A stretch of DNA of 64,000 nucleotides from Tortispora ganteri (GCA_003707115.1 PPNB01000003.1:62001-126000), one strand, 5' to 3'. Positions 1-64,000 are shown, counted from the stretch's first letter. The notes: generated by a model from the sequence alone, not told the origin. A program made the numbers and translations.

Positions 1-1091
1 TTATCATTTCGCTAGACCTAGCTCTGGTCGTAGTCGATATCACGACGATGAAGGTTATACGTCAGCTTGACGGACACACTAACCGTATTACGTCATTTGA
101 TATCTCTCCTAATTCTCGGTGGATTGTTAGTGCAGCGCTTGATGGCACTATCAGGACGTGGGATATCCCTACGGGCTTCTGTATTGATGCGTTCAGGGTT
201 CCTAGCGTCGCACGAGCCGTCAGACTCAGTGGAGACGGCCAATGGCTTGTCACTGCACATGTAGGCAACACAGGACTTAGCATGTGGTCTAACAAGGCTT
301 TCTTCCAGCAGGTTCCTATCAGAGAAGTATCCGAGGACGATATACTGCTCATCGAAATGCCCGTGGAAACGGGCACTGGTGGGGGTCTTCTCGATGGCGC
401 ATTTGGTGCGGTTTTTGACGAAGATGACGCGAAATCGAACGGTGTTCAACTTTATTTGTCACCAGAACAGCTCGACAGGGAACTTATATCGTTCACGTCG
501 CTTCCACGAAGCTTTATACGCACTCTTAACCATATAGACACGATCAAAAAGAGGAACAAAGCGAAAGAGGCCATTAAAGAGCCGGCGAAAATGCCGTTCT
601 TTTTAATGAATAGCGGAAACAGTGAGAGTATCGAAACTGAGCAAATTGAAAGCAAAAATAGCAATGATGTTGTTGTTTCTAGACTACAGAAGATGGATAT
701 CAGTGCATCTAATGCATTTATGGACTCAGCTGAGAAAAGTATAACAGGAGGTGAAGGAGAGACATTTTTCCGGTATTGCAAGAGCTTGTCGCCATCGATG
801 ATTGATTTAGAGATTCAAGCGATGAATGGTAATGAGCCATTTGACGACTTTTCGAGATTACTGCAAGTGTTAAACTTGAGACTGAACGAAAGGAAGGATT
901 TTGATATTGTTCAGACTATTTTAAGAGTTTTTATGCGGACGCATGGAGATACAATAGTTTTAGCAGAAAACGAGGCTCTGTTGAAACAAATAAAAGAAAT
1001 TGAAACGAAATTAACCGAGGAAGGTAATCGTTTAACGTCACTAATAGAATTTTCTAATGGTTTGTCTTCATTTTTCCGTTCGACTATCTAA
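1..1091 (+). CDS. UTP21: U3 snoRNP/SSU processome WD40 protein Utp21, C-terminal part (5' truncated by window)
   Basis: Frame is open from position 3. WD repeat GHTNRITSFDISPNSRWIVSAALDGTIRTWDIPTG plus Utp21 C-terminal motifs (HIDTIKKRNK..EPAKMPFFL, LSPSMIDLEI). Confidence 0.92.
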   Translation, partial: IISLDLALVVVDITTMKVIRQLDGHTNRITSFDISPNSRWIVSAALDGTIRTWDIPTGFCIDAFRVPSVARAVRLSGDGQWLVTAHVGNTGLSMWSNKAFFQQVPIREVSEDDILLIEMPVETGTGGGLLDGAFGAVFDEDDAKSNGVQLYLSPEQLDRELISFTSLPRSFIRTLNHIDTIKKRNKAKEAIKEPAKMPFFLMNSGNSESIETEQIESKNSNDVVVSRLQKMDISASNAFMDSAEKSITGGEGETFFRYCKSLSPSMIDLEIQAMNGNEPFDDFSRLLQVLNLRLNERKDFDIVQTILRVFMRTHGDTIVLAENEALLKQIKEIETKLTEEGNRLTSLIEFSNGLSSFFRSTI

Positions 1092-1216
1092 CTTACGATT
1101 TAAATTTATGACATTTAATATTTGCAGTTATATTTTTGTACTATATTTATTCCATATTCGTATCCCCATTAGAACAGCTGTGCTCCGCACATTCGTTTAA
1201 AATTTGAAGTTTTTCC

Positions 1217-1435
1217 TTACAAAGGTTTCTGTGACTCAGACAACATCTGCACAATCGATTGAGACGTAGCAAATTCCGTTCCTATTGCACTGTTTTGAGA
1301 GCTAACAACAGACAATGGAACGCCGTATTTCTCGAGACCGATACTGCGTCTGATTGCAGCGTAAGCATAAACACCGCTGGCTATAGTGAAAAGTGATACT
1401 GCCGCTGTTCGCGTACTTATTGTCGACAGAACCAT
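1217..1435 (-). CDS. Small hypothetical protein (72 aa) with an N-terminal hydrophobic segment
   Basis: ATG-started ORF in an otherwise empty gap. TATATAA at ~1553-1559 and CCAAT at ~1640 lie upstream. No recognised family. Confidence 0.5.
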   Translation of the reverse strand: MVLSTISTRTAAVSLFTIASGVYAYAAIRRSIGLEKYGVPLSVVSSQNSAIGTEFATSQSIVQMLSESQKPL

Positions 1436-2100
1436 ATCGTCAAATTCAGTCGAAAAACTTCAGTTTTCTGTGATAGTTATTTAGTTCCTATTAGCTTGTC
1501 TTCTTCTTAATTAGATGAACAAAAGAAAGAGATGCCCTCCTGGCCTATTACTTATATAATAAGCTAACAAAACCTGTTCCGAACATTACCGTGCCCAAAC
1601 ATTCTTAAACTCTATTAGCCGTTTCCCCAGTATATTTATCCAATCACAACGTATAATTAATGTAATAATTAATGTAATAAAACCTTATCAGACGTCTGGA
1701 TTGAACTCTGTTCTCCCTACCTTCGACAGCTTGACCTCAGTCTACACGCTAGTCACTGTGCTATCTGGGGTATACACAACATTAAATTATGTTTTAATAA
1801 TAATATAAGTGTAAGCACAACTTTTGTGGTACCAGCAATACTCTGTAAGACCTTCTGGTCACTGAAATAGCCTCTTTCCCCGGATACTTCCGTGGTTGTC
1901 AGGCAGTCCAAATCACCCCACGATTTTCCTAGCTAAAGGCCGAAACAAGGCCGCCGATCGACAGACGCTGGAAAACTCAAACAAGGGTGCTTTTGTTAAA
2001 TTGTTGCAAATTAAAGTGCAGTTCAAGATTTTATTAAGTAAGAACGTGTTTGGCATAATGACACTTACTACGACAACATCTTAAACCGATAATATTTCTA

Positions 2101-2108
2101 TTACCCGG
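2101..2108 (+). promoter_or_regulatory. Reb1-type site TTACCCGG
   Basis: Exact yeast Reb1 consensus upstream of MMS22. The same motif occurs at 44464. Confidence 0.55.
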
Positions 2109-2245
2109 CCTTCACGCTGCGGTCGTGATGCGTGCCGTCGGCGCGTACATCCCCCCGTCACCTAGCAACACCCTTCACGCTTCACGCTTTCTTCTGCACC
2201 TACACCTGCATCAGATCACAAATATAGACGATCAATGGTCCTTCT

Positions 2246-5200
2246 ATGCCGCTAGAATACGGTTACATCACAGACACAGAAGACGAGTCTTTTGAGGCGC
2301 TTCTACCTCATGTCTCTGACTCTGAAGAAGGCTCCGATATCTTCTGGTCGCCCGACAATCACCACATGCACACTCATAGACAGCAAACTGTTAGTTTTAA
2401 TGATTTCCCTCATATAGCGAGCAGTATTCCGCGTCATGATGCGCCTGTGGAAGAAATACATCAGCAGCCAGAAAAACCACCGCCATCTCCACAACAGGCC
2501 CGTAGAAGTCTCAGACCGCGCACAGCAATGCAAATAAATCCGTACCAGTATGAGCAGCGGTTGTACGAGGCACAATGCCGACTTCGCGGGATCAAACCAG
2601 TGCGCCTTCCACGTTCCGTATTGATTGAAGCAGCACGTGACCCGGACGACCTGGACAAACGCGAAACTCAACATCCTTTGTCTCCAGACGGTTTACCCTC
2701 ATCTCCGGCTGTTCAAAACACGCACGTTAAACGACTACATAGCCGGTCTTCAACACTTGAAGAGCTCAATAAACAGGCCTTTAATTTATCAAAAAAACGA
2801 TCCCGAAAGAAATGGCGTATCATTGTCGAAGACGATCCGGAATCGCAGTCTGGACCGTCTCAGGACTCGCAATCACAACCACTACCACCATCACAACATT
2901 CGCAATCTATGCTTATGGAGATCCCCGAGGCATCAGACCACGACAGTGACGAGGAGGCAGAACGGTTAAAGGAACTTGCGCGATACCGTCGCAAGCTCAA
3001 AGGCATCCTGCCGCCCTCTTTTCTAACGCTTGACAAACTCAAGAAGTCTACTAAGAAGTCTCCCACCACCAAACACGCTGCACGGCCTAAACCTGCGCAA
3101 TCACGCCATAGACGCAACAAAAGCAGTGACGGCGACCAGCCTGAGACCATTCTGCACGGATTTGGACCGCATGACGAGGTATTCTCTCCGATCTCCACAA
3201 CAGCGCAAGCCCACAACTCGTCAGACGAGAGTGCTGACTCTGGAAAAGAAGATCAGGAGCGCCCTGTCTCTAGCCATATACTAACACCGCCAATAAGCGA
3301 TATTAGTGATGACGAAGTATACGAAAAAGACTCGATAGACTATATGCTGCAGCCACGGGTTACCACAAAACGCGTTCGACGCACCCGGTCTCGCATACAC
3401 AGAAATACTGCTCAGCATTCAGAGCGGTTTGCTCACCATACCCGCACTCGTAAACCTTTAGCTAGCAGGTCGGAGCCGAATGCTGTGTCGCCAATTGCTA
3501 AATCTCGCGTCTCGCATGCAGGGAGCAAATATACGAAAAGAAAAAACAGCCCAAGATTGTCGATTGTGGGTGCTCTCCGTCAAGAGGGCAGCAGACCGAG
3601 AAAAGAGCTGCCCGCGTTCCTTAAAATTGCAGATAGAACTGCCAGAGACTTAGGAATGACCGATCTATACCTTCCGAACTCTCAGTCGCTGATCTTGTTG
3701 TCGGACGATGAGGCTGAACTGCATCGGCCTACTGGTACTAATACACCTTCAGAAGCGCTTCAGGTTGCAAAGGCTCTCAGTACTGAAACTCGGCGGAGAT
3801 TGGACCCTAAAGCAGCGACAATGGGCATTCCACGGCACACATATGCCTACGTTGCCGATCCTCGCGACAAACCAGTCAAACTCAAAAGTCAAGAGAAGCA
3901 GAAACCTAAACAAAAGCCCAAAAGATCGAAGGGCGTCTATCTGACGCAACGCCTGATCATTCATGACGAGATGTTCCCTGCGGATCTCGAGGAGCTGGCG
4001 GGTGATTATGCTTACAAGATCTATCGGTACGGTCCTCCCGCTAAACCTATAGTACATAGTCTCACTCAGACTGTGGTTAAACCTACGACTGCTGCGCCAA
4101 AACATACCGTGTATGCGCCGCTCACTAGCACTCCTGTCTCTTCTCAAGACATTCCCAAATACTACGAGGATAAAGTGCCATCTCATAAGCCTGTTACTAA
4201 ACGAAAACAGCATGAGTTCCCAAAACAGTTTCAGCATGTGCGCAAACCTGATAGCGCTAAATACAATACAGAGAATTCTTATAATGCGCACATCTTCTTT
4301 AAAGGAAAGTACAGCGACACAGAAAATTTTGGTCAATACCCGCTTAGTAAATGTCCATTGTTGAGCCTGGACGGTCTGTTAAGCAACTCCGATACTAGAG
4401 ATTTCCTGCTTAACAAGGATGCTTTCGGACCACTAGCACATAGTGACTTTGTTGAACAGGGACGTGAAAGTATTGGCTATATGTCATTGAGCTGCAAATG
4501 CAACGAAATAACTTTGCAGCTAGAAAGAAGACTGGACCACTTAACAGAAGTTCCCCGCCATACATGCGAAGTATCTATTTCTTACTGTGTTGAAATTACT
4601 TCAGGTCTTCTGAGTATTGATATCGAGAATAGAGATGGCCTTGAAGAGTTTACTCAAAGTGTAAACGAGCTGAGCGTATTGCTGAGTGAGTTCCTACAAT
4701 CGCATAAAGACTCTGACCGCAAAATAGACCTGGATGACACTGCATTGTTTATATGCTTTCAACTTTCAGCGTGTTTACTGTGGTTTTTGGTGGTATATTT
4801 GCGATATGAGCAAGAATCAGTACTAGCAATTATTGACCGGGACTTGAACATTCTTCTTGAGACTTTGACGATGAAGTCTGTGGATTTGCTTGCTAAAGAG
4901 TTCAAACAATCTAAGAAACTGAACTCACCACTGTCATTTCACGCTTCTCTGGCTTTTGAGAGCTGGCTTATTATCATAAACGTGTGCGACCAGCTCTGTG
5001 GGCTAGTTTCAGGTTGTCTACCATTCTGGGATCATTTCAACGCGGCTTTGCCTATGATCAATCTGCCTACAAACAATCTTACAGCTGAGATGTTTGATTC
5101 TACATGGAAAGCGCTACTTGTAGTGTCTTCTGTAGCATCATGCACTTCCGACGCAATTATCTCGCGGACCGAGCTGAGCAACTGGACCTTAGTCGATTTC

Positions 5201-8074
5201 ATAATGAAACATATTATAGGTGTGGCCAGCAAGACATTCGAAAGCGCTAAACTTAGCAGATACTTATGCACAAATCTTGGACGATGTCTGAACTTGCTAA
5301 ATGTCTGGAAATGGCCTGTAAATAAGTTGCTTGTCGTATCCTTGTACAAGTTTTTTGCAGCGCGTGGATTCGAGGACATTGAGGAAACAGCAAAAAGACG
5401 TTTGCCTGAGTTTTTATTTCATAATAGAAGCAATGCTGAATCTCTCTGTACAATGCTACCAGATGATACGTGCTTTCATGTTTACCTGAAGCTAGCAGCC
5501 GTTTCTATATTGCGTCTTAACCCTATCACAGAACGCGGGATATTGACTAGCATTGTGGGTTTAATCACTCCTCTGCATGGAAGACTATACAAGATGACGA
5601 ACGAAATGGAGGTTGTTGATGTCGAATGTCTCTGCAATACTTATTCGCTTCTGTTGACATTGTTCTGGTCTGCTCCGCAGAAATATAGGCCATCTGTGGG
5701 GCAACTACGAGACGTTATTGTCTTCCCGGATGCACATGCTATTGCCAGATCCTTCGCTATCAAGGCGTGGCTATGTGTAGCCAAAATACTAAGTACTGAC
5801 GCAAAAGAGATTCAAAAAACAGTCCCCTGGTACAATCTTATGGCCAACTCTCTGATTTCTGACTATCAACAGCTCAACACTCCTGTTGCTCTTCCTGCGC
5901 ATGACCGCAATGTGCGTGTATTGGGCAAACTTATCTTGGACTGTCTGAAGAACAAGACTTTAATAATCGAGAACCTCGATATTTTGTTTCCCGAGAACGG
6001 CATAGCCCTTGTTGAAGATACGCTACTGCGTTTCTGTCTGAACCAGTCGCAGCAGATATCGACCAAGATATCTCAGCAGTGTCTGGATTTTATTCGCGTC
6101 TACGCGGCGTTTTGCGACTCTGTAGCTACAATGGACCTCGATTTAAAAGTGAACTTGGTCGATTTTACGCAGGACAGCTTTGATGACGAGAAGTTTGTGC
6201 ACGACCTTATCCTTGGGGACCTGGAAAAATGGCATAAAGGCAGACTTCAAGATCTTTCAACCCAAAACATAGGTCTTGTTGCGTGTCTCTGTAAGTTTAT
6301 TGAGACTGCACTAGCTGATAACGGCATATTACCTATGTTTGTTGTTGATGCCATTTCTAGTTGCGCTAGTTTAGTTGCGTTTTCAGTAAAACACAGCGAG
6401 ACAGTTTTGAGCCCGTACATAGATGACAGACGGTTTTGGCATTCTATTACTTTTTCCGCCCACAAAATTCGATACGAGTCGTTGTGGATGGAGAAGTTCA
6501 TAGCAATTGACTCCGTTACTACTAAATGGGATGAGAGTTTCTTCGACTCTTATTTCTATACTTGCATCTCTTACTATTCTCTTGAAGATGTGCGAGGATA
6601 TATTAATGCGTGGCTCGATTTCAAGGCAAAATCTGATACTCGCTGGTCAAACATTTTTGCCCAGATTGTTTCATCCACTTCAGAGAACAACAAGTCTGCT
6701 ATTGGCTCTAAAGAGCTCAATTCGCTGAGGAGCATTCTTGTATTCAAAATTACTCTAGAATTTGCTGAAATTTCTAAAGAAAGCAGCACAGCTAAAGCCT
6801 TTCTCAATAGGTACATAGCAAGCATGATAATGACCATAAACTTAACCCGCAGTTTTTTCAAGAAGGAAGCCAACGAGATAAACTGTGATACTATATCAAG
6901 GTACAATAATTCAGTGCACGATATGGTCCTTGGTGTCGCACGTGCTGCAGGCGGACTACTTGACTCTCCGATAATGGACAAGTTACTTGACTTAACGCCG
7001 AGTACTAAAGATCAGGCATCATTCTTTTACAGACTCAGAAACTATTCAAACAAAGACCTTTCTCAACGCTCAAACAGAGAAATGGTTGCGTCCTACTTCC
7101 ACGCCTTGTTGGAATCATCTCTTAGCCAGGGAACCAGCGCTAAAGTATTCACACTTCTCCCTGAAAGCCTTATAAAGCTGGATATGCTTTGTCTTGGGGA
7201 ATGCTCTCAACTTTCAAATTTCATATTCAGTACGCTATTTGTCGCCTATTTCATCATATCGCGCGATTCAACTGTTTCATTAATTTACCTACCTACCTTA
7301 TGCGAAATTGCTTGCCGATATCTCGCACTCACTCCAAATATTCCTATGTGTCTGATTAACATGCTCTATTTTTCCTACAGACACACTATGTTGTCAAGAG
7401 CTACTGCCACTTCTTTGAGAAGCACAGAGTTGCAGGTAATTGGTGCTGTTCAACGATTCTCCAATTGTATGCTCGAGTCATTACACACGAAAGAGATATC
7501 AGCTCATTGTGCTAAACTTATTTCTTTGTTGGCGTCCGATATATTTGTTTACTCGTGCAGAGTTGTCGACGTGAAAGTCAATGGCACTCATCTCGTGCTC
7601 TCTTGGTTATACGAAAACGCCGATGTTCATTTAACTTCTATCTCGTCCAACTTCGAATCTAGTAACGTTCCAGCCCAGTTTTCTGCGTTTCTAGAACAAC
7701 GGTGTTCTTACAGGCTTCTGTCTGATACTGTAGGTGACCAATGGGGAATGCTTTTGCAAGGATCTGAAGGATACATGAATGACAATTTATTGAAAATAAA
7801 TGAGAGATCTGCGTTGTACTTTACAGTCGAATCCTGCTTTCAAGCTATTTTGCAGCTGACAGCATACAGATTACTCGAAATTCCAATCCCTCACAAGCTG
7901 CTTTTATCGTTTAAGAAATTTCAGTCAGCGTTAGAAGACAATCGCTTCCAATCTCAGAAATATGCTGCTGACTCTAAAATTCTTTTTAATAACCTTATAG
8001 AGTGCATTTTGGTACAAAATGGCGCAATAACGCATTCTTCTCGTTTGCAGGCACTCCTTGACAATGATTTTTAA
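2246..8074 (+). CDS. MMS22: Mms22/Mus7 replication-fork repair, cullin-ligase adaptor protein
   Basis: 1942-aa ORF. N-terminal RSLRPRTAMQINPY..GIKPVR, KLKGILPPSFL and DSIDYML motifs, plus a helical Mus7 domain (LYKFFAARG..LP.FL, DTCFHVYLKL). Confidence 0.85.
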   Translation: MPLEYGYITDTEDESFEALLPHVSDSEEGSDIFWSPDNHHMHTHRQQTVSFNDFPHIASSIPRHDAPVEEIHQQPEKPPPSPQQARRSLRPRTAMQINPYQYEQRLYEAQCRLRGIKPVRLPRSVLIEAARDPDDLDKRETQHPLSPDGLPSSPAVQNTHVKRLHSRSSTLEELNKQAFNLSKKRSRKKWRIIVEDDPESQSGPSQDSQSQPLPPSQHSQSMLMEIPEASDHDSDEEAERLKELARYRRKLKGILPPSFLTLDKLKKSTKKSPTTKHAARPKPAQSRHRRNKSSDGDQPETILHGFGPHDEVFSPISTTAQAHNSSDESADSGKEDQERPVSSHILTPPISDISDDEVYEKDSIDYMLQPRVTTKRVRRTRSRIHRNTAQHSERFAHHTRTRKPLASRSEPNAVSPIAKSRVSHAGSKYTKRKNSPRLSIVGALRQEGSRPRKELPAFLKIADRTARDLGMTDLYLPNSQSLILLSDDEAELHRPTGTNTPSEALQVAKALSTETRRRLDPKAATMGIPRHTYAYVADPRDKPVKLKSQEKQKPKQKPKRSKGVYLTQRLIIHDEMFPADLEELAGDYAYKIYRYGPPAKPIVHSLTQTVVKPTTAAPKHTVYAPLTSTPVSSQDIPKYYEDKVPSHKPVTKRKQHEFPKQFQHVRKPDSAKYNTENSYNAHIFFKGKYSDTENFGQYPLSKCPLLSLDGLLSNSDTRDFLLNKDAFGPLAHSDFVEQGRESIGYMSLSCKCNEITLQLERRLDHLTEVPRHTCEVSISYCVEITSGLLSIDIENRDGLEEFTQSVNELSVLLSEFLQSHKDSDRKIDLDDTALFICFQLSACLLWFLVVYLRYEQESVLAIIDRDLNILLETLTMKSVDLLAKEFKQSKKLNSPLSFHASLAFESWLIIINVCDQLCGLVSGCLPFWDHFNAALPMINLPTNNLTAEMFDSTWKALLVVSSVASCTSDAIISRTELSNWTLVDFIMKHIIGVASKTFESAKLSRYLCTNLGRCLNLLNVWKWPVNKLLVVSLYKFFAARGFEDIEETAKRRLPEFLFHNRSNAESLCTMLPDDTCFHVYLKLAAVSILRLNPITERGILTSIVGLITPLHGRLYKMTNEMEVVDVECLCNTYSLLLTLFWSAPQKYRPSVGQLRDVIVFPDAHAIARSFAIKAWLCVAKILSTDAKEIQKTVPWYNLMANSLISDYQQLNTPVALPAHDRNVRVLGKLILDCLKNKTLIIENLDILFPENGIALVEDTLLRFCLNQSQQISTKISQQCLDFIRVYAAFCDSVATMDLDLKVNLVDFTQDSFDDEKFVHDLILGDLEKWHKGRLQDLSTQNIGLVACLCKFIETALADNGILPMFVVDAISSCASLVAFSVKHSETVLSPYIDDRRFWHSITFSAHKIRYESLWMEKFIAIDSVTTKWDESFFDSYFYTCISYYSLEDVRGYINAWLDFKAKSDTRWSNIFAQIVSSTSENNKSAIGSKELNSLRSILVFKITLEFAEISKESSTAKAFLNRYIASMIMTINLTRSFFKKEANEINCDTISRYNNSVHDMVLGVARAAGGLLDSPIMDKLLDLTPSTKDQASFFYRLRNYSNKDLSQRSNREMVASYFHALLESSLSQGTSAKVFTLLPESLIKLDMLCLGECSQLSNFIFSTLFVAYFIISRDSTVSLIYLPTLCEIACRYLALTPNIPMCLINMLYFSYRHTMLSRATATSLRSTELQVIGAVQRFSNCMLESLHTKEISAHCAKLISLLASDIFVYSCRVVDVKVNGTHLVLSWLYENADVHLTSISSNFESSNVPAQFSAFLEQRCSYRLLSDTVGDQWGMLLQGSEGYMNDNLLKINERSALYFTVESCFQAILQLTAYRLLEIPIPHKLLLSFKKFQSALEDNRFQSQKYAADSKILFNNLIECILVQNGAITHSSRLQALLDNDF

Positions 8075-8107
8075 TGACTATATCAAAATATATAAATATG
8101 CATGTGT

Positions 8108-10573
8108 TTATGATGCTAGCTGTGCAGAATGATCTAATGTAGCTGAGTTCAAATTTGAAAGATCGTAATCTCTATGCAACAATACTCTCAGTCCAGAATT
8201 TATATTCTCAATAACACGCTGTTTACTGTCGGTTGACCTTGCAGTTGTAATTGAACAAGCTAGATGCAATAAACCTCTGGCTGTTTTCACTGAAATGGAA
8301 GAATTTCCGTCACCTAGTTGTATTGTTTTTCCATGCTCCTGGCCCGCGTTGCTCAATATTGATTCAAGTCGCACACTGAATGGAATCACCATGATATCTC
8401 TAAACCATAGCAAGGTTAGTCTCCGTAAATCTAGCGGTTCTGTAGATACTAGCCATGTCTCTGCCGATTTGCTCCACATTTCTATTAATGTGGTATTTGG
8501 AGAAATACCTGGTGTGCTAAATCCAGAAAATAGGTTCTGTAGAGGTTCAAATATAGCCAGCCAAAACGATAAGACGCGGTTAAAAAAATGCAACCATAAT
8601 TGCACAATTCTTTTTACAAGACTATGGTCGTCTAGTTCAAGAATTTTTATCGGATCCTGTCCGTTCAAAAACGCGTTGCCGTTCGTGATCCCCACATAAA
8701 ACGTATCGTAGACTTTCTTCAGTATTATTTTAGCTTCTTTTATGCCCTTGGCTGTAGATGTGCTAGGTGCTTTCTGCAAAGCCCTGATCAACAAGGCATT
8801 TAGATCTTCCATGGGAGTAGGAAGTCTTGATCCACCAAATGGGCCATTGAATAGAGGAAGAGTTCTAGCAGTAAAAATGCTCCAGGCATCGTCGGCGCTA
8901 ATGTAAAACTTATCCTTAGTCGGCGTAGCATTAACTTGATTGGCACCTAGTGCTTTCGCAGAGAAAATTTCGTCCGTCAAAGCGGAGACAGCAGTAGAGT
9001 CATTAGCAGAGACAGAGCCTTGTGCCGGTATGGGCTTAAAAGAGTCAGGAAAAGATGGGGATGTGGCAGACACTGGCGAAGATACCATATCCAATATTGA
9101 TCCACTCTTGTGCATTCCTGAATGTGCGGGGTTAAAAGAGTACAGTGATCCCACCTCGGACGAGACACGTGAGTTAGAGCTATGCGATGAGAGAATAGCC
9201 TGGGGGTCCTTTTTGGACCGTCTGAAATGCGATATCAATGTATCCTTTTCCTTCTCTTTATCCTTGTCCTTTCCCGGTAAAGAGGTGATAGTCTGTGGCG
9301 AGGGAATATCGAGGGAACGCCGTGCAGATGTAGATGAGGGAATAGAAACAGCGAGCTGATCCGGTATCTTGCCTGGAAGTATGCTTACATCTGCGGCAAA
9401 ACGGTTCAAGGATGAGTTACTGCTCCGGTGGCCAATAAACCTAGGACCCTGCTTTCTGTATTCATCTGGCCGCGACAGGCTGCTGCGGGAGCTGCTAATA
9501 CTTGAAGCAGATTTTGGCAATGAAAGGTCGGCAGTGTTGTCTAGAGAAGTCAGAGGATTGGTACTAGATGTATCGCCAACACTTGTATTAGTGTCGTCAT
9601 TATCAGACTCTGATGAGTCTGTATCCTGGTATCTATTGATGGAAGGGGTTGTGAGAGTGGTTCTCGTGATTTCGGGGGATATTGTGCTTTTGATGGAGCT
9701 AGACCGCGAAAGTCTCGGCGAAGATCTGTTTTTGCTGGCCGAGAAAGAAAAGGATTTGATCGAAAGTTTTGCCTGCTTGCTAAGCTTTGAGAGAGAAGAT
9801 CTACTCTTCTTTGAGGGTTCGCCACTTCCTTGGCGTGGAAGAATAGCAGCTGCCGCTGCTGTGGTTGCGGCGGCCATAGAGGCCTCGGTTGAGTGGGTAT
9901 TCCGGGACTTCTCCTGCTTCTGGAGAGTCTGGAAAGAGGGCATTTTCGCCGATATGGAATGTAGATGGGCATTATTGTGGTTGTTCAGTGTATTCTGCAT
10001 TTGCATGCTAGTAGCGGGCACCTGAGCAGGCTGCGGTTTTGGCTGAGAATTTCTTGGAGAGGCGGATCGAGTCGACGCAGAGGAGTTTCGGGACATTTCA
10101 TCGCCGTTGCGAGTCGATGTGAGCTTGAAAGTAGGTAAAGACTTGCGGTGAACCATAATCTGGTCACCTGCAGCTGCAGCTGCAGCTGCAGGTGCGGTCT
10201 TGGCGGCGGCAGTAGCAGCTGCTGCGGACTTCTCCTGGGTGTCGGTAACGTAAACGCTAGATCTGACCTGTTTGCGCTGAACTGGGCCGCGCGTCTGCGG
10301 TGGCAAGCCGAGCAATGAGGCCGGAGTCGGTGAGCTACTTGAGTTTGCAATGGATACGCGCTTGACGGCAGCAGCGGCGGCGATCTCCGAGGCAGAAGAA
10401 GTGGCTGCGGCGGTGCTGGAGCTTGATACGGCGTCAGAGCAGGGGATCTTTGCGGAGGCGTCGAATGCGGAAACAGATGAGTCCATAGTAGATCGTGCCG
10501 AGTACAAAGATGCACTATCCTTCTTCAACGGTCTACGCGAGGCGGCCTGCACCTCGTCATGCCTACTGGCCAT
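8108..10573 (-). CDS. HbrB-domain TORC2-associated protein (Bit61-like)
   Basis: Ser-rich N-terminus and C-terminal HbrB domain (DDAWSIFTARTLPLFNG..LPTPMEDLN, LWLHFF, LDLRRLTLLWFRDIMVIP). First ATG is at 10573. Confidence 0.75.
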   Translation of the reverse strand: MASRHDEVQAASRRPLKKDSASLYSARSTMDSSVSAFDASAKIPCSDAVSSSSTAAATSSASEIAAAAAVKRVSIANSSSSPTPASLLGLPPQTRGPVQRKQVRSSVYVTDTQEKSAAAATAAAKTAPAAAAAAAGDQIMVHRKSLPTFKLTSTRNGDEMSRNSSASTRSASPRNSQPKPQPAQVPATSMQMQNTLNNHNNAHLHSISAKMPSFQTLQKQEKSRNTHSTEASMAAATTAAAAAILPRQGSGEPSKKSRSSLSKLSKQAKLSIKSFSFSASKNRSSPRLSRSSSIKSTISPEITRTTLTTPSINRYQDTDSSESDNDDTNTSVGDTSSTNPLTSLDNTADLSLPKSASSISSSRSSLSRPDEYRKQGPRFIGHRSSNSSLNRFAADVSILPGKIPDQLAVSIPSSTSARRSLDIPSPQTITSLPGKDKDKEKEKDTLISHFRRSKKDPQAILSSHSSNSRVSSEVGSLYSFNPAHSGMHKSGSILDMVSSPVSATSPSFPDSFKPIPAQGSVSANDSTAVSALTDEIFSAKALGANQVNATPTKDKFYISADDAWSIFTARTLPLFNGPFGGSRLPTPMEDLNALLIRALQKAPSTSTAKGIKEAKIILKKVYDTFYVGITNGNAFLNGQDPIKILELDDHSLVKRIVQLWLHFFNRVLSFWLAIFEPLQNLFSGFSTPGISPNTTLIEMWSKSAETWLVSTEPLDLRRLTLLWFRDIMVIPFSVRLESILSNAGQEHGKTIQLGDGNSSISVKTARGLLHLACSITTARSTDSKQRVIENINSGLRVLLHRDYDLSNLNSATLDHSAQLAS

Positions 10574-10744
10574 GGTGTAGAAGATATACAAGCAGTACTT
10601 GGTGATGAAGGTGGTGGGAGAGAGAGAAGACGTTGGGTGTTGGGAGTGGGGGAAAGATTTAATGGGGTGAGAAAAAAGTGTGCATCATAGTGCGAATCAA
10701 TGCGGATGTAATTTATATAAAGTGCTGTAGAGTGTCGTTAAATT

Positions 10745-10981
10745 TCATTTCGGGAGCTGGTCGGTGTCACAGTTAGCAGATGGCGGCGACTGCGGCGACT
10801 GTGGCGACTGCAACGGATCTTCGCGCGGCGTGAGCACAGGCGGTTTGCCGGTCTGGCGCAACGGGAACTGATCGCGCTCCATCTGTTGAAGAATCTCTTG
10901 TGAGAAAAAATTATAACTAGACACTGCAGTGACTACAGCGACGACGAAAGGTGGCGAAAACAGGCGACGCAGGACTTCCAT
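10745..10981 (-). CDS. Small single-pass membrane protein, possibly Ecm19/PIGBOS1-like
   Basis: ATG at 10981. MEVLRRLFSPPFVVAVVTAVSSYNFFSQEILQQM is a hydrophobic helix followed by Y.FF and a charged helix. Confidence 0.5.
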   Translation of the reverse strand: MEVLRRLFSPPFVVAVVTAVSSYNFFSQEILQQMERDQFPLRQTGKPPVLTPREDPLQSPQSPQSPPSANCDTDQLPK

Positions 10982-11091
10982 TGTGCGCAAAGTGGGAAAG
11001 AGAGGTGAAGAGAAGGCGAGGTGGGAGTTGTTTATGAGTCCTGAGAAAAGGGACCGATAGCCACGTTCCTCCTACCTGGAAACCGATACGA

Positions 11092-11289
11092 ATGGCAGAC
11101 AACACCAAGACCATTATAGCGACGTACATCGACGGTGACGAGAAGCGCACCATTGAAGCGGTATCACCGTCTATTTTCGAGGGCGTCGAGGCGCTGCGGG
11201 AGAGTGTGAACGAGTTCCTAACAGTGCGCATCGAAACGCTCGAGGAAGGATCACCCTCAGACGAAGAAGAAGAGGAAGTGCAGTTGTGA
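11092..11289 (+). CDS. GON7: EKC/KEOPS subunit Gon7 (minimal, 65 aa)
   Basis: N-terminal IIATY strand, ALRESVNEFLTVRIE helix and acidic tail match the Gon7 pattern. Confidence 0.6.
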   Translation: MADNTKTIIATYIDGDEKRTIEAVSPSIFEGVEALRESVNEFLTVRIETLEEGSPSDEEEEEVQL

Positions 11290-11307
11290 GAGTGATTATG
11301 ACGGCAG

Positions 11308-12456
11308 TTATTTCGAACGGCACCAGTTGCGGCCAGTACCTACCTGGTAGTCGCAGAGCGCGGGTTCGAGGTAGAGTGAGATGATGGCGGCACAGACTAT
11401 GCCTGCGGAATCCGAGATACCAACGGCGCCCATAGCGAACTCGCGCTGCGAGTTGTGCGTGGACTCGCGCACGGAGAGGAAGGTGTTGACATAAGTTGCG
11501 CCACCTAAGAGCCCTTCATATAATATGAGGAGCATTGTCCAGTAGACGGAGGGCAGGAACATGAATATCGACTGGCAAATGGCGAGTGCGAGGTTCATCG
11601 CTTGCAGGACGGCTAGAAGGTAGAGATTCTTGATCCGGACGAACGAGGCAGAAGAACGTGAAATAAATACTCCAAGCTGGTACAATGTGGAATATGCGAC
11701 GTATATATCGCGGTACTCGGTGAATGGCGTAGACTCTATAGGGAATAACAAAGTTGGGGAGACTCCCTGGTTGAGCGTGTATTCTGCGACGTAAACGGAG
11801 GCGAGCGGGAACATGTAGGGGAGAAAAAGCGACTTTAAGCGTTTTATTGTGTGTTCAATAGAGTCGGAGTGAGTAATTGAAGGCGATGCAACACGCTCGT
11901 AAGAATGATCTGTAGGGAACGCGCTGGAGTCCGGAAGGACTGCAAAGTAGACAAAGAGAAAGCCCAGGGGGAAGAAAGCAGAGATCACAAGTGCAGTTTG
12001 CACCTGCAGGCGCATGAGCGAGGTGAGTAGAAAGTAGAGGAATGCACCGCCTAATCCGGCCATTCCAGTGCCAGAGCTGAAGTAATGAATGGCGACTTCG
12101 GGGTAGAAATGGGTCAACTGTAAAAAAGTGAGTTCACCCAGACCAGAGGACGCTGATGCGCATATGATCCCTACTATTCTGAATGCAAGCAGGTGGTTAT
12201 GCGCAACTGTAAACATCCCCATACATGATAGTATTACCATTGTAAATATGCGGTGATTGTACGAGATTTTATGGATGATAAAGGGCGCGGCGATCTTGAC
12301 CAGGAACCCAGGCACAATATCAGGGAGAAGCACGACTGCTTTGGGCACTTCGCTACCCACAAGATCCCATGCTGCAGATAAAATTATTACATAAAGAACA
12401 TTATTTAGTAGACCAAATATCCAGAAACTAAGTGCAACACGATTCACAGCGTTCAT
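11308..12456 (-). CDS. BTN1: Battenin/CLN3 family vacuolar membrane protein
   Basis: FWIFGLLNNVLYVIILSAA, SSGLGELTFL, SSGTGMAGL, YQLGVFISRSS and YEGLLGGATYVNTF motifs. Confidence 0.96.
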   Translation of the reverse strand: MNAVNRVALSFWIFGLLNNVLYVIILSAAWDLVGSEVPKAVVLLPDIVPGFLVKIAAPFIIHKISYNHRIFTMVILSCMGMFTVAHNHLLAFRIVGIICASASSGLGELTFLQLTHFYPEVAIHYFSSGTGMAGLGGAFLYFLLTSLMRLQVQTALVISAFFPLGFLFVYFAVLPDSSAFPTDHSYERVASPSITHSDSIEHTIKRLKSLFLPYMFPLASVYVAEYTLNQGVSPTLLFPIESTPFTEYRDIYVAYSTLYQLGVFISRSSASFVRIKNLYLLAVLQAMNLALAICQSIFMFLPSVYWTMLLILYEGLLGGATYVNTFLSVRESTHNSQREFAMGAVGISDSAGIVCAAIISLYLEPALCDYQVGTGRNWCRSK

Positions 12457-12650
12457 CGCAATAGCGATCTAATGCGATGTTTAAAGACGCGCCTGGTGGG
12501 ATGGTGCACAAGGCTTTGATAAAGCAGGGAGTTGTGCTAAATCTGGCCAATCACAGGTCTTTGTGGACCTCCCAGCTACCCCAAACCGCCAGACTGGGGC
12601 TGACCAGCCTGAGCAAAACGCGTACTAGTAGACGAAGAAAAAAGAACACA

Positions 12651-13793
12651 ATGGCATCCATCGCCAGCTTGCTGAGCCACAACGATGAGGAGAAACCTAT
12701 ACCTTCTTCGGAGATTTCCGAAGTTGTGCAATCAGCCGCTGAGGGCGCCACTGTGGTCTATGATTCCTCTGTGAGCGACAGAAGACGTCAGGTTGAAGCT
12801 GAGCCTGAGCGTGCAGAGGACGCAGTGGCGCGAGTTGCCAAAAAGCACGCAGAAGACAACAAGAAGAAAATGTACCAACTTAATCATCAACATCACCATC
12901 ATCATCGCCATCATCATCACGACGACCCTGAGCATTATCGACACCATCATCATCATCACCATCACCACCACCATCATCATCACCATCACCAAAATTTGCA
13001 CGGTCATCATAGCCTTAGTCCTACGCAAAATCCACAGCTACTTTCACGGCAGCATCAGCTACTGCTCCCGTATGGACAGTCGCATGGCACAGAGCCGCTC
13101 GAACAGGACTTATCCATGAACGACTCGACCCTGCCCGCGGAGGAAGCCGTCGCAGAGACAAACCCACTGAAGATCAGCGTGAATAACGCAGCTGTATTCG
13201 ACGCGGTGAAAGACATGCCTCAGTATCACCTGGGGATTCTATGCTACACCGTGCACAAAACACAGAGCGTGTTTCTCCCGCGGTACGACGGCAAGGAGAA
13301 CAGTATTGTGGAGGTCCATGTCCCTAACAAGTACCTGAACGGCGAAAACAATCTGCGGCTCGCTCGCCGTGAGGTATGGGGCACTGATATCTACACAGAT
13401 GACTCTGATCCCGTCGCCGCCGCCATACATGCAGGGTTTATAGCTACGGCGTTTCCGGAGAGCTCGGTCAGCAATTCTGACCAGGAGGCGGACGACGCGA
13501 AAGGCACAGCAGAAGCGCCAGTGCTGCCTAGCGGATACGCAGCTGGTGATGTACGTATAGTACTACGGATTCTGCCGCAGCTGGAAAGGTATAGGGGCTG
13601 TTTTAGGAATGGTATACGGTCGAGAACTTGGGGAACAATTCACGACGGCATGAGTTTCTGTGTCGAAAAAGTCAACGTTTATCCCCCCGGGAAGTTCGAA
13701 GGAGAGCTGCGACTACGTAAACAGCGGCTAGAGCAATGGGTAGTATCGAGGGATATTGCTAATGACAACAATCTTAATTCATCATTAATATGA
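12651..13793 (+). CDS. RXT3: Rpd3L histone deacetylase complex subunit Rxt3
   Basis: REVWGTDIYTDDSDPVAAAIHAG and RNGIRSRTWGTIHDGMSF motifs. Likely start is MASIASLL at 12651; the ORF extends upstream to 12477. Confidence 0.9.
   Translation: MASIASLLSHNDEEKPIPSSEISEVVQSAAEGATVVYDSSVSDRRRQVEAEPERAEDAVARVAKKHAEDNKKKMYQLNHQHHHHHRHHHHDDPEHYRHHHHHHHHHHHHHHHHQNLHGHHSLSPTQNPQLLSRQHQLLLPYGQSHGTEPLEQDLSMNDSTLPAEEAVAETNPLKISVNNAAVFDAVKDMPQYHLGILCYTVHKTQSVFLPRYDGKENSIVEVHVPNKYLNGENNLRLARREVWGTDIYTDDSDPVAAAIHAGFIATAFPESSVSNSDQEADDAKGTAEAPVLPSGYAAGDVRIVLRILPQLERYRGCFRNGIRSRTWGTIHDGMSFCVEKVNVYPPGKFEGELRLRKQRLEQWVVSRDIANDNNLNSSLI
12884..12989 (+). repeat. CAT/CAC trinucleotide tract encoding poly-His in Rxt3
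   Basis: Visible (CAY)n runs. Confidence 0.9.
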
Positions 13794-13949
13794 ATTTTAG
13801 AGCAATTTCTCTAAAATGTTTAAGGAAGACTTTTTAACCGCTCGCGTCCGGTCTTAGCGGGTTGGCGACGGTCAACGGTACCTGGGGGTTACTTTCACTT
13901 CTCCCACAATGACACCTCGCTTTGCTAACCACACACCCCATTGTGCGGC

Positions 13950-14210
13950 ATGTGTCTGGTCGGCGAAGATCACTGGACCAAAAGACGGCTAGAATGGACA
14001 AATAATGACCATAAAATAGCAATAAATCATCGAAGTTACACGAAAAGCGAACTGCTGAATTTGTACAATGGTTTAACTGCTGGCAACAAACCTCTGGATG
14101 AACCCAGACCACTACTCATGGTACTCAAATCGCTCGAGACGGGCTGGAAAGCAAATGGAATGTGGCCTCCAGTATCTTCTGCTGTAGAACCATCTTTACG
14201 TCGAAAATAG
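13950..14210 (+). CDS. DUF4050/Gag1-like small protein (86 aa)
   Basis: G..HW.KRRLEWT, Y..L...KPL..P.PL and GWKANGMWP match the conserved family core. ATG is at 13950 with an in-frame TAA upstream at 13926. Confidence 0.65.
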   Translation: MCLVGEDHWTKRRLEWTNNDHKIAINHRSYTKSELLNLYNGLTAGNKPLDEPRPLLMVLKSLETGWKANGMWPPVSSAVEPSLRRK

Positions 14211-14216
14211 TTTTGT

Positions 14217-15554
14217 TTAATTCGTCTGTGAACTTTCATGTTTGTGTGCAATCCATCTGGCTACCGTTCCGTCCTTGCACCCAACTATGAGAGCGTCATT
14301 CAAAGGCGATTGCGCGAATGCCTTAACCTGTGTATTCTCTTGCAGCTGCGCTTGGAGTTTCCCGGATTCAAGGTCGACACCGAAAACAGCAGAGTCGCCA
14401 TTGATTATGAAGATACCCGGACGGGACGGTAGACAGCAGAGCTTGGGGTTGCTTAGCTGATGCTGCGAGATATCAGTAGTGATGTCCATAATCGCTGCTT
14501 GTGCGCCGATCTGTGAGTAATCTGTGTATGCGATATTCTGGACACATATGAGCCGCAGTTGCGGAGTAGAGTTGACGGCGCATACAAGCGTATCATCGAT
14601 GCTAAGTATGTCGAGTGGTGTTATTGGGTCATTATGCATCTGGTTTGGTTCGAACTTGTTTTTGAACTTGTTTTTAATGTACTCAGTGTTGTGTGAGAGC
14701 GGGATGTAGCCAAAGACATCGGCTGGTTCGGGTGCGCATGTCTGCGGCTCTTCAGACAATGCGTAGACTTGGAGCAGCATACTTGATCTAACTCCCACAA
14801 CGAGACAAAGCTGTGATTGGTTTGAGCAGGAAGCGGGTTTGCAATATGCAAAGGTGATGCACTCGGCTTTTACGGTGATCTCGTGCAGTGGCTGCAGCTG
14901 CTGGTTGCTGTAGATGCATACTGCGACGGACGCATCTACTCCAGCAGATGCTACATAGACGCAGTTAGCCGTAGCATGAATTTTCAGATGACAAAGAAAC
15001 TTCCCGTGTAGTTTTTGCAGGTGTAGCAGTTGACCGGATCCTGAAAGCAGGAGCAGCGTACCATCCGCAGTGCCTGCGAGTATGTTTCCATCTGGCAAAA
15101 CTGCAGCGGCAAGAACAATTCCGACTTTTTTCAGAACAGAGTCAGCGTCTAGTAGGACGTGCAGTTGAAGTGTCTGGAGGTCTAAGCAGATCAACTGTCT
15201 GGTGACGGTGGAAATGACACAGCACTGAACACCCTGTATGAGGCCAGTGGCAAGTGTAACGATCTGCATGTGCGTATTTGCAAGGAAATTACGTGAAGTT
15301 ATCTGCATTCCAAATCCTAGAAGGTGCTGGAATATTGAGGAGTCGGTTTGGGCTTTATGTTTTTCTATACCAGCTGCATTGTCGTAACGCTTTTTAGCTG
15401 CTACAATACTCTCAAGTGACTCCGATACGGTTACTTCATCGTTAAAATATGATTCTTCTAATCCTATTTCATCAATAAATATTTTATAAGCTTTGCTATT
15501 GTTATTCCTGAGATACTTTGCGACGAGGATGTCGATATTATCGTCTGCGGGCAT
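14217..15554 (-). CDS. LisH-like N-terminus plus degenerate WD40 beta-propeller protein
   Basis: IDILVAKYLRNNNSKAYKIFIDE is LisH-like. WD-like blades: AGTADGTLLL, ASAGVDASVAV, VGCKDGTVARW. Likely ATG at 15554. Confidence 0.65.
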   Translation of the reverse strand: MPADDNIDILVAKYLRNNNSKAYKIFIDEIGLEESYFNDEVTVSESLESIVAAKKRYDNAAGIEKHKAQTDSSIFQHLLGFGMQITSRNFLANTHMQIVTLATGLIQGVQCCVISTVTRQLICLDLQTLQLHVLLDADSVLKKVGIVLAAAVLPDGNILAGTADGTLLLLSGSGQLLHLQKLHGKFLCHLKIHATANCVYVASAGVDASVAVCIYSNQQLQPLHEITVKAECITFAYCKPASCSNQSQLCLVVGVRSSMLLQVYALSEEPQTCAPEPADVFGYIPLSHNTEYIKNKFKNKFEPNQMHNDPITPLDILSIDDTLVCAVNSTPQLRLICVQNIAYTDYSQIGAQAAIMDITTDISQHQLSNPKLCCLPSRPGIFIINGDSAVFGVDLESGKLQAQLQENTQVKAFAQSPLNDALIVGCKDGTVARWIAHKHESSQTN

Positions 15555-15660
15555 AATGGACCTCGAAGGTAGAAGTAAGTTGGGTGTATTGGAGGATGAG
15601 GTAAGGGGTAAGAAAGGCAGAGATAGACAAATAAATGGTGGCGCGTCAGCATCACTCGTG

Positions 15661-16446
15661 TTATTTACCAATTCGCGATCGTAAATCCAAGTTCGGTTTG
15701 TCTGAAGCTTTCAATGTAGGGAACAAATCGTCACCGTCGAGTTCAATGCGGTGCCTGAGCGAACGGCGGGCGGTATCTTTGATCGACAGTCGGTTGCCGT
15801 CACGTTCTCTGTATCCAAAATTGCGAGATCCACTGGGCGACCTTGACCTATTGCGGTGTTTTCTACGTTCTTCAATCTTGCGGCGGCGCTGTTCTGCAGG
15901 GTCTCCGTAAAAGAGGTAGTATTTGCTCTTTTCGCGCGCGTTACGCTCCTTACGATCAGTAGACCGGCATTCTCTAATATACAGCTCCGATACGCGCTCT
16001 TTGGGTACATCATCCATGAGATCCTCTGCTGGTTTCTTCAATAATACTTCGGGAAGCGGTTTCGCCCTGCGTAATATACTCTTGTCGGGCAGTCCGTTAG
16101 CATAAGCAGACTCATCCGTTAACTTCAGAAGTGCTTGTGTCGCCGTCACCTCGTCTTCAAACACCAGGTTTGCCGAAGTGTCGTTTACCCATTCAATCTT
16201 TGGCCGAATCCCTAATACAAGTGATTTGGCATCTGTAGGTTTCACGTAATATCTTGTATACTCGATCAGATCATCCGTGCTCATATCGTCTAAACCCTGT
16301 ATGTTCAATGCATTTGGTCGCAAACTATAAGCGTCAGGTACTGTTGCATTACTATTTTCATAATTTTCATCATCATATGATCGTAATATTCCTCGTCCAG
16401 CATCGCCGTTCTCTGATTGGCCGACATTCAATTCGTAATCCGCCAT
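15661..16446 (-). CDS. Nuclear cap-binding protein 3-like (NCBP3/DUF2414)
   Basis: RPNALNIQGLDDMSTDD, KIEWVNDTSANLVF and DRKERNAREKSKYYL motifs. ATG at 16446. Confidence 0.85.
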   Translation of the reverse strand: MADYELNVGQSENGDAGRGILRSYDDENYENSNATVPDAYSLRPNALNIQGLDDMSTDDLIEYTRYYVKPTDAKSLVLGIRPKIEWVNDTSANLVFEDEVTATQALLKLTDESAYANGLPDKSILRRAKPLPEVLLKKPAEDLMDDVPKERVSELYIRECRSTDRKERNAREKSKYYLFYGDPAEQRRRKIEERRKHRNRSRSPSGSRNFGYRERDGNRLSIKDTARRSLRHRIELDGDDLFPTLKASDKPNLDLRSRIGK

Positions 16447-16580
16447 TTCTTTCAACTTTCGCTAAGCTGTCACAAGTAAAGGTTAGTGCAAAATCTCATA
16501 CTTTTTCCCCACTGCTTGACAACAACAATAACAATACACCTATCAATAGCAGATATCTACAATAAATCTGCCCGCATATA

Positions 16581-16871
16581 ATGCAACACGTGACTTTGGT
16601 GTCATCGGATGGATTCGAATTTATTGTTTCAATAGAGGCTGCGTCTGTCTCAGGAACGCTCAAGGCGTCGCTTTCGGACAATTTCATCGAATCCAACACG
16701 CGCAAGATTGTCCTCGACAATATGACAGGGGAACTGCTTGAAAAGGTTTGTGATTATCTCATGTACAATTACAAATATTCAAAATATCCAAATGCTGAAC
16801 TCCCTGAATTCGAAATACCCCCAGAGATCGCTCTCCAACTCTATGTAGCCGCTGATTACCTAAATGTCTAG
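16581..16871 (+). CDS. ELC1: Elongin C
   Basis: VTLVSSDGFEF, ASVSGTLK, LEKVCDYL and FEIPPEIALQLYVAADYL motifs. Confidence 0.96.
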   Translation: MQHVTLVSSDGFEFIVSIEAASVSGTLKASLSDNFIESNTRKIVLDNMTGELLEKVCDYLMYNYKYSKYPNAELPEFEIPPEIALQLYVAADYLNV

Positions 16872-17863
16872 TACACACTCGGCATTCGCGTTTCGGCCAC
16901 ACGAACATACGAAATAACACCTTGCGCAACAACTGCAATTATAACGCTCTTTTGACCTCTTCGTATGTCCTTTATGCGCCGCCCCTGTGGCTCGTCGTGC
17001 TTCATCATACATGCGTCAAACTCCTCCAGTGACGGGATCTCCGCCTCAGCATTCTGTACCCGCACATAGAAGTCGGCATTACCAGGCCTTCCCTTGCGGA
17101 ACGCTTCTTGTGGCTTCCATACTTCATAGTCAATCTGTATATCTTTGCCTGTTTGTCGCTCGCCGCTGTCTACCCTGACCGCTGCCAGCCGCCGGTACAC
17201 TTCCTTCGTCGTCAGCGTCCCGCCTGGGACCGCACTGCTCTCACGCCCGCATATCTGTTTCGTAACCCATCCCTTCATAACTCGTATCCATCGTACTATG
17301 TCACATATCACCGCCCAAGCCCTGTCAGCCATCCGCGCCAGGCCGCGAGCAATTGATCGCCAGCCACCGGTATCCAACATAGCCGCACCCAATCCGATCC
17401 GCGGTCGCCGCACAATATAGCCATTCCGTTTCAGGTTGCTGTACACCTGAAATTTCTCGATACTGCATGCGCCAATCATAGCTGCATACGCACCTTCTAG
17501 GCTTAGTGGAACCCCGTTCGCGCGACACATCAGCGTACCTCGTTCGATCAGGTACAATGCCTCTTCGGGCTCCAGCCATATGCCGCTGCTATTCTGATAT
17601 CCCATCGTCAAAAAATGTGTTCCAGATGCCGCACTCACGCGCGCTTTACATAGCTCGCTCATCCATTCCGCTTCTATCTTGTTCTTCGCAGAATGCATCC
17701 GGTCGCTTGCCAGTGCACGATACATCGCTGCCCGCGACTTTTCCAGCTTCGTCTCCTGCATTTCAGACTCTTCATTCAATGTCTCTTTTTCACCGCGCTT
17801 CGGCAGTTCCTCCAGCAAAGACCAGTCTGCGCCGTCTTCGCCTTCTTCGAACTCTTCCGCCAT
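16868..17863 (-). CDS. SEN54: tRNA-splicing endonuclease subunit Sen54
   Basis: LPKRGEK, G.HF.TMG, WLEPEEALYLIERG, FQVYSNLKRNGYIV, YEVWKP and IIAVVAQGVISY motifs. Confidence 0.93.
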   Translation of the reverse strand: MAEEFEEGEDGADWSLLEELPKRGEKETLNEESEMQETKLEKSRAAMYRALASDRMHSAKNKIEAEWMSELCKARVSAASGTHFLTMGYQNSSGIWLEPEEALYLIERGTLMCRANGVPLSLEGAYAAMIGACSIEKFQVYSNLKRNGYIVRRPRIGLGAAMLDTGGWRSIARGLARMADRAWAVICDIVRWIRVMKGWVTKQICGRESSAVPGGTLTTKEVYRRLAAVRVDSGERQTGKDIQIDYEVWKPQEAFRKGRPGNADFYVRVQNAEAEIPSLEEFDACMMKHDEPQGRRIKDIRRGQKSVIIAVVAQGVISYVRVAETRMPSVY

Positions 17864-18027
17864 AGCAACAAATTTTCAGCTGTCTTTAAGTTACGTGCAC
17901 ACTTGGAACATCCAACACCAGGTGTGTATGTGGAAGGTGTAGGTGGGTTGGGTGGGCAATGCGGTGGGGTAGCATACTGGCGACTACTTTAAAAACATAA
18001 CATCGTTTCATTTGATCCCTATTCGTT

Positions 18028-19641
18028 TTAGTTCAACAGCTTCTGGTGTATTATCTCATACGCCATTTGCTGTCGGATCGCCGGCATGTCTTTCTGCGTA
18101 TATGCTAGCGGCGCGTCGCGTGAAAGCAGTTCAACTGTCTTGCACGTGAACACTCCACAGTCGTAACCATTCTGCTGCAATGGCGAATCCTTACTGGTGT
18201 AATCGACCCATTTGTTTAGATCAGTCTCACCAGTCTGCGCAGACAAGTATTCTCTCAATAGTCTGAACGCCTTACCGGCTCCACCACCGAGCGAATCGTA
18301 ATACTCAAACCTCTTCTTATCGCGGTTAATCACAGACAAACACCAGTGCGTGTTGTTAAGATTCACCGGTACAAACACATAGTCCTGCTCTTTAATCTCT
18401 ACTTTTTTCCGTCGCGCCCAACGCTCTACTCCCGCATAACCCTTCGTAGCTAGAGTCGTATAGAAATGCGTGCTGAAACAGAAACTACTCTTCAGGTCCC
18501 TGTTCGTCCTTGACCGCTCCGTAACAAGCGCAAGGTAAAAATCTATAATATTGTCATTCAACCAATGGTGCTCACCAAGAGTGGAAAGGTCCCGTACCGT
18601 CACTTCTATACGGAAATTACACACGACCACGTGCGAGCGGTCCGGGTGCTCCATTGTCTTCGTCACTTCGGCCTTCTGTTCGGCTGTCAGCTCTACTGAC
18701 TTCTTTCCGGCTTTCTTTTCGCTCAGAAGCGCCTGTATCTGTTCTTCGCGCTCTTTTCTTTTCCGCTCTATTTCATCAAACCTGGGAAACGACGTGGGAC
18801 CCTTCTTCTGCGACAGCTGGCGCAGCAGCAAGTCAAGGCTGTCCTTGTCGCTAAAGTTTTTCGATATCGGCTCAATTCGCCGGTTCTTAAACGCCATCCG
18901 GTGAGACGACACTCTGCGAGGTTTTACAATCTTTCCTTTAGGTACCCCTAGCGACTCTATAGCTTTCCGAGATCGAAGAACAGATGAGTAAGCCGCTAAC
19001 GGGTACCCGCGTGCTTGTCTTTTGTGCGCCTCACGGTACTCCAGGCTGCTGATACTATATATGCTGTCTTCTGGGGTCTCTGATCCACGCACCGATCGCA
19101 CTAGACTCGGCGTGCCCCGCGCCTGGTCAGAGTACCGCCCTTGCAGGTACACGGATAATTCACTGACATTCCTGCTGGTTATTTTTCTATCTGTTGTCCG
19201 CGGATATGTGAACGAACTTCCGTATTTGTTTGTGCTGGTGCTCGTGTTCTTCCTTGCGTCCTGAAGCTTTAGCTGCTCTGTGAACAGCTGTTTCATCACA
19301 TTACCCGCGAACGTGTTCTCATCTCTTTCTGCTGTATCCATATTACTGTGTTTCTGTGGTCCACGGTCCGTTAAAAGATGCGCTTTCGCGAACAGCTCCT
19401 CTCCCGTAGGCATCTTGCCATTAGAACGAAACAACTCACTCCTCGTTGATCCCGCGCTGTATACAGGCCGCGGTATAGATCTGGTACCTCGATCCTCCTC
19501 GCCAGTATACTCCTTTACCATCAGTCCTTTTAACTTCTCAACAATACTCGAGACAATATTCCATGGCGAGGACACAGAATCAGCGATGGCACGGTGTGGT
19601 GTGCCAGAAGGAGACAAGTCCTCCTCGCTGCTATATGACAT
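18028..19641 (-). CDS. ULP1: SUMO protease Ulp1 (peptidase C48)
   Basis: WLNDNIIDFY, HW, YDSL and QQNGYDCGVF catalytic motifs. Confidence 0.93.
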   Translation of the reverse strand: MSYSSEEDLSPSGTPHRAIADSVSSPWNIVSSIVEKLKGLMVKEYTGEEDRGTRSIPRPVYSAGSTRSELFRSNGKMPTGEELFAKAHLLTDRGPQKHSNMDTAERDENTFAGNVMKQLFTEQLKLQDARKNTSTSTNKYGSSFTYPRTTDRKITSRNVSELSVYLQGRYSDQARGTPSLVRSVRGSETPEDSIYSISSLEYREAHKRQARGYPLAAYSSVLRSRKAIESLGVPKGKIVKPRRVSSHRMAFKNRRIEPISKNFSDKDSLDLLLRQLSQKKGPTSFPRFDEIERKRKEREEQIQALLSEKKAGKKSVELTAEQKAEVTKTMEHPDRSHVVVCNFRIEVTVRDLSTLGEHHWLNDNIIDFYLALVTERSRTNRDLKSSFCFSTHFYTTLATKGYAGVERWARRKKVEIKEQDYVFVPVNLNNTHWCLSVINRDKKRFEYYDSLGGGAGKAFRLLREYLSAQTGETDLNKWVDYTSKDSPLQQNGYDCGVFTCKTVELLSRDAPLAYTQKDMPAIRQQMAYEIIHQKLLN

Positions 19642-19919
19642 CTCGGTGCCACCTTAGCTGCAATCTCGCGTTTCCGTTAATCCTACTTCTTCTGTAAGTA
19701 ATCTACCAATCTTCTGTCCAAGCTAGTCTATTTTTCAGAGCACGGTAGCGCTCTGACGAGGTGGTGTCGTCGTAAAAAATAAAAAGCACGAACGTGCTCC
19801 TAAGAACCATAAACTCATTTTAGTTTTCAGGGTTAGGGCAGATGTAACTACTCTAATCTGGATTCAGCGGTAAACTTGATGTAGATGACATTAAATCTGA
19901 ACAGTACACGCCACTGCTG

Positions 19920-21125
19920 ATGCTACTAGTGAGAATCTGTCCAGAGCCTGACAAAGAGCTTGTTCAGGGTTATCCTGGCATAAAAGCTGCGTGTCCTCGT
20001 ATACAGGGCTGTATTGAGATCAGAAGCTCAGACGGCCTGCCCATAACAGTGGGTGAAGTAAACATAACGCTATACCGCACAGACACAATACCTAACTATT
20101 CATCTACTACGGGATTACGCTCCTTCACCAAACGTGATATGACATTTATGATCGGAAAACCGCTGACAGTTTTTTCGGGTCTACTCGCCACCGCAAAGTC
20201 CAGCGATATTCTCGCCTTATCTATACCGTTCGTCTTCCCACTGCCTGTCGAGCTCACCCTACCACAAAGTCTTCTAATAGAACGCAAGACTTACACTTTA
20301 TCCACCCTGTACCAATTATATGTGAACGTTAAACCCAGCCCTTCTGGAAAGGAGAAGAAGACGATATCTGTTGCACATCCGGTTACAATACAGACATACG
20401 ATAGTATGCCAATATTTGGCCAATTTAATACCCCGCTTGTTAGGTCTGTAAAAGACAAAAATCATCTTATCACATTCGAATGCAGACTGACAAGAACTGC
20501 TTTTGGCCCTGGTGATGCTATGCCTTTGTCCATTGATGTCATACCTAACCTAGCCTTCCCTAAATCGACGAAGGTGAAACTATCGCATGTTCAAGTAACA
20601 GTCTCGGAGACAATCACGCACACACCACTCTCTGAAGACAGAAACGTTCGCAAGCGTGATATGGGAAAGCAAGAGTTTTCCCCTTCTTGTGCATTGACCA
20701 ATTCAGGCTACCATAAGGCTATCTCACTCTCGTTCCCTTACTCAAGCTACCGCAATGACCACTATGAGATACACCCCAAGCCAAAACCTGGGTATCCTTT
20801 GTTGGATATAAATGCATTCTCTACTGAGGCTTATTTGTATAAGATTGAGTACTCGCTGCATTGTAAGATCAGCTACAAAACAGGGATCGCCTCTTCGAGT
20901 ACCCTTTCATTGGAGCTACCTATTACTGTATCTCCTCATACCTATGAATATGCTCAGGCAATACTTCCGATTATACAAAACGAGATTTATACACTCAATA
21001 AACTGCCTTCATTACCCCCGAAACCTGCGCCGCCCACGCTGTATCGCACAGACAACGAACGCGATCTTAATCGCATTGGATTCTCGCTTTATGACGGCAC
21101 TAAACGACGGATTGCGATAGTTTAA
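19920..21125 (+). CDS. Arrestin-fold (Arrestin_C-like) protein
   Basis: VQGYPGI N-terminal motif and beta-sandwich pattern (IPFVFPLP..LP.S, RTAFGPGD, FSTEAYLYKIEYSL). Confidence 0.65.
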   Translation: MLLVRICPEPDKELVQGYPGIKAACPRIQGCIEIRSSDGLPITVGEVNITLYRTDTIPNYSSTTGLRSFTKRDMTFMIGKPLTVFSGLLATAKSSDILALSIPFVFPLPVELTLPQSLLIERKTYTLSTLYQLYVNVKPSPSGKEKKTISVAHPVTIQTYDSMPIFGQFNTPLVRSVKDKNHLITFECRLTRTAFGPGDAMPLSIDVIPNLAFPKSTKVKLSHVQVTVSETITHTPLSEDRNVRKRDMGKQEFSPSCALTNSGYHKAISLSFPYSSYRNDHYEIHPKPKPGYPLLDINAFSTEAYLYKIEYSLHCKISYKTGIASSSTLSLELPITVSPHTYEYAQAILPIIQNEIYTLNKLPSLPPKPAPPTLYRTDNERDLNRIGFSLYDGTKRRIAIV

Positions 21126-21236
21126 GTGAAAGAAAAAAAAACTATCTTTAATGAATATCACGCTTTTATTATTAAATGTAATACTATAAAACAACGCTAT
21201 ATATATTAGATATTAATTTAAATAAAAAAAATATGG

Positions 21237-21319
21237 TGACAACTCTGGGATTCGAACCCAGGCCCCCGAAGAGATCAGGACCTTAACCTGACGCCTTAGA
21301 CCAACTCGGCCAAATTGCC
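21237..21319 (-). tRNA. tRNA-Leu(AAG), intronless, long variable arm
   Basis: Minus strand reads GGCAATTTGGCCGAGTTGGTCTAAGGCG TCAGG-TTAAGGT-CCTGA TCTCTTCGGGGG CCTGGGTTCGAATCCCAG AGTTGTCA. All stems pair and a T-run terminator follows. Confidence 0.97.
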
Positions 21320-21753
21320 ATAATACAAGCCTATTATGAGCCTGCATCTATATATTCTGATATTCTTAATATTTTCGTAATATATTATATATTATATATA
21401 AGAAGACTATATAAAAGCAATCGTTATACCATTAAACGACCTCTAACTGACATAATTCAAATAATTATAAATAACTTAAGCCAAGTAAATGTTTGAAAAA
21501 GAATAATATCAATTGTTGAGCTTTTGAGATCATAAATAAAAGTAATAGTCAATGATTTTCGCCGACAATTATGAGAAAATCATAGTGTTTGGTCCCAAAT
21601 TCAGCTGTTGAACCATGTGATTTCCACAATTGAGTACATGTTCTCGAGAACCGGTATTAATTGTACTCAAATAACTAACTTAATGTAGTAACTAACTAAC
21701 TACTACTATTATATATATTAAAATTGCGTCAAAATATACACATATAACTAAAT

Positions 21754-21931
21754 TGTAACGTAATCAGCTGAGAAATGCCTTAGACTTCTCAGATTTTAGC
21801 ATTATACACGTGTATATACATCTACATTCGTTAGATCGGCTCCTCACAAAACAGTAACGTAAAGCGCTCCACATAGTTGTTAGTGGCCACCACTCCAGCG
21901 TCAATAATAGACAAAGTTATGTACAGTTACA
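21754..21931. mobile_element. Possible degenerate solo LTR (178 bp)
   Basis: TGTAAC...GTTACA termini. Flanks TAAAT/TGAAT match 4 of 5 (TSD-like). It lies between a tRNA gene and a 5S gene. Confidence 0.35.
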
Positions 21932-22296
21932 TGAATAATCTAGACTATAGCAAGAAAAATGTATGCAACAGAGTGACCGGAATCGAGTCGTTATCTATTG
22001 AGATTGTAACACAAATGCATATACCCTTGGACTAATACCACACATACAAGCTATTAAGGACTTATGGTATACATCAGTATGTGCCATAGAATTGTAATGT
22101 CGTTCATAGACACCGAATCAAGCATTTGGCCCGATAAAGAGTACATTCTATCGATCGCGTAAACACCTGTAAACACTCGATGATCTATAGTCAGTGAAGC
22201 ATTGCATCTATATTTTTCTATTATCTATCGCTACTATTGTTCAAGAATAATGATCAAGAGCAATAATATTAAAAAATATTATGTAAATTAGCAAAA

Positions 22297-22416
22297 AGAT
22301 TGCAGCACCTACGATTCCACTGTGGTCTCCCACCAGAGTACTAAGCAGGCTCTCAGCAGCTTAACTACAGTTGATCGGACGGGGAACGGTGTTTTCTGCT
22401 GGATATGGCCGCAACC
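22297..22416 (-). rRNA. 5S rRNA (dispersed copy)
   Basis: Minus strand reads GGTTGCGGCCATATC...CCGATCAACTGTAGTTAAGC...GTGCTGCAATCT, 120 nt, followed by a T-run. Confidence 0.98.
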
Positions 22417-22650
22417 GAAAGTAATTATAGGTTAAGTTATATATACTGCATGTACGGGTTAGGGTAAAATAAGAAATATTAATGAACAATTACGTTGGTT
22501 TGGAGCAGGTTTAGTGGGATATGAATTAATCGAATCAGTAGATAGGAACAATATTAATACATAAGCATATATAGCATAAATATGCGCTAGTAGTAGTTGT
22601 AGAGGCGGGCGTAATAATGGAATCACAATAAGTACCAGCTAGAATAGTGT

Positions 22651-22698
22651 AAAGAGTAACTCAACGAAAGAGTAACTTAACGAAAGAATAACTCAACG
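22651..22698. repeat. 3 x 16-bp tandem repeat AAAGARTAACTYAACG
   Basis: Units at 22651, 22667 and 22683. Confidence 0.9.
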
Positions 22699-23161
22699 TT
22701 TCTTTCCTTTCTTTTTTGATTTAGATTTAGATGAAGTAGATGTCTTAGAAATAGTAGACATTGATGTATCGGGAGTAGGTGTAATCTCTGGCTCATCAAC
22801 TTCCATTGGTATTGCTTTTGATTGAGAAGAGATACTTAGATACTCACTGTCATCGACATTGTGACCAAGCATCTGAGGAGACGTCAGTTTTGCTAGTGAA
22901 TTTATAATTCTAAATACTTCATTAGATCTGCGAAGTTTTATTTTGAGACATCTGCCGGATTTGTCGTCGAATGTTTTTACTCTGAACAGTCCCCTGTTGT
23001 TGCGATCTAGCTTGTAACTCATTGTCACACGGGCCTTAGTATGTTAGAATGCTAATCTGTGAAAGATATAATTTAAGCAGCTCTAAAAAAAAAATAATAC
23101 TTACATCAGGGTATTGCTGGATCAAATAGTACGTGAGATCGATAAACCGTTGCGTATTCAT
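22693..23161 (-). CDS. SRP21: Signal recognition particle Alu-domain subunit SRP9/Srp21. Exons 23161-23105 and 23034-22693.
   Basis: Spliced product MNTQRFIDLTYYLIQQYPD|ARVTMSYK..FRVKTFDDKSGRCLKIK..EVFRII with a Lys-rich tail. Intron 23104-23035 (GTAAGT..TTCTAAC..AAG) keeps the frame. Confidence 0.85.
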
Positions 23162-23281
23162 GATAAATTCCGTCCGAGGGGGTGGTAAAGGTTGAGGAAA
23201 GTAGAGTTTTTATCGTGGGAAGAGGAAGGGTCCCCGTATTAGAAGACTGAGGTTCGCGTCAATAACTAACCCATAATGATC

Positions 23282-24916
23282 TCAGTTATCTTTCTTGGAG
23301 TCTGTAAAAGATTCGGTCTGGTCGGTATCTTCATCTTCAACTGCAAACATAGTCTCGCCGCCCGCACTCGGCCCAGCTGGCGTGTTGTCGCGTGCAGGTG
23401 AGTACGGTGGGGGCACAATTTCGTCATCAGCATTAGAATCATCGTCTTCATTCCTGCCAACAGCAGCGTAAACTTGTTCTGCAGAATCAACAGAAAATCT
23501 CGGCGAGTCTGGTCCCTCTATTGAGCCAAGCTCAAGGTCTGATCCCGCCAGCGACGCCATGTCAAATCCGTCGTCGTCCTGCGCAATTTCTTCCGACATA
23601 GCAAAACGTCTGTTGTTCTCTGTGGGTCTCCATATAACAGAAATTATAACAAAGTCAACAAAATATACAATATTGAGCCAGCCGTCGAGTAAGAACCACC
23701 GTGTCTTCCATACCGTGGGGACAAAGTCGTCGCTTGATACTTCAGCCATCATGAACGAGTTAATAAAAAAGAAACCAAAAATAACAATTATAGAGGCCAA
23801 AAAAAGCCTCCAAATGTTTCGATACATATTGGCCTTGACTTTTTGCTTTCGGGATTCTAGGTCATTGATCGTCTCCGACAATGCCGAGAGGATCCATAGG
23901 TAAAAGACAACCATAGTGAATGCGTGAGGTACGATGAAGAAGAGCACAATTGGGCCAGCTTCATCAGGACTCACAACATAAGAGGAGATGGAATATATAA
24001 CGCCAAAAATAAAATGAAGGATAGCAAGAATGCGGCACTTGGTCATGACAGGGCCAAGTGATGGCTTGACCACACTGTATCCTAGGCAGACCAAAAGCAG
24101 GAGGAAAAATGAGAACGATATACGGAAGGCATTGAGCACACCAAGAATAACAACGTAAACTTTAGAGCCGGCGTTGTAGCCATGTATGTTTACGAAGTCG
24201 TAGTAGCCCCAGATGATGATCATTTCGGCAGTGAGGAAACCAGCCATGGCGGTAATGTAGTTCTGCACGGGCAAGATATCCGTTCGGTATCGGTAAAGCA
24301 AGAAACCCCATAGTGCAAGGAACACAGCATAGCAAATAGCCATGGCGCCGTAAAACGGTAGCTTGGGTACTTGCGAGGCAGGTAGGTTGCCAAAAGCGTT
24401 GCGGAAAGAAACAATGCCATGATAGTCAGTAGCTGTGAATGCATAGGTGTTAACACAGTAGTATCCTGTACGCTTTATGTAATAAGTAATAGCATGACTA
24501 TCAGTTGTGTCGATTGTAGTGGTATAGACAGATTTTATCGAAGAGGAGTTAGATGCCCTTTCGATGTCAGAGCCGGTCAGTATGTACTGTCCGACCTGAC
24601 TGACATTGCACATGCCTCTCTGGACAGCAGAATCATCGCAGATAAATTTCTTAGTCTTACCATAGTCCTCTGCCCCGACGAGGTCAGCATCGCGCCATTC
24701 GAAGATCAGCAGCGAAACCAGCTGTGGCGTATTCCCGGACGTCTTCTGAAAGAGCACAGATATGTGCGGGTCCACAGGACCGTCCCAATCCTTTTTGGAA
24801 TACATTCCCGTGCATGCATACCGCTCGTCCAGCTTCTTCCAGCTAATTATTTCGTCAAAACACATCACCCATTGCGAGAATGCCAGGACTGTTAATGCAA
24901 AGGAGAACACCCGCAT
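23282..24916 (-). CDS. PTM1: GOST/lung 7-TM Golgi membrane protein Ptm1
   Basis: CTGMYSKKDWDG, TGYYCV, FRNAFGNLPAS, DILPVQNYI, GYSVVKPSLG and WRPTENNRRFAMSEE motifs. Confidence 0.93.
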   Translation of the reverse strand: MRVFSFALTVLAFSQWVMCFDEIISWKKLDERYACTGMYSKKDWDGPVDPHISVLFQKTSGNTPQLVSLLIFEWRDADLVGAEDYGKTKKFICDDSAVQRGMCNVSQVGQYILTGSDIERASNSSSIKSVYTTTIDTTDSHAITYYIKRTGYYCVNTYAFTATDYHGIVSFRNAFGNLPASQVPKLPFYGAMAICYAVFLALWGFLLYRYRTDILPVQNYITAMAGFLTAEMIIIWGYYDFVNIHGYNAGSKVYVVILGVLNAFRISFSFFLLLLVCLGYSVVKPSLGPVMTKCRILAILHFIFGVIYSISSYVVSPDEAGPIVLFFIVPHAFTMVVFYLWILSALSETINDLESRKQKVKANMYRNIWRLFLASIIVIFGFFFINSFMMAEVSSDDFVPTVWKTRWFLLDGWLNIVYFVDFVIISVIWRPTENNRRFAMSEEIAQDDDGFDMASLAGSDLELGSIEGPDSPRFSVDSAEQVYAAVGRNEDDDSNADDEIVPPPYSPARDNTPAGPSAGGETMFAVEDEDTDQTESFTDSKKDN

Positions 24917-25134
24917 GTTTGTAGATCGAAGGCTAGGTGTTCGAATATCCTTAGGTTACTAGGTAAAGCGTAAAGACGTTCAGGGTTGGGGTTATAGATA
25001 CAACGAGTACACACGTATATAAGATATATGTATTTATTTAAACCAACAAAGAGAACAGAACAACTGAAAGTATCACGATTTTCCAAAAATAGCTATAAGT
25101 CAATAAAAATGAGTCAAGTGCTCACAAGGGCAAT

Positions 25135-26352
<1,218 letters not shown>

Positions 26353-26845
26353 CTAATTTTCGGTAGGTAGCTATTTAAAATTACTATATATTTATTTTTC
26401 CCGACAAAATGACAGAAAGCAAAGCACTGTTGGAGATTTAATGCACTCTCTGAATCGAACAAGGAGGCGGTTTTAAGCTGTGGTGGGTTTTTATATAAGC
26501 TTATATTTAAGCTTCCCCACCTTATTCTGGGTAAGCTCACAGCTCACAACTCAACTCACAAGCTCCAGCGTTAAACTACCCAACAACCATGTCAGTTTGA
26601 TAAGCGCTCACTAACCTTTAATAACAGGGGGAAGGGGTCCATTACTGCTTCGCGTTTTTCCATTCGCAAGTGCAAACTTAAAGATCTTAAGTCTCGCAAG
26701 AACCTATTGGAAACTAGCGTTCGAGGCGAGTACATGATGCTTCAAAGGGTAGTTTCTAATGCCCCCTTGAGTTCCGCACCCTACTTGCTTCTTTGTATCA
26801 ATTGGGGCTATAGCGGCGCCCTCGCTAAGATAGACAAGTGCGAGA

Positions 26846-28099
26846 TCATTTATAGAATTCAAACTTCTCAACATCACTCGTGATTTTAACTTGAGAGTTA
26901 TATGCTTCCTCTAGATCAGAGTTGAGAATGACGTATCTATTCTTTCTGACCGCCCTCAAGCCAGCCTCTTGCATTATAGATGCAATGGTAGCCCCCGACA
27001 AGGGTTCATTCCTGTTGACCAGCAGGTCAAGATCAACATCGGGTGCCAGCGACATCTTGGCGGCAATTGTAGAGAAAATAAGTCGTCTCTCTCTGCGATC
27101 TTTCAGCGACGGGAACTCGATCTTACGATCAAGTCGACCAGGTCGAAGCAGAGCCGGATCTAGCGTGTCAGCTCTATTTGTGGCCATAATAACTTTCACG
27201 TTTGATTGCTGGTCAAACCCATCCATCTGATTCAACAGCTCAAGCAAGATTCTTTGCACCTCGCGATCGGCTCCAGTTTGCGCATCGAAACGCTTAGTGG
27301 CGATCGCATCAATCTCGTCAATGAAAATAATCGCCGGTGAATTTTCTCTTGCAAGTCTGAATACATCTCGAACCATACGAGGACCCTCTCCCAGATACTT
27401 CTGCACGAATTCAGATCCTATTACACGAATAAACGATGCGGTCGTTGCGTTCGCCACTGCCTTAACCAGCATAGTCTTGCCCGTGCCAGGCGGTCCATAC
27501 AGTAGCACACCTCGCGGTGGATCGATACCAATTTGTTTGTATAAATCAGCATGAGTAAGTGGCAACTCGACAGTTTCACGGATTTCTTGTTTTTGCATGT
27601 CCAGGCCACCAATATCAGCGAACGTCACATCGGGTTTTTCATCGGCACCCAACATAGCAATAGAACTATCGGCTTCCGGGGGCAGAATATCCACCAAAGC
27701 ATTAGAATGTCTGTGCAGTGCGACTGATGCCGAATTCTTCAGTAGCTCTCGGTCAAGCGTAGACAATATACGTACAACATAATTAGAGCCCGTAGTGGAC
27801 CCGACAATACCTGTGTGTTGGTCAATCGGTTCCAGGAACTGTCCAATGACAAGTGGAACTGACTGAATTCTTTTAACCTCCTCCTGAGCTCTAATAAGTT
27901 CTCTTTTAAGGTTCTTTTGCTCATCTTTAATGTACTCTTCTTGCAGGTTTAGGTACTCCAAAGAACGTTGCAGTTCTTTCAGAATTTGATACAAATCTGC
28001 TGTCTCTTTGCTTCCTATACTCTCAGCTTTCGAATACTTTCCAAACACATCTTCCGGTCCAGCTCCTGCTGGAGCAGGCAAAATTCCAAGTTCTTCCAT
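26846..28099 (-). CDS. RPT3: 26S proteasome AAA ATPase Rpt3
   Basis: [31 protein letters not shown] and C-terminal FEFYK. Confidence 0.98.
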
Positions 28100-28254
28100 A
28101 GTTCTATTTCGTCAAGTTTATGTTATGTGGTGGTGTGGTGTAAGTAAGTCAAAGTGGTTCTTCGAACCGCGCCGTCAACCACTTAACCCAAACCCTATAC
28201 ATTTTACGCCGCTGGATGTATTTGACATTATTGTTCGTAAGTCGTTTTGAATAT

Positions 28255-30438
28255 TCATAAATGAATTTTTTTTATAGGAGTAGTAGCGCTAGATGACTCT
28301 ATGTGCCGCTTGATCTTCTCCGTAGACTTCCCCATCTTCGCTTCTTCGATGGCCGGCGGTTTTACTGGGGTGTGTAGTGACTCCGGCTGAGGCTGCTCTT
28401 GCGACTCTAGATATTTCGTGGTGAACCCAAGAAAACGGCCTTTGGTGACGAACAATACAACCCGGTATCCTTCACGTAGAACAACTGTATTGTTGCGTCC
28501 AACTTTTGTTTCATTAACCAAACACCCGTTCGTCGACCGGTCGTACAAGCGAACATTCCATTGACCGTTCGCTTGCAGCTTTGGCGCTAGTATGCAATGC
28601 AGGTTAGAAACGATCTTATCGTTTAGACAAACGTTATTTTGTGGTGACCGTCCGACCGTGACTCTCTGGCCTTTACGGACGTAGATGCTGTCACATGGAA
28701 CACTAGCGGAAAGAGGTTCGAGCACCAGGATCGTGTCTGGAGGATATACAGGTGGCTCCAAATGATCTACATCGCGCAGACCAGCCATATCGTAGCAATC
28801 AGTGTTCAATGGCTTACCCGAGCCAACGAAAAGATCATATGATCCTGATACGCACCGAGACTCAGCTTTCATAAGGCTATTACCGTGAATAGTCCGGTCA
28901 GAGTCGCTTTCCTCTCCAATGCTGTTATCCGATATGTAATACAGTTTCTCTCTCTCTTTTAATTTGCCAACTGCCTGCTGTGAGAACTCTTGGCTTATCA
29001 GCTCAATCGCATGCGGACTATCTGCATCAGATTCAGGCTCAAGCTCAGTAACTTGTTCAGCATTTTCTTTCCTGATACCCGAATGCGAGTTTGTCGGAGG
29101 TGCTTTGCCGTTCGGCGGCAGTGAGAAGGGGTAAGAATTGCTACCAGAAGACTCAATTTCTGAGAAGACGTTGCTGCTCCCTGAGACCCAGATGTGTTGC
29201 ATTGCTGAGAGTGCAGAAGGTCTTTTTTCAGGGTTTGGCTGTAGAAGGAACGATAGGAAGTCAATCGCATTCTGAGACGAGTGGGCTTCCTTGAGAGGCG
29301 CCATGAGGAAATTGGCTGAAACAATAGAGCGATGCATTTCGTCCTGAGTTAGACCACTGAATGGGAACGAGGCAGTGAGGGAGACATAGGCTATGCAGCC
29401 TATGCTCCATATGTCGACGGCGTTTGAATATACTTTGTACGGGGATGTCGGAGAAGCCGAGCGGCTTTGCAGTATCTCTGGCGCCAAGTAGGCAAAAGTA
29501 CCGCAAAACGTCTTGAGAAGGCTGCTGGGACCGTTTACCTTAGCCAGGCCAAAATCGCACACCTTTACTCTTATTGGGGTGAGGGACTGGATGAGGATGT
29601 TTTCAGGCTTGAGGTCGCGGTGAGAGATGCCGCGTGAGTGAACATAATAGATCGCGTCAAGGATTTGCAAAAGAACAGACGAGGAATCACGTTCAGATAG
29701 CGGACCTGAGTTCATAATATGGTCCATTAGGTCACCGTTGGGTACGTAGTCCATAATTAGATATGTGTGCGATGGCTGCTTGTATGTCTCGTGGAGGGCG
29801 ACGATGTTCGGATGATGGAGTGACATAAGGACATTGATTTCTCTTTCTATAGCATCTGAAGCTAGAGGGAGTTTTGTTTGTATAGCCTTGATCGCGTAGA
29901 TGGTACCTGACTGACGATGGACGGCTTTGAGTACTTTTGCGAACGCGCCGGAGCCGACTGTTTCTGTAATGTGGTACTTGTTTAAAAGTTCCGGAAGTAA
30001 TATGGAAGAGGTTTGAGTGGCGTTAGGGCAGTGGAAGATGAAGCGAATCTGGTCATCGTGTGAAGAAGGAGCGACACATATTTCGTCGCCATGGACTAGC
30101 AGGTGTAATCTATTGGGCTGCAGCTTAGAGACGTTCACCCATGTGCCGTTGGTTGAGTGATCTTCGATCAAATAGGAAGGCGAGGGTGTAGGCTGATAGT
30201 GTATGAGGAAATGGACGCTACTGTATTTATACTGGGGGCCCAGATAAAGATCTGCGTTTTTGCTGCGACCGGCGGACCACGACTGCGGGGACTCGGCTGA
30301 TTTGAGATGGAGCTTGAAAGGTGGAGGTAGAGACTGACTAGTACCGCGCGTCGACCATATCAATGATGCTGGCGTAGCCACAGGCGGTAGAAGCTGGTCG
30401 TTAGTCGACTGCGTAAGTTCGATGTTCTGAGTAGTCAT
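28255..30438 (-). CDS. RAD53: DNA-damage checkpoint kinase Rad53 (FHA-kinase-FHA)
   Basis: N-terminal TQ motifs, FHA1 (GR..S.H..STNGT), kinase (HRDLKPEN, DFG, APE), FHA2 (GRS..SNLH..STNG). ATG at 30438. Confidence 0.9.
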   Translation of the reverse strand: MTTQNIELTQSTNDQLLPPVATPASLIWSTRGTSQSLPPPFKLHLKSAESPQSWSAGRSKNADLYLGPQYKYSSVHFLIHYQPTPSPSYLIEDHSTNGTWVNVSKLQPNRLHLLVHGDEICVAPSSHDDQIRFIFHCPNATQTSSILLPELLNKYHITETVGSGAFAKVLKAVHRQSGTIYAIKAIQTKLPLASDAIEREINVLMSLHHPNIVALHETYKQPSHTYLIMDYVPNGDLMDHIMNSGPLSERDSSSVLLQILDAIYYVHSRGISHRDLKPENILIQSLTPIRVKVCDFGLAKVNGPSSLLKTFCGTFAYLAPEILQSRSASPTSPYKVYSNAVDIWSIGCIAYVSLTASFPFSGLTQDEMHRSIVSANFLMAPLKEAHSSQNAIDFLSFLLQPNPEKRPSALSAMQHIWVSGSSNVFSEIESSGSNSYPFSLPPNGKAPPTNSHSGIRKENAEQVTELEPESDADSPHAIELISQEFSQQAVGKLKEREKLYYISDNSIGEESDSDRTIHGNSLMKAESRCVSGSYDLFVGSGKPLNTDCYDMAGLRDVDHLEPPVYPPDTILVLEPLSASVPCDSIYVRKGQRVTVGRSPQNNVCLNDKIVSNLHCILAPKLQANGQWNVRLYDRSTNGCLVNETKVGRNNTVVLREGYRVVLFVTKGRFLGFTTKYLESQEQPQPESLHTPVKPPAIEEAKMGKSTEKIKRHIESSSATTPIKKIHL

Positions 30439-31586
30439 TGAAGCGCGTTTAACGCGACTTTGGACCACGCCAAGTAACTATTTGGTACGAGTCTAGGTCG
30501 GTCAGGGATAGGGGTATACGGTGGTGGTGGTGCGTTATGTTGTGTTTTGCGTGCAGAGTAAGATATTATATTAGATTAGAGTTTTACAGAGACACATAGT
30601 AGGTGCACCAACTACCTGTAAATTCGGTCATATGAGCGCCTAAGAATACAGTAAATATGTATATTGTATATAATATCTGGTAGAAGCATAATAGAAGTTG
30701 AAATACACACTTGGTATACATTTTGAAACGAATACGCTGATCGATATAGAACAATAACGGTATCCACAGTAAACTCTAAAACCATTAAAGTTCAACAAAT
30801 ACCCCAAGCAAGGGCTAAGAGTTGTTGTAAGTTTAGAGCCGCTACATGTTGTAACAGAATAGATGTCCTAAAAAAATAGAAAAAATTAGGTGTTCGGTGG
30901 TCTCTTGTAATAGTAACGTACTTGCTCAGCATCACTGACGTATATAGAGTAGTTGGTGGCGGAAACAAGAAAGTTTGTCTTCGTTTAGACCTTATAAGAG
31001 ATATTAACCTTAATACATAGTAAAGTTCAATGATTGCCTGATTCCAAGCGGTAGTGTCAGCACTTGCTAAAAGAGATAAAATAGTTATTGATATTGCAGT
31101 TTTCAGTATTTCACTCAGTGTCAGGTTATAACAAATACGGTGACACAAGCAGACCAAATGTTCTTGTTGGTAAATTCAATTTGCAAAGGGCAGGTTTCGT
31201 TACATTAATCACTTTAATGTTTCCCGTTCTAGGCAAAGAAATCATATTAGAGTTAAAGCCTAAAACCTTTCCTCATTGGATTCCCGCTCAATGCTTTATC
31301 GCTGCATTAAACGTATCATTTTTTGCCTTTCCGACTCCAAGTAGCCGTCAATAAGTGAACAATTTCATTTAGTGGAAAATTTTCTACGGTTTTCTTTTGG
31401 CGCTGGATACCTTTGCAGGAGTATACAGGTGCTGAAAGTTTGTAGTGTTTTTTCTGCTGTACAAGTATGCTGACCGGTCAAAGTAATCATCCCACTGTTC
31501 ACAGATCGACAACCAAAGCTTTTGCTTCTCGTAGACAACATCCGATTTAAAAATGGAACCTTGCAAAATATTCACATAATTAAAAA

Positions 31587-31727
31587 CTGCACATATCGTT
31601 AGCAGATATAATTTTTCATAGCTTTGCTTGCTTCTCGACATGCATGCGCTTGTATTTTTGTCGGTATATAGTATACCAAACACACCCCCCACAAAGCCTT
31701 TTAGGTTTGACTGAAACAACCACTCAC
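31587..31727 (-). other. Spliceosomal intron-like element (141 nt) in a non-coding region
   Basis: GTGAGT donor at 31727, TGCTAAC branch point at 31604-31598, CAG acceptor ending at 31587. Confidence 0.55.
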
Positions 31728-32260
31728 AAACTCTATCGCATTCTAAGCCTATGCGCAGCTGATTAATTTACTCTTGAAAAAGCCAAAATAAGTTATTTCT
31801 TATCCCTACTTCTTGCTATCCTGCCGCCCAGGCGTAATCGTACCGCCTGGAGCATAGGCCGATCGCTGGCGTGATCCAAAGCGATCACACAGTTACCCAA
31901 CACGAACTTCACCCGCAGCGCATTTTGCATGTATCACACTCGGACGAGCGAACGTCACAGAACTAGGCCAACCATTTCGCTCCTGTCGTCACCAATCAGA
32001 CCTATTGCCGGAACCACAAGGAAACTACGTAGGACCGAAAAATAGAGTGCTAAATCTTAAAATGGCTTGCAAAACTCTATAATAGGACTATGGGTTCCTC
32101 ATAAGCCCCGAGAAACCCGCACCCACCGTCCTAATTGGGGTTTAGGGACCTTTTGGCCTGTCCCTTGCCCTCTTTTACTACCCACATAGCCTATCCGGCA
32201 GCAAAAAAGGCACCACTCTAATCTAAGCTCTAAAAACTCGGCATTTTCTGTCAATTTTCC
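31728..32260 (-). ncRNA. Candidate large structured ncRNA (telomerase-RNA-like); boundaries approximate
   Basis: At least eight hand-paired helices with G-U pairs favouring the minus strand and no ORF. See findings. Confidence 0.45.
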
Positions 32261-32361
32261 CGGAAAAATACACAGTTAATTCACAGGCATTTGTCCCTAG
32301 TGTGGTTTTCCTTCTGATTTTAGCTTTTTTTGTCCCGCATTACCGCGCATCTTTCCAAACT

Positions 32362-33041
32362 GTAAGTATACATCTTTCTTCCTCTTGTCGTCGCCATTCG
32401 CTGTTTACACCCGCTTTGCTCCCCCTCCTCTGTTCTCTGTCTGGGTTTTATTTGGCGTAGCTATTCAGATCGCTCTAGGTTCTCTTGTCTCGGCTGGAAA
32501 ATTTATCTTGCTTCGTCTTGGTTGGTCCACTTATTAAGCCTTCGTCTCTTTCCGCCGCTGGGGGTTTCGGCCTCCTTTCCTCACTTCTCCTCGCCTGTTA
32601 AAACGTTTCTCCACTGTCGCTCCAACTGCTTTTTTGTCACGTGAGGTCTTTTTTTTTTTCCTATCGCGTCATTCGATATTAAGAATTCAGTTCACAATTC
32701 CTGCGAGTTTATCCGCGACGGTTCCCCGGGCGTTTATACTACCCAGAAAAGTAACTTCCAGATGATCAACCTCTCTGCGCATCTAGCTCCAGCATTAATA
32801 CTTAATTTCATTTCGCCGCTACCTCCATCTTTTCAATGTTCGTGACAGATCGGCCCCTTTCGCTATAAAGCCATTCCGCGGCAACTAGCTCTATCGCCGT
32901 CTTGCCCGATCTTTCCGGACTCCCTACGCCCTGACCCTGAACCTGCGTCCTCTCGCTCGCCAGCCCCATCCCCAAAAACGCACTCTACTCCGCACCGTTC
33001 CAACCTTGTCAGCACTCGCATAAACATATTACTAACCTTAG
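32362..33041 (+). other. Probable 5'UTR intron of SWI1 (donor uncertain)
   Basis: GTAAGT at 32362, TACTAAC at 33030-33036, TAG at 33039-33041, 28 nt before the ATG. Confidence 0.5.
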
Positions 33042-33068
33042 GCCCTTAGAGGTTATTTCCGCGTATAG

Positions 33069-35213
33069 ATGTCGGAACCGTGGCTAGGCGATCAAGGCGA
33101 TGATCCTTTGCGCCTAACTGATATCGATGTCCCTCAAAATGATATCTTTGGAATTCAAAACAATCCAATAGATTCCTCACTATTCTCTTCGAACCCTCCT
33201 CACCTCTCTAACCAGCCTTTCAGTTCACTCTCTTCTTCTACTTTCTCAGATTCACAAGACGATTTCTCTTTAGCAAATAATCTGTCTAATCCGTTCAATA
33301 ATTCTAATGTTCCACAACCACAGGTACAGCTGCAACAGTCACAGCAACAACAGCAACAACAGCCGCAGCCGCATCAACAGACGCGACCTATAATGCAGAA
33401 TACCATACATCGACAGGCGCAACAACAAACCCACCAAACGCCTTTTGGTGCCTCTCCGCCTGCCATCGCTTCTCCAGCCCATGAACTCTTTTCCATGCCT
33501 GCGAATCAGATGCTCGATGCGAAAAGGCATAGAACGTCATCCGCAGACAGTGCTGTTTTCTCTCAGTATCAAGCATCACAAGCTCCCCAAGTTCAGCAGA
33601 GTCATCAAGTTCCGCAAGGTTCGCAAGGTTCGCAAGGTCCACAAAGCCATCAAGTACCACAATCTCCTCTACACAATCCTGCAAGGCCTGTAAGACCCTC
33701 AGACAATTACCAGCGAGACTTGCAGTACGCCCAGCGTATGCAAAATCAATATGGTCATGCTTCTCCTGCTGCATCATCCTCTCCTTCTCACAATACTCAG
33801 CAAACACAACAAACACAAACGCAACACCTGCAGCAAAAACAGCAACAACAACCCGCACAACAACGACAACAGCAACTAGCGCAACAGCGACAGCGACAAC
33901 CATCACACCAATCGCAACAGGTATATATACAGGATCAGCAACCCATGCGCCAGATGGCTCAACAGCAACAGCAACAGCAACAGCAGCAGCAGCAACAGCA
34001 GCAACAGCAGTACTTGCAAAATAACAGGAATAGAGATTATGCCCCTATTCCAAATCAATCAGGTGTCCAACCTGGAGCTTTTCAAGGTTCACAACAGTAT
34101 AAAGATATACAAGCAGCCCCTTCCCCTTCCCAAATGGCCAATGCCTCCATTCCGACGGGTTCTCGCCCTCGTAACCAAATCCCTCAGTATTCTCCGCCGC
34201 AGACGCCGTCACAACCACAACAAATGCAGCAAAACATGCAACAAAATTTGCAGCAGAGAAATCCAAATCAGCGATTCTCGCCTCAAATGGTCCTCCCCTC
34301 TGAGAATAAACCTAACGCTGGCCAGCAGCAGCGCCAGTCGACTGTTCCTCAGAATCGGCCGCGGCTTACTCCCAGACAACAACAGTTTTTAGTTGAACAA
34401 GTTCAACTAAAGGTGAGAACCGGTGAGATCGCAGCTGATAAGAACGGGAAACCAAGGCCTACGCCCCAAGAACTGCATCGAATTGTCCAAGAGAATATAT
34501 CTCATTTTGCTGCGTTAGGGCAACAAACTGCAGGAAGTCCTGGTGCGAATGTCATAAATAACATCGGACCACCAAGGAACGCTATTGGAACCCCCGGCGA
34601 CCTAAATGGGTCTTTTCCGACTACTGACCCTCAAGTTGGCCCTGCTTCTGTTTCTAGCACGGCCATGGGTCAACGCACAAAAGGATCTACGTCGAACGAT
34701 ATGCAAAACTCTCAAACTGCTAGTAGCCCTATGGACTGGGCCAGAGCACAAGGATCTCCTGCTATGGATCACCAAGATGCTTCAAGTTCCCGTGCTAATG
34801 TCAATCAAGAAACTAGCATTAAAATGAATAAAATGAGCGCGCAACCTCCAGGCATGCTAGGCTCTGTCACTTCCACCAGCCAACAAAATGCCGTTCCTGG
34901 AGAGCAATTCATTAAAAGTCTTTTCGACTTTATGCGTAAGCGCGGAACTCCTATCACTTCCTGGCCTACGCTAAACAATCGCAAGTTTCCTCTGGTATCT
35001 TTATATTTCCAGGTTATGAAACTCGGCGGTTCAAGGGCTGTCACCTCTAAAGGGATGTGGCCTGCCGTTGTTAGAGAGCTTGGCTACGATGCTACTAATG
35101 AGCCTCATATATTGGACCAGGTGATGCTCATATATCAAAATTTTCTTCAATCTTACGAGACCGCCTGGATCAGTAACATGCAGAAGCAACCTATGCTCAG
35201 ACAACAGAGACAA

Positions 35214-35250
<37 letters not shown>

Positions 35251-35264
35251 AACAACAACAACAA

Positions 35265-35296
<32 letters not shown>

Positions 35297-37886
35297 ATAC
35301 CTCGGTGGGCAAATGCCATCACAGAACTTTCCACCCGAAGCGCAAAATCGGCGACAATCATCTGCTGGCTCACCACCCCAAATACTTCAAGGACAACAGC
35401 AGAGAGTGAAAGGCCTTCAGCCATCTATAGCCCCTCAACCACAGACTCCAATGAGTGCGTCTGCTCTGAGTCCGGCAGCTGCTACTCCAGGAGCCTCAAT
35501 TATGATGCAAGCCGGCATGCGACAGCAACAAGATAGTCACATACCTGAGCGAACGAACAATTTTGGATTTTCTGAAGTTCAAAATAGTTCTAACTCTGCG
35601 ACACCTATGGGCTCTAAAGGGATTGAACATAAAGAACTGAACAGTTTGGCTGAAACTGAATTCCAAGGTCTGTCTCAGCAGAAGGTGTCGCTGCAGTTAT
35701 CGCAGAATTCTCCTATTCCAAGGCCAGATTCAGTCCAGTTGAGACGGCCCAGTGGCAATTTTCCGGATTCTGTTTCTAGCACAGTATCTTTTGGTCGCGG
35801 TGATGGTTCGGATGGATTTCAAACACCAAGACCCATTGCTGCTATCACACCGGGCACAGGGATGGGCGGGCCTAGAAATGCGGCACCTCCACCTAGTGAA
35901 AAGAAGAGAAAGCAAAGGTCGAACTCACAGCTTTCTGGACCCTCTTCAGTGAGACAGAAAACTGCTGCTAATAGTCCTGCTACTGCGTATTCTCCGGCCA
36001 ATTCCAAGGCGCCCACTCCGTCTTCGACCGTCGCTGTTGATATTGCTCAAGATCCCGCAGAACCTAGTGAGCGGATTCTTGCTATAGGTACACCTTCTTC
36101 CGATGTTATACCAGATGAGAAGTCTGTCGATGGGATGGAAAAACACTACACCGACTGTTATATACCGAAAACAGGATTTTTGGATGGGCTAGGTGGAGTT
36201 GATCCGCGCTCCCTTGCAGCAGCTGGTACAGAATCAGAATTTTTAAACCCTCCTTTTCCTACGTTGCACGAGCTTGGCGAGGTGAATCTCCATGCTATTA
36301 CAATGGGCCTAAGAAGCGGTATAGATGGAGAAGTTAGACAAAGTCTTAACACGTTAATTCTTCTTTCTTCAGATCCAAATATACCGTTGCCTTTGCAGAC
36401 ATGCCCTGGACTGTTAGATGCTCTTGTTGATTATGCTACTGCGCAACTTGACGAATTAATATCCCTACAATCTAAAGGGATGAACGAGTTTAATCCGGCT
36501 AAACTTTGCATGGGTGAAGAGCCATACGACGAAGTGCGGCTGCGACTAGTTTCATACTCCTTTCTGTTAGACGAAGGTCGGGAAAATATTGATCTTGCCA
36601 CCAATGTACCTGATGTCATTTCGGATGAATGGAAACGAGAGCTTGCCTCATTGCGATTACTCAGTGTGATGCTTGTGCTTCGTAATGCGTCATTCAACAA
36701 TCTTAACAGTCAGTTGATGAGCGCTGATAGTGACACGTTTGATTTCATGTTGCGCCTAGCTAATTGTTTATTGGAGAACTCATACTGGCGTGCAAGTTTG
36801 AAGCGAAAACTTGGGGATGCCATTTACCAGGAAAAGCAGGACGAAGCTGTAATGCGCATTGTTCGACCTGTACTATTCTCCTATACCAATTCACTGGATT
36901 GTCTGAAAGATGTTGTGACAATACTGTCCAATATCGCACACTATGCCATGGTTAGATCAGAGTTTGATGCACGCGTTATATTGACGCTGGCATTAACGTT
37001 TGCACCTGACCCCGATCCATTCGATAGTCACGCTGTAATTCAAGAGAATGGAGATAAAATTGTGACCACTCCCGGAAGTCTCAACGAAGGACTCTTTTTC
37101 GTTTCCTACAATCCAGGTGTTCACAGATATCTAGGAGTTGCGATTGATTTCTTCACCAAATTTCTAGTGAAAGACGGGCAATGTCATTTCTATTTTGAAA
37201 AGATGTTGAAGGGATCGAGATTTCAGCCTCTAGGAAAGCCAGAATTGTATAACCTGACACGAATGTTCGGGATGGCTATTTCCACATTACCAAGAAGTGA
37301 CCTTGGTGTTATTCCCAGAGTGTTTGAGTCTAGAAGGGCTCTTCTCGAGCAAAGTTGGTTAGCTGCGGATATGTTAGCGCGAATGCTACCGGAGTATGAC
37401 AGTGGAGTTGCGGATGCGGATAAGGCGGAAGTTGAAGGCCAAACGGATAATTTGATTAAGAACAATGAGATGGCCAAGTTGTGGCTTAATTCAAGGGACG
37501 GGTTCGCAACGTGTATATTAAGGGTTGCGCTGTCACTTGGAGCCATAATGGTCCCCCCTCCTGCTGTACCCGCTGGAGGGATAGCAGGAAACAGACGAAA
37601 CATTCCTGTATTTGAGCCCAATCCGTTCTCTCGACTAACACAGAGAGGGATGTCTATTCTGTTGACTCTTTGCAGCAAAGCTTTTGGTAAAAGTGGAGCC
37701 AGAAGCGCTGTCAGTGAAACTACTACGGTTCCTATGCATCAGTCAGGATCAACATCAGTGCTACCTCTTGGAATGATACCTAAAGATGATGCTATGCTTG
37801 GTGCATTGTTGGCGGTACAGATGGATCCTGTTGTTGTGCAGCAATTGTGCACATTGGTACCGGATACGCTCCAGAGTGTAGTTTAG
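33069..37886 (+). CDS. SWI1: SWI/SNF ARID subunit Swi1/Sol1
   Basis: Q-rich N-terminus, ARID (FIKSLFDFMRKRGTPI..LYFQVMKLGG..W..V..LG..Y..FL..YE) and a BAF250-like C-terminal region (LGEVNLHAITMGLRSGIDGEVRQSL, LRNASF). Confidence 0.9.
35211..35297 (+). repeat. CAG/CAA poly-Gln tract (second tract at ~33960-34010)
   Basis: Uninterrupted CAR codons. Confidence 0.95.
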
Positions 37887-38110
37887 CATTTTTTTTTTTT
37901 CACACGACAGACATTGCGCTAATGACCTAGCTGAGAAAGGACTACGTTGAAAGATTAAGGAAAACGAATGGAAGTCGCGGAGACACTGGGATCTATGTAT
38001 ACTAATTTTTCTATTTGCGAAGATGGGGCATATATTTATCTTGCCTACTATGACGTCTAATTTTAATGATAAGTATGTGTATATATACATAATGCTAAAT
38101 TGGTAACATA

Positions 38111-38518
38111 TTAAAAGACTGTAGACAATAGATCGTTAAGTTGAGAGGCATGATTTCCTTTGATTGTTATTTTTGAATGGCGTAGACTGATATCGTCTAG
38201 AGGTATTTGCAGGGCTTTTGCGAGGTCGTGACGGAACAGTGCGGGGTTGCCTTGAATCTTGCGGATTATAGTGAGGTACCTCGAGCCTGCGTTTCGCCGT
38301 TCTGTGTATATAGGCAGCTTATTTCCTATGGTGGTTCTCGGCAGGAAATAGTAGTTCTGGTTCTGAGCGAAAGATGACTGTAAAGTCATTTCTGAAGAAG
38401 AAGTACGAGCGGCAGGTAGACGACCCTTAGAGGTCGCTTTCGCTCCATGATACCATGGAATTTTTGATAGCGAAGAGGACTTTGCCGCAGCGCTGTACAG
38501 GCGACGGAACTGAAGCAT
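38111..38518 (-). CDS. IMG2: Mitochondrial ribosomal protein mL49/Img2
   Basis: Mitochondrial presequence and YFLPRT..NKLPIY..G.R.LTIIRKIQGN..ITIKGNH. Confidence 0.9.
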   Translation of the reverse strand: MLQFRRLYSAAAKSSSLSKIPWYHGAKATSKGRLPAARTSSSEMTLQSSFAQNQNYYFLPRTTIGNKLPIYTERRNAGSRYLTIIRKIQGNPALFRHDLAKALQIPLDDISLRHSKITIKGNHASQLNDLLSTVF

Positions 38519-38732
38519 TCCGGGGGGTTTATTGCGACAAGTATATGTGCACTAGTTGTCGTATATAATAAGGTGAAGTTCGGTGAAAGGATTATTTCAG
38601 ATGGAGTTGGGCGTAGGGCTAGTTTCCATAGCAACACAATTTGTTTAAGAAAGAGAAATTTTGAACGAGAGAGGGCTATTTACCACCTTTAGCCGTTGTA
38701 TATTGCGACGTTCTTAAGGGAAAATTTAAGAA

Positions 38733-40094
38733 ATGACGAGCGGTATAGTTGATTTAACAGAAGCATCCGAGCTCGCGAAGAAATATGATATCAGCTCTGA
38801 TGTACTGGAGCACCTTGACCGGCACCTTGTAGTTGCAGTTATCGAGAGTCTTATACAGAGCAAGATGTACGCGGAGACGGAGCTGAAGAATGGACTTTGT
38901 GAGGTTATTTCACAAACAAGATTGGTTAAAAAGAAGGCTGAACTGAATGGAACTACTGTGAACCAAGTCGAAGTTGATGCAATCGAGACGGATTTGAAAA
39001 AGCTGAAAGACGCAGCTAAGTTTGACGCGATATTCAGCGAAGAGATGACCACTGCATTGAAAGAAAAGAGTGAATTAGAAGGTGTTCACGAAATCGGTAG
39101 CCAGGGATTGGCTTATTTTGAAAAGTTCGGTATCTCCCAGAACGAGATCGATAGCTTGTACGAGTATGGTCAGTTATTGTATGAGACTGGGAAGTACACT
39201 GAAGCCGCTGAAGTGCTAGAACGATTTGCCTTATTCAATAAAGCCAGCGAGAAGGCACATTCTGCAGTCTGGGGAAGCTTTGCATCGAGGCTGCTTGCGG
39301 AAGACTACGCAGGTGCTGCTATATCTCTGGAAACTCTCAGGGAGATTGTCGACAATGGCGTAGAGTACGCTACGAATCCACAGAAACAATTGACTAGCAG
39401 GATTTGGATTGTCCACTGGAGTCTGTTTTTCTTACTCAACGGAAGGGATGGACAAGCTGTATTCTGCGACTTATGTTTATCACGAGAATATATTAATGCG
39501 ATACAGAATGGGTGTCCGTGGATTTTGCGATACCTTGTTGGCGCTGCTGTGAGTAGCAGGCAGCGGTTTGTTGGAGAGAATAATCAACGGGCTGGAACAT
39601 TATCGGCAGCTACCAGTTCATATCAAAGACTAATCAGAGACGTTGTCCGGTCGGCTAAAGTCGAACTGCATGAATACAGCGACCCCGTTGTTGAGTTCGT
39701 TACCTCCCTTTATGTTGACTTCGACTTCGAGGTCGCACAGTTAAAATTGCACGAGGCTGAACAGATTCTGCGCTGCGACCTGTTTTTGTGCGGGATCGCA
39801 GATTCATTCCTCGAAAGCTCGCGACATTTGATCTCGGAGATATATTGCCGCATTCACCAGCGCATCGATCTGTCGGACTTGAGCTCGAGACTTGGTCTGA
39901 CTGCAGATGAAGGTGAAAAGTGGATTGCCAATCTCATCAAAGACACGCGAAGAGTTGATGCTAAAATTGACTACTCTGCAAACAGCGTCGTTATGAACCA
40001 TCCACCGTCTAGCGTTTACCAACAGGTCATCGAGAAGACCAAGGGCATTGCATTCAAGACACTGCACACTCTAAACCATTCAGTGGCTGAGTAA
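38733..40094 (+). CDS. INT6: Translation initiation factor eIF3 subunit e (Int6)
   Basis: HLDRHLV, RIWIVHWSLF, YINAIQ..CPWILRYL, YCRIHQRID, EKWIANLI and SVYQQVIEKTKG motifs. Confidence 0.96.
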   Translation: MTSGIVDLTEASELAKKYDISSDVLEHLDRHLVVAVIESLIQSKMYAETELKNGLCEVISQTRLVKKKAELNGTTVNQVEVDAIETDLKKLKDAAKFDAIFSEEMTTALKEKSELEGVHEIGSQGLAYFEKFGISQNEIDSLYEYGQLLYETGKYTEAAEVLERFALFNKASEKAHSAVWGSFASRLLAEDYAGAAISLETLREIVDNGVEYATNPQKQLTSRIWIVHWSLFFLLNGRDGQAVFCDLCLSREYINAIQNGCPWILRYLVGAAVSSRQRFVGENNQRAGTLSAATSSYQRLIRDVVRSAKVELHEYSDPVVEFVTSLYVDFDFEVAQLKLHEAEQILRCDLFLCGIADSFLESSRHLISEIYCRIHQRIDLSDLSSRLGLTADEGEKWIANLIKDTRRVDAKIDYSANSVVMNHPPSSVYQQVIEKTKGIAFKTLHTLNHSVAE

Positions 40095-41158
40095 ATGAAG
40101 AGAACGCGCAACTTGCAACGTGCAGTTATTTCCTTCCACGTGACTATGAAGTCGAATTAATAGACCTTGTGCCTATGGTTATTCTTATCTGTCGCTCATT
40201 TACCGAGCAACCTTAGATCGGATCGTATGATTTAGACGGTTCGTCAAAACTGCGCAAATTAGAATTCTTTGGCGCGGTTGACCAATCAAAAGCGATTTAG
40301 CTCTGACTCCTTTGGGATGACTCAAGGTTTATACTGATTTGCCTTATATATTAAGCAGCGGATAAATTTCGGAAATGCATACGTAGTCTATAAAACGATC
40401 TCACAAATGTCGCCGCCAACCGAATACTCATAATATTCGTGCATTGATAATCAAATTAGTTGGCGTATTTTTCTATTTTCCTCATTTCTGTCGCTACCCA
40501 ATGGAAGCGCCAATGTAGTGGTGGAGAAGTTTTGTACAGTTGAACTGCTAGAAACTTCTATAAGTTTTTCATTTGCTCATCTATATCGAACTTTAATTAG
40601 AATTAAGTTTGAACCTGGCATCTCCTGCTGCGTGATAAAAGGGAGATCTTACTCCACGTGTGTACAATATTAACCCCTTTTGCGCTCGACAGCTGACAGC
40701 AACAAAAAATTGCTGTTAAATAAATGAAATTATTATATAAGGCCTTCCTTCTGAGTCTGAAATTTTGTAGATCAGCTGATATATATCTGTTAACCAACCA
40801 TCTTCCGACATCGTAGGTGGCTTAAACTTTGTTTAAGGTTTACATATTGAAACTATTAATCGGCATATTCGGGAATCCGAACACCCGTAATACATGGATA
40901 AAATGAAATAATATAAATACTTGTTTGTCCCCTTTTGATATCCTCTTTAATTGATCTAATTTGTACAGAAAATATCAATTTCAAGTTATTAGATTTAATT
41001 GATCTGGTTGATTCACCGCTGGCCAGTCATATGAATCATCCATAGAACATCTATATTTTCGTCTCATTTTCGATTTTCTTTTTCCCATCTCGCGGATTTT
41101 CCTCAACTATCATCCTATCCCTACATCTGTGTAAAGGCACATTAGTCAATTTCTCAAG

Positions 41159-41645
41159 GTAAGCTTACTATTCTTCTTTTGATGCAGGAAATCACTATTT
41201 GCATGTGTTTAGTTGTATATTCCTTTGTTCCTATTTACTGATTGCACATTGATCTTACTGGTCATGTAATCGCTTACTGGCTTACTTACTCTAATTGATT
41301 GTCACCAGTATGTTATTGAATTGCAATTGAATATCTCCTATAATTTGTCAATTCCCTATTATGCCATGTTCTATATTTACCAAGTCTTTACTTCTACTTC
41401 TAAACTCCGTTAGCACAATCATCGGATTTAATTAACCTCTATTGTTCCGAAACCTCCCAGTACAGGAGGAGATCTTCCGATTCGTTAATAACGTTGCGCA
41501 TGCCTAAAGCTTATGGCACATCACTCGATCACATGACCCACAATCCAAGTATTTTTGGCAGTATCACAATCTTGAATTACGCTATCGCTATTTAACACTT
41601 GCATTATCTATCACTTCATCTTAGCTAGTACTAACTCATTTATAG
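41159..41645 (+). other. Probable 5'UTR intron of the YTP1-like gene
   Basis: AG|GTAAGC at 41159 (alternative GTATGT at 41308), TACTAAC at 41629-41635, TAG ending at 41645, 5 nt before the ATG. Confidence 0.6.
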
Positions 41646-41650
41646 TCCTA

Positions 41651-43549
41651 ATGAAACTATCTGTGCTTCTATATACTGCCTCGATATCTGCTCTCGTAAT
41701 AGAAAAGCCTATTAATGACAACACTATAGCCCGAGCAAAAGAAGTGGCGAAACTGCATCCTCTCTATTATAGACATGAGAGCCACGATGTGACTTCAGGA
41801 ACTATGGACATGGATATGGACATGTCTGAAGACCATTCGCCTCACGAAATACATAAACAATCTGGACATTCTGAGCATTCAGAATCAATGCATATGCATA
41901 TGAGCCCCGACTGCGAAAAGAATCCTTCCTTATGTGAATACATAAAACCTGAAATACCTAAGAAGATACTCGATCAAGCACCCGATGACGAAACCAGGGA
42001 ATTATGGAAGTCATATGACGCAAGCTCTTTCTTAAGATGGCCTGAACACCGAGGTGCTGCCGTATTTCACATGATCTTAGTATCAATTGCTTGGATTGTT
42101 GTATATCCATTGTCAATAGCCTTGGAAGCATCGAATAGCCCTCTTTACTACCCTGTTTTTACTGCATTTATGGCTCTTCACCTTTTCTCTTCGTTTGTAC
42201 TGATGGCATACTTCTCTTCAGTACCAGATCTATATCCGAACAACTGCTACCCTCGAATGCTGTTTGTAAGCACGTTAATACTACTTGTATACTCATTGGC
42301 TGTGTACATTAAAGGAATGTCACGCGTGCTTGGAATAAGTCACGGCGACACGTTACCCTACGCAAAACGCATGGATGACTGCATACCTTTAGGTGATTAC
42401 GATCCTGAGGGTCGTGCTTCATCTGATTCTGGTCTTGCATCACTCTCTCCCATAGAGGACGACATAGTTAGCGATAGCATCAACTTATTCACATTTTCCA
42501 ATGGCGTGCCATTTGAATACAGATTGATGTCCTGGTTTGAAAGTAAACTTTCACCATTTGTAGCCAACCGCCCTTGGCTTAACAGGATACTCACTGGATT
42601 CAACCGTTTATCTAGTATAATATGTTCTTTACTAACGCGTCCCATGCTGCTTTTAGGAGCTTCACACATTCTAATCATGGTATCTGTTCTGAATGGTATG
42701 GGCGTGGGATCTAAGGTATTCAACTTGTTGGCTCATCTTATCAAGGGCAGTGTTTTCTTTTACTACGGAATCTTTGCGTTCTGCAAGACGTTAGGATGTT
42801 TTGCTGACTGGGGCTGGGCCTGGAATATTAAGCCACCATCTACATCGCGGTTAATTAATGCTATTCCTTCTAGCGAGTTCGTTGAAGCTTCACTAATTTT
42901 GCTTTACGGATCCACGAATATATTCTTGGAGCATTTAGGAAATGCTGGTGGCTCTTGGTCTGCGATGGATTTACAACATGTCTCTATTGCATTTTTATAT
43001 TTAGGCTGTGGAATATGTGGAGTTATTTTTGAATCCAAAACAGCTCGCAATTTGTTTAATTATAGCTTGAACAGCATCGGAATTCACAATGGTGATGCTT
43101 CTGCTATTGCACCTGTGCAGTATAAGTATTCATTCAATCCTTTTCCGGCATTCACTGTATTCTGGACAGGTGCATTAATGTCGCAGCATCAACAGATGAC
43201 TATTTTGTCTACTGCAATCCACATGGCTTGGGGATACTTGCTTTCGGCTGGCGCTATTCTTCGTTTTTTGACTTATAGCATCATGTATATACGACCTCCT
43301 GAATCATATCTTCCCTCGAGACCTATCACCGAAATATTTGCTTCTTTTTGCTTGATATGTGGAGGCATGGTGTTCTGCTTATCTAATGCCCAAACGGTTG
43401 AGGCGATGCTTCACATGAAACTTTCTATTATGTTTGTTCTCAATGTGAGCGTCGGAATCTCTATCTTGTTTATGGCTTGGCTTATGATTTTGCTTGTTGT
43501 CAAAGGATGGGGTTTCAAACGTGCTGCTATTGCTGCAGGCTCTGCTTAA
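41651..43549 (+). CDS. Ytp1-like (DUF2427 + Ytp1) multi-pass membrane protein
   Basis: PDLYPNNCY, LAHLIKGSVFFYYG, GWAWN, SEFVE, FLEHL, DLQH and YLPSRPITE motifs. Confidence 0.88.
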   Translation: MKLSVLLYTASISALVIEKPINDNTIARAKEVAKLHPLYYRHESHDVTSGTMDMDMDMSEDHSPHEIHKQSGHSEHSESMHMHMSPDCEKNPSLCEYIKPEIPKKILDQAPDDETRELWKSYDASSFLRWPEHRGAAVFHMILVSIAWIVVYPLSIALEASNSPLYYPVFTAFMALHLFSSFVLMAYFSSVPDLYPNNCYPRMLFVSTLILLVYSLAVYIKGMSRVLGISHGDTLPYAKRMDDCIPLGDYDPEGRASSDSGLASLSPIEDDIVSDSINLFTFSNGVPFEYRLMSWFESKLSPFVANRPWLNRILTGFNRLSSIICSLLTRPMLLLGASHILIMVSVLNGMGVGSKVFNLLAHLIKGSVFFYYGIFAFCKTLGCFADWGWAWNIKPPSTSRLINAIPSSEFVEASLILLYGSTNIFLEHLGNAGGSWSAMDLQHVSIAFLYLGCGICGVIFESKTARNLFNYSLNSIGIHNGDASAIAPVQYKYSFNPFPAFTVFWTGALMSQHQQMTILSTAIHMAWGYLLSAGAILRFLTYSIMYIRPPESYLPSRPITEIFASFCLICGGMVFCLSNAQTVEAMLHMKLSIMFVLNVSVGISILFMAWLMILLVVKGWGFKRAAIAAGSA

Positions 43550-43708
43550 GCAATGACGTACTGCTGCAACAGGCGGGGTATTTTGCGTTTGAATACAAGC
43601 TCCATTTTCACTGTTTATTTGTTTTGCTTTTCAATCTCGTTAATTCTATGACATTCATAAAGTACATATTTAATTCGTAGTCGTTATTTTTCCGTTAGTA
43701 GTAAGGCG

Positions 43709-44416
43709 TTAACTGTTGAGGAGATGCCATTGTTCACATTCAAAATTGGCATAGCACCTGAACTCATTGCTGAGACCGTTAGCATGTTCCGGTAAGAAAT
43801 CAGTTGTTCGCATGCTATGTTTCTTGTATAATTTGTGTATTTTTGGTTCCATTCTTTCTCCCGTGCATACGATGAACTTTGGATCAGTGTCTATTGTGCT
43901 TAGCAATGCGGCGCTAATGGCTGATTTGGTTTGACATTCATCGGACAGGAATGGCGGATCTAGCACAACCATATCAAACGAATGTTTAAGTGAGTCTTCA
44001 ATTTCAAATGGTTTATTAAAATCATAATGAGAGAACCGTCTACCTAAAGCGGCAAATCGGTCGTCTACTTCAAAAAGGACACATTTCTCTGCTTTATCTA
44101 CATACTGCGGATCCTCCTTTGCAAGTTCTATAATCGCAAAATACGTAGATGGCGCAGAAACAACGGCTATCTTGTCTCCGTGAGTCAACGCTGCCTGTGC
44201 AATGGTACGCGATGTCTCCTTCGTGTACCAGAACTGACTGAGGTTCCAATCTTCTTGGAACGTGTCCATATTTATATTTATTGTTTTCACAGACTCAAAC
44301 CGATCTTGTGCCTCAGTTGCAAGCTGCATAAACTTCTCTTCATGACTTGCCTTTTCTCTTAAAAACTCGTTTAAAATAGCTAGCGTCTCTTCGCTTAAAG
44401 CGATATCATCAGACAT
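43709..44416 (-). CDS. EFM5: eEF1A lysine methyltransferase Efm5 (N6AMT2)
   Basis: EDWNLSQFWY, VSAPS, DPPFLS and HANGLSNEFRCYANF motifs. Confidence 0.95.
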   Translation of the reverse strand: MSDDIALSEETLAILNEFLREKASHEEKFMQLATEAQDRFESVKTININMDTFQEDWNLSQFWYTKETSRTIAQAALTHGDKIAVVSAPSTYFAIIELAKEDPQYVDKAEKCVLFEVDDRFAALGRRFSHYDFNKPFEIEDSLKHSFDMVVLDPPFLSDECQTKSAISAALLSTIDTDPKFIVCTGERMEPKIHKLYKKHSMRTTDFLPEHANGLSNEFRCYANFECEQWHLLNS

Positions 44417-44463
44417 TGTCTGTCGTTAAATTTCGCATCAAACTCGATTCTTAACAATTAAAG

Positions 44464-44471
44464 TTACCCGG
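44464..44471 (+). promoter_or_regulatory. Reb1-type site TTACCCGG in a 101-bp divergent promoter
   Basis: Exact consensus centred between the EFM5 and RKM3-like starts. Confidence 0.6.
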
Positions 44472-44517
44472 CTTTACATAACGGCACAATTTTCTTAGTA
44501 CGGAGCCATTAGTACGC

Positions 44518-45975
44518 ATGGGTGACATACTCGATGATTTAATAGACTGGATAATAAAAGAGGGCGGCCATGTTGATACGAGAGTACGGTTTCAATATGA
44601 GTTTGAGTACACAGCTTACGCTTCAGAATCAATTGAAGAAGGCTCAACTATTGTCCAGGTGCCCAAATCATGTCTGATCTGTGTGCGAAACTCGCCATTA
44701 TCCAATGTGATTGAATCTGAACTGTCAGGGATCGTCGCTCTAGCTGCTGTATTGCTCTATGAAATACAGTGCTACTTCGAGGACCGCGAATCAACACCTT
44801 GGGCGTCTTATATTCGTATAATCGATCCTCCTTCAGCTTTGGAGTCCGATGATCCAATGGTCAGACAGCAGACTCTGTTAGACATTGATACCTCTTGCCA
44901 ACTCTGGCCTGATCCGCAAATACTTAAAGGAACAAATGTCGATCTTATAGGAGCATTATCATCTGCAGATTTGACAGAAATGTACCAACTATTTGCAGAG
45001 TTCGTTAACAAACACAAACACCTATTCCCTAACCGGCCATTATGCTCACAACAGTCCTTTTTATGGGCATTCAACTGCGTTTCCAGGCGTGCATTTGAAA
45101 TTGACAACTACCGGGGTTTGGCGCTGTGTCCGTTAGCAGATTTGTTAAATCACTCACCGGAAGTCTTGTCTAACTGCAGGTTCATGACCCCGGATCAAGT
45201 ATGCGATATCTGTGGGTCCTGGGACACCTGCGAACATGATAATGAATTAAACGAAACAGACGAAGAATCGAGCTGTGAATCGAATGATGAATCAGAAATA
45301 TCAACTGAACCACCTGATTGCATTGATGAAGTAAACCAGGAAGAAATAGACTTCTGCGAAATCGTTACTCATTCACCTATTCTCAAAAACGAGGAGATTA
45401 TCAATACTTATGGTCATCTAAACAACGCCATATTGCTCATGAAATATGGGTTTGCAATAGAAGACAACCCTGATGATATCCTTATAATAGGTCCTCAGTT
45501 ATCTAATTTAATAAGGTCGAAATGTCCTAGAATTTGGAGATACTGGATTAAGCACTTCAACCAGATTTGCAAACAGGGATCTTCTTCTGATTTTCAGACA
45601 ATTTGCATTTCCACGCCAACTTTGGCTCCGCACGTATTATCTAACGGTGAATTGTCAGTAGAGGCACAAATACTAATAGGTTTCTTCATATCGGCTATAT
45701 TAGCGGGACAGTCTTCTATCTGCAGGTGCTTAAATATACGGAAAGCCTGCTTCCAGGCTTTGTATATTTTCAGGTCACGTCTTTATCTCAGGTCAAAAAT
45801 CATTTCAATGGCCATTAAAGCCAGAATAACACAAGTGAATCAGCCAATTAACGTGAAAACTGCGCACAGTGCTGTTCAAGAAAGACATATTCGTTTCACT
45901 CGCGCTTCTAAAATTTCTGAAATACACATAGCTGAAAAGGCTTTACAGAAATATAGACGTAAACAAAAAATATAA
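44518..45975 (+). CDS. RKM3: SET-domain ribosomal lysine methyltransferase, Rkm3-like
   Basis: SRRAFEIDNYRGLALCPLADLLNH, VCDICG..CEH insert and EIINTYGHLNNAILLMKYGF. Confidence 0.7.
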   Translation: MGDILDDLIDWIIKEGGHVDTRVRFQYEFEYTAYASESIEEGSTIVQVPKSCLICVRNSPLSNVIESELSGIVALAAVLLYEIQCYFEDRESTPWASYIRIIDPPSALESDDPMVRQQTLLDIDTSCQLWPDPQILKGTNVDLIGALSSADLTEMYQLFAEFVNKHKHLFPNRPLCSQQSFLWAFNCVSRRAFEIDNYRGLALCPLADLLNHSPEVLSNCRFMTPDQVCDICGSWDTCEHDNELNETDEESSCESNDESEISTEPPDCIDEVNQEEIDFCEIVTHSPILKNEEIINTYGHLNNAILLMKYGFAIEDNPDDILIIGPQLSNLIRSKCPRIWRYWIKHFNQICKQGSSSDFQTICISTPTLAPHVLSNGELSVEAQILIGFFISAILAGQSSICRCLNIRKACFQALYIFRSRLYLRSKIISMAIKARITQVNQPINVKTAHSAVQERHIRFTRASKISEIHIAEKALQKYRRKQKI

Positions 45976-46003
45976 TGCAAATGCTCAACTATGCAGTCTC
46001 ACC

Positions 46004-49000
46004 TTAAATTTTTTTGTGCAATAGATACCAACTATCGTCCGACGATTCACTTCCATCATCGACTCGAGCTGCGTCAGATACAGCAATTACTTCCTCTTTA
46101 GACTGACGATACGTCTTAGACCGGTCTAACGAAACCTTAGCAGCTAAACTGTATAAACCGTAAATGTCCGACACTGCTGTTTCAACCCCGTTCTCTTTTC
46201 GAATCCGTTCACCCAAAGACTTCGCCCGATTGATAATACGATCATCTCGAAGACATCTTGTTAGCGCCTTAGATAAACCATCAACCGTGATCTTGTGCAG
46301 GAACTTACCGACTCCAAGGTCCTCCACTCTAGTAGCATAAAAATACTGATCTCCAAAAAATGGCTTGATCAAAGTAGGAATACCTGCACGCAAACTGGCA
46401 CCAGTTGTTCCACTTCCACCGTGGTGAACAGCAGCATCAATTCGAGGGAATAGCCAATCATGAGGTATGGAATCAATCGCTAGTACTTGGTCAGGGAAAA
46501 CAACAGATTCATCGTCATTAGTCGCATCCTCTTTTTTGCTTCCTCTAGTAGACCATCCCTTCACAAGAATACAGTATGTATCGGCCCGAACGACAGCTTT
46601 CACAATGGTCTCGGTTAGTTTTTTCGCATTATCAACTATAATGGATCCAAACCCAATGTAAACGATCTTCTTGTTCTGCTTTCGAGCTTTTTCAATAAAC
46701 GACACAACTGTACTATCCGGTTGATATTTTTCCGCTTCGTTCAAAAACCAATATCCTGTTACTTTCACCCAATCAGGAAAATCAACAGGAGGAACGAAAA
46801 CAGAAGGGCTTACACAATAGAGAAACGGGGTCTTGTTCTGTTGAATGCGTCTGTAAGAAGTATGCGGAATTCCAAGAGTTTTCTTTCTCCATCGGTTCAC
46901 TTGTCCACTAATTGCTTTCCAGAAAACACTGTCAAACATAGCATATGTAAGAGAGTTATAGGAACCACCCATCTTCTGGTCTGGAACCATAAACGCATGC
47001 GGATATGCCCGAGTCCTAGTCCATGGCATAGTAAAAGCTCTAAAATATGGGATCTTAAGTGCCTCTGCTATATGTATCCCAGACATCGTAGAAGGCGATT
47101 CAATTAGTAAATCAGCTCCTTGACAAGCCTCCCATGAAGTTTGAAACAATTCATCAATCCAACTTCGAAACTTAGATGAAGCTTCTTTCAGAAAATTGTA
47201 CGAAAACATGCCGTTTTCAATACATAAAGCCATTATCTTTGACGGATCTCCAGCAACTTCTCTAAAACCAATACCATAACTCTCGATCCAATCTTTAAAT
47301 TCTCCATGCGTAGCAATGGTAACCTTGTGGTTGTCTTCCATCAGCCGAAGAGCTAGAGCAATATAAGGTTGAACGTCACCACGTGAGCCAATAGTAAGAC
47401 AAATAACGTGCCAGCTCGTAGATGGTTTATACGTAGCTTTAACCTGTCCTTCATCCTTAAAGATAATAGGCACAGGTTCTTGTAGCCCAATCCGTTCTTG
47501 AGATAAGTTAGTGTCACTATCCATTGAATAGCCCTTTAATTCCACTAATCGTGACGGTGAAATAGGTGCTCTGATACCTCCGACCTCAGCGCTTAATGCT
47601 GAAGCTAAGCTATCTCGCCGAAGATTCCAGCCAGAGCCCCGGAGTTCATCAATAGCACGAAGAGTTTGCACTTCACAATCATCCCTATTGGCTTGGCTTC
47701 CAAATTCAAAGAAGACCTCTTCAAATCCATGAATGACTATGACAAGACCCGAGTAGCCAAATCTAAAGCCACGCTCACGGTCAAGAGTCTCAATATCCTT
47801 CAAAGGAAGTATCATCTTGGTATTTGTTCCTGGTAAAAGAGATCTATAGCAAAAATAATTGGTAGACAAATAAATTTTGCCATATATCGGAAGTAAGCGG
47901 TGTAAATGCGCAAAGTAAGAAGCAATGAGTTGTTCTTTGTCTGTGAGATTAAAATAGTCACGAAACCGTTGAGCAGTAGCTTCAAGGTCTGCTGCATCAA
48001 CTAAGTCATCCGACCTTTGAAGTTCACTGGAGTCAAAATGCTTAGCAGGAGCAGTCCACATTTCGGATACCTTTCCTATATATGTTAGAGGATTAGGAAG
48101 AAGGTTGTTAGCAATGCGAGAGCCGTCTTTAACAAGCCCAACTAGAGAAGTACGACCAGTATCAATACTTAGCTTAACGCCTTCTGGTACAGGATTCAAC
48201 GAGTAGTCAGTAGCACGCCGTTTAGGCGATTCAGAATCAATAGAGGATAATCTAGAGATAGGAATGATCTTTCCAGCCATACGCACTCCTGCTTTAACAA
48301 AAGATCCACCAGCATTCATCAAGGGACCGATAGTACGGCCTGTTGCGTATGAATAAGCCATTGATCTTCTTCGAGATCCTTTGCGAGAAAAAGTAAGCGG
48401 CGGAGAATCAGGTGGAGTTTCTTGGTCAGAATAAATAGGACTTTTATCTGTGTCAGGATTGAGAGATTTTGCCTCTTGCACCGGGTTCGATTTATTCACT
48501 ATTTCACTAATTGTGGAAAACAGCGATTCTTCCTTACCGAAGACGGCAAAAATATAATCATCTATAGCATAGCTGCCACTTTCGTCCACGACCTTTATTC
48601 TGAAAGAATTAGCAAACTCGAAGAGACCGACGGGCTCTAGTTCTAGGATATTAACCAGGGGGATTGCGATTTTCACACTACCACCATCATTTTGACTTCT
48701 AAAAGTTGTATTTATCAGAGCTGAAAGCCAGCTTTCAGCATTCTCGGGAGAATCAGCTCTTAGTGAGTAATTTTTAGAACCGACAAGGAGTTGGATCGTG
48801 AGAGAAGGAGAGTTAGGATCTGCAGAAGGTTTCATTCTTATATGTTCGATGCGGCTTAAGTCGATTATACCGGAAGGGAAGTAAAGCATATTAGAATCTT
48901 CGTGAAAGGAGAGAAAGTCTGATCTAAGTACGAACCAATAACGGGATCCGCCGCGTATACCATTTTCCTTTATTAGGGAGCCAGACTTGACGACCTCGCC

Positions 49001-49672
49001 AGTGCGTCGTGGAGGAAGGTAAGAATAGAAGTATAGATGAGATTGAGTGAGATAGAGAAGGCCCTGTAGGAGCACGTTTTTCAGAAGCCAGCATTTACAA
49101 GATGCTATGAATTCTTCATCATCGGCCATGCTAAACACAGCTCTGAGTCTAGCGTCTAAGGAAGGACGTACGGAAGACGTTAGCTCAGAGAAAACAGAAG
49201 TCTTATCAGAAGACGGGTCAAGACAAGGCAAACGTGATGAACCAATTATAGAGATATTGTCCATTTCCTGGTCATCGCTGTAGGCGGGGTCTATCATAAT
49301 TTCTTCTTCAGCGTCGGAAGCGACGCTATCGCTTAAATCTTCATCTGAGGAGGGATCAGGGTCAAATACGTTTGGGACGTCAGCCTTTGAAGCGGCAGAT
49401 ATTACTGTGAATACATTGCCCTGAGTGGGGCCCGGCATTGATACAGCTGCAGCATCGTCGTCATCGTTATCATCGTTATCATCGTTATCCGCAAAGTATT
49501 CGTTATCAGCAGTTAGTGGGTCGATATCGTCATCCAATACGTTCAATTTGCTAACTACCGTACTTCTGCTGCATGTTGAAGATGAATTGAAGGTATCTGA
49601 GGCGGCATTGGAATCTTGGTTACCGGTATTAGTATTAGATGGATCATTGTGAGGCGGGGTAGAGGAGGACAT
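46004..49672 (-). CDS. ATG26: Sterol 3-beta-glucosyltransferase (GRAM-PH-GRAM-GT)
   Basis: PH and GRAM domains, TIGSRGDVQPY, FTMPW, IPHDWLFP, HHGGSGTTGASL and PFFGDQ. First ATG at 49672. Confidence 0.97.
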   Translation of the reverse strand: MSSSTPPHNDPSNTNTGNQDSNAASDTFNSSSTCSRSTVVSKLNVLDDDIDPLTADNEYFADNDDNDDNDDDDAAAVSMPGPTQGNVFTVISAASKADVPNVFDPDPSSDEDLSDSVASDAEEEIMIDPAYSDDQEMDNISIIGSSRLPCLDPSSDKTSVFSELTSSVRPSLDARLRAVFSMADDEEFIASCKCWLLKNVLLQGLLYLTQSHLYFYSYLPPRRTGEVVKSGSLIKENGIRGGSRYWFVLRSDFLSFHEDSNMLYFPSGIIDLSRIEHIRMKPSADPNSPSLTIQLLVGSKNYSLRADSPENAESWLSALINTTFRSQNDGGSVKIAIPLVNILELEPVGLFEFANSFRIKVVDESGSYAIDDYIFAVFGKEESLFSTISEIVNKSNPVQEAKSLNPDTDKSPIYSDQETPPDSPPLTFSRKGSRRRSMAYSYATGRTIGPLMNAGGSFVKAGVRMAGKIIPISRLSSIDSESPKRRATDYSLNPVPEGVKLSIDTGRTSLVGLVKDGSRIANNLLPNPLTYIGKVSEMWTAPAKHFDSSELQRSDDLVDAADLEATAQRFRDYFNLTDKEQLIASYFAHLHRLLPIYGKIYLSTNYFCYRSLLPGTNTKMILPLKDIETLDRERGFRFGYSGLVIVIHGFEEVFFEFGSQANRDDCEVQTLRAIDELRGSGWNLRRDSLASALSAEVGGIRAPISPSRLVELKGYSMDSDTNLSQERIGLQEPVPIIFKDEGQVKATYKPSTSWHVICLTIGSRGDVQPYIALALRLMEDNHKVTIATHGEFKDWIESYGIGFREVAGDPSKIMALCIENGMFSYNFLKEASSKFRSWIDELFQTSWEACQGADLLIESPSTMSGIHIAEALKIPYFRAFTMPWTRTRAYPHAFMVPDQKMGGSYNSLTYAMFDSVFWKAISGQVNRWRKKTLGIPHTSYRRIQQNKTPFLYCVSPSVFVPPVDFPDWVKVTGYWFLNEAEKYQPDSTVVSFIEKARKQNKKIVYIGFGSIIVDNAKKLTETIVKAVVRADTYCILVKGWSTRGSKKEDATNDDESVVFPDQVLAIDSIPHDWLFPRIDAAVHHGGSGTTGASLRAGIPTLIKPFFGDQYFYATRVEDLGVGKFLHKITVDGLSKALTRCLRDDRIINRAKSLGERIRKENGVETAVSDIYGLYSLAAKVSLDRSKTYRQSKEEVIAVSDAARVDDGSESSDDSWYLLHKKI

Positions 49673-50180
49673 TTGTGGCGCACTCAAGGCGACTTAAACA
49701 AATAAAATACAAAGATCAATATATAGACAATTAAAATGTAAAATAATGATCCTATAAGCGTCTAAAAAGTTGTTTGATCTGTAGTGGCGTCAATAAGCAG
49801 TTCTGGTAGTGTATATGTGTATATAGGTAGGGTTAGCGGTATTGTTGTAGTTTACTCCCATCAATTTTAGAACGTGGTAATAAGAGGGTGTTAATTTGAC
49901 ATGTAATTATTGAATATTTATTGAATTCTTGTATGAACTTTATTTAATTTGTTAATTGGTTATTTTTAAAATGAATGTACGAATTTTTTGGTTCTAGAAA
50001 ATGGGTTGAGAAATGAATCGTAAAAGGGATGAAAACAAGGAATATTGCAGATTCCAAATGGAGATCATTATAAAGATTTTGCAGACTGTAAATTAGATAT
50101 CATTACAAAGATTTTGCAAATTATAAATAAGAGATTTTGTATCAGTATATTTGTTTGTCAATACTTGTATGTTTTATGTG

Positions 50181-50218
50181 ATTATAACCGTATGCATGTA
50201 TATGCATACGGTTATAAT
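50181..50218. repeat. 17-bp perfect inverted repeat with a 4-nt spacer
   Basis: ATTATAACCGTATGCAT-GTAT-ATGCATACGGTTATAAT. Confidence 0.95.
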
Positions 50219-50528
50219 TCGTTAGTTAGCAGCAGCGCCAGAAATATAGAAGCCTAAAGACGAATCTATATAAATTATTGTTCCTAAAAAGTTGAATAGC
50301 TAGTATTACTTATAAATCAGATGGAAATGCAATTTGTTTATTGTAAATGTCATATGTTCCTTATATAAAACCAGAGTAGGTAATCGACTGAGGAAACTTT
50401 ATCGGCAAGAAAGGTTAAAACAATGGCATTGTTAAGTTTCTGAGGGTTGGAAAAAAAGCGAATGACAATTTTCTTCCTTTTGCCATGGAACAGTAATGTT
50501 CTCTCATGTAGGCATATATATATTTATA

Positions 50529-51437
50529 TTAGACAGGAATATCTTCTATTTTCCAACGCAGATCTTCTGTGAAAAACTTGTCGTCCACCGACTGGTTTTC
50601 GAGGTCCACGTATAAAGATGTACCGCTTGCGAATATGAAAAGCGGGTTGAATCGGACAAGTCTTGGCAGATAAGCACGTCCTTGTTGCTTAGAATCCCAT
50701 GGTGCAGGGAAAAACTGCTTAAAGACAAGTGAACCGACCACAATTCCTAGCAAAGAGCCCACTGTGACATCGAAGGCATGATGTCTTGCATCATTGACGC
50801 GCGAACCGGCAATAATGAATCCCAATAGTAGCGGGGCAAATACCACAAACAATTTCCATGAATGACCCCTTTTATCAAACGCTTGAAGTAGACCAGCAAG
50901 GTAGAGTGAAAGAAATGTCATGCCAGTAAGCGCATTAGAGGAATGACCTGAAGGGAACGATCGAAATCCTTCGTAAAGGAACCCTTGATCTGTTTGCAAA
51001 CAATTAGCAACAGTAGCAAGCTTAAACCTGGCTATCTGACCTGTGGGGTTACATCGTGCGAGAATGTCGGGTCGCGGTTTACCGACCACAGTCTTTAGTG
51101 AATTAGTGATGAACATGTTGATTGCAAAGGCAATTACCAAGCCAAGTAGTCCACATTGCGCGTCCCACCATTTCCGCGACCAGGACCGTTTAGGTAGTAA
51201 AAATGATGTCAAAATAATGATAATAATAGGAAAAATTGCACATAAAAGGACCACATCGCCGTTCGAGAACGTCTCGGGGTTTTTGAACGGATACATTAGC
51301 GACGGATTGTCTATAAAGAACGGTTGCGCTCGTGGAGTCATATGTCCAATTATTTCCGCCACTACAATCAATGAAAAGCTAATAACGTAATCCGTGGCAT
51401 AAGAGAAAATAGTCGACCACTTATCTGCGGAACTCAT
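50529..51437 (-). CDS. PAP2 lipid phosphate phosphatase (Dpp1/Lpp1-like)
   Basis: KTVVGKPRP, SFPSGHSS and SRVNDARHHAFD catalytic motifs. Start at 51437 or 51506. Confidence 0.92.
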   Translation of the reverse strand: MSSADKWSTIFSYATDYVISFSLIVVAEIIGHMTPRAQPFFIDNPSLMYPFKNPETFSNGDVVLLCAIFPIIIIILTSFLLPKRSWSRKWWDAQCGLLGLVIAFAINMFITNSLKTVVGKPRPDILARCNPTGQIARFKLATVANCLQTDQGFLYEGFRSFPSGHSSNALTGMTFLSLYLAGLLQAFDKRGHSWKLFVVFAPLLLGFIIAGSRVNDARHHAFDVTVGSLLGIVVGSLVFKQFFPAPWDSKQQGRAYLPRLVRFNPLFIFASGTSLYVDLENQSVDDKFFTEDLRWKIEDIPV

Positions 51438-52203
51438 CGTCCTTGCGAGTGGACAGTACGGAGAAAGGAAAGTATGCCAAAATATGGTTACCCTGCTTTG
51501 TATCATCACACTACTGTTTCAAGTATTATACGAAGTAGCCGCAGTTCATGAACAAGTTTACAAATCCAAATTCGTACAAAATGCCTGTAAATTTATGTAA
51601 ATACTAGTAATTTTTACTAAAAAATACGTTATAAAGCTACCGTAGTTATTGCCTTGTCTGCACGTTTACTACACCTTTTACGTGTCATGTCAATGCATGA
51701 CCACTGCACCTGTTTGACTTTTAAAACTTTATCACATATAAAGTTTAAGGAAGCGCCTCATTCAGACATCTTTTTACATTGATATTTCTATACTTCGTCA
51801 TTAAATAATAAGAGTTTAGTATTAGAAACTATCAATTCATTATTGCTAAGCATTATTGCCTGCTAGACTTCTACTCAGCTCTAAAAAGCATCACATTTAG
51901 AGTTTTCTTGTGCAACGTTGACTTTCCCACTTCCCCCTTCCTCAGCCACATACCTTTCCCTTGAAAGATCCAAATCACCTTTTGACTATCAACTAAATTC
52001 TTTATAAGCCACTCATTAAATACCTTCAAACCTCTTTGATTTTATTATACATCTGCAGAAAGAGAGATCTTTATACATATAGAATAATTTCTAAAAATCT
52101 GACTCGTCTGGCTTATTTTGCATAGCTGTTCCTGCGGCGTATCGCATCTTTAACAGTAAACATTCAGCAATATCATCGTACTCTAGTATAGCGATATTAC
52201 AAG

Positions 52204-55200
52204 ATGCCCCTGAATAGCGACAGTAGTAGTGAAAAGAGAAGAACGCCACAATCATTACCACCTCTCAACACTAATGTCGATCAGGTTCGCACAACGCAGT
52301 TCAGAAGCGCTCATGCCCCTCCAACTCATAGCCCTTTGGTCAGCACAGCACCTCGTCGAGTTTCATCCGATGACATTTCTTTGCAGAATGACGCTCAAAA
52401 CATAGGACTTGGCCTTTATACTGAAAGCCAAATTCTTGATGACGCTGAACCTCCAACGTCTCCTACAAAAAGAAGACGCGGATACTCTTTGAGAACGCAA
52501 CTTTTCGCTAGAAACATGTCTCGCACTGTTGAAACTGGGCCCGATGGTCTTCCGGCTTCGCCTTCAGCTTCAATACACGAATTCGACGATCTTTCTACTC
52601 AGGAAGGTATTTCAGATGGTACGCAAGGTTACGTCGACTCGCAAGACTCTACCTATAGTAAATCTAAGCGCACAAATATAAGATCTTTCCACCGTCATAG
52701 ATCTGGCTTACGAAAAATCAAAGATTTTATACTTAGACAGAGGCAAATACCACCAACTGTCGACGGCAGACATATACCAGTCGCAATTGAACATGCATGC
52801 CCACTCATTGACGAACGAACGAAAAAGCCTTACGTTTCTAACCTTATCACATCTTCTGTTTACACTATCTACACGTTTCTGCCGCACCAGCTCTATGTGC
52901 AATTTTCTAAACTTGCAAATATATACTTTTTGGGCGTCTCTATCTTGCAAATGATACCCTCGTGGTCAACCACAGGTACTTACACCACCATCATACCTCT
53001 TTTAATCTTCATCTCTATATCTATGGGCCGTGAAGGGTATGAAGACATAAGACGTCACCGTAATGACAAAGCAGAAAACAACAGAATAGCCCGAGTCGCC
53101 CGTCGAAAACGATCTTTGTTCCTAGCTACTAGCGAAACTTCTTCGACAGCTCACCTCGAACCGCAGGAAACATGCTCATCTGATACCGATGATTACAATG
53201 ATTCAGATTCCCCTTTATCCTGGGACCAGATTGCGTGGAAAGACCTGAAGGTCGGCCAAATTATCCAACTTAGAGATGGAGATTGGGTACCTGCCGATAT
53301 AGTTTTGCTTTCAGTATCTGGAACTTCACACACTGCTTATATAGAAACTATGGCGCTTGACGGTGAAACAAATCTTAAAAGTCGTCAATCGCTGCGCCAA
53401 GTCCAGAAAGCCTGTGATAATGACACAGGATTGGCATCTTTTCAATCTGAAGTTGTGGTAGAAGACCCCAATCTTGATCTCTATAACTTTGAAGGTCGAG
53501 TCGTACTGTCTGATTCTGAAGTTGTGCCTCTTAATAATTCCAACGTTGTATACCGTGGCTCTATTTTACGAAATACTGAAAGAGCCACTGGAATTATCAT
53601 TTTCACCGGAGAAGAATCGAAAATCAGAATGAACGCCATAAAGAACCCACGAATCAAGAAACCAAAACTACAGCATACAGCTAATATGGCCGTCCTTGTG
53701 ATGTTTTTTCTTGTGATGTTTCTTTCTGTTTTCTCTACGCTGGCACATATAATTGTAATGAAAGGTTATACCGATTCTTTCTATATCGCAGATCTTGGTG
53801 TCGGTGTTGTTCCAAACTTGATGGGATTTATTATCATGTACAACACTCTGATTCCGCTTTCGTTATATGTGTCTATGGAAATTATAAAAGTTTCTCAGAT
53901 GCTAATACTGCAACAGGATATTGATATGTATCATGTTGAATCTGATACTCCGTGTGAGGCCAGGACAGCGACCATTAACGAGGAACTAGGTCAAGTCAGT
54001 TACATATTTACAGATAAAACAGGTACGCTCACAGATAATCACATGGCTTTCAGGAAGATAAGCGTTGCTGGCCATTCCTGGGTGCACAATGTGGATATAT
54101 TAGAGCATGAATTGAAACAAATGAAGAATGCAAAAGGTACTTTGCAGACTCCGAAACATTCAGGTGTCTTAAGCACACCAGTTCATTCAAGCTCAAAAGC
54201 TCGGCGGTCAGCTTCGAAAATCTCTACCGAAAATCCTCGAAAATCCTCTTCTCGGTCAGTCAAGGTGCTGGAAGTGGATCAGGAAGTTCGCCGTTCGTTA
54301 AGCATTGCAGATGATGAGAAAGAGCCCTACAGATTATCATGGATATCTGGAACCGAATCGCATGCCAATCCTCATAAGACCTCTGAATCAAGGTCGACGG
54401 CTTCATTATTGCGTTACATTCAACGTAATCCACTAACACCATACTCAAGGAAAGCTAGATTCTTCTTGCTTACTATCGCATTGTGCCATACATGTCTTCC
54501 GGAAGATGCGGCTACGAGAAGAAAGCGTGAAGCTAGACTGAATGCAGATAATAAGGGAACAAAAAAGAGAAAAAGTACATCTACTGCCTTTTCAGTAAAC
54601 GATAAAAATGAATATGACGAGGAAGAAGAATTTGGAGACGATGATATTACTTACCATGCCGCCTCACCGGATGAAGTAGCCCTTGTGACTGCTGCAAAAG
54701 AGATGGGATTTATTGTCGTGAACTATGAGCATCAAACTATAACTATGAGGACTTTCCGCCCGGGGTCCAATGAGTTACGCGATGAAACATACCAGGTGCT
54801 GGACATTATTGACTTCTCATCAACACGCAAACGTATGTCTGTTGTTGTAAAATTCCCAGATGGCAGAATATGTGTCATCTGCAAAGGTGCAGATACAGTT
54901 ATATTTGACCGACTCGAGTCTCATGAGCTGGCAAGTGCCAAGATGCGTTCAGTTAACCAAAAAACTGCACTGAGGAAAAGTCTAGAAGCCCGAAAATCAA
55001 TGACCAGGAAATCTGTTGCATCTGCCCTTTCTCCTGTTGCTGAGTCGGACAAGCGTGTTGCCAGTGCTTTATTAGGCCAAGATAAGATGGATACATCATT
55101 CGGCAAGGCTAGTATAGAGCTAAGAAGCGAACGGTTTGCCTCTCTCGATGGATTTTTTCAGCGTGCGCACGAGCTTGACTCGAGAGGAACGTACAGTGAT

Positions 55201-57123
55201 GACTTACAAGTGGAAACTACTCCTTTATCTCCTGAGATAAATGACATGATAAACCGCAGATCCTTTGCGTCGCCTGATGTACATCATGCGACAGACGAAT
55301 TGTCACAAATAGTTGACGAATCAGTTGTAACTGATGATGCAAAAGTGATAGAACGAACTTTAGAGCATATTGACGAATTTTCCACGGAGGGTTTGCGCAC
55401 ATTAGTATACGGTTACCGTTTTGTGCCTAAAGAAGAGTATGTACATTGGAAAAAACTGTACCACGATGCTACTACTAGCTTGACACAGCGAAGCAAGAAG
55501 ATAGAAGAAGTGGGAGCTTTGCTTGAACGGTCTTTCGAGTTATGTGGTGTTACAGCAATCGAAGACAAACTGCAAGAAGGTGTACCTGAAGCTATAGAAC
55601 GATTAAGGCGCGCGAATATCAAATTATGGATGTTGACTGGCGACAAACGAGAGACTGCTATTAGTATTGGATATTCGTGCCGCATCGCTAAAGACTATTC
55701 AACTATGTTTATACTTAAAAGTGAAGACGATCTGAATTACAGAATTACTGATGCAATGATTCAGATTGAGAAGCGAGAATGTGCTCATTCTGTCATTGTG
55801 ATTGACGGTCACGCTCTTGGAATAGTAGAAGAGAACCCGATACTTTTATCGCTATTCATTGACTTATGTGTGAATGCGGATTCTGTGATATGCTGTCGAT
55901 GCAGTCCATCGCAAAAGGCCAATATGGTTAAAGCGGTTCGAAAAAAATTGAAGAAGGCTGTTACGTTAGCTATTGGCGATGGTGCCAATGACATTGCTAT
56001 GTTACAATCCGCGGATGTCGGTATTGGTATTACAGGAAGAGAAGGTTTACAAGCTGCGAGGTCGTCAGACTATTCTATTGCACAATTTCGCTTTTTGCTG
56101 AAATTGCTATTTGTGCATGGCAGATGGAATTACACTAGAACGGCGAAGTATGTTATGGTGACATTTTACAAAGAGGTTATATTTTACTTATCGCAGGCGA
56201 TTTACCAGAGATACACACTCTTCTCAGGAACATCATTTTACGAACAATGGTCATTATCTATGTTCAATACGCTGTTCACGACACTTTGTGTGTTGACTAT
56301 AGGTATATTTGAGCGGGATTTGAATCCTGCGACACTTATAGCAGTGCCGGAATTGTACAGTAGTTGTGGGCAGAGGAGTACAATTTTTAATATGAGAACG
56401 CTTTTCAGGTTGCTTATCCTAGCTGCTGGACAAGCTGTGCTGATATCGTTTAGTATTGCATATCTGTATGGATTTCAGGCATTATACGACAACGGAATAT
56501 ATAGCATGGGTGTGATGAGTTTCCTTGCTACGATTATCATAATCAACACCAAAATATTAGTGCTTGAGATGCACACAATTACTTATGTGAATGCGATTGC
56601 ATTTATTGCCTCAATTGGAGGATATATTCTGTTTACGCTTTTCACGGGATACCTCTACAAGACGAGCAATAGCTATTCGCTGTTTGTATACAATGCGTTT
56701 ATTAACCGGTTTGGAACACAACTGCAGTGGTGGGCATCACTGTTTATTGTATTTGTTATGCCGCTGATGCTTGATATAATTTTTCAGTTATTAAGATCTA
56801 GCTTTTTCCCTACGGATACGCACATTTTCCAAGAGATTGAGAAAGATCCGATGCTGATGCTGCGACTGGAGGAGGAAGCGAAGGACGAGCTTAAGCTAGG
56901 ATGGGAAGGGATTAGGCCAAATTACGAGGCAGAGATTCAAGATATCTTGACAAAATCGCGGGACATGGAGCAAGGATCTATTCATCCAATGCAGAATATC
57001 AGGAAGAAGAATCGGTTCAGCCGAATTATACCATCGCGGGGGTCAGTGTATGATCGACCGGACGACGGGCTGACGTTTTCTGAGCGAATGAAAGACCGAT
57101 TTAACGAGCTGAGGTACCGCTAA
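52204..57123 (+). CDS. DNF3: P4-ATPase phospholipid flippase, Dnf3-type
   Basis: DGETNLK, DKTGTLT, KGAD, LTGDKRET and GDGAND. GRHIP/IDERT..PY.SN N-terminal motif typical of Dnf3. Confidence 0.9.
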   Translation: MPLNSDSSSEKRRTPQSLPPLNTNVDQVRTTQFRSAHAPPTHSPLVSTAPRRVSSDDISLQNDAQNIGLGLYTESQILDDAEPPTSPTKRRRGYSLRTQLFARNMSRTVETGPDGLPASPSASIHEFDDLSTQEGISDGTQGYVDSQDSTYSKSKRTNIRSFHRHRSGLRKIKDFILRQRQIPPTVDGRHIPVAIEHACPLIDERTKKPYVSNLITSSVYTIYTFLPHQLYVQFSKLANIYFLGVSILQMIPSWSTTGTYTTIIPLLIFISISMGREGYEDIRRHRNDKAENNRIARVARRKRSLFLATSETSSTAHLEPQETCSSDTDDYNDSDSPLSWDQIAWKDLKVGQIIQLRDGDWVPADIVLLSVSGTSHTAYIETMALDGETNLKSRQSLRQVQKACDNDTGLASFQSEVVVEDPNLDLYNFEGRVVLSDSEVVPLNNSNVVYRGSILRNTERATGIIIFTGEESKIRMNAIKNPRIKKPKLQHTANMAVLVMFFLVMFLSVFSTLAHIIVMKGYTDSFYIADLGVGVVPNLMGFIIMYNTLIPLSLYVSMEIIKVSQMLILQQDIDMYHVESDTPCEARTATINEELGQVSYIFTDKTGTLTDNHMAFRKISVAGHSWVHNVDILEHELKQMKNAKGTLQTPKHSGVLSTPVHSSSKARRSASKISTENPRKSSSRSVKVLEVDQEVRRSLSIADDEKEPYRLSWISGTESHANPHKTSESRSTASLLRYIQRNPLTPYSRKARFFLLTIALCHTCLPEDAATRRKREARLNADNKGTKKRKSTSTAFSVNDKNEYDEEEEFGDDDITYHAASPDEVALVTAAKEMGFIVVNYEHQTITMRTFRPGSNELRDETYQVLDIIDFSSTRKRMSVVVKFPDGRICVICKGADTVIFDRLESHELASAKMRSVNQKTALRKSLEARKSMTRKSVASALSPVAESDKRVASALLGQDKMDTSFGKASIELRSERFASLDGFFQRAHELDSRGTYSDDLQVETTPLSPEINDMINRRSFASPDVHHATDELSQIVDESVVTDDAKVIERTLEHIDEFSTEGLRTLVYGYRFVPKEEYVHWKKLYHDATTSLTQRSKKIEEVGALLERSFELCGVTAIEDKLQEGVPEAIERLRRANIKLWMLTGDKRETAISIGYSCRIAKDYSTMFILKSEDDLNYRITDAMIQIEKRECAHSVIVIDGHALGIVEENPILLSLFIDLCVNADSVICCRCSPSQKANMVKAVRKKLKKAVTLAIGDGANDIAMLQSADVGIGITGREGLQAARSSDYSIAQFRFLLKLLFVHGRWNYTRTAKYVMVTFYKEVIFYLSQAIYQRYTLFSGTSFYEQWSLSMFNTLFTTLCVLTIGIFERDLNPATLIAVPELYSSCGQRSTIFNMRTLFRLLILAAGQAVLISFSIAYLYGFQALYDNGIYSMGVMSFLATIIIINTKILVLEMHTITYVNAIAFIASIGGYILFTLFTGYLYKTSNSYSLFVYNAFINRFGTQLQWWASLFIVFVMPLMLDIIFQLLRSSFFPTDTHIFQEIEKDPMLMLRLEEEAKDELKLGWEGIRPNYEAEIQDILTKSRDMEQGSIHPMQNIRKKNRFSRIIPSRGSVYDRPDDGLTFSERMKDRFNELRYR

Positions 57124-57173
57124 CCGGGAAAGGAGGTGAATTGATATAAATTTATGCATACATTCACAAACAA

Positions 57174-57731
57174 TTAATCATTCTTTTTTTGTAGAAAGTT
57201 GACAAGCCAGCGTTCAAATACTTGGAAGATACCGTTTGAGAGTTCAACACCTTCTGAGACCCATATCGAAGGAGCGCCATTGAGATTTCCCATTACTACA
57301 TCTGTAAGAACTCTATCACCTATTACAGCAATTGATGCGGGATTGTTTACGCCTCGTTTAGAGAAATAGTGGAGAATATCAGGAAAACAGCCAGGTTTCT
57401 TTATGGTATGGCGGAGGACGGCGGCGCCAGTATTTGATTCGAGGATTTCAGCACGACCGTCGTCTTTAGTTCCAGTAGAGTTAGAGACAATAAGGAGTTT
57501 ATTAGGGTATTTTGCTTGAAGATACTTCCAGGTATCAGAGTATTTATAATAAACGGAGTCAGTGCCGTCTATGGCAAAGCAGTTATCTTTGTCGATGACA
57601 AGTGCGTGGATTTCAGGCAAGTTAGTTAAAATTGATGGAACGCGATCAAAAGTTGGTACAGAATATGTAGGAATGGCTAGTGATGGCTGAAATAGTACTT
57701 TAAAGAAGTTCAATGTGCCTGATAAGTTCAT
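57174..57731 (-). CDS. GEP4: Mitochondrial phosphatidylglycerophosphatase Gep4 (HAD)
   Basis: MNLSGT start, VIDKDNC, LIVSNSTG, HTIKKPG and IGDRVLTDV motifs. Confidence 0.95.
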   Translation of the reverse strand: MNLSGTLNFFKVLFQPSLAIPTYSVPTFDRVPSILTNLPEIHALVIDKDNCFAIDGTDSVYYKYSDTWKYLQAKYPNKLLIVSNSTGTKDDGRAEILESNTGAAVLRHTIKKPGCFPDILHYFSKRGVNNPASIAVIGDRVLTDVVMGNLNGAPSIWVSEGVELSNGIFQVFERWLVNFLQKKND

Positions 57732-57821
57732 TGTGGTGTTTTGACTGTGGGTACATGTATAGGACATTAAGTAATTTAATATAGATATATATATAACTTA
57801 TTATATAACATATTATATACG

Positions 57822-57839
57822 TATATATATATATATATA
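57822..57839. repeat. (TA)9 microsatellite in an AT-rich spacer
   Basis: Direct reading. Confidence 0.9.
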
Positions 57840-57925
57840 AATATATTATACACATATATATAATACCAACTAAACTATTAAACCTATACTTCTATACTCT
57901 ATAAATTTATATTCATCATAAAATG

Positions 57926-58249
57926 CTAAATAGACCACATCAATTCATCATTAGATTCACCAAGTGAATCAACATAACTCTTTATATTTTTTGTCTCCTT
58001 CTTATTCGATTTCAATAAGATATATCGTTCTTGGAGTGCTTCTTGAATATTCGAAGCGTACATCATCATATTCTCCATATCCTCGGATGTATCCATACTC
58101 GTATCTTCTGTACTTTCGATCTCCACCGCATCAGCTTCTTCTTGTGCAATTCTCTCATTATCTACGTCATCCTTCGTAGTATCTTCAACCCTTACCCTTT
58201 TATAATTAGTATCCGCAGCATTAGCTGCATCAGCTTTCCTCTTCTGCAT
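57926..58249 (-). CDS. Hypothetical acidic protein (107 aa)
   Basis: ATG ORF divergent from BYE1, with NLS-like KRK..KRVR and an acidic middle. No recognised family. Confidence 0.55.
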   Translation of the reverse strand: MQKRKADAANAADTNYKRVRVEDTTKDDVDNERIAQEEADAVEIESTEDTSMDTSEDMENMMMYASNIQEALQERYILLKSNKKETKNIKSYVDSLGESNDELMWSI

Positions 58250-58342
58250 CTGCCGGGGTCGTCTGCAACACCCGTTGTGTATTATTTTAATGAAACTTGT
58301 CTTTTGACAGGGTAACTTATCATTAAACCATACAGCAAAACC

Positions 58343-60718
58343 ATGCAGCCAGCCAGACGATCGTCTAGAAAGCGTGCTCCAAGACTGCTGGATGACGATT
58401 TTATTGACTATTCAACCAAAAAGACAAAATCAGACACCGTTTCGGCCAGTCACAAGAAGAAGCAGGACCCTCCACCTTCCAACGATCGACAGAACGACGA
58501 TAACCACGACTATGAGGATGTACATGACCACAAACAAATCGATGACGAGAACGAGGACGAGGACGAGGACGAGAACGAAGAAAGCGTGAGATGCGTATGT
58601 AATAACACATATGGTGATGAAGATGATACAGTACTATGGGCGCAATGCGAACAATGTGGCGTCTGGCAACATCCTCATTGTACTATGGGCGTAGACAACC
58701 CGGATGATCTCCCCGAGCAATACTACTGCGAGCAATGCCATCCTGACGACTTTCCTAACCTCGTGCCTGCTGAAAAGCTGCCTGAGTCTCCGGATTTTGA
58801 TGCGTCTGAAGACCGCACCGAAGACGCCGTTGACGACGTCGCTGACGCTTTAGACTCAGACACAGAATTTCCTATGCCGCGTCGCCGACCACCGCCACGA
58901 CGCAGATCACCACCCCCGCGAGCCCCAGCACGCGTTCCTGCACGTAAACCGCAGAACAAGCAGCTAAAACAGTCACCGGCAGATGTCGTTCAGGCAAAAG
59001 CCAGGGACTCTGTTATTGCTAGCTTAACCAAGCTACTTGAACCTCTCGTTCAAACAGCTCTCGACAACAAAGAGTTCACTCTCCCTGAAGACACATCCGT
59101 GCAACAGTTTGTCGCAAACCTTGTAAAGGAAATAGAGGAGGCCATATCTGCTCACACAATTATGCCCAAATCTACAGACCTCGCTAAGTACCGTGAAAAA
59201 GTCAGAACAATCATGTTCAACATCAAGGACCCGAAAAATGACGTCCTCAGACGTAAGGTATTCACTTCCCAGATTTTGCCAAAAGATCTTGCCACTATGA
59301 CCAGCGAAGAGATGCTGAACCCTGAACTTCAGAAACTCGCAGAAGCAGTACGCGCTGAAAGTATATCGCATTCCGTCCTCAAGGTAAACACAGGACCGCG
59401 AATCAGACATACCCATAAGGGCGAAGAGCTTATAGGCGAAGAGGAAGAAGAGAAAAGCGAGGATAACCGGCTAGCTCAAGATTCTCTTTTATCTACAAGT
59501 CAAGGTGACCAAAAGACTTCGACAGAGCCCGACAACGCACACGACCTATCCGACGCTGCGGACGAAAGCTCCCCAGAACTTGGCTACCTTGACGAAGACG
59601 AAATTCTCTCCACTGCTGTTAAACTCCAGCCGCAATCTCCTTTGCCGGATACTAATACGAACACAAACGTTTCTTTCAATGGTGGAAACGATCGGTTCCC
59701 TGAGTACTCCAATCAGTTTAGTGACAACGAAGAAGATACAAAACCGTCTGGTACTACAAACGATCACGATATGCTGAGCGATTTGGACGATATTTTAAAC
59801 GACGATAATGATAGTGCAGACGATTATGACCCTGAGAGAGATTTCAAATCAAAAAATGATCAAAAGAAACCCGCAGAAACAGAATTACAGCCGGAAATGA
59901 AACCACAAAAACTGTCTCCCTTTGAACAGTCACCTGTGTGGTCCGGAAAAGTCCAAATGCCAGCTGTCACAGAGTTCATTGCTTCAGGGTATCACGTCGG
60001 TAACCCCGCAGGAAGATCTTACAAAGAACGCGCTGAATGGACGTCTATCATAAGTTCTGAATTATACATTGAAGGGCGAGTGCCTTCTACTTCTGCTATT
60101 AAGTACTTACAAGGGTTAGCTAATGCAAGCAGAGATCTATACGCAGTGGAGCTGATATGCGATACGAGCCAGAAAGCTGAATATGATGAATTACTAGAGC
60201 ACCTGCTAGGGAAAGATAGATATGGTGTGGTACGAAACAGTCGGTCATTAGTCAAAGATGTCTATATTGTGCCCATGAAAGAAGGCTGGAAGACTATGTC
60301 GACAATCTCTTTTCGTAAATATATCCGGTTTTCAAAAAATTTCGAGTCAAACAATGATCCGAAACTCATAGCGATATACGTGGTGAACAGACACGAACCT
60401 AAAACTCAAATACCTGACAATGCTGTGCATTCGGAAACACCGATGGCTATGCCCATGTCAATGTCTATGCCAGTATCTCAGTCACAAACGCAGTCAAATA
60501 TGCCGTCATACGGCTCTGGATTTAACCAAATAGATGGCGGAGAAATAACTTCTCAGTTATCCTACTTGAGTAATCTGGGTATCTCTCAGGAAAACATTGC
60601 GCTCCTGTTGCAAGTTATTTCTATGACACCAGAGGTGCAGAATCGACCTGATCTGCTAGCAAACCCGGCTTTCTTGATGGATCTCGTCAGGAAATACCAG
60701 GAGCAACAGTCTTTGTAA
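58343..60718 (+). CDS. BYE1: Transcription factor Bye1 (PHD, TFIIS-central, SPOC)
   Basis: VRCVC..WAQCEQCGVWQHPHC..YYCEQC, YREKVRTIMFNIKD.KN, RHTHKGEE and SPOC (IEGRV, RYGV, VKDVYIVP). Confidence 0.93.
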   Translation: MQPARRSSRKRAPRLLDDDFIDYSTKKTKSDTVSASHKKKQDPPPSNDRQNDDNHDYEDVHDHKQIDDENEDEDEDENEESVRCVCNNTYGDEDDTVLWAQCEQCGVWQHPHCTMGVDNPDDLPEQYYCEQCHPDDFPNLVPAEKLPESPDFDASEDRTEDAVDDVADALDSDTEFPMPRRRPPPRRRSPPPRAPARVPARKPQNKQLKQSPADVVQAKARDSVIASLTKLLEPLVQTALDNKEFTLPEDTSVQQFVANLVKEIEEAISAHTIMPKSTDLAKYREKVRTIMFNIKDPKNDVLRRKVFTSQILPKDLATMTSEEMLNPELQKLAEAVRAESISHSVLKVNTGPRIRHTHKGEELIGEEEEEKSEDNRLAQDSLLSTSQGDQKTSTEPDNAHDLSDAADESSPELGYLDEDEILSTAVKLQPQSPLPDTNTNTNVSFNGGNDRFPEYSNQFSDNEEDTKPSGTTNDHDMLSDLDDILNDDNDSADDYDPERDFKSKNDQKKPAETELQPEMKPQKLSPFEQSPVWSGKVQMPAVTEFIASGYHVGNPAGRSYKERAEWTSIISSELYIEGRVPSTSAIKYLQGLANASRDLYAVELICDTSQKAEYDELLEHLLGKDRYGVVRNSRSLVKDVYIVPMKEGWKTMSTISFRKYIRFSKNFESNNDPKLIAIYVVNRHEPKTQIPDNAVHSETPMAMPMSMSMPVSQSQTQSNMPSYGSGFNQIDGGEITSQLSYLSNLGISQENIALLLQVISMTPEVQNRPDLLANPAFLMDLVRKYQEQQSL

Positions 60719-60779
60719 AGAGTGTAATATTGTAGAAATGTCTTTATTTCATTTTTGGGTTTAAAACGCCGTGTTCTCT

Positions 60780-62516
60780 CTATGAAAACACAGAAGTAAT
60801 TTTCGTAAGTTTACCACGAAGTTTCTTTGCCAGCGTTTGCTTTGGAAGATCCTCCGCATAGACAAACGTTCGAGTGACAAGGTTGAAAATAGTGCCAAAT
60901 GCCAATGCAATCACTGTACTCGTAAGTATAATAACATTATAAGGCATGCTGAAATCAGGGGTGGGTAATGAGAGCAACGAACTCGTAGTGCGAAACACAG
61001 CCCTTGGCGACAAAGAATCAGTAAGAACTTCGATAATAGCTGGAGAGATGTCAAATCCTCTATTAGCATCTGGCGGGTATTCATTATAATAGAGTAAACT
61101 CTTCTCAAACTGATACATTGTAACAATTTTGTGACCTGCAGGGATAGTTATTAACATTTCAATATGCGAGGGAGAGACTCGAGGTTGAGCCGGTTTGTAA
61201 TATAGCAATTGGACAATATCAGAAGAGACATTGGAAGCCGAAAAGGAGCCGGCAGCAACTTCGGTACCCACTGAGTCGAATAAGGTATAAGTGAAAGAAT
61301 GAAGATATACTCGCATGAACCAAGGAAGTACTTCATATGTGACAAATGACACGGGAGAATTACTAGAAGTACTCTTATAAACGGAATGAAACCCACCACG
61401 TTCCTGGCCCCATCCGACTAGATGCCGGCTAGCAAGAATTGGAGAAGGGGTTTTAGGGAGAACCGACTCACGCGTTTCAGAGTGTATGGATAAATCAAAA
61501 TCGGATTCAGGAGGCAGAACATAGCAGATCTGGTCTGTGCTTTTAGCTGCGGGGGAAAGTTTGCCAGTAGCAGTGACAGACCAGTTTTCTGTAGGGATAT
61601 GAAGACATATTTGAGGTGACTCTGAGGTGATTTTGGACAGACAAGCACCGTTCTTTATCGGTGAACCAAACAGGTCCGAGAGGGTAACATTGAGTTCGCC
61701 AATGCCCGGAACACGGGGATAGCAGATTCCGCCCTGCGGGTTACTGTATTCTCGAGAGGAGTCGCACTTGACGGCGTCATAAGGTTCTGGTTCAGGAACA
61801 GGGTTAACGCGGCGCTCGAGAGTTCTATCGACATGCAGAACAGCGTGTATAGACTGGCGCAAATAGAGATGGCCGTCATCAAGGGACAGGTCAATTGACA
61901 TGGACTGCCACTGAGATTGGAAAAGATGGTGGCCGTCTAAAAGGGAGGAGACACCAGCAGCACCTCTGCATGGTAGAAGTTTAAGATAGGGGGTAAGGTT
62001 CTCCGTGCAGACAGGCTCACTTGGGAGAGAGCCGTGAAACAGGTAGAGAGAGTGGTCAGTTTCGTGTGCACCAAGTACAGATTTTGGAGATGTGGTGTGG
62101 GCGGAGTCAATAAAGTTGAGAGATGCGCAAAACATTCCTGACAAGCTATTTGCAAGTAAGAACCAGGATGCCTCGGCGTCAGAGTAGGAGTCAGCTGCAA
62201 TACGGGCCCAGAGTTCTACACCTGTTCCAGCGATATTGGCGCCATTGTTCGGAGTGAGGCCCCAATTGTCTGCATCCCAATAGCCCTTTCCAAAACGAAG
62301 ATGAAGTTCTGAAGCATTAGAAGATGCAAGAATACCCTCAAGAACACGCGGGAACAGCTGGTGGTGGTGTGAGACAGCACTGGACAGGTTGAAGTCAAAC
62401 GAGACGAGCCAGTGCTCGCCGGTCATGGGCGTGATATCAAGCCGCTCATCATATGCATTAGCCAACACGCCAGAGGTTAATGTCAGCAGCAGCACCCACA
62501 AATCCAGCAACTTCAT
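60780..62516 (-). CDS. GPI16: GPI transamidase subunit Gpi16/PIG-T
   Basis: LSGMFCASLNF, EPVCTENLTPYLKLLPC, YPPDANRGF and LPTPDFSMPYNVIILTST motifs. Confidence 0.97.
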   Translation of the reverse strand: MKLLDLWVLLLTLTSGVLANAYDERLDITPMTGEHWLVSFDFNLSSAVSHHHQLFPRVLEGILASSNASELHLRFGKGYWDADNWGLTPNNGANIAGTGVELWARIAADSYSDAEASWFLLANSLSGMFCASLNFIDSAHTTSPKSVLGAHETDHSLYLFHGSLPSEPVCTENLTPYLKLLPCRGAAGVSSLLDGHHLFQSQWQSMSIDLSLDDGHLYLRQSIHAVLHVDRTLERRVNPVPEPEPYDAVKCDSSREYSNPQGGICYPRVPGIGELNVTLSDLFGSPIKNGACLSKITSESPQICLHIPTENWSVTATGKLSPAAKSTDQICYVLPPESDFDLSIHSETRESVLPKTPSPILASRHLVGWGQERGGFHSVYKSTSSNSPVSFVTYEVLPWFMRVYLHSFTYTLFDSVGTEVAAGSFSASNVSSDIVQLLYYKPAQPRVSPSHIEMLITIPAGHKIVTMYQFEKSLLYYNEYPPDANRGFDISPAIIEVLTDSLSPRAVFRTTSSLLSLPTPDFSMPYNVIILTSTVIALAFGTIFNLVTRTFVYAEDLPKQTLAKKLRGKLTKITSVFS

Positions 62517-62916
62517 CAAAATGAGGCAAAATTGTCAGATAGAAGGTACTATGGTGATCGGATTCGGCGCCGGTTTTTATTCGAGTAATCCGTGCTTTAA
62601 CTGGGGTTGGGTTCGTGTAACGCCAAAGGGACTAGACTAGTGATCCTCAATATCGTTGGTTGTACGCGTTTCCATAGCAACCATAAATTGCCTAAGCAAA
62701 AAAAAAAAAACTAATAAGTTGACCTTTCGCGATTAAAGCAAAGTTCAGGAAACATTCATCCTAAACAACCCCACCCCCCTTTGCGCCGTAAAATAGTGCA
62801 GAAAAGCCCACTCAAACAGAATTATTAAGACTGTTTATTATATAAATATTGTGGTGCTAATACAAGTGTTTGCGTCTTAGAGTATTGTGCTATCTGAGCT
62901 CGCTGCACGGCGTATA

Positions 62917-64000
62917 ATGGACTACTCTTATCAAAGCCCTGCGGCAGATGCGAAGGTTTCGCATAGTCATGACTCTTCAGTCACAGATACCTCCTCTGTC
63001 GCTCTAGGACAGGCAGTAACGCATTACGATTCTATTAATTCGAATCTTTCGGAAGCTTTGCATACTTTACCGCGCGATCGCTCCTCTTTTGAAGTCGCTG
63101 TTTCTCAGGTCCCAGGCGCATTCCCCATCAATGAGTCGCGTTCTCCTGATCTCACCATCGAACCAGCTTCAGAACCAACACCAGAATCAGCACCAGAGAC
63201 CGCTGCTGACTGCTCTTTAGACACGGTAGAGTCTTTGCAAGCACTCGACCTGGACCAGGAACCTAGACAACAGCTCGAAGTTCCCTCATCATCTCTCCTG
63301 AATATCGGCACTGATCGCTACTCTGACATATCGCTAACTCCCGTCTCGACAGCAGCCGCCCAGAACCCGCCTCAACCTATAAACCCTGTGGCTCAGATCA
63401 TATCGGACTACTCCTCAGGATCAGACACCTCGCTCCAGTCGTCACCGAATCACGTCACCCGCTCAGACAATGACACAGATGCCTGCGACGACACTCGCGA
63501 CCGGTCTCGCGACGATAGCCAACCTGCCGTTGCAATAACACAGGAACCACTTTCAGAAAATACTCCTGAAAATTTGCGAAAAGATAGTCCCGCTAAAATT
63601 GATTCCACACCTAGTGATACCGTATCGGAACCGCTGACGGAACAAAAATCTAGCACAGAACATGGCTCTTATAACGAACAAAGCTCTCAAACGGCTAGCT
63701 CTATAACTGAACCGTCGTCTATAACCATAGATTCGGCAGAACCAAAATCTGAAACTCAAAGAGAATCTTTGCGAGACACTCGCTCTGCTTCTGCCAATTC
63801 ACACTCGTTCATGCACGCACCTAGACTACCTGATGACAAAGCCACTCTTTCACGTAAAGCCAAAAGAGACAAGAAAACGAAAAGTGTTTTCAACTCTTTT
63901 ATGACAAGTATCAAAATAGGAAAGAAAGACTCAAGCACGCCTCTACCGACTAAACTGGAAATATCTAGCCCGTTTGAAATGAAGCATGTAACTCATGTTG
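62917..64000 (+). CDS. STE20: PAK kinase Ste20, N-terminal part (3' truncated; absent from the ORF track)
   Basis: Frame from ATG 62917 runs to the window end. A basic region is followed by the CRIB motif ISSPFEMKHVTHV. Confidence 0.8.
   Translation, partial: MDYSYQSPAADAKVSHSHDSSVTDTSSVALGQAVTHYDSINSNLSEALHTLPRDRSSFEVAVSQVPGAFPINESRSPDLTIEPASEPTPESAPETAADCSLDTVESLQALDLDQEPRQQLEVPSSSLLNIGTDRYSDISLTPVSTAAAQNPPQPINPVAQIISDYSSGSDTSLQSSPNHVTRSDNDTDACDDTRDRSRDDSQPAVAITQEPLSENTPENLRKDSPAKIDSTPSDTVSEPLTEQKSSTEHGSYNEQSSQTASSITEPSSITIDSAEPKSETQRESLRDTRSASANSHSFMHAPRLPDDKATLSRKAKRDKKTKSVFNSFMTSIKIGKKDSSTPLPTKLEISSPFEMKHVTHV

Follow-up and report, generated by a model that had tools for sequence, protein, structure and literature searches.

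Telomerase RNAs (TERs) are annotated in only a few clades, and most budding-yeast orders still lack a known one, as the rapid evolution of these RNAs defeats homology searches (PMC6115765). One of the closest described systems is HpTER of Hansenula (Ogataea) polymorpha, which excerpts of its description (PMC3851723) present as a small RNA of 680-689 nt. Its template is situated close to the 5' third and is joined by a boundary helix, a pseudoknot, and a three-way junction; a canonical Sm site is missing, and the mature 3' end is closely followed by a GUGAGU donor and a UACUAAC branch site. The locus considered here (31587..32260, minus strand), which an initial annotation had put forward as an unusually compact TER or another structured non-coding RNA (ncRNA), offers candidate elements in a similar layout, but would yield an RNA of ~500 nt and has its candidate branch site, UGCUAAC, 120 nt downstream. 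Moreover, the HpTER junction contains a conserved P6.1-like element and an A linker according to the same excerpts, a signature that the candidate lacks.

A second point of comparison is provided by the TERs of the Yarrowia clade, which represent a basal budding-yeast lineage with TTAGGG-like repeats, lie alone in a large intergenic gap, and show, besides core-enclosing helices, an Sm site that is imperfect and splice signals of candidate status (excerpts of PMC6746865). These RNAs are ~950 nt long and have, in the same partial account, a conserved junction and a triple-helix pseudoknot backed by covariation and deletion tests, for which the candidate has only proposed counterparts; their FRE2-FRE3 synteny is unrelated to the RAD53-SWI1 surroundings of the candidate (PMC6746865).

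A likeness of another kind is that to Myb promoter sites, as a single TTAGGG-bearing, G-rich site in gene-free DNA recurs at other promoters of the window. TTAGGG-reading Myb factors mark or open promoters: Tbf1 acts at yeast snoRNA and other promoters, and Tay1 and Teb1 are further factors of this type. In contrast to such sites, the tract in question is longer by one T and one G, and 400 bp of GC-rich sequence beyond it are left unexplained. Finally, an RNA transcribed from the minus strand would arise back-to-back with a protein-coding gene's promoter, as do the divergent promoter transcripts of budding yeast (CUTs, SUTs, and XUTs). The latter are usually neither GC-rich nor conserved, whereas the candidate stretch is both.

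The RAD53-SWI1 Gap

The window (the whole stretch of DNA that was analyzed, 64,000 nt) belongs to a budding yeast with few introns. The Gpi16 protein encoded there (60780-62516, minus strand) shares 91 % identity, across 97 % of its length, with that of Tortispora caseinolytica NRRL Y-17796, the next match being at 46 %, so that the source must be a Tortispora species or a very near relative; Tortispora is placed in the Trigonopsidales, an order that branches deeply among the budding yeasts. The candidate had correctly been placed between a RAD53-like and a SWI1-like gene (Table 1). The top database relatives of the RAD53-like protein, which are named RAD53, share just 34-35 % identity with it, and a metagenome search gave six loci, all of them distant kinases (29-34 % identity). 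SWI1 residues 1-330 as search query returned no match at E <= 1e-10, and an exact look-up of three neighboring proteins found none of them in the protein collection.

Measured from ATG to ATG, the RAD53-SWI1 gap spans 2,630 bp, as compared to 20-697 bp in each of the seven further divergent pairs of the window; this size is truly unusual, and the gap likely holds something unannotated. The GC content of 31729-32260 amounts to 47-48 %, as compared to 30-39 % in five other intergenic stretches. The statement that no open reading frame (ORF) explains the region held up, inasmuch as 31642-32260 contains no ATG-ORF of at least 60 aa. Throughout 31642-32400, the longest ATG-ORFs encode 25-45 aa and the longest stop-to-stop frames comprise 58-78 codons, and a hidden coding exon was rejected on account of these short frames. 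An 85-aa ORF at 31384-31641 sits in blocks that are replaced or diverged in a sister species (see below). A relic of a repeat or transposon was likewise dismissed, as the window holds no second copy and the best off-diagonal self-match spans 26 bp (E 0.14).

Table 1. Features in and around the RAD53-SWI1 gap, ordered by window coordinates.
Feature	Position	Strand	Remarks
GGGTTAGGG sites	19830 and 22456		Intergenic G-run motif
RAD53-like kinase gene	28255-30438	-	Protein kinase domain and two FHA stretches
Intron-like signals	31587..31727	-	GTGAGT 31727-22, TGCTAAC 31604-598, CAG ending 31587
Palindrome GGTATACTATATACC	31663..31677	.	TATA-like on both strands; where the plus strand turns G-poor
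Three-way junction	31747..31860	-	Closing helix, 7-bp hairpin 31850-31828, long purine-versus-U arm
AUUUUGG, best Sm-like site	31783..31789	-	55 nt before the donor, within the predicted arm
Two mutually exclusive hairpins	31861..31890	-	8 bp 31890-83/31876-69 versus 7 bp 31886-80/31867-61
Proposed pseudoknot stem 2, 3' strand GAAAUGGUU	31970..31978	-	9 bp including 2 G-U
Proposed pseudoknot stem 1 AUAGAGU/ACUCUAU	32042..32080	-	7/7 pairs; loop bears stem-2 strand AGCCAUUUU (32067-32059)
Extended stem-loop UAGGAC.../...GUCCUA	32083..32133	-	MFE fold; encloses the 9-bp hairpin 32118-32092
Tract CCCTAAACCCC (plus strand GGGGTTTAGGG)	32137..32147	-	Template candidate or TTAGGG-type factor site
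Helix 2 AGGGAC/GUCCCU, boundary-helix candidate	32165-60/32149-44	-	6/6 Watson-Crick pairs; spans the first 4 tract bases
Hairpin 1	32169..32210	-	14-bp stem with G-U pairs and small inner hairpin; MFE fold
Putative SWI1 leader intron, 680 nt	32362..33041	+	Donor GTAAGTAT ... TACTAAC (33030-36) CTTAG
SWI1-like gene	33069-37886	+	1605 aa, ARID domain

Structural Elements and Folding Statistics

The sequence bears out all elements listed in the initial annotation, with offsets of at most a few bases from the positions that it gave. The 6-bp helix and the C-rich tract were found exactly as described, as were the 9-bp hairpin 32118-10/32100-092 (one G-U pair) and the closing helix of the junction, GCCTATGC/GCATAGGC (as RNA, GCCUAUGC/GCAUAGGC), with 8/8 pairs. 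Hairpin 1 exists together with its G-U pairs, but folds as 14 instead of the claimed 16 bp (32210-32197/32182-32169) after one register shift, and the 7-bp hairpin at 31886-31861 has an 8-bp competitor. Both pseudoknot stems can be drawn (ATAGAGT/ACTCTAT and AGCCATTTT/GAAATGGTT), yet each has a probability of 0 in the nested ensemble, because stem 1 loses ACUCUAU to other partners; in the minimum free energy (MFE) structure, this strand pairs with AUAGAGU at 31736-31730. By comparison, pair probabilities in the same ensemble reach 0.78-0.85 for helix 2, 0.66-0.99 for the 9-bp hairpin inside the extended stem-loop, and 0.95-1.0 for the junction helices, all of which are robust.

Folding was compared with shuffled controls on both strands, as had been suggested. 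The minus strand of 31729-32260 (532 nt) has an MFE of -174.1 kcal/mol as compared to -162.3 +/- 6.2 for the shuffles (z = -1.91; 3/100 shuffles fold equally well); for the plus strand, z is -0.39. Minus-strand control blocks of equal length gave z-scores of -1.36 (32400-32931), +1.13 (33400-33931), and -0.59 (30800-31331). When 150-nt windows were scanned across 29000-34624, 10 of 148 strand-windows were at z <= -2, two of which belong to the ten on the minus strand of the candidate (-2.1 and -2.6, covering 31700-31924), and windows in coding sequence go down to -3.7 and -4.8. The statistical support for structure beyond chance is thus weak. The argument that G-U pairs consistently favor the minus strand could be upheld in part only: such pairs account for 35 of the 177 MFE pairs (20 %), and since the RNA strand contains 29 % G and 18 % C, the preference is partly an effect of base composition.

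As for the proposed spliceosomal 3' end, donor, branch point, and CAG all exist, but combinations of a donor with CTAAC and YAG are no commoner than chance (5 in the window versus 12.7 +/- 3.8 expected from first-order Markov sequences), which leaves the splice signal without statistical weight. The credible introns of this genome use GTATGT or GTAAGTAT donors together with NACTAAC.

Comparison with Telomerase RNA Hallmarks

In a TER, the template complements one telomere repeat plus some repeated bases. The literature searched gave no printed telomere repeat of Tortispora. The chromosome ends of two Lipomyces species read TTTGAGGG and TTTTAGTAGGG (excerpts of PMC6692504), and basal budding yeasts are described as retaining TTAGGG-like repeats in passages of PMC7857110, so that by analogy a TTTAGGG-like repeat appears plausible for a Tortispora-like lineage. 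The tract CCCUAAACCCC repeats CCC at a period of 7 or 8, corresponding to a 3-nt direct redundancy (CCC...CCC), and CCCTAAACCCC has no other exact copy in the window. A TER boundary helix adjoins the template directly on its 5' side and leaves the template accessible. The concern raised at the outset that the tract can itself pair applies to the predicted ensemble, in which helix 2 (probability ~0.8) takes in its first four bases: the unpaired probability of this CCCU is 0.01-0.11, and that of the remainder 0.36-0.77.

In the template-proximal pseudoknot of TERs, a U-rich loop, usually with 4-5 invariant U, forms a triple helix (PMC3592445); the proposed one is atypical, in that loop 1 is only UUU, and the spacing from stem 2 to stem 1 is 10 nt. 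In the three-way junction of TERs, the linkers are L1=0, L2=A, and L3=GU, and stem 3 has A-U pairs in first and third position (PMC2094081). This signature is absent from the candidate junction, which folds with L1=U, L2=0, and L3=0 and a stem 3 opening with G-C, C-G, and G-U. On the minus strand of the gap, the pattern A/ANAN...NUNU/GU has its sole match at 31168, which was discarded, as no junction forms in its fold. The P6.1-like hairpin consists of a 4-bp stem and a 5-nt NUNGN loop and is reported as not found in budding yeasts (PMC3592445). In agreement with an earlier caveat, 32260-31729 on the minus strand yields no match to it; two weak matches at 31684/31683 lie past the donor, with a background of 1.3 per kb per strand.

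An Sm site with the consensus AU(5-6)GPu (quoted in excerpts of PMC3851723) is expected close to the 3' end of a TER. The initial annotation had likewise conceded that no canonical Sm site is apparent, and the best candidate, AUUUUGG, has indeed only four U (U4) and is paired in the fold. Neurospora crassa TER is also devoid of a canonical Sm site. Since the same applies to HpTER, its absence here is weak evidence.

The recommended comparison with Rfam returned no telomerase family at gathering score for the whole window; over 30400-33100, five sub-threshold matches were obtained at E <= 10, all chance-level and none telomerase. For so distant a clade, such a miss is expected (PMC6115765). Taken together, these comparisons speak rather against a telomerase RNA.

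A TTAGGG-Type Motif at Promoters

The motif TTAGGG/CCCTAA occurs 13 times in the window, with ten coding and three intergenic copies (78 % of the window is coding). Its extended form, G3-4 T2-3 A G3, is found at all three intergenic copies (19833, 22459, and 32142) versus one of the ten coding ones, and the motif family C3+TA1-4C3+ has four members versus 0.95 expected, the tract being one of them. One GGGTTAGGG copy is situated 45 nt upstream of a 5S rRNA gene, directly before a TATATATA, and the second intergenic copy occupies the center of a 278-bp divergent promoter. What sets the tract apart from these two GGGTTAGGG sites are three T's and a pyrimidine preceding CCCTAA. Judged by its sequence, the tract looks like a recurrent promoter element, putatively bound by a TTAGGG-reading Myb factor of the Tbf1/Tay1 type; Tay1 is described as preferring TTAGGG (excerpts of PMC7857110). 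As a side observation, CCCTAAACCCC is followed ~55 nt on by a TATA-like TATTATAG, an order that recalls the arrangement before the 5S gene.

A Putative SWI1 Leader

Upstream of the SWI1-like gene, all eight bases of the donor GTAAGTAT are matched at 32362-32369, and TACTAAC-CTTAG (AG at 33040-41) ends 28 nt before the ATG (33069), which is itself preceded by an in-frame TAG. The same donor is used in a small intron-containing gene (23104). A gene with its ATG at 41651 shows the same layout, namely TACTAAC and TAG just upstream (41629-41651) and a GTATGT donor 321 nt upstream. Furthermore, G is scarce on the plus strand (15-18 % G, GC skew -0.22 to -0.32) all the way from 31633 to ~34500 and thus into SWI1 coding sequence, and the same sense-strand skew marks the first 150 nt upstream in 14 of 20 genes as well as the other leader intron. 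A/T tracts, which are typical of open promoters, fill 32200-32340.

Of the readings weighed here, the one that we favor, with a probability of roughly 0.4, takes the stretch, from its sequence signals, as part of an upstream or leader region of unusual length that belongs to the SWI1-like gene and includes a putative TTAGGG-type factor site, and not as a dedicated RNA gene. A non-coding first exon of SWI1 would end at the GTAAGTAT donor, ~215 bp downstream of the G-run site, and the 680-nt leader intron would be removed just before the ATG. Should this intron exist, transcription of SWI1 would have to begin upstream of 32362 and the promoter would lie over 32100-32350, where it would overlap the 5' part of the proposed RNA; the promoter, and possibly the whole first exon, may overlie 31700-32360. 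The switch to a G-poor plus strand at the palindrome, together with the G-depletion of sense strands upstream of other genes, would allow for a long first exon of SWI1 that is non-coding and begins at ~31720. Within this region, GGGGTTTAGGG would serve as a putative binding site of a TTAGGG-reading Myb factor of the Tbf1/Tay1 type, as likewise supposed for the GGGTTAGGG sites, and the helices would be by-products of an antisense strand rich in G+U, or else DNA palindromes.

Conservation in a Sister Species

Among the contig runs compared, X3 represents a sister species (~90 % identical in coding sequence), whereas X1 and X2 are of the same species. The alignment with X3 shows 100 differences in 612 positions over 30753-31364, 13 in 175 over 31633-31807, and 321 in 3,278 over 31920-35197, and the intervening blocks 31514-31633 and 31807-31920 are of equal length in X3 and fall below the 80 % threshold. 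The diverged 112-nt block (31807-31920) thus keeps its exact length. Template, hairpins, and pseudoknot region are conserved, as is all the sequence on to SWI1, whereas the 5' half of the junction (in 31807-31920) and the branch site (in 31514-31633) are not. As conservation extends through 32260-33069, it is not specific to the candidate stretch. X1 and X2 have no difference from the window within 31587-32260, but with just 23 clumped substitution places in 11 kb, this comparison is uninformative.

Weighing the Readings

The hairpins and the telomere-like tract are real as sequence, but the telomerase-RNA reading is unproven. What argues for a SWI1 upstream region are the intron signals at 32362 and 33030-41 with their counterpart at the gene starting at 41651, the extended motif at each intergenic copy and the fourfold presence of its family, the unbroken G-poor plus strand with A/T tracts at 32200-32340, and the TER hallmarks that were looked for and not seen. 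Less easily reconciled with it are the size of the gap, ~1 kb of which is unexplained even with the intron, the raised GC content, a minus-strand fold that beats 97/100 shuffles and all three control blocks, and the four upstream ATGs that a first exon from ~31720 would bear; the tract also departs from the GGGTTAGGG sites in its T's and pyrimidine, and three intergenic motif copies are a small number. Several of these points would instead suit a non-telomerase minus-strand ncRNA, divergent from the SWI1 promoter, that starts at ~32050-32230 and ends at ~31600-31730, which could be a structured Pol II small RNA of a family outside Rfam, or a divergent promoter transcript, whether stable or unstable. 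Such an RNA would fit the very large gap without an ORF and with a GC-rich island, the strand difference in z (-1.91 versus -0.39) with its local minima over 31700-31924, junction helices at a probability of 0.98, the alignability of 31633-31807 and of the sequence from 31920 onward, with a diverged block in between that keeps its length as a variable stem might, and the succession of CCCTAAACCCC and TATTATAG that recalls the 5S upstream region. We nonetheless consider it unlikely, in view of Rfam matches that are all chance-level, no C/D or H/ACA box pattern by eye, z-scores inside the range of controls and coding sequence, a G-U share of 20 % among the predicted pairs, and conservation that continues through 32260-33069.

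Quite doubtful is the more specific proposal that the stretch encodes the TER of a Tortispora-like yeast, a compact RNA of ~500 nt, or of ~930 nt if it started after the minus-strand TATAAA at 32738-32733, in which CCCUAAACCC(C) would template a plant-type TTTAGGG or TTTAGGGG repeat, the helix at 32165-32144 would set the boundary, and a GUGAGU-dependent spliceosomal 3' end would form at 31728, with a junction devoid of the usual signature. In its favor, the tract combines a 3-nt redundancy, as expected of a template, with uniqueness in the window, and a probable helix abuts its 5' side; the order of elements is right, from hairpins via a possible pseudoknot (UUU loop, AUUUU:GAAAU stem) to the junction; GUGAGU is the donor for 3'-end formation of H. 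polymorpha TER (excerpts of PMC3851723); TTAGGG-like repeats with extra T's occur in deep-branching budding yeasts (excerpts of PMC6692504 and PMC7857110); and outside a few clades no TER is annotated (PMC6115765). On the other hand, linkers (U/0/0) and stem 3 deviate from the TER junction, 32260-31729 offers no P6.1-like hairpin, the 5' half of the junction and the branch site belong to blocks diverged in the sister species, the first four template bases are paired, loop 1 of the pseudoknot has three instead of the usual 4-5 U (PMC3592445) with stems 10 nt apart, the splice signals are at chance level in a genome whose introns prefer other donors and NACTAAC, and the tract matches a recurrent promoter motif. 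In addition, the 5' end of the RNA would collide with the promoter or first exon of SWI1, and the prior is one such gene per ~9.5 Mb genome. The reading that asks for least, non-coding DNA under weak or no constraint in which helices arise by chance from skewed base composition, could draw on the modest z-scores, the disfavored pseudoknot stems, and the ~2 perfect 8-bp helices expected by chance among ~140,000 position pairs in 530 nt. It is very improbable, however, as most of the stretch is ~90 % identical to the sister species next to blocks below 80 %, its GC content is 10 points above that of other spacers, and the gap is far larger than other divergent gaps. A small remainder of the probability is assigned to none of these readings, and none of them fully accounts for the GC content of 47-48 %, the very large gap, and the length-kept diverged block of 112 nt.

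If the stretch did encode a TER, it would be the first from the Trigonopsidales and, at ~500 nt, the smallest known in fungi; its junction would have lost a signature otherwise common to yeasts and vertebrates, and its compactness, in a basal lineage, would make it easier to trace the origin of the long yeast RNAs from a vertebrate-like core. A SWI1 upstream region would, in turn, be an ordinary finding, which would nevertheless illustrate that a telomere-like tract and hairpins within a gene-free gap are insufficient for calling a TER where the motif doubles as a promoter element of the same genome.

Among other ncRNAs that were considered and set aside, RNase P/MRP, SRP, U2-U6, and snoRNA families gave neither an Rfam match nor a box pattern by eye. 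A U1 snRNA came into question owing to AUACUUAC on the minus strand at 32369-32362, which has no Rfam U1 match and whose bases equally form a perfect plus-strand donor; the two bases that follow differ from the invariant U1 5' end, which also speaks against U1. The palindrome GGTATACTATATACC falls in the conserved block 31633-31807.

Probable leader introns of the SWI1-like and YTP1-like genes

The SWI1-like gene, which encodes an ARID-domain protein, probably carries a 680-nt leader intron, as judged from its splice signals (see Table), and the ATG lies 28 nt beyond its 3' end. Both the GC content (49%) and the pyrimidine content (66%) of this putative intron are unusually high, and sequence of the sister species (run X3, ~90% identical in coding sequence) still aligns over it. 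A second putative leader intron, of the same design, was observed in the YTP1-like gene (41651-43549, +), the ATG of which follows 5 nt past its end.

Table: Putative introns and a 5S rRNA gene in the window
Feature	Position	Strand	Signals or remarks
Leader intron, SWI1-like gene (putative)	32362-33041	+	donor GTAAGTAT ... TACTAAC CTTAG
Leader intron, YTP1-like gene (putative)	41308-41646	+	GTATGT ... TACTAAC TCATTTATAG
Intron in small gene 22695-23165 (putative)		-	donor GTAAGTAT at 23104; length ~70-100 nt
Intron-like signals in 21400-22250		-	GTATGT 22047 ... CACTAAC 21885
Possible exon joint, ORFs 16868-17863 / 15661-16446		-	GTATGT (16910) ... CACTAAC (16488) ... CAG
5S rRNA gene, dispersed	22297-22416	-	

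TTAGGG-type sites and possible minus-strand genes

Two identical sites, GGGTTAGGG / CCCTAACCC, occur at 19830-19838 and 22456-22464, the first within a 278-bp divergent promoter and the second 45 nt upstream of the 5S rRNA gene, where it is followed by TATATATA. They look like a promoter element of a TTAGGG-factor (a Myb factor of the Tbf1/Tay1 type), in one case at a Pol III gene.

An unlisted small gene (22695-23165) lies on the minus strand; its short first exon begins near 23160 and its K/S-rich open frame reaches ~22695, after which a 16-nt tandem repeat (three copies) occupies 22651-22698. Region 21400-22250, located between a tRNA (21237-21319) and the 5S gene, contains few ORFs, shows intron-like signals on the minus strand and may harbour another small or non-coding gene. 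On this strand, ORFs 16868-17863 and 15661-16446 may also be two exons of one gene.

RAD53-like gene and its upstream region

The upstream region of the RAD53-like kinase gene is itself of unusual length. About 600 bp of it (30753-31364), in which no credible ORF was found, align at ~84% with the sister species, the flanking blocks on both sides being replaced or diverged there. The conspecific DNA contig runs X1 and X2 show 23 substitution differences from the window, and 8 of these are clustered in 313 bp (29458-29770) of the RAD53-like coding region.
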